Source: Antedon mediterranea (taxonomy: Eukaryota > Animalia > Echinodermata). From it: DNA of 64,000 nucleotides. Location of the stretch: the NCBI RefSeq assembly GCF_964355755.1, contig NC_092670.1, positions 17,346,795-17,410,794 on the forward strand. The letters run 5' to 3'. The first letter of the stretch is position 1, and each line of letters opens with the position of its first letter. The translations under genes and the position numbers were made by a program. The notes below the pieces were generated by a model. That model did not search any database. It was given only the letters and a program-made list of their open reading frames with translations, and was not told the DNA's origin. Positions 1-64,000 of this stretch are shown one piece after another.

Positions 1-350
1 GGGAACCAAGCTTTAGAGAAAATCAAGATGAAAACTAAACGAGTGAATGTTCATTTCAAATTTAGTCAGATCATTTCACTTTACTAATTTCTACAGAAGA
101 AAGGAAAATCATTTAATTGAATGTCTCTTTAAAATATCGTAGAAAAATCAACAACAGAGATCATATTATCAGGCCGCTTTAAGAATTGGCAGCAGAGACG
201 ACCCTTCACTATGAGGAGTTACTTCATCCCAATCCACTCATGACAAGTATTTGATATATTACGACAGTAATAGAGTTACATAAAGTGTAATTTACAATTT
301 GAACATAATGATTAATTTGTTATTAAATTCTTTTTCATTATTATATAAAA

Positions 351-1018
351 TGACGTCTGTGGCAGTCACTTCTCATCAACAATGTAGCATCAACTGTTTG
401 CTGTTTTTTCCCTTAGCGTCAATGACGTAACTCGATTAAAAATTAAAGAATATACATTTTTAATAGGTAATGAATGGGATATAAATAGATAATCGACTGT
501 TGATGAGAAAGAGAAAACAAGATTAAATATATATCTGACGTCAATGGGACTTATATTCACACTCAAAATGACTTAGCGGCCGAGAAGAGAAATAAACTGT
601 TTATGTTTGAAGAATTTTAAAACCCATTTTTTTGTGAAAGGTAAAGCGTGGTTCCCACTGTTGACGCAACGTAACGCAATCTACGCAACGTAAGCAAATT
701 CTCTTCCAATAATTGTGTTTGCCCCCGCCTGTGTGAAATCAAACCTGCGATGTTTGCAGCACTGTTGCATCGTCGGTTCCCACTTGTGATTACGCAATAC
801 AACACTTTGCGTCGATACGTCGCTGCGTTACGTTGCGTTGCGTTCTAGTGAGAACCACGCTTTACAGATAGATACCACAGCTACAGTAAAGATCAAAGTC
901 ATATAAATTTCAAATAAAAAAGTGCGCATTTGAGGCTTACACGGTCGATTTTAGTGGACAAATGACGTAATTCATAATTAAAGCTTGGTTCCCACTATAA
1001 CGTAACGCAATGACGTAA
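351..1018. promoter_or_regulatory. Cluster of CRE-like sites upstream of PKI
   Basis: Full palindromic TGACGTCA at 536-543; TGACGTCT at 351; CGTCA+TGACGTAA at 417-430; TGACGTAA at 963 and 1011. Function is inferred only. Confidence 0.35.
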
Positions 1019-1412
1019 ACGCAACGCAAGCGTTTTAACCAATGACAAGCGAAGTTATAGACAGTTAGCAATCAAAAGCGAATAAGCCATCGCTTGTGAT
1101 TGGTCAATTCACTTGCGTTGCGTTACGTCCTTGCGTTGCGTCGCTAGTGGGAACCACGCTTTACCAAGTCGTCGCAAATCGAAAGCTCCCTGTGAGCTTT
1201 GCGCTTGTTTCCCACTAGGACGCAACGCAAGGACGTAGACGTACGCAAGCGAGTTGACCAATGATAAGCGACAGTTCGAATAATCCATCGCGTGTGATTG
1301 GTCTACTCACTTACGTTGCGTTACGTCTGTGTTGCGTTTCTAGTGGGAACTAATCATAAGTGAGTTCGAATCGAATGACCTAACGCATATGGCCTTGTGT
1401 TGCAACCAAGCT
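645..1412. mobile_element. Cluster of palindromic MITEs, family A (Harbinger-like); copies 645-861, 982-1160, about 1202-1355, partial about 1375-1412; another end at 1-13
   Basis: TIRs AGC(T/G)TGGTTCCCACT...AGTG(G/A)GAACCA(A/C)GCT with internal ACGCA/TGCGT repeats; flanked by TAA/TTA. Confidence 0.8.
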
Positions 1413-2524
1413 TGAGCAATTTTGAAGGCGGCCGAAGCATAGAGAAAATGATGCTAAAAGTTGACCAGCTAACCACATAACATTTTTCTCCATAGCATAA
1501 TTTGCAGTTTCACTAACGAGAGGGCTTTGATTGTATAAGTTCCTTTGATCTCGATCAGCACGTTGTAGCACGTTTGTAACAATATTCACTGCTTAAATCT
1601 TCAGAGAGTAGGCCTACACATAGGAATTGTTTACGCCCTTGTGTTCCATCCAAGTGCGAACGGATTTTTAGCAATTTTGAAGGCGGCAGAAGCAGAAGGA
1701 AAAAGGAGCGGGAATTGGTTGTGAATATTATTGTGAAATTAAGTAATGTGCAAGAATTTAAGACTTTTACATACAAAATACGATGTCCACCACTACTAGC
1801 GACAAATATCGTTTTTGCACGTGCGTTCGTGACCATTTGCAGTTTTGAACACAGTCACCCTAGAGACATCCAGCTCAGTGTCATCAGTGTAAGAAATGAA
1901 GACTTAAGCACTAAATTGCATTATATTTCTATCTATGTACCGATAACCAGATTATAAATGAAAAGAGCTTAAAATAAAATGATCACGTAATCTACTCATT
2001 ATCATTACAACTGCTGCAGTTGGCTCAACCCACTATTAACCACATACGAATATGAATTCAATGACAATTTTTGGATTTATTACCCGTGCAAACACCTTAT
2101 AAAGCGGCTATAAAAACACTAAAGAAACCCATTACAGAAAAGTCGTACAAGCTGCTGGTTGCCAGGTAGCTTCTGAGCGTCTTGCGAAATTTATTCGCGC
2201 GAATCTAATTGATTTATACAGATGGATAACTACACCTACTCTATATGCAGTGTGCGCCAAAATGCTTAGCCAATCAGAGCTCAGAAATGTTCGATTTGCT
2301 TGAATAGATTTGCCTTAATATAGTATGGAAAACCGGCTTAACACAAGTGGTACGTCTCCTCTCAGCGCAGACGTGTACAAAAGTAGTGATTGGAAATGTT
2401 CATCTACTACTACTAGTTACAGTTATTGTATTGTGCATTTATCTCTTAAAGAAATTATAATATCAACATTCAATGTACGCGTTTAATTGATGGTACACTC
2501 GTAATTCATATACCGTCCCTGTAA

Positions 2525-3032
2525 AGCTTGGTTCCCACTAGAACGTAACGCTAGGATGTAAACGCAACGTAAGCGTGTTGACCAATGACAAGCGAAGTTA
2601 TAGACAGTTAGCAATCACAATCGAATAAGCCATCGCTTGTGATTGGTCAATTCACTTGCATTGCGTTACGTCCTTGCGTTGCGTCGCTAGTGGGAACCAC
2701 GCATAAAGGTTGGTTACGACTTGGACGCAACGTAAGGACGTAGACGTCAGCGAGTTGACCAATGACAAGCGACAGTTCGAATAATCCATCGCTTGTGATT
2801 GTTCAAAACACTTATGTTGTTGCGTTATGTCGTTGTTTTGCGTCTCTAGTGAGAACCACGCATAAAGCTTGGTTACGACTTTGACGCATCGTAAGGACGT
2901 AAGCGCGACGCAAACGTAAGCACAACGCAAGTAATTTGATTAATTAACCGCGAGGAATCATCCAAACTGTCACTTGTGATTGGTCAAATGATTGCGTACA
3001 GCGTGTGTTTGTCCTCTAGTGGGAACAAAGCT
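2525..3032. mobile_element. Three head-to-tail family A MITEs (2525-2703, 2707-2862, 2866-3032)
   Basis: Same TIRs; each junction is a single TAA. Confidence 0.8.
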
Positions 3033-3295
3033 TAATTTACTAATTAAATATTTCTCTCATGCAGACAAAAGATGTATTTAAATTCATGAAATAACATAAT
3101 ATTACAATTCAAAATTACTATAAGCTATTCCATGTTTTAAAATATCTGTCATTTCCCATGCAAACAATGCCTTTGCAATACGATTGATTATTACAGGTAA
3201 TGTTGGTCTATTTTTAATTCCCAAATACAGCTGTTACTGTATAACCAAGTAGGTCTTTAACCATCACTGTTCATAATAGCCGATTTCTGACTATT

Positions 3296-3900
3296 TAAAC
3301 AAGAAATATTTCTTACAAAAAACGCTGCTCGCTTTATTGAAAAATATTTTTTTATTTTAAATGTTTTTGAATGTGTCATTTTATTGTCACATAATAGTTA
3401 TTTTACCTGAAAAAAATGTAATTTAAAGCAACAAATACTTAAATTGTCTGTCAGACAATGGTTTTTGGGTTTCTTTTCTTTTTTTATATGTGAATAAATA
3501 TTATTTTTTTGTTACAGAAGTGAATACTCAATTTCTGTCACTTTAGTTAATTTTATTGCTAAGGTCAAATCTGGGGGTCACTTCATCACCCTAGATATTT
3601 CAATTGTGAAGTATCCTATTACAAACACAAACTTTAATGGACTGTTTCGATAATAATTCAATGAATATCTGACAGTGAATATACCAGAAATGCTTAGGGA
3701 TTTGTAATTTTAGCATGACATGTTCTAATAGACTCTTTCCCAGACGTTTTTTGGGTCTACTGTAGCAGCTGGAATCAATAAATTATAGTGGAGTTTCCAT
3801 TTTCACAAAACTGTCTGTCCTTAGAACTATAACTGCTGCTTGCTTTAGCTTCTGATTGAGTAGTCCTAATGGGACGTAGCGGGCTAGAGCAGCAGCATGA
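3296..3900. repeat. Dispersed repeat, copy 1 (second copy at about 31268-31783)
   Basis: About 500-600 bp nearly identical to 31268-31783 (aaacaagaaatatttcttacaaaaaacgctgctcgc...agcgggctagagcagcagc). Confidence 0.85.
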
Positions 3901-4137
3901 AAAAAAACCAGATCTACTTAACTAACAAATTACTATTAGACAATGCAAAGGTCATTTTGAAATGTCATATTTGCTAAAGATAGCTGTAAATTAAATTAGG
4001 AATTATTAATTGAGATTGTTTATTGAACAAAGCAATTTAAAAAACTTAATATTATATTGATAAATTGTCGTTAATTAGAAAAACAAGGCACGCCATACTG
4101 TTGACACCATTATTCTTTTTCAGATAATTAAACCGCC

Positions 4138-6650
4138 ATGACTGAGGTAGCACCAAAGCTAGTGGAGTTTGCACAAACGAGCAGGTCTGGCAGAAGGAAT
4201 GCGTTGCCGGATATTTTACACGTTTCAAATGAAGTACCGGTCTCAGAACTGGTAGAAAAACTGGACCAGTTATCTGTAGGTAAGTACAAAAAAATGAGAT
4301 ATATGTTTAGATGCATAATATGCTAGATGTTATGAGGTTATACTGTATGCTAACAAGCAAACACCTCAGTAGTCTTGAACATTAATACTAGATGTATCAG
4401 GTTATACTGTATGCTAACAAGCAAACACAGTCTTGAACATAATAATAATAGATGTATGAGGTTATACTGTATGCTAACAAGCAAACATCACAGTCTTGAA
4501 CATTAATAAAACATGACAATAGGTAGAAGGGCTGATTATCACTAATATGTCAACTAAACCTGCAGATCATGTATTACTTAATGTTCTTGACTATTGATCA
4601 GGTTTAAAAGATGACTTGTAACCATACTCTAATTTGTAATATGCAAATTTTACTTTCTATATATGTCTAACTAAGCATAAGTATATTATAGATCTTTGGT
4701 AATATTTGTTGCATGCATGAATAATTTTTTCTTTTACAATACTAAAATAATTTTAGTGATATAAATGTAGGATTTACACATTTTTCAAATAATAATTGTG
4801 ATAATGGCTACACATCATCAAAATATCATGATTATAATTATGATGAGTATCATCGTCATAATCAGAATTATGACTGGAATTATTACAGAAAATTGCCACC
4901 TTTATAAACACACAAGATACATAGTATTATTTACAGTTAACATTTTTTTATTTTCTTATATTTATAGTATAGTGTAATAATAAACTTTAAATGCCAGGTG
5001 CGGGCAAAAAATTTCTATTGATCATACATTCCAATAATTATCGATCTATAGTTTCCCCTATGTTTCATAATTGTTGGGAATTTATTTGTGTTGCACAAGC
5101 TTGTTGAAAATAAGCACTTTCTTATCAGTGGGGGGATAGTTCAAATTACATAGTAAAATCTCTATTCTTTTGTACACAAATTTTGTAAATAGAGAGGCAT
5201 TTTAAAAAGCTATGAAAAATAAATGGTGTGGTAAAAAATGTTATCAGATGACTAAATATAGGTAATATAACTTGAATTTTACATTTCTGGTATTTTTATT
5301 CAACTTCAGATTTTTATTTTCATGCTATAGCAAAAATTATCCACCGTATATCCACCATCTTTTTTCACCTTCTAGAGAGTCACCAGACATGTTATTACAT
5401 AGGTTAAACTACCTCCATGAACTACCTAACTACTGAAAAAAATTCCTCCTGGTTCTTATGGCAGAATTTTTCCAAATTTTGTATTTGACCATATTAAGGA
5501 AAATTCTATTTCAAATAAAAAAGTTGACAAACAGGATCGAAAAATATTTGCACTATTGAATTATTTACAGTCAAAACAAAAATATAATTTATTATATTTT
5601 TGTTTCTATAGTTTCTGTAATAAATAATGTGTACTTTCTTGTCAAAATACAACAACAACACACAACAACAACATGAATGTTATTGTTTTGGTTTCAGTGT
5701 TAACTGTATCTTGGCAAATACTATCAAGTTTAGTTTTTATGGTCAATTAATATTTGATGCATGATCTACTCTTTCAAAGATCTTAAAGCATACCACAACG
5801 CATGTGTCATAAACCACTAATTACATTTACAAGTAACACCAATAATTGAAAATATTATAATTAAAAAATGGTAATTATATCGGATTATATCAAACACGGA
5901 AGTAATTCATCAATATGAAAACATAATCTGTTATATTCGAAATATTATAGTGTCTGCAATAAAGTCATTTGTTAAAAATACAAAACTTGGCAAAAATTTA
6001 CTAATTATTTGGTTTCAAGGATTGGCTTTGGAAACTTTCTGGTTTTCTTAGAAATATGTAAGCAATTTCCCCAAATGAAGTAATGAATAACATTAATTTT
6101 ATTTCAACATAGAATCATAATGGCTTGACTAATTTTTTGTATATTATCATAATTAGTTTTTATTTCTATTTAAATGATATGCTCAATGTTAATGTTGAAT
6201 TTAATAGAGCTTTTAACAATCAGCAGATTGTCCAAAGCTCTTAAAATAAAAAATGAAAGAAAGATCGAATTACAATCAACTAAAAAGGGTTTTGAAACTT
6301 TGATTGAAGGCGAATCTTTCAAGCTCTATCTACACAATCAAATGTGATGTGCCCATATATGATGCATGTCATATTATCGCTACTATATTTGGGCATATCA
6401 CTACCATATTAGGGCATGTCACACTTCTTTTGTTAAATTAGTTTGATAGTGTAGACAGAGCTTAAAAGAAGATTGTTTCACAGTTTAAACTACATTATGT
6501 TATTAACATTATTTTAAAATTGCCATAAATTTGATAATTTTATTTATTTCAGAAGGAAATGAAGATAGTAAATCCAGCGCCGCTGAAAGTCCGACAGAAG
6601 AATCAAATCCATGCTTAGAAGAAAACAAATTGTCATCGTCAGAAACATAA
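4138..6650 (+). CDS. PKI: cAMP-dependent protein kinase inhibitor (PKI family), about 79 aa, 2 coding exons (4138-4279, 6553-6650)
   Basis: Exon 1 encodes FAQTSRSGRRNALPDI (PKI pseudosubstrate RRNA motif) and LVEKLDQLSV (leucine-rich NES like PKIA LALKLAGLDI). Kozak-like ACCGCCATG, acceptor ttttcag at 4123, donor GTAAGT at 4280; a phase-1 join to ttttcag/6553 gives an acidic tail ending in TAA at 6648-6650. Confidence 0.9.
4324..4510. repeat. Tandem repeat, about 60 bp x3, in the PKI intron
   Basis: tagatgt..aggttatactgtatgctaacaagcaaacac..agtcttgaacat repeated three times. Confidence 0.8.
6321..6463. mobile_element. MITE family B (about 145 bp); other copies at about 14286-14424, 17425-17478, 17561-17622, 21995-22117, 22200-22339, 23696-23844, 39747-39894, 54019-54171, 58793-58953
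   Basis: TIR AGCTCTGTCTACACTATCAAAC / GTTTGATAGTGTAGACAGAGCT; internal tgtgatgtgcccatatatgg...catatcactaccatatttgggcacatcaca; TAA/TTA flanks. Confidence 0.85.
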
Positions 6651-7199
6651 CACATGATATTAACAATGAACCAATGAGCAAAAATTTCAAAGTACAACTG
6701 GCTAACGTGCAGAAAGACATGATTAGCACATATGTACTTTGGTAAAGATAAAGTTTGCTGAAAGAACTCACTTAATGATGATTGTTGGTAACAGTTCATT
6801 TGTGATATTTTTAATATCAACAGAAAGTAATATGCAAGATGGATAGATTGCTTGGTAATATCTAAGCCCGCAGGGTTTACACACAAGATCAATAGCAGAT
6901 CAGGCTTTGGCAAGGGATTACTATCTTTGTATGAAATGGAAAATGGACATTTCTTGCAAATTGGATAATTCCATGCAATGGTTATGAGGGAATCACAGTT
7001 ATTTTGGAATTTCCCATGAAAACATGCTTAACTTATTTGGAATTTCCCATGGAAATGTGCTTAGCTTAAGTTGACTTTTACATGGAAACAAATAGATGTA
7101 GACTGTATATGCAAGTCAAAGAAGAACTATTGTTATCAAAAGCTAAGTAAATAGAAGTTACTGAATTAATAACAATTCTATTGCAATCCACAAACTACT

Positions 7200-7313
7200 C
7201 AGGGTGGATCCAGGTGAACGAGAAAATAAGAATAACCTCCATAGCTATTCTCCTTATCTAGCTATGATAGCTATGATCGCTACAACAATTCAACAATCTT
7301 GGATCCGCTCCTG
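7200..7313. mobile_element. Short MITE remnant with CAGGGxGGATCC...GGATCCGCTCCTG ends
   Basis: Imperfect terminal inverted repeats; a related remnant lies at about 29775-29926. Confidence 0.45.
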
Positions 7314-8037
7314 GTACAAGAGATACTTTCTTTTACTGTATTGAAAAAGCTAGATTGTTTACTGTGTGATTATGAAGAATAACCTTCTACAACTTTTCAC
7401 ATAACAAGATTATGCTTTAAAGTTAAATATTTAATTCACAAAGTGCAAGTGGACATTAACATGACCTTAGAACTAATGGATGGATTGTGAAATGGCAAAA
7501 ATCAAATAACAATGCCAAGCTTTAATGAAGAAAATTATGAAAAATAATTGATTACATTTGAATTGTAATCAATACATAAACGTATAATGCTTTTATAAAA
7601 AAAATGCTGTTATATAAGATTTTTACGACATTTACACATGATTCAGTTTTTTCAGTATTTTACCCATAAAATGAAGAAAAAAAACTCCTAATTTTTTAAT
7701 CTAAACATGCTTTGTATTTTATCTTTATTTAAATGATTAAAATGTATTATATTGTTTTAAGATTTCTTAATGTGGTTGTTTGATGGATGAGCTTTAGGAT
7801 AAAAAGAAAATCCAGGCTTAGTATTTAAGCACATAAAAAATGATGAAACGCATACTTGTATTACTAATAATAGATGTATGCAGTTTTCCTTTAGCATTTA
7901 TATAACCAATGATTCTATATAACATGATGGCCATTAAAAATCAGGATAAACATATCATGACTGCAAGGTATGTAATATACTGTTGAATGTCATTTGTATT
8001 ATTAGTAATATTAGCATACATAAAGTATACATTTTAC

Positions 8038-8227
<190 letters not shown>

Positions 8228-11200
8228 TAATTTCTGCTCATTCCATCATTACAGAGTTTAGAGTCTGAATATTGTAAATACTGTACATGTAACAAATTTA
8301 AATAGCTATAGGTCTTTAAGCAAAAGGCATACTTTCTACAAACACTCCTTAAAATAGTTCCGGTAATTAGCAATTTGAATTATAACGCTTATCTTTGATA
8401 CAGCCTGATTCTTTAAGATTGGTTAGCAAAAATCAATGTAGAATGCACTGAATATTTGAAAAGAACATTTTGAAATAAAATATTCAAATTGTGAAGCAGT
8501 AATGTTGAAGATACAATTAAAATATTAAAGGGCTCGTTGAGAATTGTTATTATTTAAAATTGCGTTTTTCTTTTCTGCGTTATTTGGGTGAAAACAAAAC
8601 TTTTTAATCAACAATTGAGTAAACATAGATGCTATGATTATTATTATTATTACAAATATCTATCTATTTTGTTAGATGATAACACATAAAATGATGTTGT
8701 TTTTCTGCATTATTTGGGTGAAAACAAAACTTTTTAATCAACAATTAAGTAACATAGATGCTATGATTGTTATTATTACAAATATCTATCTATTTTGTTG
8801 GACACATTAACATATCTAACTCATACATATTGTTGCCTAAAAGGTTATGAGAACTTTTCATATTCATTTGCACTATAAATCATCAAAATTGTTTCCGGCA
8901 TGTAAAGTACGTATTATAAAATTTATGTCGCTAGCATTTAATTACAACTTGGGATAGCTTTAATTGCACCACTATGCTGTATACCAGGTCAGATAACTGG
9001 GATAAAGATGACACAAGCTGTAGTGCCACCATAGATTAGTTGCTAAATTTACAGGCTACTGGGTCCAAAGCACATACTAGTCATATAATTATTATATATG
9101 AGGCTTTTGGTAGTCACAATTCGAATTGGTTAATTGGTTTGATTGGTGACTGGACCTACTGCATAGTACTTCTCTAGGATTGATCATGTGACCATAATTG
9201 CATAAGATTAATTTGGAAGCTGGACCTGCTGCTCTAGGAATATTAACACGTTGCATACTGTAAGTCCTAGGCCCTGGTCATCACAAAATAAAAATGGTTG
9301 ATTGGCTAGCTGGACCTACTGCTTTGGAATTCATTAACATTTGCCTAATCCATCAAATGGCAAATGATGTATTAATTGAGAAAAAAATGAAAATTATACA
9401 TCTTTCTATTTCCTAAATCTTCAATTAGCACAATTACTATTTCACCCTTTTTTCTCTTTTCCTGGTAATTTGCTTTTTTTATTTGTTATTTTCTATGGTT
9501 TTTTCCCAGATTGTTTTCCTCTGACGTTTTCCAGTTGTTTTTTTCCATTAGAATGTATAGTGTGGTCAGTACATGGTCAACGCAAATGATGCCTCCTTTA
9601 ATAAAAACCTATATTTGCGCTTCTCATCAATAATGTATGCATGTTTACATAGAGTCTTTGAAATTCCACTTGCATACCAAAGTCATTTACGTTGAGCTAG
9701 AATTAAATACACCAATATGCAGCAGACATAGATTAAATTAAAATCAATTCTCAACATGATATAGGTCTGTACACAGTTTGGATAATTCTATCAAAACTAT
9801 GTCATATGTATTTAAACTATATCTGAATAGATGACAGAGGCCTATGTAGGAGTTATAATATACAGTATTGTTATAATAGTTGTATAGGACTACAACTACT
9901 GTATTCAATAGGCTATCAATAAGGTGAAGGAAAGTAGCCTAATAATTGCTACGTTTGCTGTACTGGGATATAGTGAACGATTGATATAGTTGCTAATAAT
10001 AGCCGGTATTATGCTATAGCTACTATAACTATACTGTAGCTACACTAATAAGTATGATTATTTTACTACAGGTGCGATTATTGTGTAGGGTCATGATAGC
10101 TGCTATTTTGCTACAGCTACTAATAGGTGCTATAGCTGTAGGTGCGATTATCTAGCTGTTATTTTGCTATAGCTTAGCTACGGTACTAATGCTATTTAGC
10201 AGAGGTGAGCTACTTCTGCTAATAGCTGTTGACTGTAAATAAAAAATTGTCATTTAAATCAGGAAAAACTATAGAAGGTTCTTCCCACTACCTTAAAATT
10301 CACAGGTTTGAAGAGATTGCATTTAATAAATGATGCTAAAGTGACATAAATACGCTGCTAGGTGTTCAAGCTAAATTGTACAGACACCCTCTCAAAAGAT
10401 GCTGTCAAGTTGTAGAGTACTACTAACAGTAGGCCTTATACTACTACTGTACAACATAATAGTTGAGTGTTATAATTTTGTCAATGTGTTAATTCTACGT
10501 TGTTTGTATTGTACTGTCGGTTACCATGGTAATAGTTTACAGCACTTCTTATTATTTTTAATCTACCAGGTACACCGTTAACGTTATATACACATTCCTT
10601 GTTAATTGTTAATGTGTTAATTTCACATGGTTTCCAAACAAGTATGGTTAGTTTACAGCATGTGTGATAATATCAGGTTTACTTCATTAACATTAAATAC
10701 ACACTTGCCTTGTGCATCAACCAGCAACTGGAACTGATTAAAGCAATAAAAATATTCCAAAGAAGTAGGCAGCTTTATATTGGCATGGTTCGTCAGTGAA
10801 TTTTGAATAGCTTTTAAACAAAATTATTCATTAAAAATATCTAAAGGTTGTAATCTATATCAATAATAATACAACATTTGACAACTTACTTAAATACTGG
10901 CTTGTGCAGCGACTGTATTTTTACAACCATTTTTGCATATCTGCTGCATTTTACCTATTTTCGTGCGGCTATCTACACTTGCGTAGCTATTGTATTTTAC
11001 CTATTATTGCGCGGCTATAGCTACAGTAGGCTTGCATTCATCACTATAGAATATGTTTTCTTTTGCTAATGCAGTCTGTCATTCAGCCATGTTTTAATCT
11101 AAACATCAGCCTACTTATTATCACAAATCATTTCACTAGATGGATGCTCACAATTATAATATAAATGTAATTCTCATAATAATTACAGTGTTTATACTCT

Positions 11201-14200
11201 GACAATATAAAATAAGTTTACTGCTACTATGAAATTGCAATATATAACATCATGACATTATTTATTTATTCCTTTCAGTGATAGCGATACATAAAAAGGG
11301 AGCACTAAGGAGAGACAAGAGATGTAAAAGACAACTATCGCCAAAGGGGCAAGTCTCTCCAACAAACACTGCTATGACATTGCCCCTTGCAACACTGTGA
11401 CATTGCCAGCTTGTCAAACACTTCAAAACAGACCCTTTATCTACAGTACTGTACATGCAAGTCTTTTTGCACCTATTCCTGGCCTGAATCGCTCACCACA
11501 TTCAAACAACTCCTCAAATCCCACCTTTTTAATTTGCCCTTTCATCATTAATCTTTTACTCCTTCTTCTTTAAACTTTTTTTTAGCATTTTGTGGTAAAT
11601 TAACATTATTATTATTGTGACCATGTAAGCTTGTCACATACACTGCTAAAAAATGACATTGACACTCAGTGTCACATTCCTAGCGAATTTGACATTGCAT
11701 TTTATTCTATTCTTTTTAATGATATTTCTATTTGAGGAATAAAATTAACTAAATGAAAAAAAAAAAAAAACCATTGCCAGTTCGCAAAATTTACAATAAA
11801 TCTACTGTTTGACACCAAAAGTACTGGAAAACGTAATTCTCTAGAATAAACTAATTGTTATGTAGGTTTAGACAGCAGATCTGTTCTGAGATATCACCAT
11901 CTTGAGATATCTGGTACACGGACAGACAGACAGACAAACATACTTCATCATTTAATCACTCACACAGCATACAAAATACACACTACTAATTAGAAGCTAT
12001 AACAAGATGATCTGAACTATATGAAATTACACAGCATATGTTGCACATGCAGTAAAATACTGTATTATATGAAATACCTATGATATTAGGGAGAGAGTTT
12101 TTTGTATGTTATAAACATGTTAATGCACGCATTCATGGTGGGATGACGTGAATTAATGGGTTTTTAAACTACAGTACTGTACATTTGAAAACGATGTCCT
12201 TAAAGGGGGTTAAGTGGCCCCACCCTGGATGTGTATTTTACAAATAAAGAGAATATAGTTATATCTAGGCTAAGTGAAACACCTGTACAAATACATGTTC
12301 CCAAAGGTAAAAGTCAAAATGATAAGTTTATCTATTAATAGAACCATGGCTAGTTTATTACGTTAGTTACACTGAATAACACCCTAGGGAGAAAGATATC
12401 AGTTGAAGATGGTAAAGATAGAAAATGGGTTGATTATTAGGAAACGATGTTCTACAAAGAGCTGTAATCCTCGTATCGACAAGATGCTCATTAACAATCC
12501 AATGCTAATTATCAATTCTCTTCAAATGTAGATTAACTTTTATTTAATGATCATTGCAATGTAAATCTAGATGACATTATGGTGAATGATAACTAGGTAT
12601 TTGTCACTTATAAAGTGACATTATGGTGAATGATACCTATGTATTTGTCACTTATCAAAGTTAATTTTGCCGTTTTGACTTTAAGTATTCCTTCAAGAAC
12701 TGACTTTCATTTGGAATAGCTGTGTAATCACTCTCCATACGCTTTTATGAGCCACTAACTTCTGCGGAAATTGAAGGACCGCAAATAAATAGGACACACG
12801 ATTATACGCCTTTACAGTGAGACAATCAGTTAATAGTGTGAAAATTAAAAGTTGTACAATACTTGTTTTTAATAATAAAGTTACAATAAAATTTGAATGA
12901 TGAACTCTGAAATTTTGAAACTCTACTAGCAACATATGAATAAAAATAATACAATAAAAACTACTTAAACCAAACTCATTGTTAATATTATAATAAAAAT
13001 ACATAACAAAAAATATTAAAATTGGATACGCTTGCATTCAATAATAATAAAAATAAAATAATATTTTTTGACTGATGTACTCTGAAATTTTGAAACTCTA
13101 TCAAAGTAGAAAAAAAGATACAATAAAAACTACTTTAACCAAATTGATCGTTACAATAAAAATTTGAATAGATAACAAAAATAGATTTTCATCACTTAAC
13201 ATTTAATGATACTAAAACGCCATTTACGAGTTTACAATTCAATGAAGGTCAAAGTTTAGGGTTATAACAGACGTTGATGTAATCAATACAGAATTTCATA
13301 TGTATATAAACACGATAAACTCCCAAATGATTTGGCGTAACAAATTGATATGATATAACTAATTCTAGGTATATTCAATATAAAGCTTTTACACATCTTC
13401 TAATTATAAATTCTATTTAATTAGGTTACCGGTAACGCACTATTACAATTCTACTGTATATTAAAACTATAATGATCAACGTGCAATGGCACTACTGTAT
13501 CTTGCACACAAAAAAATGTTCTTTCCATCGCACTATAAGCTATCTTTTCTCTTTTATCCATTGATTTTGGTCATAAAAAAATAGTAGGCCGCAAATGCAC
13601 AACTCTTAACTGTAAATAATCTTACGCAGGGGACTTTTTTTTTATTCTTGGGCGATTTTTATATAGCCTTATTTAAATTTCCTGAAACTCCTTTTAAAAA
13701 AGTATATAATAACACAAAAAATAAAACAATCAATAAAGTCAAGCATGTTGTGTCAAAATATACATTTTCCTACGTTTGTTAATATATCAGAAATAGAACA
13801 GTTAATTCGTCATCAACTATCGCTTGAACACGAAGGCTGAACTAAGATTATTTATCAATCTGTTTGCTGCAGCTAAAAATAGTTAAAGCAAAGCGATGAT
13901 GTAAATGAAGTATTAGTCGATATGACCCAAAGAAACATTATAAATTCACAGCCATATAAAATAATTTGTATTTATTACTTAGTGATTGATTAATACACCT
14001 TCACAACTCCGGTTTCTACCTTTTACCTCGATTCAGAGAAAATCCAAGTAGATACATACACTGAGAGTTATTATTAATAAGAAGTTATTAAATGAAAGAT
14101 TTGAATATTAGATAATCAAGTGGATAGATGAGCCTGGATATTTTCAATCAATTCTGTACCAATTACTGGTTAGAAGTATAGAATGAGCCACTTAACACAT

Positions 14201-15877
14201 ACTCTGTGTTTGGCCATTAGTAAAACCCTCGCTACTATGTGCAATTCATCGTAAGATTTATAGGGCATTTAAGCTTCTTTATATAAAGCTCTGTCTACAC
14301 TATCAAACTAGTAAGGTGTGATGTGCCCAAATATGGTAGTGACATGCCCAAATATGGTAGTGATATGACATCAGTCAGCATGTCCATAATTATATGGGCA
14401 CATCACATTATTTTGGTTTGAGCTTACAGATATAAATAATCTCTCAAAAGTGACTTTCTGTGAGACAATCAACCCATTTATTTCATTTTCATTTCATTTC
14501 ATTTATTTCGTCTCACATACTTATAACAAAAAATAACAAACAAAAGAGAGAGACAGGATTCCCAAAAGCGAACTAAATCAAACTATCAAGTGGGTCTCCA
14601 AAAATTTTTTGTGTACGGTATTGCAGCATGGATGTCCGCAAACAATCTCAGAAACATTTAGTAATGAAAAGAAATGTGTTAAGTACTCAAAATAGGAAGA
14701 AGGTTAAATCTGAAAGGCAGACAAAAGTTGTTTTGCATTAAAAAGTAGAACACACGCAATAGGAAATAATAACGGCAGCACATTTCCTAACATAAATATA
14801 TTAGTGTTTATCTACCACTTCTCTTTAAATTCCACACATGTCATTGTTAACTTGTGGTTCACTGAGCATAGATACTATCAAAATGAAGCTCGTTATCAGT
14901 TTGGTACTTGTCCGTGTCTACTCCTCTAACGGTTTCATTAAATGTAACGATGATTGCCTCGTTCAATCAATTTCTTTTCACCTTCAAATAAAGTGTGGAC
15001 AGAATCCATCTACAGTTTTGTAATGAAGACACTGTACAATGCCAATAGCAAGTCATTTCTGAATTCAATGGCAAAGCTTAATTGTAATCCATCTAATGAA
15101 TATGTTTGTTGGTTAATAAAAAGAGTAAAGATTAAGAATTTGGATTTCCACCAGGGCAGATTTACAGGGCTGACATTGTTTAAAAAAAAATTAGTGTATT
15201 AATAAAGTGTATTTGTATGTTTTGTCAGTCCTGGATGCCAGTCCTGATTTTCTCTACAAGATTTTCATGAGTAAATAAATATTAAAATAGGTTAATTTCA
15301 GCTAATTATTCACTATTTTTTAAGCCCATCTCCAAGACTGATGATATCCAAACATGTATGTGGAACATACTATAGATGCACTGATCACGATTAAGTGACA
15401 AGAGAAACCTAAATCCAAATTATGAGAGGAAAATGACAATTGAATTTGATTTGTAAACTAAAAGTTAGCATACCACAAGTTATTGATATAATATTAACAA
15501 ACCAGGTCTACAAATCTTACATTCAACTCGGCATCATTAATAAGAAGAATGACGAGATTATAATGTAATCAAAAGACTTATGAGATTCTATAGCAATTAT
15601 TACTGTCATGGATAAATTCATGTCTTGGTAAGAAAACACTAAGAAGGATTATTCTTTGTTGTTAATAGAAGATATACATTGCTGAGTATCATAATTGAAA
15701 CAAACAAGATTTACTTAACAACAGCACAATGTACTAGACAGCAACATGTTACTCGCCAACATGTTATTTAGCTGGCATAACTGTGTCTAGTGTATAGTGT
15801 TTGTGTGTTTGTAAAGCAGATTCGCAATGTCTCAATAACACTAAAGGCTTGATTGATTGATTTAGTTAGTTCGTACT

Positions 15878-16210
15878 ATCAAAACTTACAATAGTTGTCT
15901 CTTAGACACGGCAGACTGGGGCTAATACTAAATGAAGTCAAAACTTACAGTAGTTGTCTCTTAGACACGGCAGACTGGGGCTATTACTAAATGAAGTCAA
16001 AACTTACAGTAGTTGTCTCTTAGACACAGCAGGCTGGGGCTATTACTATTAAAATAAAGTCTTTTGTCACGGCAGACTGGGGCTAATACTAAATGAAATC
16101 AAAACGTACAGTAGTTGTCCTGGCAGATTAGGCCTATTACTAAATGAAGTCAAAACATAAAGTAGTTGTCTTTAGACATGCCAAACTGAGACTAGATTAC
16201 TAAAAATAAG
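15878..16210. repeat. Minisatellite, about 59-bp unit, about 5 degenerate copies
   Basis: tcaaaacttacagtagttgtctcttagacacggcagactggggctattactaaatgaag repeated. Confidence 0.85.
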
Positions 16211-18190
16211 TTGGGACTAATTTTCAGTAGATATGGTATTCTGCGGCTATCTGGGGAGTTATCAACAACTCTCTATTACTAAATTGAGTCGGAAGTCCAA
16301 TAAGCCTGAAATAAAATATCTGTAAAAATACAGTTGCACTAGCGTAACATGAATGATGAATTTAAATAGTAGTTGCACAATAGATATACTAGGCCCTACC
16401 CTGAAAACAAATATCTGTAATACAATGTATTACATAACCCTGACAGCAAAAATAGCTGTACAACATTCATAAACTATCAGAACAAACAGATTGAACCCAA
16501 TTATTATTATGTAAACATGCATGAAGCAAAATTGCAAGCATGGTCAGCAAAGCGATGATTTGAGCATGCTCAGTGCAAACCCCACAGGCCTACATCTAAT
16601 TTATGAAATGTATGCATCATACACAATTATTATATACAGTATAGAAACATGTATAAATCTTGTTTAAATGAGCCATTTTAATATTGTTGGTGAAATATTT
16701 ATTTCGCTTTAAAATATCTATAGTAGAGTTTAGAAATTTACTTTTTAATCAATTGGAAAACATTTGATAGCTGCAAAATCAGCAACCAGCAAGCAAGTAA
16801 GCATTATGGGCAATTAATTTTATTAAAAAATAAGTAAAATATAAAAATTGGTAGATTAAGATAGACCAAAAAAGTGTTTACAACAAGTATTACAGCCAGC
16901 AAACATTTTAAACTACTGTAGCAACCGTTATGAAAATTTACTATCTAGTGAATTTTGAGCCCTGTGATGTAACAATTGTACTGTCAAATCTGTCACCAAT
17001 ACTGCTCCTGTAAGAACACTAAACATTTTTTTCTGTGTATTGATCATGAAGCAGATGTATTTTAATACATTGATACATTTCAGGAAACTAAACGAAAACA
17101 TAAGTAGATGACAGACTGATAATAATAATTATATTTCATAAAAATAATTACGGTATTATTCATTATTATAAAAAAAAATTATTTAAAATATTACAATATT
17201 CATGTATAAGTTTTAAAAAAATTCAGAGTGTGATGATGTGTTAACTGGGTTAGGTTTGCATCAAACAAACAATAAAGTCGCAATTATTACCCAATTAATA
17301 ATCGAATAAAAAATGACATGTTGTTTGTTTTTCGGAGCTAAGATTAAAATATCAAATATATATATATATACTGTAGTATTAATATAAAACACAACACATG
17401 AATTAACTAAAAATTAATGAATTCATGGGCACATCACATGTTTTTGTCACATAGAGTTTGATAGTGTAGACAGAGCTTAACATTACAAAATTATGTAATG
17501 CTAAACTAAAAATAAAAGTTTATAAAAATCCATGTTTGTACTTGTGAGGACCAAAAACCAGTGCGATGTGCCCAAAAATGGTAGTGATATGACATCATTG
17601 TGTCCATATATGGGCACATCACAAAAACCAACCAATTAGGAAAATAAATTGGACAAAATGTAATTATTTTGTTGCCATAAAAAAAGTTGATTAATGAAAT
17701 TGTCTAAATTTCATAAACTTATCTACGAGCAAACACATACAAGATGAAATAAGACAGTTGCTATTTGCGTAAAAAACAAGAATCCAACAAAGATATTGTG
17801 TTGCGACTGTTTGCAGAAAACACTTAATTTACAAGAAACTTAACATTGTGTACACACACATACCGCGATAGGTTAATTAGCATATAAGTTTTATTTTTAA
17901 CTTGTTTGTTTGCCGACTTGTTTGCTGCCAAATGCTAGCACTCTTTAAACATGATATTGGTTATATTTGCCGCACTAAATAAATTATGAAAGCTTGCTAT
18001 AATTAATGACATGAGTTAATTTTCAAGGTGATCAGGTTGAAGCTAATATTTGTACATGAATGCTGATGAGACATATTTATAAGGTAAACATTAATTTCAG
18101 TGAGATTAATGTTCTTTAATGTTACAGAAGCAAGATTATGTGTTTTGACTTTTAATCTTTTCTTAGTCACAAACAATGTTCTGACATCTT

Positions 18191-18577
18191 AAGCCTGGCG
18201 CACACTAGAGCTTTCGGCTGAGCCAACTGGCACGACGAGTAGCACTTTGCTCACAGTGTGCGCAGGGGAATTCGTGAGGAATCGGCCATGCTTGCCGCTG
18301 AGGAAAATATCTATTGTGTTTAATAGTTTTTGGCACGCATGACATTTTCCTCAAGTTTGCGCCGAACGTGAGCAAATAGCTCACTAAAAAATTTGCATGA
18401 CATGTTCTGATTTATTATGTCAGTGCGTCCCGTATAGCGCAGTAAGTAATTATCCAATCAGAAAAATTTAGTGTGCGTCCGATAGAACACAATCACAGGT
18501 TGCGGCAAATTGTTTTGTGAGCCAAGTGTTACTCGTGCCAGTTGGCTTAGACGAAGGCTCTAGGGTGCGCCGGGTTT
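18191..18577. mobile_element. MITE family C with about 45-bp TIRs
   Basis: AGCCTGGCGCACACTAGAGCTTTCGGCTGAGCCAACTGGCACGA mirrored by TCGTGCCAGTTGGCTTAGACGAAGGCTCTAGGGTGCGCCGGGTT. Confidence 0.8.
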
Positions 18578-18916
18578 CAGGAATATTTAGGTTACCCATG
18601 GAGATACAGTATTTATACCGTCATGGTTACCTATGAAAAAAGAAACTAATAAACTAAAGTGTAAATTTGAAAAACTATGTTAAATTTATACTGTTTATAT
18701 GGTTCATAAATATGATGAAATACTATCAAACAATAAGGAAAAGTGTTCATTAATAAGTCTAAGTTTTCAGAACAAGCTAGCCTGAAGGAATGATGATCTA
18801 TGGAAAAGAAATGATATATGGAAAAAGAATGATGATCTATGGAAAAGGAATGATGATTTATGGAAAGGACTGAACTGTATGAGATTGAGATGTGTAGTTG
18901 ATGGCCTAAGACATAA

Positions 18917-19121
18917 AGCTTGGTTCCCACTAGGATGTAAGAACAAGTATTTGAAATAATCACCGTGGCATGTATCTATCCCATGGTAAATTGCTTGTGT
19001 TGATGAAATGTTGGTAAGTTTCACCTATTTCTGATCTGGTTCAACACCAAAGAACAATTCTCAAAAATATTGTGTTGTGATTGCAAGCCTGCATTTAGTC
19101 CTACTAGTGAGAACCAAGCTT
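18917..19121. mobile_element. Family A-type MITE
   Basis: TAA|AGCTTGGTTCCCACTAG...CTAGTGAGAACCAAGCT|TAA. Confidence 0.75.
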
Positions 19122-19317
19122 AAATAATCCCTTCACATCGCCTAGCTTAACTCTGAGGTGTAAACACTTTTTATATTGTGTTATCCTGTACAACTTTAAC
19201 TCTTTTCTGTGTTGTTATCTGTACAATGATTTCTTAGACTAAGCTTCTTTATTTGCTATGGATATATTATGTGATCATGGTATTCCAAAATAAATAAATG
19301 AATGAATGATACCTTAA

Positions 19318-22300
19318 TCATCTTCTTTCTTTGTGTTTATGTTTCTTGTGTTTTCTATCTAGGTCATGTCTGTCTCTGGATCGTGATCTACTTCTGTGTC
19401 TGCGACGATCCTTCTGTGGTTTAGTTCGATGCGGTGAAGCATTACGTTGTGGACTAGATTCGTTTGAAATTCTGCTGCTGCTTTGGCTCCCTTCACGTGA
19501 GGAATGTTTGGAAGAAATTCTAAATAAAAATATTAGAAAAAAAAAATGAAAAAGGTAAATTTATTTGCACGATTTGGTTAAATGCCCAACCAGCAAGAGT
19601 TTAGAATGTTCAATTCGCCTAGTGGAAAACAGGCTTTAGACATTTTTTCCAGACTTGATACTGAATGAAGAAATTCTATATTAAAAATATTTCAAATAAA
19701 TTAATTACAACACAGATAATACAGATATATTAATATCTCATCTATTTTTTTTCAATCTATTTTTTGCAATGCAAAAATGCAACCTATCAGAGGTCAGGAA
19801 TGTTTGATTCGCCTCGTGGAAAACATGATTTAGAAACTTTATCCAACACAACACCGTTCGGCGCATTCCTAAACCTTTCCATTATGATTTTTCTGCATTG
19901 TACACAACAAATATTATTTATCACCATACTTAAGTTACATGTAAACTCAATAGTGATTATATGTAAGGTAATTAAAATGACAAATTTAGAGCAATTCATG
20001 ATCAATCAATGTATCATTAAATCTTCCGACACATTATTCCAAAACTCAAAGTTAAGTAAACACCTAATAAAAACATAAAAATCAATGTTATTAACATAAG
20101 TATGAAATGTCAACACATGATTCCTTTCTAACGGATGACATCAATTCAATAACTCTGCAATGACCCACTTTCACATAGTTAGAAAGTAGTGCAATTATTG
20201 TTGCCTAACATCATCAGAAAAGCATTTATTACGTACAGTACAGTTGTCCAATAACTGTATAGTGCTCCACATTAAACTATCATTTCATTTATTCCACATT
20301 TATTTAGTCATCATAATTGCAATACAACTGATAACAATGATCCTGCATAAAAAAGCTGTAGCTTCGTTTTTTTTGTAGAACCCTTTTACATAAGAAAAAT
20401 ATAAGTAAATAGAACTTGGATAAAACAGTCATTTCCCATAAACAAAGGTGTTGTTAATCGGCATATAGTGATAAAAAGTATTTTTTGACCTGTTTTTTTA
20501 TACATATTTTGTTTCTTTAAAATAACCCGTTTATTATCACCATAACAGTTTAAGAAAGCTTACAGATAAGCAAACCAGCCCATAAAATCATTCTTTTTGT
20601 ATTGAAATCATTGTACACTATGAATATTAATTCAATGGAACGTTACAACAGACGTATGAACATGAAGATAATACACACAAACTAAGCAAAAATATCATTT
20701 GATTATCTCATTTTGAAATACATTACTTTCGTGTCACCACTACTGTATTCCATGCAGCAACATTTTCTTTACACAACACACTATTGGACTACACGGCTGT
20801 TGTGTCAACAAGTCATTCTGCAAATGCTCATGAGTCATCATATGTTTCTGAGCATGTGCAGAATAACTGAAATCTTTTATAAGAAATTAGATTAAATGAG
20901 CATACCTTTCCGTACTGGCCTTTCTCCTATCTTGTTCTCCATCATTATTCTCCTCTATTTTATTTCTAGTATTCAGTTCAAACAAATCCTCCATTTGTGA
21001 GTCTATAACCTCTCTTAAAATCTATACAAATAAATAAAGTAGCTCTTTAGTATCTGATGAGGAATTGTTTATGTGTACAATATAAATACAGAACTTTGTT
21101 ACTCTATTCATAGAGATATTATAGTTCACTATAATATCTCTATGCTCTATTTTATAATGTCTAGCTAGAAACTTTTTAATTAAATTTAAATTGCTCTCAA
21201 CATTTTGAGACTATATTAGTTTTGTTTCCATCAATTCACTTAAAATTGTTTTTAACTAGACAAATCTGTCATATTTTATTGTCTAAAATTTCAATTCCTA
21301 AAATCACTAATCTTGATCAATTTAAGGAGATCATTTCAAATTAATAAGCCACTGCTCTTTGTCAGACAGGCGTATTTAAGAAGAAAATCAGTACCAAGTA
21401 AGTAAGTATTATCTTGCATTGGTAGATAATTTATGTCAATTATGATGAGTTTAAATCCTTGAAAAGCAGTTTGGTCACACTCATACCAACCTCTGTCTGT
21501 GATTTCTTGTTTGACGTCACTCCTTTGGACTTGCCTTTGTAGGTCTGCCGACGCCTCTTGTAATCCCGCTGAGCTGCGAGGAGTTCTAAATACGTTGTCG
21601 GCTCTTTCTTTTCTTCTGTAGAAAGCAATAAATTTATATAAGTTTAGCTAATTGAGTCACAGGTACTATAAATAAATGCAATTCACCAGTAATACCGAGA
21701 CCTAATTGTTAATGTCAAAGGTCATCTACTTAGTGTTTGTTTACAAATCTGAATGGTTCTATAAAAATATCAATGATTTACCTTTCAACTGCAGTAGTGG
21801 GTCAGAGGTCAAATCAACACTTATTACATTGTCACTTCGCACTTTCTTAGCAACCTTCACAACATGGTCGTGGATGAGTGCTCTTTCATGCGGTGTCAGG
21901 TTGGTGACCTCTCGTTCTGCTGTCAAAGCAACTGGCTTTTGGGAATAAACACCTAAAAGAGGATAAAAACATTGATGTTTATTGCAAGAGTCTTAAGCTC
22001 TATGTGATAAACAAATGTGATGTGCCCATATATGGACACATTGACATCATATCACTACCATATTTGTGCACATCACACTTTTTTTGTCAAACTAGTTTAA
22101 TAGTGCAGATAGAGCTTTAGCAATATTGTGTTTCTTTCCATGTCTTTTTAATAAAAGTCAAATTTTCCAAATTTTCAATGACTCATTGTAAAGTGTCTTA
22201 AGCTCTGACTACACTATCAAACAAATGTGACAAACAAATGTGGTGTGCGCCCATATGGACATGTTGACATCATATCACTACTATATTTGAGCTAATCACA

Positions 22301-24804
22301 CTTTTTTGTCAAACTAGTTTGATAGTGTAGATAGATCTTTAGTAATATTATGTTTCTTTCCATTTCTTTTAAATGAAAGTCAAATTTTCCATGATTTTCC
22401 CAATGTTCAATGACCTGTGTTTAAACACAACATGTTTCTATTTCAGGACAGAAAGGACAGAGAGAGTAATATAGCAAAGTACAGACTGGAAACCAATAAC
22501 TTTTTAACACTACCATCACTTGATTCTTAGGTACTTGACATGAAACAAAGAAGTTCAACCCACAATCCCGGAGAGAACAAAGCATAATATGATACAACAC
22601 ACTCTTTATTGTCAAACAGATTACTACAGTACTATTAAGTTTGAGATACATTTTGTATTGTTCACTCAAGTGCACAAATAATATATTTTTAAAAAGTACA
22701 ATCAAAAGAACGAGGAAATCAAAGAAGGTAAAGATATATAACGTAATATCTTTATTGTTTTTTTTTATAAGAAATAAATTTCATCACAAATGTTTCATCT
22801 TATCAAAATAATCCAATTACATTTAAACATATTTCAACTGTGTTGATAGAAACGGTGTTTAAGAAAAGCAATTTTATCGAGTGGGAATCATTTTATAGAC
22901 ACACTTTGTCCATATGATGTTTGAAGACTTTACGTTATTTTTCATGGAAAATTTAAGGATACTTTATTATTTTTTCTTTAATAAAATAGAATAAAAACCC
23001 AAGACAAGCAGCTACACTTGATGGTTTACTGAAGTAAGTTCTATTTAGGATGCTCTACACAAACAAAGTTGTTCTGTTATAAAAACCCTAGAATCTTAAG
23101 ATTTGAACCCAGGACCCAAGGATCGGTAGTCAAGCACCAAGGAGATAAATGTTGCTCTTTCAAAAATAAAAAAGATGTCTAAAAAATCAATTATCAGTCA
23201 AGGATACCATTAAGGATATTAGATGGTGTATGATATAATCAGAATGTGAAGAAAACAAGACGAGAGTCAACACTGTAAAGAAAAAATACAATGAATATAT
23301 TATTAAATTAACATTTCAAAGAATGTAACGAACATTCACATTATTATTAGTAATGGCCGAAAAAATTACATTAAAAAAAATAATGTGTTGTTTCATTGCT
23401 GTGAGACAAATTGGTAACATTCTGTTGACTGTTAAAACAGTAGGAGTGCTAAAATAAATTAAATTTAAATGTATAATTCTGTATACACGTTTACCTGTTC
23501 CCTGTAACAGGATATCCGATTGTAGCTTTTCATCTGAAAAATAAACAGTAGTTAAAATTAAAGTCATATTGATGATGGTTGGGTAACACAGAGACAAGAG
23601 CAAAAACACGTGTCGAGTTGTGAAGAATTCAAACACAGGTAGCAATTATTTATGAGAAATTCCATATAAGAGGCCTTTTATATATAAATAGTATTAAGCC
23701 TGGTCTACACTAACAAACTTTATGTGACAAAAAATGTGATGTGCCCATATATGGACATGATGATGTCATATCACTACCATATTTGGGAATATAACTACCA
23801 TATTTGGGCACATCACATTTGTTTTGATAGTGTAGACAGAGCTTAAACATGTTTAGGAGTAAAGCAGGATAACTAAATGATTTGTAACCAAGACCTAGAA
23901 ATTGGTAGGCAAGACATATAATCAACAACCTACAGGTCCACTCACCTAATTTAACAGACACTACATTCTTCATTTTTGAATACAACCAATCTAAAGATGA
24001 CATTTGTTCCTGAAAAAAGAAAATTAGTAGTATGTGATATTTGTTTTAATTACTATTATTTAATTACAGTATCACGGGATAAACTGTATCCTATAAAGAG
24101 TAATATCACAATGTGGTATACAGCACAAGAACTGTAACTCAGCTACTGATTGTTAAGTTGTGATACCATTTCTATACTCAATACAACCATAGACATCTTT
24201 ACCATTTCCCTTTTATTGTGACAACTTTCCACCCTGGAACACTGAATGCTTTTAGACCAGTGACTTGTTCTATTAAGGACTTTCTTGTAAAAGTCATAAT
24301 AATTTCTGGAATAGATGTTTAGACATACCTGTTCTTCCAAAGTGTAGCCGTGTTGACTTAACTGACACTGCTTAGAATGACTTTCAAGAGTCTCCTCCGA
24401 TACAAAATGATCATTATTTACTGGACACTGCACCAATGGCTTGCAGTCCTATTATAAGGAATAAAAACATTTAATTACATCGGTCTTTTAAAATTAGGGG
24501 AGGATGAGGAGAACAACAAGACAGCGTTTTCCTGCCGGCCATTGTGCACTGTCCTTCCCATTTTTAGCTTGTTCCTGAATTTGTTATCGGAATAAAATGA
24601 AAATGAAATACTGGTACTGGTATTTTAATAATTTATTTATTTATTCATTATTATATTATGATGCTGACAAACCATGGTCTTGTCGTGTGTCCAGTTTAAC
24701 TTGACCATCAGATTATCAAGTTTCGCTTCATGTTCACCAATGAATTCACTCAAATCTGAAATTATGGTTTGTCTTTCATTATCGTCTGTTTGTTGAAATT
24801 CCAT
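19318..24804 (-). CDS. SNRNP48: U11/U12 snRNP 48 kDa protein, about 322 aa; coding exons 24673-24804, 24329-24448, 23946-24009, 23495-23533, 21782-21952, 21491-21615, 20906-21021, 19318-19519
   Basis: CHHC zinc finger CPVNNDHFVSEETLESHSKQC; conserved block ELLAAQRDYKRRRQTYK...TEILREVI; R/S/K/H-rich C-terminus. All introns GT-AG with consistent phases; TGA at 19318-19320. Confidence 0.92.
23200..23219 (-). promoter_or_regulatory. USSE-like element: tandem U12-type 5' splice-site motifs ATATCCTT-AATG-GTATCCTT in the SNRNP48 intron after coding exon 4
   Basis: Plus strand AAGGATAC (23200-23207) and AAGGATAT (23212-23219) are two perfect RTATCCTT motifs on the coding strand, 53 nt downstream of a strong U2-type acceptor (TATTTTTTCTTTACAG, AG at 23274-23273). 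Confidence 0.82.
23696..23844. mobile_element. MITE family B copy in SNRNP48 intron
   Basis: Full TIRs and internal repeats; source of part of spurious ORF 23710-24003. Confidence 0.85.
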
Positions 24805-25767
24805 ATTGTCTTGTCTGTAAAATACTGCAGAAAATAAACAACTTAAAAGTTATATTAACAAATATTGATGACTAGGCTAGGCCTACTACTCTAGGCGCTA
24901 GATATTATTATTTATAAATAACAAGGCAAAGAAAATAATTAATTGAAAGAAGATTATACAGTAGGCGCCTTTTACAACATATATACAGTTAGTACGCGCT
25001 AACCTCTAGGCTAGGCCCTAGGCCTATACCTGCGACCAGCTCACACAGCAGTGACAGCAGTCGAGCGGGGTTAATGATCGGGTAGGCTATCCCGGCTAGG
25101 CCTACTGCCTGCCTGTGACACAAAACAGGCTGTGTACAGTGGTTAGCTAGCCGACTAGAGAACGAACGAAAGACCTACATTAATTCCTATGTCAGTCGAT
25201 ATTTTGATTTGTATAACATTTCTTTATATCTCATCAACTTTACACTTTGATTTTATATACGTACCTTGAAATCAAATTGTTTTTATGGTAGCGCATGTTT
25301 TTTAAATGTCGCCCTCACTTTTATCAAAGAAAAGTTCTTTGCTTTTATCAATAATGTCGCCCTCTCCAGTGTTGCAGAGATGTGGGGGTTTCCAGTACGC
25401 GATACGGGTCTGGGATTTTCCAGATCATCTGGATAATATAATATACGTATCTATCGACTATTAAGTTGAATCGCCATCTAGAACAAAAACTACCTTGTAG
25501 TTATCATCTTACTCTTTCTCCTTCATCTTATAATTATGATGCGACGCATAAACGATGATACACTATACAATACCCAGATCACCCTGTTTCAAATTTTAAT
25601 TTATAAGTACTGTATACAAGATTTTGTGATCACATGAAAAATACATTTTTCTCAATACATTAAATTATTTATATTTGACAATAATATGACATGCTCTCTG
25701 ATTTTTCAACAGAAATGTCTATTTCAGATAGTATTGAAAATTCAGTCAATTACAATACTCTGGTGTT

Positions 25768-28565
25768 TTAATCCTTTGACATGCTCTCAGCCCTTTTAAC
25801 ACCAGCCTCTATTCCCGATATCAAACAGTCCCGGAATCCTCCCTTTTCCAAGGCATGGATTCCACGTATCGTTGCACCGTTAGGAGAGCAAATGTTATCT
25901 TTCAGTTGACCAGGATGTAGGCCCGTTTCCAAGATCATTTTCCCGGCACCCTGGAAGTGAATCAAATTGATATTTAATGTTGACTTTTTGAACATTAATT
26001 GTGTTTACAGTAAAACCATGGAGGTATCTATTTTGATACCTCCATGGTAAAACAATACAACAATGAGAAATAATGTACACAAACTAAAAAATATAAATGA
26101 TATGATACAATATTATTCATTGTCATTTTAACAACCACGGGTACAAATGAAATTTTGTGAAAATCTTACAATCAAATTATGGGCAGCAATCTTGATAGCA
26201 ATGTCTCTCTGCATTCCGACCATAACAGAGCCATCAGCTAAAGCATCTACAGCTGAGAATAACTAATAAACATCAACATAATTAAGTAATCTGTCCAAAA
26301 TCAATTAACGTAATACAGTAGACCTTCAGGGCCCCAAAAAAGTATCCCCTGAATAGAGGTTGACTGTAGTTCATATTTTGGAGGGATTTGATAATAAAAT
26401 ACATTACAGTTGTTAGGAATCTCTTGTTTTTCTTTTTAATATGGATATATTGATATAAATATACTTCTGAAGTAAAAGAAATTAAATTTAAAATAAAGAT
26501 AAAAACTCACAAATGCAGGTACAGCTCCGCAGCATATCGCGGCAGCATTCATGAGTCGTTCTTGGATTTCAAAGCACATGCCGACCTTTGACAAAAAGAG
26601 CTCAACAAGTTGTTTGTCTAAATCAGTGACCAGACTGTTGCCACAGTAACTACTGACACCAGCCAATACTAAGCAAGGCGTTGAGGGCATCACTCGTATA
26701 ACTCTACATTGTTTACCAATATTCTAAAAAAAATGAAAGAAAATTAAATGAATTTCCGAAAGAACAGGCACTACGGCCAACCCCTATTCAATAGGGGACA
26801 CTTTTTTTGGTGCTGAAGGTGTCCCCTTAAATAGCGGCTTGTGTTACTGTAGTCATTTTTTAACAAATTGCATTATGTTGAGCATGGTCTAAATTGTTAA
26901 GCATGGTCAAAACCTTTGAGCAAGGTCTAAACTTTTGAGCATGGTCTAAACTTTTGAGCATGGTCTAAACACTTGAGCAAGGTCTAAACCTTTGAGCAAG
27001 GTCTAAACCTTTGAGCATGGTCTAAACTTTTGAGCATGGTCTAAACTTTTGCGCATGGTCTAAACCTTTGAGCATGGTCTAAACCTTTGAGCAAGGTCTA
27101 AACCTTTGAGCATGGTCTAAACCTTTGAGCAAGGTCTAAACTTTTGATCATGGTCTAAACTTTTGAGCATGGTCTAAACTTTTGAGCATGGCCTAAACCT
27201 TTGAGCATGGTCTAAACCTTTGGGCAAGGTCTAAACTTTTGAGCATGGTCTAAACCTTTGAGCAAGGTCTAAACTTTTGAGCATGATCTAAACTTTTGAG
27301 CAAGGTCTAAGCTTTTGAGCATGGTCTAAACTTTTGCGCATGGTCTAAACCTTTAAGCAAGGTCTAAACCTTTGAGCAAGGTCTAAACCTTTGAGCATGG
27401 TCTAAACCTTTGAGCATGGTCTAAACTAATGTAGGTGTTTACATCTTCAATAAATTTGATGTCCATTCCTGCGATGACAGAAACTAGTAGCTTGTCCTTT
27501 GTGACCTCAGATTTGACCTCTGCTAATACATCACCAAGTTGGTAAGGTTTACAGGCTAAAAATACCATGTTACAATCTTTCATTACTTCACTATTCACAT
27601 TTGTTGTCTTTATGCCTTTTTCCTAAAAAAATTCAATGACACATAAAAATTGGAATTATCTGGTAAAACTCCTAGAAAGTAGGAAACCTTTTGCTATTTT
27701 CTCCCCGACTGCTGTAACAAAATGAAACATATATATTCTATGACGGTGCTACCATGCTATCACAGCTTTATTTAGCGATTTTTAGAGATTTATTATCTTT
27801 AGGGTTAGGTTCAGATCCCAGGCGATGATAAAGATAATCTGAGTAATGCAAAATTAGTGCCAAAATGACTCTGAGCTATCCTATTTATAATTTAGTTTTT
27901 AGCTTAATTTTGAAACTTACTTGCCACTTTACAAGATTTTTATCACTTGGTGCACTTGCCATAACACGGTCAGCTGTTACAAGACCTGTAGCAGTATAAA
28001 CAATAACTGTACATTAGAACGTCTTTTTTAACCATAATGTAGTCTAGGTTCTAGATGGTAATTCAATTTCCTTTTTTTTTTAATATATAAATATTATGGC
28101 ACACATGGCGTTTCATACCTATAATATAAAAGACGATTGGTGGCATGGCATGAATCCAGTTGGTCCAGACTTAATCTGGACTAACCATGTTGTTGTGATA
28201 ATTATGGATTGCAAATTATGGTGTCTAGCATATTATATCTTGCTTAAAAGCACATACTTAACATCAAACAAGTCTATTAACTCTAGGCCTAATGAATGAG
28301 GCATCCTGCTTCCTCTCACTGCATTATTTGGCCAAATAAATAGCCCACAGCAGCAAACACCTACTCAACAAAAGTGTGTTCCCGCATAAAAGAGCCGGGA
28401 CCATGGCCTAGCCTATCGTCTAGCCTACTGAGCAGCATGGCTTAGCTCTCTATCTGCCGATCATCGATTGGTACACGCACCTGTTTTTACAAATCCAAAC
28501 GCCATGGCTTGGGCCATATTACCAGCACCAATAAACCCAAGCTGGACCTTTTCTAATTCAGACAT
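25768..28565 (-). CDS. PYCR3: Pyrroline-5-carboxylate reductase (PYCR3/PYCRL-like), about 272 aa; exons 28481-28565, 27921-27985, 27443-27622, 26511-26723, 26170-26262, 25768-25950
   Basis: Rossmann motif GFIGAGNMA; ASAPSDKNL (PYCR3-type); [47 protein letters not shown] introns, phases consistent (819 nt). Confidence 0.9.
26876..27426. repeat. 19-bp minisatellite (about 29 copies) in PYCR3 intron 3
   Basis: Unit TTTGAGCA(T/A)GGTCTAAAC(C/T). Confidence 0.95.
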
Positions 28566-29959
28566 ATTTAATTAATTATTATTAATTGTTACACAATCAA
28601 CAGAGTTTTTAGATAGATTTAGTCACGGATTCAGTGAATCTACTATCTAGTATCTTCCACCACAGCTAGTCCACCAGGACGAGTAATAACAAAGTGCGAG
28701 CCAGCGAGGCATGTGAGGCATCGTAGACGAAACAGATTAGGATGTAGGCCTACCTAAAACGAGGCATCGACTTACCAGGTACTATTAAAACGTAGCAATG
28801 ATAATTCAACACTCTTTGTTACGGAAGCCCGTTCGGGTCACTAGTTAATTTTATTTTAAGAGCTGTTATCTGGCGGCCGCCACTTAGTTATCTGGCGGCC
28901 TCCACTCTAGGCCTATTAATATTCAATTTCTTATTTTGAATGTTACTATTATGCTTAATGTTATTATTTTGCAGTAAAAATACACACAAGCTTGGGTTGA
29001 TGAAGGTGTGAAAATGTATTTATCAGAAGCTTCTTATCTAGATCTAGTCCTCTGTACAAAAAATGGCAGATGAGAAAACGATTGGACGTATTGTAATATA
29101 ATTTAATTGTGCCGTATTTTCTTTGGCCTTTATGTTAACAGTATATTTACAATACAGTAGTCCTACTACAAAAATATGCGAAATTTTCGATTTTCCAATC
29201 GCCGTGAATTTGGTGTGACGTCATGTGTGCATCGGAAACATTCAGCAAGTAGGCCTAAATATATCTCAAATTGCTAAATTTACCGGTAGAAGTACTAGAT
29301 AATCTAGTTTTGCGGTGATCTGCGATGATTTCACATCCGCAATTAGTCGGATAAAGAATGTAACCGATAATTAGTAGCTCTGTGGAACGGGTATTACAGT
29401 ACAGTTTTATGCCGGCTGTCGCGCATTTATAAAAAATTGTTCCATCTTTATACTTTTTTAAATATCTTTGACCAATATAATTTAGATATACTCTAAATCC
29501 GTGTCCGTCCGTGTTTGTGAGTATTACATTTCATCTAAATAATCATTATACAATTTTTTTGTATTGATACAACATAAAAGATTAGAATAAAATAAACAAA
29601 CAATTACTGGTCATTAATTTTATTTGTCATTAATAAAAAAAGTAGAAAATTACATTTAACTTTTAGCACATTATAATAAGTAGAAGTTACTAAGCATCTC
29701 AATAATTCTATATTACTCTAACAATTCAAACAAACTGTCTGAATTATACAATAAGCCTTGTTTGAGTTAAGTTAAGGCGGATCCAGGGAGAGAATGGCAC
29801 CCGACCTCCCCCCACTGGGGAAACTAGATTTTGATAAATAGTATGGTGCCAAAGATAAACAATCTCCCTCTCTCTTTTATTCCCTGCTCCCTTCCCCTAA
29901 TTTAAAAATCACGAATCGATCTGCCATTCTTAATTAATATATAAAAAACATTCTGCTGC

Positions 29960-30695
29960 GGGTATTGCTAAACACCGCAAACCCCGCAAACCCCCGCAAA
30001 CCTCCAAAAAAACATAGCAAACCCCACCGAACCAACATAAAAGTGATTGAATCATGTAGTGTACAACCCACTGGGTATATCAATGTAAAAAAAATTAAAT
30101 TTCTACTGTTAACAACTTATTTTTGGGGTAAAACATCATTTTTTGGTCAAAAATGATTGTTAAACCCCGCAAACCTCCAAAAAACCATAGCAAACCCCAC
30201 CGAACCAACATTAAAGTGATTGAATAATGTAGTGTACGACCCACTGGGTATATAATATTAAATTTCTACTGTTAACTACTTTTTTGCGGATAAAACATCA
30301 TTTTTTGGTTAAAAATTAGCAATCATTTTTGACCAAAAAATGATGTTTACCCCAAAAATAAATAGTTAACAGTAGAAATTTAATATTTTTTTTACATGGA
30401 TATACCCAGTGGGTTGTACGCTACATGATTCAATCACTTTTATGTTGGTTCGGTGGGGTTTGCTATATTTTTTTGGAGGTTTGCGGGGTTTAGCAATCAT
30501 TTTTGACCAAAAAATGATGTTTTACCCCAAAAATAAGTTGTTAACAGTAGAAATTTAATTTTTTTTTTACATGGATATACCCAGTAGGTTGTACACTACA
30601 TGATTCAATCACTTTTATGTTGGTTCGATGGGGTTTGCTATGTTTTTTTGGAGGTTTGCGGAGGTTTGCGGGGTTTGCGGTGTTTAGCAATACCC
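29960..30695. mobile_element. 736-bp foldback/palindromic DNA element with 8-bp target-site duplication
   Basis: Starts GGGTATTGCTAAACACCGCAAACCCCGC, ends GCGGGGTTTGCGGTGTTTAGCAATACCC; two forward and two reverse internal units of about 170 bp; TCTGCTGC on both sides (29952-29959, 30696-30703). Confidence 0.9.
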
Positions 30696-31248
30696 TCTGC
30701 TGCTACTGTACATTAAATCATCAGTTACAATTGACTGTCTTAGATATGGTTCATTATCTCGATCTACATTGAAACCAGATGAAAATGTTTTTACATCAAT
30801 GTTTAGTTATCATTTTAATTACAAAACGATTTAATTACAAAACAATTATATATATATATATATATATATAATCTATATATATATCTATTATAATCACTTG
30901 CACTGATGAATTTGGTGCTAAATAAACAGTTCTTTCATTCGGATCACACTGATGGGGAGGATAACATGATGAACTTTTTTTCGTCCCACTAATTATTTCA
31001 TCGAAAATAAAACGTATCATTCTTTAATAAACATGTATTAACACAGTATTTAAAATTAAATTGTATTATCATAGAAACATGTCACCATACGTAAAATATC
31101 ATATATAGGCACAGAACATAGTCTATATATACAAACAAACAAACTAGCATGATCATTAAAAAGGAAAAATGTATAGCAGTTTGGAATGAACATAATGATA
31201 AACTTTTGTAAAATTTGTGTTTTATAGTTCTATATCTACTGTCATTGT

Positions 31249-31783
31249 TCACGCTGCCATGGGTATATAAAACAAGAAATATTTCTTACAAAAAACGCTG
31301 CTCGCTTATTGAACAAAAACATTTTTTATTTCAAATGTCAAATGTGTCATTTTATTGTCACATAATAGTTGTTTTACTTGAAAAAATGTAATTTAAAACA
31401 ACAAATACTTAAATTGTCTGTCAGACAATGTTTTTGGGTTTCTTTTCTCTTTTTATATGTGAATAAATATTATTTTTTTGTTACAGAAGTGAATACTCAA
31501 TTTCTGTCACTTTAGTTAATTTTATTGCTAAGGTCAAGTCTGGGGGTCACTTCATCACCCTAGATATTTCAAGTGTGAAGTATCCTATTACAAACACAAA
31601 CTTTAATGGACTGTTTCGATAATTCAATGAATATCTGACAGTGAATCGGGCAGTGAATATACCAGAAATGCTTTGGGATTTGTAATTTTAGCATGACATG
31701 TTCTAATAGACTCTTTTCCCAGAGGTTAGGGTCTTCTGTAGCAGCTGGAATCAATAAATTAGCGGGCTAGAGCAGCAGCGTGA
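31249..31783. repeat. Dispersed repeat, copy 2, upstream of RIF1
   Basis: Matches 3296-3900; ends TCACGCTGC...GCAGCGTGA form a short inverted repeat. Confidence 0.8.
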
Positions 31784-33035
31784 TAACTATTTATTAATAT
31801 TAATCCTCCAACTTATAATAACACTGTCACTCCTTCACATGACTTCACCATCCAATTAGAATAGATGATTCGTACTTCCGATTAGACTTTCATACAGACG
31901 TACTGTGGTTATGAACCTTGTTTGGCGCGTGTCGAGTCTTGTGTGTGATGACGTACGTGTGTACCAGTGTACAAACTCAGTATTTTGTAACCAAACCGCG
32001 CGAAATCATCATACATACATATAGGTGTATTTGTTGTATTGCTGACACAAGATCAGAGTAAAAGAAAGTAAATTTGCCGTAACAGAGTTGTATTTTTAAT
32101 CTGTAATATTTAGCTTCATTCAATTGTTGTTTTATCTAAGCCCTATTATTATTTTATTTCAGTTTGTATGTTAACCTGATTATCTGAAGTTTGATTCACA
32201 ACTTTCTTTTTGTGTGACGCCTCAATTCTCATAAGCCTTCCTAGCTAGGAGGCTAGGAGGCCTAGGCTAGTAGGTCTATTGACTGAGTGAGGTGTAACCG
32301 GGGGAATATTCTGGCTGGTGCCAAGGCCTAGCTTCATGAATGTCTAACCATTTATTTATGTATGCATGAGGCCAACACCTCAACTACTACTACTAGACTA
32401 GCCTACTAGGAGCTAGTAGTACCTACTTAATTAGCCTAGGGCCTAGACCTACATATTTTATTTATTGCACACTTATATTTTTTTCCTGTTGAAATAAAAT
32501 TTTCTTTTTTTTTCCATTTTGTGTTTTCATGAACCTATCCAACCAAAAAAATAGCAATAATATGTCTGGTGTAGGGTATCCTGCCAGTATAGCGATACAT
32601 TGCCTAACATAGTATCGAGTGAGTAAGTGTCGATACACTCCAACCATTGTTTGTAGCGAAAATTGCATGTCTAAGATACGCTACCGTATCAAAGGTGCAG
32701 TAAAAGTCATGTCGCTACTGTGCCACCATCATGTATTTTAATACACAATTTTTCAATGAATCGACTGATTGCCGTATACTTTATCTTTTTTTTTTTTTCA
32801 ATGAGGACAGCAAGTTAAGCCTTTTCATGCCATTTGTTAATTAAAAGGGAACATTTTTTAGGGGGTATTGTAAGCTGTCTCAATTTACCTTATATTTAGC
32901 AGCCAAAAGCTTTGATACAGTATCTTATCCTGTTTAATTTAATGAGTTATTTAATGTACTTGTTTTCCCAGGTTTTAGTAGTCTAGGAAACTTGAAAGAC
33001 AACAAAACATTATTGTTGATGGAAGTTGTGTAACA

Positions 33036-36000
33036 ATGATGGTAACAGTTACTCACGTCAGCGATGATGGTGAAGGGGTCGCTAAATTTCCTCAAATTCT
33101 CAGCAAATTGGAAGCAAATGGAGTTTTATCAGAAGAAAAGCTAGAAGTATACAAGAAGCTAACAGAGTAAGTTACCTGGTGCATTATGGAAGTAAGTTAC
33201 CTGGTGCATTATGGGAGTAAGTTAACCGGTGCATTATGGGAGTAAGTTACCTGGTGCATTATGAGCGTATGTTTCCATATGTTTTTGATCCAAAAAAAGC
33301 GCTGAGAGTTTTAGAACATTAGGCGCAATATTAATCCAGGATATTATTATTATTATTATCTTCAAGGACTTTAATCATACCATCATTGAGTACAAGGGTC
33401 AGTCCAGCTTTACAACGGCCACCGCGCTTTTATTAAATATTGCCTGGAGGTATATATTTTTTTGGTCTACCAATTTAAAACAAGACCAATTTCAAAACGT
33501 GACACTGATCGTAAACCCCTTTCCCCTTATTTAAATCGTTTTCCCAACTTTAATGTAACTTAAATGCAATAAATATCTGCAATTAACAATTACATGAATT
33601 ATTAATTATTGTACTGTAATTACTATATTTCATTAAATTTATTATTTCGAATGCGAATTTAACATGAGAAAATTGCTTTTCAGAAAGTTATATAAAGACA
33701 ACTTAGGGGAATTTGTAGCAGAGTTTACTCAGAGTGGGTCAAAGCTTGTCAACATATTCTGCGTTGATGTAATGAGCACTTCCCCTGATATTTCCCAGGC
33801 TGCATTGCAAGCAGTTGGCTTCTGTATTTATCACGAAGATATAATCAAAATCTTATCTGAACCAGATATTGATATTCTTTTAAAAGGTATCTATTTTATT
33901 TTATTACATAATGATAATTTGTAATACCGTATATTTCGGTGTATAAGTCGCACTTTTGACACGCAAATTTGACCTCTAAATTTAGAGTGCGTCTTATACA
34001 CCGAACATAAATGCCTCACCACACAGATTGTACATATCGTCACCTCGTTTGCTAGGCCTGAGTAGGCTAGGCCTAGCTACAGTATACTAACGCAGACCTT
34101 GATTGAAAAGGAGCGCCATGGCGCTGACGCTCCTTGGCGCTCCTGAAAACGATCAAAGGAGCGCCTAAAATAGCGCTCCCCAACCTGTTACAGTGCGTCA
34201 TAAAAATATATATAATAATAAGAATATTAACCCCGAATACAACACACAGTCTATATATAGTCGCGCAAACGATCTTTGTTATGGCTACCCCCGATAGGCT
34301 AGGCGCGCCTACGATCTTTGATGTTGCGAGAAAAAAATCGTAAACAATTCATTCTAAATATAGTATCAGAACATTCAATCGGTCGCTCAAAAAGACTGCC
34401 GACAGAAGACCGAAATTAATACAGACCTAGTTTTTTTGGTCACATGGCATGAAACGCGATACTCTCTGCTTTACCTCAACATCTCACATGTTTTTTTTAC
34501 TCTGTACGACGAGAGGGTGGCTGCCGTCTGACGACGATAAAGCAGTAATTAAGATCGTGTACCTGGATTTTGTGTCACATGACATGAAACATAATACTCT
34601 CTCTAAACTGCTCACATGTTTTTCCCCTCCAAATTCTGGTCGGGCCTTTTCTTAATACACATGTCGTAATCATTTTAAAAGGCTTAAGCCTTTATGTTAA
34701 ATTTTACAGTAATTAATATGGAATATACAGTATATTTATTTTGTTGGTATCCTAGCCTAGGTGTCGTTGTTTTTATAATTCGCTAACCCAAGGTAGGATT
34801 AAATAATTTATAGTGTAGGCCGCCGAAACTAGACTAGATAGCCTCGACTCTCTCTCTCTGCGTGAGCTGAGGTCCACTGACCCGATGTCGTCTCGTCGGC
34901 GGATTTCCGTCCAAATTAGGATAACCGATGCGTAGGCCTAGGCTAGCGCGGCTACAAAAATTGACGTCTACTATCTTTAGATTATAATTAGCAAACAATA
35001 CATTGTTTGTTTGCATTGTCCATGCTTCTAAAGGCAATGACAATGGTGTTTACTAACCCTCTACTACGAACCACCCTACGATCGACGCGTAGATAATTAT
35101 GATAAAAATACATCGTAGGCTAGGAACAATACTTTAGAGAACAATGCGTGCGTACCATTTCCGGCCATCTAGAGGTGTCATTTATCAAAATTCGGCTCGC
35201 CACAGACCCAACCATGGTGGGCCTGTGCCTCGGATACTTAATCAAAATAATGGCTCTCCTCAACATATTTAGGAGAGCCATTAGGAGCTCTCCTCTTATA
35301 TTTATAAATCAAGGTCTGCTAACGTAACGGCAACCTGCTTCTGCCTAGTTTTCAAGGAATTTTAGCATGATGTTATACTAAATATGATGAAAAGATTTGT
35401 TCATTATGGAGCTGTTTTAGGCGCTCCGATAAAATTTCATTTGTAAACGTTTACGATTGGAATAGTATTTATTTATAGTTATACGCACGATCGCCGACCG
35501 CCGTACCCCCAGCGCAACCCCTTCTTGGTGGCCACATGGTGTACGGTATTCGACTAGTATATTCGCCAGGTGATTATAGCATGGACCTAGCGTACACACT
35601 TCTCGGATACATAGATACTAATCGAATACGATTGTCCGTGAAAACGTGCGCCCTCTCGAAATGATCGAGCGATGCTAGCCCACACACGTACGTGTTACAC
35701 ACACGGTCATGCACTTGATGTTGCGGGTGCGAAACTCATGAATAACAAGTTAGAAAGAACTTGTTGAGGCTGGGCGCGGCCGAGCCTAGGTAAGAAAAAA
35801 CCTAAATAAAGGACGCCGTTGTAGATAGATATAACAAAGTATATTATTACAATAATATTGATTACAATTTAAAAAACCGTTGTTTTGATGAAATATAAGG
35901 TGCGTTTTATACATCGACGATATAAAAAATACTGATATTTCACTCTGTTAGGGGGTGCGTCTTATACACAGGTGCGACTTATACACCGAAATATACGATA

Positions 36001-39000
36001 ATTACATCTTGAAATGTACTCTGATAAAACCCAGGTCAAGCATTTTAATGACCACACTAAAAGACATTCCTAGTCTAATTATCTAAATTTTAAAAATCAC
36101 AATTAATAAGATGACTTTAAATAAATTATTTTTTGATAGCCCTTCAGAATGTCTTGCTAAAAACAACAGATAAAGGAACTTGTACTCGTGCATTGTGGTG
36201 TATCGCTAAGCAGAGCTTTCCCGTCAGTCATGTCAAAGATCATGTATGTACATTTTTTAATTAATAATAAGTGATTGATTGTTTTTATATTGAGGCAAAT
36301 ATGTTTTTCTAGATTAGTGAAATTCCTCAAACATTGATACAAAATAGAATTTTAAAAATGCGTATGAAAGAAATGATGTGATTTATTTATGATCTGTCTA
36401 TCACAGGTGCTCGGAATAGATAGAGCTGCAATTTTGTTGTATTTGGAGTGAAAGTGTGTGTGTAATATTAAGTGAATGGTTATTATTTTATTCGTTGATA
36501 ATTTGTTTATGTTGTACAGAATGAAATGTTAACATCAAATTTTGACATCCTATAATTACCATTTAGCGTTCGATTGACCCCATATATCATTTACTATGTA
36601 TTACAGCTACATGGGTTATTGTGTTCTCTGGAACATGTCCTTGTAAACGGTGAATTTAAATCTGTTACTGTTGAACATGAGGCCATCAATGCAATTATAA
36701 AGTAAGTACTGTAGTAACCATTCTTCTGTAAAATATTTGAAATCTTAAAATCACTTTTAGGTGCTTTACTTTGGATAAAAAAAATGCTTAATTTATTCAA
36801 ATTTCTCCAATTTCAGGCTTCTGGAATCATTACCAAATGAAATGCATGTCAACACTTTACGATGGGCAAAACTGATACTGCCCTCTCTTGTGCACTCGGC
36901 TGTGAAGGTCCGATTGAAGGCTTTGAACGCTTTTGAGTTGGCTCTACCTGCTATGGTGAAGTTTAGTCAGGATCTAGCCTCATCTGTTGTACACATCTTA
37001 AAGACAAGTCTCATAGCAGAGATGAACAAGCTTTTTGCCTGCAAGCATGAACTATATGTCCTCAAGATCTGGGGCTACTTTTTGACCGTACTTGGCAAGG
37101 TTAGGATTTTCATATTTATATTGTTTTATTAACAACAGCTGAAATTGAATCCCTTAAAAAGACACATTTGGGATTAAAAAAAACTGTCCCCTAAATATTG
37201 TTCAAACCTATGTTGCCCCTTGTTCGTTTTGAAAGAAACTGTCTCCTTAATAGTGGTGCTCCATGAATAGGAGTGTCCCCAAGAAGGGGTTCAATATATT
37301 ACGCTTTTAGGTCAATGAAAAATCTTAAAAAATCTACAAGAAAGAAACAAATGTATGAATCAAATCAAATACTTACTTCCCTTCAGACATTGCATCGAGG
37401 TGGCAGTTTGATCAATTCCATGCTAGGAATAGTTGAGCAAGGGTTTAAGCATCAACTTACAGATGTTAAGATTGCTACTTTTAATGCTTGGAAAATTCTT
37501 ATTGAGAACTTTGCACTTGATCCAGGTAAATTCAACTTATTTAATTTTGCATAAGTATCTAACCTGAGTATGTTATATTGATTTTCTATACAAGTTGTCA
37601 GCACTAGTTTGAAAAAATATTATCTCTTTTTTTCAGATGTTATATACAACCAGAAGCGCATCAAACTATTAGTGCAACCTTTTAAAGTGAACAATGCTAA
37701 GACGGAAAAGGTTGCCATGGTGAAATTTGATGTATGGTGGTTTCTGATCAAGAAATTTGGACCAAAGGCTGCAACTAATTTTGACCAGGTAACAATCCAA
37801 TGTTACTAGGCCTAATACATTTGTTTTAGTTTAAGGCTTATGTTTTGTAGTAGATATGCTTTTATATTTACTAATATTCTTTATTGTTCAACTCATTCAC
37901 CCATTTTATTTCTTTAGATCTTAATGTAATAAAAATATAAAAATTGTTGTTGAATTGAATCAAATGATGAACATAAAATGTTTTTAAACTATTTTCTCAA
38001 ATGTTATTATTCCTGCAGGTGTGTGCTCCCCTGTTGCAGTTCTCCCTTGGACTGGGACCTTCAAATGGGATGTACTTACCTGTAACTTCTGGTACAGGTA
38101 ATGGTATTAAAAACCTACTAAGCACACCTAAGCACAAAAAAGGTAATGATTTTGAATAGGTTTTCGAAAAACTGGTATGCAAATTGTATACACAATTCTG
38201 GACAAACAGTGTTGTTAACCCTGCCTGGGTGTAAATCTAATTGTTGTGTTTACCATTGAATTATGCTGTAACTGTTAAGAACAATTGATAATGAGTTATT
38301 AAATGTACTACACTAACGTTGTCCGAAGCCAAAAATTTAATAACAAGGAATTTGTAACCGTAGGAAGATTCAGTTTTGAGTCCGGTTTAAAGTAAGTTGA
38401 CCCCTAGCAATAAATTAATTCAATCAATTTTATGTTTCAGGCTCTGCTACTCCAGCCACACCAACACTAAACCTAAGCCTCACTGGATCACCAGGCCCAA
38501 TCCATCCCGTCTTCAAATCAATACAGCTGAAAGGCGTTGAGGCCCTGGCACACATTCTTGGCAAATGGGATCCGTCTATTGGTTTACCCATGCCTAACTT
38601 TACTTTAGGTGAGTTTGGTTAATTTTTATTTAATAATATGTTGCTTCTTTTTATTGTTATTGCTATTAAACTTCTTGTCGTCGGTATTTTTAAAGTTTAT
38701 GACTGAATAAATGTCATTGAATCTGAATGAATCAGTTAAATATTTATTTTAAATTTAATTTTAAAATTCTTTTTTTTTTTCAGAACCACTGAAGCATGAC
38801 ATTGTCACAAGTCCGACACTTTTCAATAAATTAGGCCACACTCTTTTGCAAGCTGCTACCGTCGTCTGCTGTTCCCTAGCAACTGATGTAGAACGTACGT
38901 TTGTAATCATTTAGACTTGACAGTTACACATTTAAACCTTTTTTTTTTCCATTTTTTATTTTTCTGCCTTTGTATTACCACAATTAATTAACTTCTGATT

Positions 39001-42000
39001 ATTTTTAGGTGCGCAAATATTCCATATTTGGTATTCAGTAGTTGCCCACCTCAAGAACCTGATTGATAACACGCCACGTAGCGAGAGCTCAGACATGTTG
39101 TCGCATTTCTTCATGTGCATTCAAGGTATTGTGAAAGCAGAATCTTTACCAAAGTCCACAGTATTGGTATGTTTTAATTATTTTGTTTTTGTTAAAATTG
39201 GCTTTAAATCACAAAAACTACTGATATCCATGTTTTTCACACAAAAATCCAGTATTCCTGTTATGGCCTATGATATAGAAAAATCTTATGACAGCAACTT
39301 AAAGAAATGTTTTGTTTTTTGTTTTGTTTAGAGGCTATTAGAAGCTGTGAGTGCCTTACCAAAGAAGGCATTGAGTTCCTCTTTTTTCACAACTGGAGCG
39401 GTACAACTTCTTCATGTAAGATTTACAGTTCTGTAACATCACAAACGTTCAGAATAGCTACATTTTTTAACAAAATTTATTATTTTTTAATTAATTTTGT
39501 TTATTTTCAGGGTACCCCAGCTCTGTTTCTCATTGGTTTACTCTTTAGTGATTGCTTTATACATGATCTCGAGGAAAGGTATGGTGCTATAACTTTCATA
39601 TTATTTTATGACAATGTTTATTCATCTCTGCGAATGACAGTATTACTTATCAGCTTGGATGGAATTATTGCACATAGAAAATGCATTTAGGATTGTATGG
39701 TATTCTTTTATTAGCAGCATCAACACAAAACAACGTTGGTGATAACAGCTCTGTCTACATTAACAAACTTTATGTGACAAAAAAATGTGCTGTGCCCGTA
39801 TATAGACATGATAATGTCATATCACTACCATATTTGGACATACAGTATCACTACCATATTTGTCAAATATAGTTTGACAGTATAGAAAGAGCTTTACATT
39901 TTACTTTATTTCGTCTCTGTTTTTCAGGTTTTTCTGTATTTTCGAAGCACTTGTTGATTGTGGTATGACAACACCAGTTGGTGCACTGGGGTTTTCCCAA
40001 TCTGTCTTTAGCCTTGTTGACACAGCTGCTAGTAAGATATCAAACAAAGAGCAGATATGGAGACTATGGAGTATTGTGGTCAACCCATTGTTAAATGAAA
40101 TTGAAAAGGTATGGATTATGTTTACACTGGTCAGGTTTGTGGTACACTATGTGATTCTAAAAGGGAATAAATAAGGTTGAGAATGTCTTTACATTTATTC
40201 TATTGATTTTATTTTATCTTGCAGACAAATGAAGTGAATCAGGGAGACTCATTGGAGCATGACTTTAGTACCATGTATGCTGCCCTCACACTGCCGATTA
40301 AACATATTTTACCAAACACTATTCCTCATGTAAGTACATTTTCAGCTATCAGTTAAAAATACTCTTGCAAATATCTTGGGTTAAATTAGGTTTAATGGAA
40401 AACTGCTCGTTGTTTTTTATATATTTGTTACATTGTGCATTTAGGCCAGTCAGAAGAGTTTACTGAAGACTTGGTCAGAGCTTTACAACGCCTTCTCTCG
40501 GTGCTCTGCCTTAGTGGCTACAGCTGAGGCTAACCATGCTTGCGAGGAACTTGCTGCAAAGATCATCAAACTGATAGACGAAAAGATTCTTTCAGTAAGT
40601 ACTTTTGCTTTGTCCATAATCTATAAAACTATATAATTTTTAACATGTCACCTGATTAGATTCTTGTCATTTGATTGGATGATTGTAGGTCACATGAAGT
40701 TTAATAGTGCTATTAAACTTATAATCAGAGTGCACATTCTTACATAAAAGGCTATATAATAAAATATAACATTTCATCTTTTACCTCATGAAATTATTCA
40801 CCCAATTGCATTCATTAGTTGTACATATTTGCATTGCAGAGCACTATTAACTTTTGTTTTTACCAATACAGAACATCTCAACAGTGGATGCACTATCCCA
40901 GATCTCTCTTGTTATGATCCAAAACTATGACTTTTCTGCAATTTCCAATGAAAATCAAAGATTGACGTCACCTCATAAAAGAGCGGGACTTAGCAGACGA
41001 CCTCTCGGAAACTTAACATCGTTCATGAAAGTTCTTAATCAGGTTATGTGTTCTTTTAACAAAGAGACGTCCACTGTGTCTGATAAAAAAGCAAATGTGA
41101 GTAAAAGTTTATTTTATTGCCCTCAATTATTGGCGTTTGTGTGTGGAGAAACCAATTGTTAAGAAACATGAGTTACCAAATATTTTATTTGCATTTTGTG
41201 TTCTTTTAACAGGTTCCTCCAATGGGTGCTCACTTTGTGTCGACCATTACTAATTTCTTAGAGGTACTATCCCGGCTTGTGGCTCATTTCACCTTACCTA
41301 AACATCTGATAGCATTGTTGGATAAGACTGTAAAGTCTGTTGCTGAGTTCTATGATCCATCGTCAAGGTAACTAGAATTGTTGTCAATCTGATGCCAATT
41401 TATTAGTGTGAAAATTTGGTTGCCATTCATTTACAAATTTTAGCTAAAAGTTGTTATTTTTTTTTTATAAAACAATTGAACATTCTGATGTCCAAGAGTA
41501 ACTTGTGTACTATACTAATTTTCAACCACAATTTTAATTCGCTTGTTTATACATGGCAAAAAACACAATGATTTTTCACCTGAATGTAATGAATTTGCTT
41601 TGGTTTTTCCTTAATTATAGGAAAGTTGTTTGGACAGCATCACAGATATCAGCTGTAGATGATAAACTTAAGAAGTTCTTAGTTGAACTCTTCACCGCTG
41701 TGCAGAACAGGATCAAGGGTCAATTTGATAACAGATTACTTGCCATCATGTCACCGATTTTAGAGAAGACATTAAATCATCCAAAACGCAATATTAAAAG
41801 TCAGGCTGTACTTTTCTGGAACTCTACCTTTGGAAAAGCCAAACAGCTCGATTATCCAAAAGATATAAAGTAAGAATTTGTTAGTTTTTTATTTTTAAGA
41901 TTTTGGGAATCGCGTACAAACTGTCGTGGACAAAAATAGAACTGGAAAAAATAGTGGAAAGTGTAATATGGATGTTGCAGCATGAATGTGTTAAAGATGA

Positions 42001-45000
42001 AATATTTCATTCAAGGTTGGATGTAATTGTATGTTTATATCTTAAGCTTAATGTTGTGAGTAAATCATCTTGTATCTTTCTTATTTATGTTTACTATGAA
42101 AGAAATGAATATTATTTCTTCCTTTTCTCGATTATAGGCCTGTGTTGAAGAAGGTAAATCAGAAAACACCTCTATTGCTACCGAGCTGGTCAAACGATGG
42201 TGATCAAGTTGTGGAAGAAACCCCAATTAGTCAATTTAATGATGTAAGTTTCGATATTTATAATCAATTTAACATTTGTATCATAATTTACTAATACCCA
42301 AAGGCAAGTTTTTGGCTCCAACTGGTATTCAAAAGTGTAAGAAAATCTAAGAGTGATAGGTCAGTTATAGCTATTGTCAAAGGAAAAGATCAATTAGATC
42401 TATAAAATACAATACATTGGAATTGTTTGTAGTTGGATAACATACATTGTATATATTATATATAATTTGGTATTTTGCCTAATTGACCAAAATATATTTA
42501 TTGCTCTTATAGGTTGATCACAATACACAGAGTTTTGTAGAACCTGATCCCATCATTAGACCTTTTGGATCACCCTCACCGCATAAGATGCATGGAAGCT
42601 TCTTGCGAAAGGAAAGTGAAAAACTTTTAAATATAACATCTCCTAGACGTAAATCTCCAGCACGAGTTGCTACAGCATCACCATTTGCTACATCTGCTAC
42701 GAAGGGTATTAGGAGACGTCTTAATATTGAGGATGACCGCAAATTGGTAGGTATAATACTAGACATAGATTGACAACAATTTTTGTTTTTTTGAAAATCA
42801 GTTTTATCAAGTATTTACTAGACATCGTAATTCTAAAAACATATACAAAAAGTTTTTTACCCAGTATTTACCTGTTTTATGTAGTTCCCAAAGAGTCTCT
42901 AACTTTCGTATCTACTTTTAGAAATATGTAACAATTGCACCATCTCCGAAAAAGAAACTCGTCTTGACAGAACATCAGAAGGAAGTGATGAGAGAACGAG
43001 GTGTGGTACCCACAATGTACAATGACTTGGACCAATCACAGGACACTCAGCTGTTCTCAAATGTGTTTAGCCAAACTCAAGACAATACTAATTCAAGGTA
43101 TGATAATTTTAAGTTGATTCCAGTAGTATTCCTCAGTTTTGTTAGTGTAAAGTTGAATGGGATGATATGCTGGTGTCTTGCTGCCAGTATCATGTTTATT
43201 TGTTTGTTTGTTCATTTTTATACTGGGTGACCTCTTCAGTCAAAGACTGATCTCCCAGAGGACCCAGTTGGTGATCAGTGGCTGTGATGTACTAATACAC
43301 CGGGGTAACCCCCTACTCGTCTCGAAAGATGTACTAGGTTCTTTAAAGTGCACACGAGCTAGTTGTGTACACTGGACCTACGGTTTATAGTCCTTATCCG
43401 AGAAGACTCGTTCTACCACCAGAACCATGCTGTCCTAATGTAGACTATAATGGAAGAAAGTAGGCGCAAGGCAAATAATTTGGTGAATCAGAAGTGACTG
43501 CTCAGATGAGACAGTGTTTGTAGTTTCACCTAGTATTAAACTTAATTTTTGAATTTTTTTTACAAGTTTTAATAACAAAAATTAATTGTATCATCCAAAT
43601 ATCACGTTTAAAACCTTACCTTGTTTTTATAGTATGAAGGAAGCAATAACTGGAGCAATCGACTCGTGTATGGACTCGAACCAAGGAACCTCTAGCAAAG
43701 TAGATGATGACAACATACATCAACATTCTGATTGCCCATTACTAGAAGAAGCAGTTGGACCAGACTTCTTTTGGAAGAATAATGCAATGACAAACACGAA
43801 CCAGCAGGAAGAAAGTAGCCAAAAGAAAGTGAATTTTGATAATGCATTCGGTGAAAAGGGGTCTCTATCTAACAGAGAATCCAATACAGATAACAAAATG
43901 AATGAAAAGAACTCAATTGAGAAAGAAAAGAAAATTGAAAAATCAGAAGAAGTTATGACTGCCGTTGACTCTGAAATGATTGATTTAAGCTCTGAAATTG
44001 TAAATACTCCAGAAAAGAACAAAGCAAACAGTATTGAATTAAATGCAGGGTTGGTTGTGTCTATTGCTGAAACTCAGGACATTCTAATAAACACACAAGG
44101 CAACGAGAAAGTTGTGATTCAGTTGCCGTCGCATTTAACACCAGAGAAAAAAGTTGGTGAAAACATTGATGATTCAGCATTCATTAAAAAACTAAAGTCA
44201 ACACCAGTTTTGAAAATTTTACGAATAGCAGAAAAAGATTCGAAAACTTTCCAATCTCTTGACGTTACCAGTAGTCCAAACGTGTTTGGTAGCCAATCAG
44301 AACAGGGTTCAGGAAAAAAGCGATCATTACGAAAAACAAAGTCGATGGATACTGTCTGCCACGGTTCTCCTACCTTGCGGAGGTCAAAAAGTGTTGATGA
44401 CATCCCAGATGGCACTTGTGAACGATTAAGTTGTACTCAAGATGATTTGGCAAAACTAGCTGAGAAGTTTGAATTTGATGATATCAAGCCTTTGAATGAT
44501 GACTCTGATATTGAACAAAGTGAGATGAAGGATATACAGAATACTAATGGAGAAATTGCCAAGACTAAGAAGTACAAAAAGTCTGCCATTAAAAAAAATG
44601 ATACACCAGTAAAAAGAGTAACACCAGTAAAACAAAGTGCTAGAAAGAGAAATTCTAAATTTAATAAATTGGAGTCTATTGACGAGAATGCTGTGAAATC
44701 TTCTGACAAATCTGAAAGTAACGATCAAGTGAAACCAGCAGAGATTAGTTTGAATGAACCTTTAAAGGTTAAAGGAAAAAGAGGAAGGAAAAGAAAAATT
44801 AGTATTGATAACATTGAACCTGTTGAGAATATTGAAAAAGAAAAGGTTGATTTGGTTCAACCGGAGACACGGAAAAGAAGAAAAAAGACAGATTCTTATA
44901 CAAGCGACTCAAATATAAAAGAAACTGTTACAATTGATGCCTCAATTGTTGACAAAGCATCTTCAACCACTGATGATGTTGAAGCGGAAAACGTGTCCAT

Positions 45001-48000
45001 CAATTCTTGTGAAGACATGTTTGAAGGAATGGGTTGCACACAAGAGACTGCTGATCAGAATGCTGTTACGGCAGAAGAAGCAATTTCTAATCATCTACCT
45101 ACTACAACAAAAGTGATGAAAACGTATGGAAAAGAAAAGTTTCTAGAAATGAAGGCACCAGTTGTTAAAAATTATTTAGATGTCAATGTAGAAAAGCCTT
45201 CTGATTTTGAAAGTGAAGATGATCTAACCCTTGCAGAAATAAAACAATGTTATCTTGATGGTGATAGCCAAGAATCGGCCGATGAGGAAGAATCTGGGAA
45301 TAAAATAAAGGAGCTACATGTCATTTCTGATGCTCATTCTAGTAAAGAAACTGAAAATGAACCTCCCTTTTTTCAAGTGAAAGAAAATAAAAAACAACAC
45401 ACTTTAAAATCAATAAAGAAAAGGAGTCCAGAATCTATTTTCTCTAAGAAAGCTTTGAAATTAGCAATGAGATCTCCCGGCAAAAGAACACCAAAGAAAT
45501 CACCTATAAAACCAGCTAGGACATCTTCTGGAAGGATTGTGATGTTGCCACGGCGGTTAAGATCACAAACAGCTCCTGTTGCTGCTAGATTACGATCAAA
45601 ATCCGGCGAACCAACTCAAAGTCGCAAAATGTCACTGATCAAACGAAGATGTTCCACTCCAAAGAGTCTCACAAAATCAAAATCAGTCTTTGATGGCATC
45701 TCAAATGAGCCACTTCTCTCTCAGGAATATAAGATATTCAACATTGAGGAACAAAATAGTAAAGAAAATACTTTACCAGTAATCAGTGAGAGTCCTGAAA
45801 AACGTATAGAGTCTTTAAATGATGTGGAAACCAAAGATAGTCTATCGGCTATTGATCTTCCTAAAACCTTGGACTTGATTGACAGCACAATCCTCGATGA
45901 CAATATTCCTAGTAATTTAGGGGTTAACCCTGTTGATTTGTTAGATCATAAAGAGATTGAATCTTGCCCAGAGAATGCAGAAAATGAGAACAAAGAAAAT
46001 ATTGAGATCAAAATGGAGGAAGAGTGTGTAACTGAACCAGTAAAAGAAAAGACAATTGAAACTGTATTAAATGAACTGTTTGAAGAAAAAGAGTCTGTTG
46101 AACAGATGAAGTCTGATCCTATTGCCAACAAAGAAGAGTCTATTCAGGATAAAGATCTTTCCATCAATAGTGTCCTCATTGAAGACAATGTCACAGATGT
46201 TGAACAAGATGATATCAAAAGAATATTTGAAGAAAAAGATGAAACAGAAGATATCATAAACAGCAGTCAAAGTCCTTCACAATCATCTGAAGCTACATCA
46301 CGCATTGATGTCTTGAAACAAGCCCTTTCACAAATAGAATCTCCCAAAACATCAATTAGTACAAATTTCACCAAACTCATTCCAACAGCTCTTTCAACTT
46401 CTCCAGTCATTCCTGTAAAATTCTGCCAACAATATTCATCGCCAGAGTCCTCAATTCAGAAAGCAGATCTTCCAGAACATGCCATTCCTGGAGTTTTCTC
46501 ACCTAATGTGTCACCAAGTAGTGGTATCTTGAAGCGACAACCTGCATTAAGTGACTCACCTTCACCAAGGGTAAGAACTATTACTTTATATTTAATTTGC
46601 ATTTAAAATTGCAAAGTGCAAGTGAGAGAAAATACTAAACATAAAAGTTTTGATGATGCAGGACCCTTTTAAAGACACACCTAATGTCTATATTACAATG
46701 CTTTTCATTGGATAACAAAAGACCTTCCTATGTAGTGTACAATCATCGTCTGCATGTATTTCACCCACAAAGAGAGTAGAAGCTGTAAACTTTGTCTAGG
46801 TCAACTTAGGTCAATGTGTTGTAGCCAAGAAAGGAACTATGATGGGAGGTCAAATTATGCGGAATATGAACAGCTCCTATACAGCAAAAAGAATGTATCA
46901 AAGATTGAAAGACAGTCCAGAGAATAATTTGTTTCTCAATATTTTTTCACCAAATTCAGACAAGACGTGTAAGCTTTGCTGACCCAATAGAGCAGCTTGA
47001 TTCTGATGCCAAAGATGCACTGAGTGAAGGAGGGAAGTCTGTAAACAGGTGTCTTGAGATGAACCGACAACTAGCGACATCACCTCTGGTAACGACAACA
47101 CCATCAAAGGTTGTCAATGTTAACTCTAGAGTAAGTTGGTTTGTAGTTTAATTATTTAGAATCTGTAGAAAATTGGATTGGGCTTTTTTTTCGAAGGTTT
47201 GTATGGTGAATAAACACTTGTAAAGTTACGTTTGCGGTACACCTGTGTTCCAAACAAGAAATAGAGTATGTTTGAGAATGTCGTGACATTTTGGTTGTTA
47301 TGCTACAACCATCTTCTGGAGTTTTAAGGGTAGCGTGCACTGTACAGTATACTCATTGATTTAAGAACTCGTTTTTATTTTATTTCTTGTGTAGTTTATA
47401 ACTACTCCGTCAAGTTCAAGAAAAAACAGATTGAAAACCGTAAGCTGTGGAGCTAAGAGATTTAGTAAATCACCAAATGAAAGGAGAAGAAAGCTACGAG
47501 ACTACAGTCATGCATCTCCAAGGCTCATTAGAAAGGTGAGTAAAGGCTTGACCTTATCTTGACCTTAAAAACAGTTGCAATAAATTTGAGCTACATTCAG
47601 ACCATCAAAATGAAGACAGGAGCATAAAGTATTTATATTTTGCTAAATATTTTGTTTTGAACTTTCTTACACAGTAGCCATTTTTATTTTATTAGGGATT
47701 TCATGTAAATGGCTTACAGGTCAGTCAAGACTCTCCTCTAACTCAGGGCTCACCAGGTAGCGGATTTGACAGTGACCATGAGAAGGATGAATTTGACCCA
47801 CTGAAAGCTGTCTTCCCTCAATTGGTCAACTGTACAGCTCCTGTGGTCAAGATCTTACCGAAGTTGACATCGTCGATGTGGTAAGTATTGTATTATATGG
47901 GGAGATCCTCTTTGCGTAGAGCTTATTGGCAGTTGCAGAGAGCTCATGGCAGTTGCGGAGAGCTTATTGGTTGTTGTGGAGAGCCTATTGGTTGTTGTGG

Positions 48001-50199
48001 AGAGCCTATTGGTTGTTGTGGAGAGCCTATTGGTTGTTGTGGAGAGCCTATTGGTTGTTGTGGAGAGCCTATTGGTTGTTGTGGAGAGCCTATTGGTTGT
48101 TGTGGAGAACCTATTGGTTTTTTGTGGAGATCCTATTGGTTTTTTGTGGAGAGCCTATTGGTTGTTGTGGAGAGCCAATTGGTTGTTGTGGAGAGCCTAT
48201 TGGTTGTTGTGGAGAGCCTATTGGTTGTTATGGAGAGCCTATTGGTTGTTGTGGAGAGCCTATTGGTTGTTATGGAGAGCCTATTGGTTGTTGTGGAGAG
48301 CCTATTGGTTGTTGCGGAGAGCCTATTGGTTGTTGTGGAGAGCCTATTGGTTGTTATGGAGGGGCTATTATTTGCTGTTGCAGAGAGCTTATTGGTTGTT
48401 GCAATGAGTCCTTGTTATGGTGTATACATTATTATGTTTTTTTTTCTTTAGGTCTCGTGGATTAGGTCAGCTGATCAGAGCACGTAACATAATAACTGTA
48501 GGACACCTTTCTGCATTAACACCAACAGATGTAAGTTTTATAATTTTTTAAATAATTTCAATAACTATGATTACAACAATTTGTAGAATAATTTTATATG
48601 TATTTCTTGTTTTGATATTTCCTCCTTATTTCAATCTTGAAGGTTTTTAATATTTTACAATTGAAGAATTTTCATTTTTTTTATGTTCTTGATGAAATAA
48701 ATGACTATGAACTGTTCAACTATTGTAATTAGATCAATTTACATAAAGTGGTTCTTTAATAAAACAAAATTGATAGAAAATTACAAGTGATGTTTTAAAT
48801 TGTTGACAACTCATAACTTTAAATGTCAACGTTTTCTGCGAATTCTTATTGTGTTTTGGGACTAGTAAAGTATAATGTTATTAATTTCTCTTCTCAGCTT
48901 AAAACATTACCAATTCGATCTCCCAAAGTGAAAACCGTAAAAAATGCTCTAGCGACATTTCATCTGCAATTAGTAAGACAACAATTTTTATCACTTTACT
49001 TTAAAATAATTTTAAATGTGTGGAGATTAATCATTTATTTCTATAAATTGTCTAAATCTGATAAAATGTGTTTCTTAAAGTGTAGGTATTTACTGTAGGA
49101 ATTTCTTTATTCAAAATATTAAACTATTAAAATAAATTACCTTTAACACTATATAGCAGTTTATGTGTCAAGCCTCGTAAACACCTCACTTCACTTATTT
49201 AAATAATGTGTGGGAGTTAATTAAAGAATCAAGATGCGACTCTTTTGGGAATTCCCATTTATATATAACTAAAGAATCAAGATGCTACTCTTTTGGGAAT
49301 TCCCATTTGTATATAAGTGATTTTCCATGTGCTAATTAAACTACAGTAGATGCTTTTCCTTTCTGAATCCTGTAGCATTTAATTATTTTGAACACAGTGA
49401 ATGTATAGATTATCACCTATCAAACTAAATTGCAAATTACAATTACATAATATCATTAAAATATCAATGTAACACACCACATATCAGTTTACAAGAGTTA
49501 ATGAATTTGTGATAATTACCAAACTCATTGGTCTAAAAGCCACAATTTTTTGCAAAAAGTGGTAGCCGAATGGCACACTGAAACACACTCTGAAGTCCTG
49601 TTTCATGTTCTGCCTTCCACATGGTGGTGGGCTTGCGCATGAATGATGCACTTGGGTATGATTCACATGAGTCATCTTTTGTTATTATTTCTTGTCTGCC
49701 TATTATACTAATGATAATTGCTATTTTTTAAAATTATTTTAACATAATTGCACTACAGGTTGCTAAGCAAGAAAGAGATCAGAGTGAGAAGATTCCAACA
49801 AATGTTGAAAACCTACTGAAAAACACTGGAACAGCCATCTCTGAAATGAATCAATTATCGCAAACACTAAAGGAAGCCTCACCAGCTAAGGCTGCAGTCA
49901 CAGACAATGAAAAACCATCTACTTCCAGTAATCATGGCAACCAGAACACTCCAAATTCAACAGACACAAACGCACCCAATAGAGCTTCTTTAAAACGGAA
50001 ACTAGAAGATACAGCGCCGAAACAATCTCCAAAGAAATGTAAACTAATTGACAATTTAGAGGAATTAACGAGCGAGTTTGTCAAGGAAGATCTATCGCAA
50101 CTTTCAAGTGAACAAATTTTCAGAGCTCATCAACAAGTCAGCTCGTTGATGACGTCAATTGTGCAGGCGCTACAAAACAAATGCCAATCACCAAAGTGA
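33036..50199 (+). CDS. RIF1: Replication timing / telomere-associated protein RIF1, about 2476 aa; exons 33036-33166, 33684-33886, 36140-36243, 36607-36701, 36817-37099, 37387-37525, 37637-37788, 38019-38142, 38441-38608, 38784-38894, 39009-39166, 39332-39415, 39511-39578, 39928-40108, 40225-40329, 40445-40594, 40872-41096, 41213-41367, 41621-41869, 42138-42243, 42513-42746, 42922-43097, 43633-46570, 46960-47130, 47395-47535, 47696-47880, 48452-48530, 48898-48972, 49759-50199
   Basis: N-terminal HEAT-region motifs TRALWCIAKQ, LHRGGSLINSML, WKILIENFA, TNEVNQGDSLEHDF, FWNSTF, LTEHQKEV; PP1-docking GILKR and RRVSFADP; C-terminal WSRGLGQLIRARNI and LPIRSPK. All 28 introns GT-AG with matching phases (7431 nt). 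Confidence 0.95.
33167..33264 (+). repeat. 25-bp tandem repeat x4 containing the RIF1 5' splice site
   Basis: GTAAGTTACCTGGTGCATTATGGGA units starting at 33167, 33192, 33217 and 33242. Confidence 0.9.
33927..35998. mobile_element. Non-autonomous Tc1/mariner-superfamily (Tc2/pogo-like) element in a RIF1 intron
   Basis: TIR CCGTATATTTCGGTGTATAAGTCGCAC / GTGCGACTTATACACCGAAATATACG(A); TA on both flanks; subterminal GTGCGTCTTATACAC repeats; no transposase ORF. Confidence 0.85.
34093..35318. mobile_element. Nested DNA element with 12-bp TIR and 6-bp TSD
   Basis: CAGACCTTGATT...AATCAAGGTCTG flanked by CTAACG on both sides; subterminal AGGAG(C/A)GCC motifs at both ends. Confidence 0.7.
43195..43430 (-). 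mobile_element. Probable SINE fragment in a RIF1 intron
   Basis: GC-richer island preceded on + by a (TTTG)n tract, i.e. an (AAAC)n tail on the minus strand; family assignment is inference. Confidence 0.5.
43633..46570 (+). CDS. RIF1: RIF1 giant internal exon (2.9 kb) encoding the disordered region
   Basis: The 1006-aa ORF 43586-46606 trimmed to acceptor ttttatag (43632) and donor GTAAGA (46571); E/K/S-rich low complexity, ending in SPSSGILKR. Confidence 0.92.
47919..48400. repeat. 21-bp minisatellite (about 23 copies) in a RIF1 intron
   Basis: Unit GGAGAGCCTATTGGTTGTTGT; opens three stop-free plus-strand frames. Confidence 0.95.
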
Positions 50200-52548
50200 T
50201 CTGAAATAAATGTTCATTAATAAAGTAGTTCCTGTTGGACTCCAAAATTAATCCTTACCAGAACATAGCACATCAACAAAATTGTAAGCTAAAACAAAAA
50301 AGACAAAGACCTAGAAAAAAAATTGAATTTTATAAAGTTAGTGAATTCCATTTTCTTGTAGCCTAAATTTATTTTACTGTTTTTTCTTCTGCATCAGATT
50401 CTCAGTTTTCAATATTTACATTGATTTTGATAAACTTATTTGATTTATAGTATAGTGTTTCTTATTAATAATTTTGCAGGTAAATTATTGTGAATGTGCT
50501 ATTTTATTTTTGTATGTTTTTGTAATATTTCTATAAGTTTCTATGCAACCGTTAAAATGATTATAGTAATGATCAATGTAATTACATTACTTTGTTTTTT
50601 ACATATTTTAAATCGGATCAGGTTTATATAATGTATAATTACAGTACAGACATGATTTGTAAATATTTTGTAAGTCAATGGTTTAAAAAGTATTTTTTAA
50701 TGTTCCATTTTAAGAATTGATTAATAAAATTGGTTACAATAAAAATAATATGGTTATTGTTTATATATTTCATTTAAATATTTAACGTATATTTGAGTGT
50801 TTGGTAGACCATCATTATAGAAGAATTGCATTTAACATGCATTTCCGTGACACATACTTGGCCGTATCAACTATTATGGATGTTTGTGTACTATTTCTTT
50901 ATAATATTGTAGCAACCTGTCTTTATCACCTGTCTTTATAAATAAATAAAATAAAATCTGCAAGCACACTTTATTTCAGAAATGTACCGTGTACATGAAA
51001 TAGAACTTGATGTTTAATTATGATTTTTTTTCTATTTTTCCCTGCTATATGTGCTGTGATCTTTGTATGTTGTTTATGTCTTTAAACCCTTTCACCAAAA
51101 AACGTGATTTTTGACAAACAAGTTATATTACAACAATAAAAACTGCTACTTAACATATAGTTTAATGGATAATCACCAATATAACAATTTATAAACAAAA
51201 TTATAGGACAAATATTTCAAAATCAATTAGTTAACAATTTAACATTATTTTCCATAAATTATTATTGCACTCTTAAACAAAATAGAAAACATACATTGTT
51301 AAAATTCTATTATAATAGTAGATTTTTATTTTATATCTACATGTATAAAAACTTAAATTATCAATTACATGATTGATAAGTACAATATGATATATATTGC
51401 TTTTTCATATCATATATAAATGATTTATTTCGCCATTTTAAAAACAAAATGGACATAAAAACAAGACAAATGTAAAACAATGAGGCTGGATTACCTAAAT
51501 GTTATAACAAAAATAATAGAGAATTTAACCATTTTTATTTTTTGAATGAGAAATGAATAAAAGAACAAAAATTTGATTTTAAATTTTGGAAAGATAGCAA
51601 AGCTACAGCATTTACTCCATTGAACATATCCAAACAGATAAAAATAGAAAAACAAAAAAGAAATTAAACATGTATTTGCAGATTAAACTTTATGAAAAAA
51701 CAAATATTAAATAGTTTTAATAAAGGACTACCTACTGTATCTAATCAAGCAAGCAAAGATTATTTAGGAGGGGTATATGATACTATAAATATTAAAATAG
51801 CGTATTTGCACACCTACGCATTTATACTTTTTATTGCACCCATAATTGCTTCAATAGTTTTTATTGATATAATAATAAATTACTTGAATACTAAGCGATG
51901 CGACGCAGACCTTGGGGATGGGTAATTGCCATCATATGCAAGGGGGATTGATAGCCAACGGTTTGCAAAATAATAATAAAATTAATTCTCAATCTTTTTG
52001 CTTAAAGTCAAAATAGATAAGAAATAAGGCCTTATTCTTCAATAAGTTCTTTTTAAAGTTATGCTTTAAGGTTACAGAAACAGAAACATGTACAGATATT
52101 TCCTTGGGTTGAAAATTGACTTATAAGCAAAATCATTGTCATGAATTTTCTAAGATGATTTTTTTGCTAACCGTGTTTTATACGTCTGACACAAGCAATC
52201 TCTTTCAAACAAAATCAAATTTTTTTTCATTAAATTAAACAGTTTTTTTCATAACTTTGCAACACAATTGTGGTGTAGCATGCTATTACATTTTTTAATA
52301 TTATACTTCAACAGTATCACTGATAAAACAAATCTAATAAAAAATATAATATATATTTATGTTTAAATATTGTATAAACCATGTCATGTATGTATTTGGT
52401 CAAACTAGATACCTTAGTTGCATACACTTAAAAAGTAAATCTATCGTTTTCACAGTAGAGAAAAGGTTGAACAACTTGAAGGTTGAACTTGTGCAGTAAA
52501 TAGAGCTTTCAATTTGAACACCTATTAAGAAACTAGGAACTTGTTATC

Positions 52549-52766
52549 AAGGCAATCTAACAACAGGATACTGAGCTCCGGAGATCAAAGGGTTTATCTG
52601 TGGCTGCGTCACGATCAGTTCCACATCCCTTAACAGACACTGCAGCGGGGAATATGTACATATTACAGTACTGTTAGTATTTTGTCGCAGCCAGACATAA
52701 GATCAAAGGACTGTTTACAAGTTCCTATCTTGAAAAGGCAAGCTCTGTGTCCTGTTAGATTGCCTT
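52549..52766. mobile_element. Palindromic MITE-like element
   Basis: AAGGCAATCTAACA..AGGA..GAGCT mirrored by AGCTCTGTGTCCTGTTAGATTGCCTT; inner arms TGGCTGCG / CGCAGCCA. Confidence 0.6.
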
Positions 52767-53404
52767 GGTTACATCATGTTAATTTATTGTGTGCATGCCA
52801 TGTGCTTCCTAGACACAGGATTTGTGGATTGTGTGTGTCAAGACGGAGTCTGATCTGACAACAAAATGTGTGGATTCTAGGTTATAGCAAATCGAAAACT
52901 CCCTTTTACAGTAACTACAGAGTGACCATAGAACACATGCATTGATTATATACAGTACAATTGAATGTAGTAGATCAAGGCTTAAAACAATTTATAAAAT
53001 ATGAGGAAGTAATTTTCTAATTTTATGACATTCGTTATTGATATATAAAATGCATTAACTTAATTTAGTTTTAATCAATATCAGTTATAAATGTATATTT
53101 AATACACTAAGTTTTAAATTATCAGTTATAAATTGATATTAGTTAATTAATAATTAATGAGATGGGTTTATTGCATACTTATACAGTATTGATCAAACTT
53201 ACCAAATTCATTTGGGTTTTATAATTTAAAAGTGCTATGTTATTATTAATTTTAAACGACTTTTAAATATTGAGAATTGGGGCTTTTTATATTAGGATAT
53301 ATTTAACTATATTCTATCTTACTAGGAGCTACTTATCACCAATATCCACACACTGTCATACACTGTATTTTAATATATTATATATTGATAATTTATATGT
53401 TATC

Positions 53405-56400
53405 TTATGAAGGAGAAATTGCTGTAACGACCGTGCTACCAAGTGAAGTTAATTGTTCAGATATTGTAGTAGTCATGTCGCTCGTAGTGTTACAATACGA
53501 CAAATCAACGACCGTCTCGCAGCGTCCATCGTTCCGGCTTAGTATTATCATGACAACTCCGGAAATAAACACAAAACATCCGAATACTGCAATTAATAAG
53601 GCTGGAATCTTCTGTAGAGAACAGAGTGGTCCCGATTCTAGCTTGATGTACGATAAAGTTGGTAAGATAAAAACCAATGGAACTGCACATACAATGCCCT
53701 AGTTACAAAAAAGAAATGTAATTCAAAGACCTTTGTTTCGTTCATTTCAGTTGAATAACATCAAAAAGAAAGAACAAAAAAAATGATAAATGATGAAGAC
53801 GTACTTTAAGATTTAAGGACACAAAGAACATTATTGAATACAAAAAAGAGGATGCAGAGAGATTTTGAGATTGAAAGAGACAGAGTGACATGCATATGAG
53901 GAAATCACAAACAAAAAGGTATGTTATTTTATATTTCTACCACTTGAACTTAAGTTGACCAATCATAAGCGGAAATTTGGATGATCCATCCCAACGTGAT
54001 TGGTTAAATTACTTGATCCTTGTCTACATTATCAAACTTTATGTGACAACAAAATTTGATGTGCCCATATATGCACATGATGATTTCATATCAATTCCAT
54101 AATTTTTGCATATATCTACCATATTTGGGCACACTTTTTGTCAAACTAATTTGATAGTGTAGACAGAGCTTTACAATGGGCTTATGCCCTTGTGTGACAT
54201 TTGAAGTGGGAACCAAAGTTTATAATTCTGTTTCATATTTTCAGTCAGTAAAGAATGAAGATTGAGTAGTAACACATAAACATGATCTGGAGAGAATGAA
54301 GGAAATAAAGCATACAAGAAGAAGAATTACTTACATTTAAGGATAGCACTATACCAAGACAGGCTGTACTCATAGAGAAGGCCAGCACAAGGCCAGTGAC
54401 AACCAAGGTAAATATAAGATGTCTGGTGTATGGTTGTGGTTCATCAATCCAACCTTGATGAACGCAAAAGTTTTCTAAAACCTAAGAAAAAAATGAATTC
54501 ATTTTGCCTTTATTCTCCACCACTCCACTCTAGTAATTTAAAACTCAGTACAAATTCTGGTCATGTTGATATCAATCTCATACTACCAAAACCCACAACC
54601 CCACTGTATGTAGGTTTAAACCTTTCCAGTACAATTCTGGTCATGTTGATACTCCACAATAATTACCTAATTCAAGACAAATTTTAAACAATGATTATGC
54701 CTAATTAACATAAATTTTTGTTTGTTTATTTCTTTACAAAACTGCAAGAGAAATCATGACAAACAGTCACACAGGACCCTCAGCATAAGCATTGAACTAG
54801 ACTTTGGAAGCTGACTTGTCATCAAGAGAAATGTGGCCAGAAAGACGTTCAGTGGCATAGGAACTTTTTGTTTGAGGTAGGCTTAACTTTAATTACACAT
54901 TTTAATCCGTGTATTATATCCATGCCAGATAAATAAGATGCATCTAGCCAATCAACAAGCTTGACCTTTAATGACCTTTTATATAGCCGTTATATTCGTC
55001 TCGTGTAGCCTAGAGATTGAAAGTAATTAATTATTAAGAATCGTACAAACCTCCCGGCACACAAAACATTCCAGCGGGAACGTGCACATGATTGTAACGG
55101 CAAATACTAGTCTAGCTGCATTCGCTAAATCATCGCTGTAACAATAGTTTTCCAAAATGTCACCTACAAAGAAGTAAAAATGATAGATAATAAGAATAAT
55201 AATAAAATAACAAATATGAAGACAATAATTAAATAAATAAAATATGCTCTATGGAAAATAAAATATTCATTAATTTAATAAACATCAAACATATATTTGA
55301 ACAACACTCATTTTACATATTCCAGATAATAATAACTAATGCAGTAATAACACATTGAATTATTAGCTTATTTGTTTAATAAGTAAAAAGAAACGTTTTC
55401 TTTTAATATATAAAATATTAATTTAAATAAAAGTATGAAAACACACATTTATTCAGAATGAAATTTAAATAAAAAAGTACAATGCATCAGGTCTAGAAGT
55501 GCAAAAGCATGAATATAAATTATTAAAAGTAAAATGCAGGCCTAACAAATTAAATAACTAGCTTATTTCTTTAATAGTGGAGTGAGTGCAGAATCTGTTT
55601 GGGCTTTAGCCTATTCTCACTTCTGGTTATATTTCATTGGTGAACGAATAAATGGTATTATTAATTTTTAAATTCTAATATTCAGATTTTATTATTATTG
55701 TAGTTATTAAATTGGAAAATTAAATATTAATATATTTAAAAGTATGAATTATGTTTTATTAACATTATTCATAAATCTTCCATTATAAAGTAAACAACTA
55801 TGCAGTTCTAACAAATTAAATTGTTAGCTTCTTTTAATATTTAAATTATATTCAGATTACTTAATACTATTAGTCTTTAGATAGAAGCATAAAATACTAT
55901 GATGATGATGATGTTGGCCAGTATGTGCTATAAAACAAAGATTTTGAAACGATTTGCAATATGACTGTCGATAATAAATCATGACACTTCAACGTGCTTT
56001 GCCTCATCGCAATGCATTTTGATTTTGCAAATTGTGCTTGTCGTCATCAGACCCTCGGGGCACAGCAGGAGAATGGCTGCTATGGTATTTGACGAGATCG
56101 TCGTGCTTAAATACCATGTCTCAAGCTGTATGCTATGTAGATAGTAGATTCCATCTTGGAAAAAGGTTTTCAAAAATTAAATAATTTGCAAATTTATAAC
56201 TATATAAATAATTTATCTAATTTAATATTTCTAATAATATATAAATTAATCAATTATTTAAATATTATTTAGATTAGGTACTATACAATCCAGGCCTGAA
56301 TTAATCACTGTACTTAAACATATTTATGGCTTATATCAGATAATATCACTATATATGGGCATAGCATCAATATATGGGCAAACTATCCCTATATATTGGC

Positions 56401-59400
56401 ACATTATCACAAAATAAGGCATATTATCACTATTGGCAGATCATTACTATATATGGGCAGATCATTAGTACTGTATATACAGTATGGGGAGATCATTACT
56501 ATATAATGGGCAGATCATTACTATATATGGGCACATCATCACTATATATGGGCCATTACTATATGAGCATCTATGTATACATCATGATTATTTAGGCAAA
56601 TCATGACTACAGTATATAGGGAAATCATAATAGTATGTCAGTATATTATTAGCTATGAAAGAGAAAACGTGCAAACATGATTATAATGTGATAATATATA
56701 GGACGCAGTTTTCATACATCCATTAAATTCTAGTGTGAAAACGGAACAAACGCATCAACAGTATCAAGCACATCAGTAGTGATTACTTAGATACAATGTA
56801 TACGAAAGCCTTGAAAACACAAATACTCTCTGTTTTTTATTGATTGTCCACATTATCATCATAAAATAGGGAATAAAATAGTGGCAGCTTGCAGCGTTAT
56901 TGATTCGATTCGGCGTAGAAGTATTAATTCAGATTAAATTATTTTAATGTACAGTAATACTTTTGTTATGCAATTTAATTACCACTCTCGGGAGACTCAT
57001 GACAATTCTAAACTATTAATTTTATACTATATAATGTTATGCTAAAGTACATACATCAACTATTTGTACAATGCTGCTATTAAATGCAAAATGTGTTTCT
57101 CATACTCTTATATCACTTTCAAATTTATGTAGAAAACTCTTTAACGCATACAGCAGGGACGCACACAGAACAATTTTCTTTTGAAACCTCCGTTAGGTTG
57201 CTGGGAGATGTAATAGCGGTGACTAGTGACAACAGAAATAAAATTTGTTGCATGTTCTAAAATGTATTTACAATCAAGTCCCCGAAATGTTAAATAGGGC
57301 TCGACTATTTGAGATGACCTTTGACTTTGTAGGAACTAGTTAATACATATTATTCCATATTATTTCATTGCGCACATTCAGAGACATGCTTTTTTGATAT
57401 AGTTTGGCGGATTCTAGGTAAAACAACGACACAATGTGCGTATGTCGTAGGTCCTAGATCTTGCTTTTCTAAATGCGTTTCAAGTATTGGATAGAATGAT
57501 TAAGGATGTCTTGGTTTAGAAAAAAATATTCTTAACAATACTGTAATGCTATTATTTTGACAAAACCTACCCTGTGTGTTGCCTGTAAAAGTTGCATAGC
57601 CAAAAATGCCAAATATTGCACAAGGTATAAATGATATGAAGACAGCAACGTGCGTGACCTTTGACCACTTGTCGACGGTAGGATCCTCCAATGATGTGTA
57701 TAACAGGAAAGAATTATGATGACAAATAAAGGCTGAAAAATAAATTAATAACGAATAAAAACTTTAATTGATAAATCCTGATTGTGGTATTATAACCCAA
57801 ATGATACACCTAGAAGTGCAAACACTACATGTCTTAAGTAAATACTTATCTCAAACTCCCGATTTTACTTTATGGTCAATGGGGGAGGGGTCTCTTGAAT
57901 TGGTACATATGACTTTATTCCTATAATCATTATTATCTAGCCATTTATTAACATTTTTAAACACATTTTGTGTCTTTATTTTTATTTATTTGTATTTTGA
58001 GTTTACCACGACCAAAGGATTTTTTAATCTTGAATACAGTATAGCATGCATTTCTCTTGTATAATTATTAGTCATTCCGTTTTTATATAATATTATTGGG
58101 GATGCCCTTTACAAATAAAAAAAATTCACAACAAGTAAAATGTTATGGTGGTCCCTGTGTCTTAAAACGTCTTGGATGTACACAAGTAATTTGGTGAGCG
58201 ATATAGCTCTAAGTCTATCAAGAAAACATTACCGTTCAAAACATAAGTAATTAGAGCAAGAACAGTTAAAAGATGAAGGCAGGCTACAATAAATGTCAAT
58301 ACATTCATTGTTTGTGAATACAGTTTAAAAAAAAAATCTTTTGTGCTTCTTTGTGCATTTTTTATTGCAAAATATATTTCATTTAACTGCGCTTTATTAG
58401 AATTATTATTGTTATTTAAATAAATAAATAAATAAATAAATAAAAATACTAACCAGACATTATAGATAATGTAACAATTTCACATTTTGGTATTTTGGTA
58501 TTTTTCACATTTTTGTGAGTGAGGTTTGTAGGTATTAAAATTTTAAAATGAAAATGTATATAAACAATCGCTATATAATGAATAATATTTAAAAATTACA
58601 GAACATGTACACCTTCAATTTATAATAAATTAAATGATCAAAATTGTAATATATTAAGATAGTACAATTTCAGATTATATATGTGAGCACAATCCCCCAT
58701 ATTACATCAACAACATAAAATGCTAATTACAAGATGTATTTTATATTCAGTACCAAAAAAATATAAATACTATTCACATTTAATATTTTAATCTCTGTCT
58801 ACACTTTTAAACTTTAGGTGAAAAAAAAAATGTGATGTGCCCAAATATGGAAATGATGATGTCATATCACTACCATATTTAAGCATATCATTACCATATT
58901 TGGGCACATCACACCTTTTTTTGTCAAACTAGTTTAATAGTGTAGACAGAGTTTTTTAGATATGTAAATATGTGTGTGTATTCATTTCAATGTTGTGCTT
59001 TTTAAAATTTGTAACAATTTTAAACATGAGTTGTAAATCATATAGTATGAGACATCAGGTAGCGGCAATGTTTTTTGATAACAACTGGTACTTTTACTAA
59101 TTCCAGGATTTGAACCTCAAACCTTGTGATTTGTAAGCAAGCATGTTAACAACCAAGCTAGAATGCCACTATGTCTGGTGCTTCTATATATAAATTTACG
59201 TAAGGGCAAAATTCGGTAAATCGCGCCTTACATTTAGAATTTGTACTCGATGGTATATAAAGTTGGTTCGTACTTTCGGTACTGATTTTAACCACCTGAT
59301 GTAACCCTGTTTACTAATTAAATTGAGTTAGAGAATTAGTTATTGACGATTAAAACGAATTTAGGTTCAACGATTTGCCCCAAATAGGGGTGTTTTCCGA

Positions 59401-62400
59401 TCGTGGTATACACTGTCTATGGATGTCCATCTTGAAAAATACCCGCCACAAAAATGCGAGGAGGCTTCGCATTTTCCTATCTCCTCCTACGATAATTGTT
59501 TTTAATAGCTGAAAACCGGTTGAACAGCTAGAGTACACCATCATAATGTTGAAGACAGGCCGATTTTCTTTAAAAAATACTATTTTGATAGATTTAATAT
59601 ACGATTATACAAATCTATTGATTTGCGATGAATGGAACATCCCAATCTCTCAGTCTGCCAGAGTTTGGTTTAACACAAGTACTGTAGGTAAATTTATGAG
59701 CCCTTGGTTTAACACATATGGTAGGTAAATATATGGGCCCTTTGAAAATAAACTTGCGAGATTGTGGATAGGCTCTACTGTTAGATATATAAACACATTA
59801 TTATATACAAATAAACTTTATACTGACAGTTCTTTATCAACGTTTGTATTAATTAATAATTACCAAATATAAACGTCGTAGTTGTGTATTGTGACATGGT
59901 ACTTTAATATTTCAATCGATTATGACAGTGACAGTTTTAACTAAACTAAATAAAGAATGTTCTCTAATATAATTAGGAATCTCTTGCCATACAAGGGGAA
60001 AATTAGTGTACAATGAATATTTAAAAGAAATAAATAAATAAATAAATAAAATAAAAGAAGTATTAAATCGCAAATGTTTTACTGTATTTAGAGGTATATT
60101 ATTTATAGGCCTATAAAACATGAAAAAAATATTTTGTTACTGAGTGGATAAAGAATATATTTAAAAATTGTTCCTCTTTGTACCTATCCGCTTTCCCATC
60201 CCTCAACCCTAATGTTACATACAAAACACAAATTGGGTTTCTTTAAACAATGTAATGTCCAAATCAATTTTGTGATAAGTTTCTCCTTCGGAAGTAATTC
60301 CCAGGGTGCTAATTTTAGTTGACTACATAAATCATCGTGTCTATTTATTCGTTTCTGTAAACGACAATGTATATAGTCCTGCGGTACGTACATTTGAAAT
60401 CGCCAGTTTTGTTACGCTGAAATTACTGTGTATTCGAGAACCATCTGTGGGCACGACCTAGATGGTACGCGAGCGAAGCGAGCGTACCATCTAGTAATAA
60501 TAATTACACAATAATAGTAAATTACTTTTATATGTAATGCATGACTAAAAATAGATTTATAGTTTAATCTATTTTAATATCATTGCAGTATTCATAAAAT
60601 AATTTCAAACTCATTAACATAATTAGAAATATTCATTGGAAAATGATTTATCTTAAAACTTATGAATCTTAATCACTTTAAAGTTAAAAACATGAATGCT
60701 GTTACTTTACGATATTCATGTATTTATTTTGATATGTGAATAGCAGCGACCATAAGTGGCGTTCATACTGTGGTTTGAAGGCCACTCATAATGGATTTTT
60801 TACAATACAATACAAATCTTTCCTTATTCTGGAAAAGCTCTTTCAATACATTAATTTATACTGTGGCGCTGCCATATTCACCAAAATCATCACAAAATTA
60901 TTTACAATCAATTCCATGACATATTTTTCCATGTTTGAATAATAATGTTGGAGTAGTTGATTGACTTCTAGTTAGTATTTTTAGAGTGAAAAGTCCAGTC
61001 CATAAAATTGAATAAATTTGTTAAATAAAATGGTACATGACCATTAGAAATATCATAAAATATGTAAAATGGATTAAAATCTAATAAATACATCAGAGAA
61101 CAGGACGACATTAAACTATATTAAATGAGTGATGACATTAAATGATTGATGTAATCAATTTATCCTGGTCAGATTAGACATGTCAGTTTTGATATAAATC
61201 AACATAATTAGTTAAATTTTGAGACTTTCATCTCTATCTTGTGAAATTATAATATTTTAAATATTTAAAAATAATTAGTTGATGGTGTTTATTCATGAAG
61301 AATCTGATTGGTTTATTTGGAGCTTCACAATTTACATCAATAGCCACCTGTTAATCTGTTCCTGTCTCAATAGGTGTGACAGCTTCCATGACATATTTTT
61401 CCATGTTTGAATAATAATATTTGAGTAGTTGATTGATCTAGTTAGTATTTTTAGAGTGAAAAGTCCAGTCCATAAAATTGAATAAATTTGTTAAATAAAA
61501 TGGTACATGACCATTAGAAATATCATAAAATATGTAAAATGGATTAAAATCTAATAAATACATCAGAGAACAGGACGACATTAAACTATATTAAATGAGT
61601 GATGACAAATGATTGATGTAATCAATTTATGCTGGTCAGATTAGACATGACAGTTTCGATATAAATCAACATAATTAGTTAAATTTTGAGACTTTCATCT
61701 CTCTATCTGGTGAAATTATAATATTTTAAATATTTAAAAATAATTAGTTAATGGTGTTTATTCATGAAGAATCTGATTGGTTTATTTGGAACTTCACAAT
61801 TTACATCAATAGCCACCTGTTAATCTGTTCCTGTCTCAATAGGTGTGACAGCTATTAAGATGAACTTTGCTTTGAAATACCTTTCTACTACTGTACTAGG
61901 CCTGTTGAGTTTAAGATGTACAGGTAGTTAATTCACAAAGCAACTACATTTACATACAAGAATACTGTGTGTTTCCAGGGAGATATCTCCCTGATGTTTC
62001 TTACCGAATGCCATGATTCCAATAGATTCAGGAAAAGTGATTTTACCAAAGACCCACGGATTTGGTGTTTCTGGTCTGTTTAAAAAAAAAACATGGTTTT
62101 CAAATCAATTAAAAATATAAAATTCTTTTTATTTTTGTAATGTATGCAGAATCATGATCTCCTAAGGTGAAATTACTTTTGATAAGGTCAGCACAATAGG
62201 ATGCCATCTTGTTTATTCTCCTTAAATTGCCTCTCATAGAATCAGCATTAATCTATCCACTCAAGATGGCTTTATCATCGGCAAGTAGCTAGTCTTCTTT
62301 GTCCTGAACTAATTTATGTTCTGCTACTAGTACAGGTAATATTAAAGGCTATAACTAATTTAAATTTCAAATTAATTAAAGTGGATACCTGGGCTTGCTG

Positions 62401-63812
62401 AGGACAATGTTAATTTGTGACTTTGTTTTGGTCTCTAACTAGAATCAATTAATTACCGTAGGTCTATATTGTGTTGCATTAAATGTTATAGAATACAGCT
62501 CTCATTGTACTAGGCTTATTGGAGGTATTTTATTAAAGAGGTTTCTAATTGGAGGTCTTTTATTGAGAATGGGTGTCTAATTAGAGGTATTGTTGATGAT
62601 AGCTCATTCAGAGGTCATTCATGCAAGTTATAATTTGGGTTCTTTAAGTTGAAGACATTATTTGAGACAGTGTGTAGTTAGAGGTTTATGTTTGTAATTG
62701 GAGGACTTGCTGGAGAAAAAATGTCAATTACTAGGACATTTATGGATACATTAAAAAATAATTTTGGTCACAGAAAAGAGACCAACTTACAAATTTAATG
62801 TTCCATATCGCACTATGACAACTAACATGATGAATAGAACAAGAACCAATGAAGCAATTGATATCTGAGAAGAGAAAAACATCAATAAAATCAATTCCTA
62901 GACAAATGAAGTATTGATGGACTTTAAATTGATGCCTGATTGTTCCTTTATTGACTGCTACGTAACAAAAAAGCTTGTGAATACATATATAATGCATTTT
63001 TTAAAGATGCTTTAAAATGTAATGAATTTTAATTCACAAAAATGATTAAATTGTATTATTAAAACTGATAGTTGTTGAGGAACTTGAAAAAAAAAAAAAT
63101 CATAATTCTGCACAACATACATAATAGAGGTTTTACTGATAATTCACAGACATGTAAAAGTGGTTGGTAATAAACAGTACTGTAAATAATCTATGTTTTT
63201 TTAATAGGTTAAGATGGGAAAATCTGTAGGAATTAGAAAAAGCTGCCCAACCAAGATTCGACTCGGAACCTTCTACTTGGTGTGTAGGTTTACTGTACAA
63301 ATGCCACATTGACGGGCCTACTTCATGTAAGATAATGTACGTTTAATTGTATGATGACCATCAACATTCCGTGACTAGCTATAAAAATATTACATAGTTA
63401 ATGTGTCCATTAGTTACACTAGTTTCCACATCGTTTAACCCATTAATGTCTCATGGTCCGTTGCCTTTGTCTGCCTAACTTACTGTAAACATAACTGAAT
63501 GTGCTACATACATAATGCTTATGAAATTAGCCAGTACTATTTAATATAACATAAGCAAACAACATTACTAAATGATACTGGGTTGACAAGTATACACAAA
63601 TGATAATTAAAATTTTAAAAAAAAATACATATTAACAATGAACCAGTTAATTTTGTATTTTTTTTAAACTTAAAAACATAACATTTGATAATGTTAAAAT
63701 AATGTGCTTACCTTGACTAACTTGGCAACATTTTGGTATAATGATATAGGTAATGTTATAAACACTGTTACTAATGATATGACAAAGTAACGATTTGCCA
63801 ACACATGTTGTT
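53405..63812 (-). CDS. SLC38A11: SLC38-family neutral amino acid transporter (SLC38A11-like), 3' portion; exons 63712-63812, 62791-62864, 62005-62075, 57571-57732, 55051-55163, 54335-54481, 53405-53698; 5' exons lie beyond the window
   Basis: Motifs TLPISLYQNVAKL, IGIMAFAFICHHNSFLLY, GYATFTGNTQGDILENYC, FPLECFVCREV, CLGIVLSLNG, PLVFILP. GT-AG boundaries in phase; TAA at 53405. Confidence 0.9.
56340..56620. repeat. Degenerate minisatellite, about 19-bp unit
   Basis: Repeated ATATATGGGCA(G/C)ATCAT(C/T)ACT units. Confidence 0.7.
59183..60494 (+). mobile_element. Probable non-autonomous Helitron
   Basis: 5' TCTATATATAAA; 3' 13-bp stem CTAGATGGTACGC-loop-GCGTACCATCTAG ending CTAG|T. The 5' boundary is less certain than the 3'. 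Confidence 0.6.
60912..61852. repeat. Direct tandem duplication of about 470 bp (60912-61383, 61384-61852)
   Basis: Two nearly identical adjacent copies in an SLC38A11 intron. Confidence 0.95.
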
Positions 63813-64000
63813 CTGAAAAAAAATACAACAAATGATAAATTCAATTGAATTTGTTGTTGTTCTCATTTGTTTGTGGTTTTAGGATCCAAGCAATCACCCT
63901 CATAAAACGAAAAGGCTTTTTATTTATATACAAAACCAATAAATTGATATTGTTATCAAAGTATTTAGATTCATCACCAATTTATAATCAATCCCATTAG

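What the first reader, a model, noticed from the sequence alone, without database searches (positions are those of the whole stretch)
23200..23219. USSE: tandem U11-binding sites in SNRNP48, a minor-spliceosome autoregulatory switch
Seen: the coding strand reads ATATCCTT-AATG-GTATCCTT, two perfect U12-type 5' splice-site consensus sequences 4 nt apart, inside an ordinary GT-AG intron following coding exon 4. Known: the U11 snRNP-binding splicing enhancer (USSE) is a tandem U12 5'ss in SNRNP48 (intron 4 in mammals) and RNPC3/65K. It is not spliced itself but activates an upstream U2-type 3' splice site to make an unstable mRNA, and the 48K CHHC finger contacts the U11/5'ss duplex. Inference: this invertebrate keeps the feedback circuit at the equivalent position. 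The mechanism class is described, but this instance would not appear in a gene annotation.
Basis: partly seen in the sequence, partly recalled or inferred. Interest (0 to 1): 0.85.

Follow-up and report, generated by a model that had tools for sequence, protein, structure and literature searches.

The report
Feather-star U11 splicing feedback switch
An intron of a feather-star gene for a minor-spliceosome protein carries two decoy splice-site motifs, and one RNA-like assembly shows splicing to a hidden acceptor just upstream of them that brings in an early stop, so this is likely a real but expected copy of a feedback switch already known from vertebrates.

Summary
Confirmed: a new member of a known kind. 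The minus strand holds ATATCCTT (23219-23212) and GTATCCTT (23207-23200), 4 nt apart; 0 of 300 window shuffles gave such a pair. They lie in the 1542-nt GT-AG intron 4 of SNRNP48 (U11-48K); my 8-exon model equals the Antedon mediterranea protein. The predicted junction exists: one contig of an RNA-like run joins exon 4 (23495) to 23272 and reads through both motifs; the three DNA-like runs laid beside it lack the joint (30 letters on the short side, one run). The extended exon stops translation at codon 147. A strict tandem sits in the same intron in 3 of 38 related loci (2 of 7 organisms with that DNA held, plus one transcript showing the same extended exon), 61-65 nt from acceptor to second motif in three non-fish cases. 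U11 binding, feedback and decay are inferred from vertebrate work, not shown here. No strong mini-exon donor and no conserved spacer island were seen. The scan noted this element before in a sea urchin and an annelid. Interest 0.3.

The parts
23212..23219 (-). First (proximal) U12-type 5' splice-site 8-mer, ATATCCTT, 53 nt after the alternative acceptor
23200..23207 (-). Second (distal) U12-type 5' splice-site 8-mer, GTATCCTT, 65 nt after the alternative acceptor
23273..23295 (-). Alternative U2-type acceptor: pyrimidine tract (16 of 20 Y) and CAG; the only pyrimidine-rich YAG of intron 4 upstream of the tandem
   Evidence: used in run X1 (joint 23272/23495)
22337..23272 (-). Extended alternative exon (E5E-like): one contig runs 23272-22917 through all three motifs; two further contigs cover 22877-22642 and 22637-22337; arrival at exon 5 is not shown
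23187..23189 (-). Premature TGA in the extended exon (146-aa product in the window allele; 130 aa with the 4-nt insertion of run X1), 1405 nt before the exon 5/6 junction if the exon reaches exon 5
22955..22962 (-). Third RTATCCTT 8-mer, 310 nt after the acceptor, directly behind an AATAAA; role unknown, no third copy in L008, L011, L036
21953..23494 (-). Intron 4, 1542 nt, GT-AG, phase 1, no U12-type branch site at its acceptor
24673..24804 (-). SNRNP48 coding exon 1
   Evidence: model identical to P0001
24329..24448 (-). Exon 2, CHHC zinc finger (PF05253; C52 H58 H68 C72)
23946..24009 (-). Exon 3
   Evidence: loose end at 23535 reads exon 3
23495..23533 (-). Exon 4 (39 nt); its donor is joined either to exon 5 or to 23272
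21782..21952 (-). Exon 5; starts at about residue 137 of human U11-48K
21491..21615 (-). Exon 6 (RDYKRRRQ motif; ends at human residue 239)
20906..21021 (-). Exon 7
   Evidence: fits the 241-nt gap in X1 record 4
19318..19519 (-). Exon 8, coding part to the stop

Best explanation
Intron 4 of the feather-star SNRNP48 gene holds two U12-type 5' splice-site motifs 53 and 65 nt behind a hidden major-type acceptor that is used in one RNA-like assembly, and U11 snRNP likely binds the pair without splicing there, likely activates that acceptor, and so yields a stop-bearing extended exon that would be degraded or held in the nucleus, a predicted negative feedback on U11-48K. Shown: gene identity, motif pair, intron position, the exon 4 to 23272 junction, read-through of the motifs, the early stop, the same pair in the same intron of other animals. 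Inferred from vertebrate work: U11 base-pairing, exon-definition contact with U2AF, dependence on 48K level, decay or retention. The visible product is the extended-exon form (human E5E), not a mini-exon: no donor between acceptor and motifs matches U1 at more than 3 of 9 positions, against 5-8 of 9 for the seven real donors.
For: Tandem beyond chance. Gene is SNRNP48: Pfam zf-U11-48K E 9e-08; human U11-48K best PDB hit for exons 2, 5, 6; model identical to XP_071961594.1. Joint 23272/23495, skip 222, GT..AG on the minus strand, depth 9.61 in X1, absent from X2, X4, X5; X1 has zero depth at 23311-23448 and 23541-23695 but covers the intron behind the acceptor; productive contig exon 4-5-6-7-8 at depth 24. 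Strict tandem on the sense strand in 3 of 38 related loci, 0 of 38 antisense, none in 60 shuffles of the set, each in the phase-1 intron before the exon 5 equivalent. L002/L008, 100% identical, differ by an 895-nt insert that begins without GT after exon 4, holds the tandem, has an early stop and ends in a pyrimidine tract and TAG: an extended exon in a second organism. Acceptor to second motif 65, 61, 63 nt in window, L036, L008. Mechanism as described in PMC5473595, PMC8329584, PMC3584512 (passages).
Against: The junction rests on one contig of one run; 30 letters lie on the exon 4 side (4 fit both sides), one short of the tool's 31-letter rule for a bridge; the run is RNA by guess; contigs give no strand or level. 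The tandem is missing in 5 of 7 organisms whose DNA between the exon 3/4 and exon 5 equivalents is held (bird-like L009, L016, coral-like L024 and L032, tunicate-like L026 group) and in both sponge-like loci L034, L037. The spacer is not conserved in sequence and varies within the species (53 to 57 nt in X1). The fish-like locus has 79/94 nt, not about 63. No G-runs lie in the spacer. No U11 snRNA gene, no perturbation and no decay data were available.
Confidence: 0.85

Rival explanations
1. The acceptor at 23272 is an ordinary cryptic or intermediate 3' splice site used independently of U11, and the tandem is a vestige or accident without function.
For: It is a strong acceptor on its own (16 of 20 pyrimidines, as good as exon 5's). 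Most related introns lack the tandem. The spacer is polymorphic. No functional test exists here.
Against: The pair is improbable by chance and recurs in the same intron of three other organisms with no antisense cases; two of them keep 61-63 nt to the second motif; L008 shows the same extended exon. The joined exon 4/23272 boundary does not rebuild a donor (2 of 9 U1 match at the next GT), which argues against recursive splicing.
Confidence: 0.07
2. The switch is U11-driven, but its output is a stable truncated message, ended by intronic polyadenylation (AATAAA at 22968, 22756, 22610), that makes a 130-146-aa protein with the zinc finger but without the C-terminal helix.
For: The alternative contig has depth 9.6 against 24 for the productive one (a poor measure of level), high for an unstable RNA. 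Its end at 22917 lies about 45 nt behind an AATAAA. A join of the extended exon to exon 5 was not seen in X1.
Against: No loose end or poly(A) is listed at 22917, and RNA-like cover resumes at 22877 and runs to 22337. L008 reaches exon 5. The product differs between alleles (146 versus 130 aa), unlike a selected protein. The hamster E5E form is nuclear-retained (PMC5473595, S8 legend), which would also explain a high share.
Confidence: 0.05
3. One of the three motifs is a real U12-type donor, for example of an alternative minor intron.
For: All three match the 8-mer; motif 2 also reads as a U12 branch-site-like TCCTTGAC with an AG 17-18 nt later (23179).
Against: No acceptor of exons 5-8 has a U12 branch site within 45 nt (best 2-3 mismatches); the productive contig joins exon 4 straight to exon 5; the alternative contig reads through all three motifs without a branch; a 41-nt AT-AG intron is a disfavoured combination (PMC3584512). 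Contigs drop rare forms, so rare use is not excluded.
Confidence: 0.03

Closest known systems
USSE of vertebrate SNRNP48 / U11-48K (Verbeeren et al. 2010; Turunen et al. 2013; Niemela et al. 2015: none held; known here through passages of PMC5473595, PMC8329584, PMC3584512, PMC6865273)
   Same: Same gene, tandem U12-type 5'ss in non-coding sequence, upstream U2-type acceptor that is used, motifs read through, stop-bearing product, extended-exon (E5E) isoform. The fish-like locus L011 fetched here has the pair in the same phase-1 intron.
   Different: No credible U1 donor for a poison mini-exon (L011 has CAG, 8 nt, GTGAGT, read by eye); no G-runs in the spacer; spacer not ultraconserved as far as seen; 4-nt gap between motifs (7 in L011 and L036, 20 in L008); a third motif 310 nt after the acceptor.
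USSE of RNPC3 / U11/U12-65K (PMC5473595)
   Same: Tandem motif stays inside the alternative exon; outcome likely nuclear retention.
   Different: Different gene; element in the 3' UTR region, cross-regulation rather than autoregulation. The crinoid RNPC3 gene could not be examined (no genome held).
U1-70K / U1C cross-regulation in the major spliceosome (cited as analogy in PMC5473595)
   Same: An snRNP controls one of its own proteins through unproductive splicing triggered at decoy 5' splice sites.
   Different: Uses U1 and U2-type donors, not U11.

Membership tests
USSE (SNRNP48 type) | Host gene encodes U11-48K (SNRNP48) or U11/U12-65K | tested here: met
USSE (SNRNP48 type) | Tandem repeat of U12-type 5' splice-site consensus in non-coding sequence, sense strand | tested here: met
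   8-mer match, ninth base not T
USSE (SNRNP48 type) | Position in the intron equivalent to vertebrate intron 4 | tested here: met
Phase-1 intron before the exon that starts at human residue about 137; same intron holds the pair in fish-like L011.
USSE (SNRNP48 type) | An upstream U2-type 3' splice site is used | tested here: met
   Joint 23272/23495 in X1, not in X2, X4, X5; one contig, 30 letters on the short side
USSE (SNRNP48 type) | The motifs are not used as splice donors | tested here: inconclusive
   Read through in X1, no U12 branch site downstream; contigs cannot exclude rare use
USSE (SNRNP48 type) | The alternative product is unproductive (premature stop; mini-exon or E5E) | tested here: met
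   TGA at 23189-23187; extended-exon form; mini-exon form not seen
USSE (SNRNP48 type) | Constrained distance between acceptor and element | tested here: inconclusive
   65, 61, 63 nt to the second motif in window, L036, L008; 94 in L011; 69 in the X1 allele. A published optimum near 63 nt is recalled from Niemela 2015, not checked.
USSE (SNRNP48 type) | High sequence conservation of the stretch from acceptor to element | tested here: inconclusive
   Not alignable across four distant species; indel and SNP within the species; no close relative's DNA available, so this is not a fair test
USSE (SNRNP48 type) | U11 snRNP binds the motifs and acceptor use depends on that binding | not testable with these tools
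   Needs minigene mutation, compensatory U11 or a blocking oligo
USSE (SNRNP48 type) | Alternative RNA is degraded by NMD or retained in the nucleus, and responds to 48K level | not testable with these tools
   No perturbation or fractionation data
U12-type intron | U12 donor paired with a U12 branch site 11-13 nt before the acceptor | tested here: not met
   distance rule from PMC3584512

The most novel reading that the evidence does not exclude
The feather star runs a stripped-down USSE: U11 alone opens the hidden acceptor with no U1 donor and no mini-exon, so the only output is a long extended exon, and the geometry that selection keeps across distant invertebrates is the 61-65 nt from acceptor to the distal motif, while the proximal motif (35-53 nt) and the spacer sequence drift freely and whole lineages (coral-, tunicate-, sponge- and bird-like loci here) lose the 48K element.
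Probability: 0.35. Interest if true: 0.45.

Novelty: new member of a known kind. Interest (0 to 1): 0.3.

Why it matters
The element is known and described as ancient and present in plants and animals (PMC3584512), so a crinoid copy is expected. What this case adds is sequence-level evidence that the hidden acceptor is really used in an echinoderm, a second invertebrate-like transcript with the same extended exon, and a small comparative set that points to the distal motif as the distance-setting one and to patchy loss. That makes the geometry rule and the U1-independent output directly testable with natural variants (53/65 and 57/69 nt alleles in one species). It does not open a new kind of system.

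Tried and rejected
No genome was held, so U11 snRNA, RNPC3 and true U12 introns of this animal could not be searched; Rfam found nothing in the window. No run on record as RNA was listed and no raw reads were offered, so levels, strand, RNA ends and rare isoforms could not be read. The first lay was swamped by a repeat at about 22030-22340 and 23700-23850; the second used 22345-23695, so it could not show a join of the extended exon to exon 5. A one-base poison exon (T at 23272, next GT as donor), suggested by the annelid note, would give a stop at codon 141, but its donor matches U1 at 2 of 9 and contigs would hide such a bubble: neither supported nor excluded. Recursive splicing at 23272 rejected (no rebuilt donor). 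No stable RNA structure around the element (z 0.53). The fourth RTATCCTT of the window (44535) is antisense inside a long coding exon of another gene. A four-species DNA alignment did not even register the motifs. My first exon 3 boundary was wrong; their alternative-exon translations are void and were redone. My pyrimidine filter missed the fish-like acceptor, which is therefore read by eye. A search to place L036 gave only unnamed proteins. The three primary papers were not held; their species lists and supplements may already include echinoderms. Paper searches listed no paper on an echinoderm USSE. Of 38 loci, those outside the nine genomic cases and L002/L008 were judged spliced transcripts or too short from the tblastn layout and were not inspected one by one.

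Full report
Observation. The minus strand reads ATATCCTT-AATG-GTATCCTT at 23219-23200. Single RTATCCTT 8-mers are no more common than chance in the window (4 seen, mean 5.53 in shuffles). The pair is: it is the only one within 20 nt on either strand; 0 of 300 window shuffles, 1 of 3000 shuffles of the pre-mRNA and 0 of 10000 shuffles of intron 4 gave one. With the looser RTATCYT, 107 of 300 window shuffles do, so the significance rests on the strict match. A third 8-mer lies in the same intron at 22962; one such site appears in about 6 of 100 intron shuffles (641 in 10000), so it may be chance.

The gene. Eight exons on the minus strand, all GT-AG, give a 322-aa frame identical to P0001, annotated as U11/U12 snRNP 48 kDa protein-like of the feather star Antedon mediterranea (XP_071961594.1). 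Exon 2 carries Pfam zf-U11-48K (E 9e-08) with C52, H58, H68, C72 invariant or nearly so in 42 homologues. Human U11-48K is the best PDB match for exons 2, 5 and 6 (E 0.002, 0.04, 1.7e-06); exon 2 ends at human residue 90, exon 5 starts near 137, exon 6 ends at 239. The tandem lies in intron 4 (23494-21953, 1542 nt, phase 1).

The hidden acceptor is used. Intron 4 has one pyrimidine-rich YAG upstream of the tandem, ending at 23273. Five runs hold the stretch; none is on record as RNA, but X1 has spliced contigs: a 677-nt record covers exons 5 and 8 with a 241-nt gap that equals exons 6 plus 7, and its loose ends at exon 4 read exon 3 and exon 5. In X1 a 390-nt contig joins 23495 to 23272, skipping 222 nt with GT..AG ends on the minus strand, at depth 9.61; X2, X4 and X5 (one sample, unspliced) do not show it. 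X1 has no depth at 23311-23448 or 23541-23695, but covers 23272-22917, 22877-22642 and 22637-22337. The productive contig (depth 24) has the same overhang, which is what a fork in a 31-letter graph would give (inference). Depths are no measure of isoform share.

The product. The contig reads through both motifs and the third. The frame stops at TGA 23189-23187 after 146 aa; X1 carries a 4-nt insertion in the spacer, which moves the stop to 130 aa and the spacing to 57/69 nt. No donor between acceptor and first motif matches U1 at more than 3 of 9 positions, against 5-8 for the seven real donors (my own simple count). So the visible form is an extended exon, like the E5E isoform that is nuclear-retained in CHO cells (PMC5473595, passage and S8 legend), not the mini-exon that goes to NMD. 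Whether it reaches exon 5 here is not shown; rare mini-exon forms would be hidden in contigs.

Related loci. One scan of metagenome contigs with an alignment of 29 of the 154 proteins then in hand (those nearest the RDYKRRRQ motif) gave 38 loci, 25 clusters at 95% identity. A strict tandem (gap up to 25 nt) lies on the sense strand in 3 of 38, on the antisense strand in 0 of 38, and in none of 60 shuffles of the set. All three are in the phase-1 intron before the exon 5 equivalent. L011 (best hit a fish protein) has CAG, 8 nt, GTGAGT and then the pair at 79/94 nt. L036 (no named relative) has a pyrimidine-rich CAG, a possible GTAAGA donor 11 nt on, and the pair at 46/61 nt. L002 and L008 (best hit a jellyfish protein at 40-50%) are identical except for an 895-nt insert in L008 that follows exon 4, does not begin with GT, holds the pair at 35/63 nt, stops the frame early and ends in a pyrimidine tract and TAG before exon 5: by inference an extended exon from an alternative acceptor. 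Against: the pair is absent in 5 of 7 organisms with the relevant DNA held (L009 bird-like, L016, L024 and L032 coral-like, L026 group tunicate-like; the last two have somewhat different exon boundaries) and in both sponge-like loci L034 and L037. Taxon labels are best-hit guesses. The spacers do not align.

Mechanism. Best reading (0.85): a USSE. Shown are the gene, the pair, the position, use of the acceptor, read-through, the stop and recurrence in other animals. Inferred from vertebrate work (PMC5473595, PMC8329584, PMC3584512, PMC6865273, PMC8034651: passages only) are U11 binding, activation of the acceptor by exon-definition contacts, and loss of the RNA by decay or retention, closing a loop on 48K level. 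Which part of 48K touches the site is not settled by what I read: the review names the zinc finger, the apo cryo-EM preprint puts the finger on U11 stem-loop 4; later substrate-bound structures are listed but were not read. Rivals: a U11-independent cryptic acceptor (0.07), a stable truncated output (0.05), a true U12 donor (0.03).

Known and new. The USSE is published for SNRNP48 and RNPC3, described as conserved in plants and animals, best in vertebrates, absent in Diptera (PMC3584512), with a distance under selection (PMC8329584). The primary papers were not held, so I could not check their species lists, supplements or distance figures; an optimum near 63 nt is recalled only. Searches listed no paper on an echinoderm case. 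Earlier notes of this scan report the element in a sea urchin and in the annelid Owenia (AI notes, not checked). PMC11874965 and PMC12179342 (passages) added nothing specific; for PMC5473595 the supplement list was seen, no file read.

Verdict. New member of a known kind; interest 0.3. The boldest open reading, a U1-independent extended-exon-only switch whose geometry is set by the distal motif, has probability 0.35 and would merit 0.45.

Noticed in passing
window 22955-22968 (minus): A third perfect RTATCCTT directly behind an AATAAA, 310 nt after the alternative acceptor; read through in X1; no third copy in L008, L011 or L036.
   Followed up: partly
window 23197-23204 and 23179 (minus): The second motif also reads as a U12 branch-site-like TCCTTGAC with an AG 17-18 nt later; not kept in L008, L011, L036, so probably a by-product of the shared TCCTT core.
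   Followed up: partly
window 23242-23248: Spacer polymorphisms: a 4-nt CA-repeat insertion in run X1 and a SNP in X4; none listed within the two motifs in four runs from two samples (too few to test selection).
   Followed up: partly
window 22415-22437 (minus): A pyrimidine-rich TAG at 22438 and a CAG/GTCATT donor at 22414 frame a possible 23-nt cassette in intron 4; no joint seen in X1.
   Followed up: no
window about 22030-22340 and 23700-23850: Copies of a very abundant dispersed repeat (depth in the hundreds of thousands) in introns 3 and 4, with similar copies near 17460-17640 and 14290-14420.
   Followed up: no
L002 / L008: Two identical transcript-like contigs of another animal show the productive and the extended-exon SNRNP48 forms; the two motifs there are 20 nt apart, the widest gap seen.
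   Followed up: yes
L036:733-1096: A 364-nt intron 4 with acceptor at 891, a possible 11-nt mini-exon (GTAAGA donor) and the tandem at 938/953, in an animal without a named close relative.
   Followed up: partly
L009:689-3324 and L009:379: The bird-like locus has no strict motif in its 2.6-kb intron 4, only a single ATATCCTT in intron 3 and a degenerate pair at 3130/3164.
   Followed up: partly
L015:1053: A single GTATCCTT just behind the apparent stop codon of a SNRNP48-like transcript, near the contig end.
   Followed up: no
window 43586-46606 (+): A 1006-codon open frame, low in complexity, part of a large exon of another gene; no Pfam match.
   Followed up: partly
window about 47870-48460 (+): A tandem repeat of about 21 nt that keeps all three frames open for about 180 codons.
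   Followed up: no
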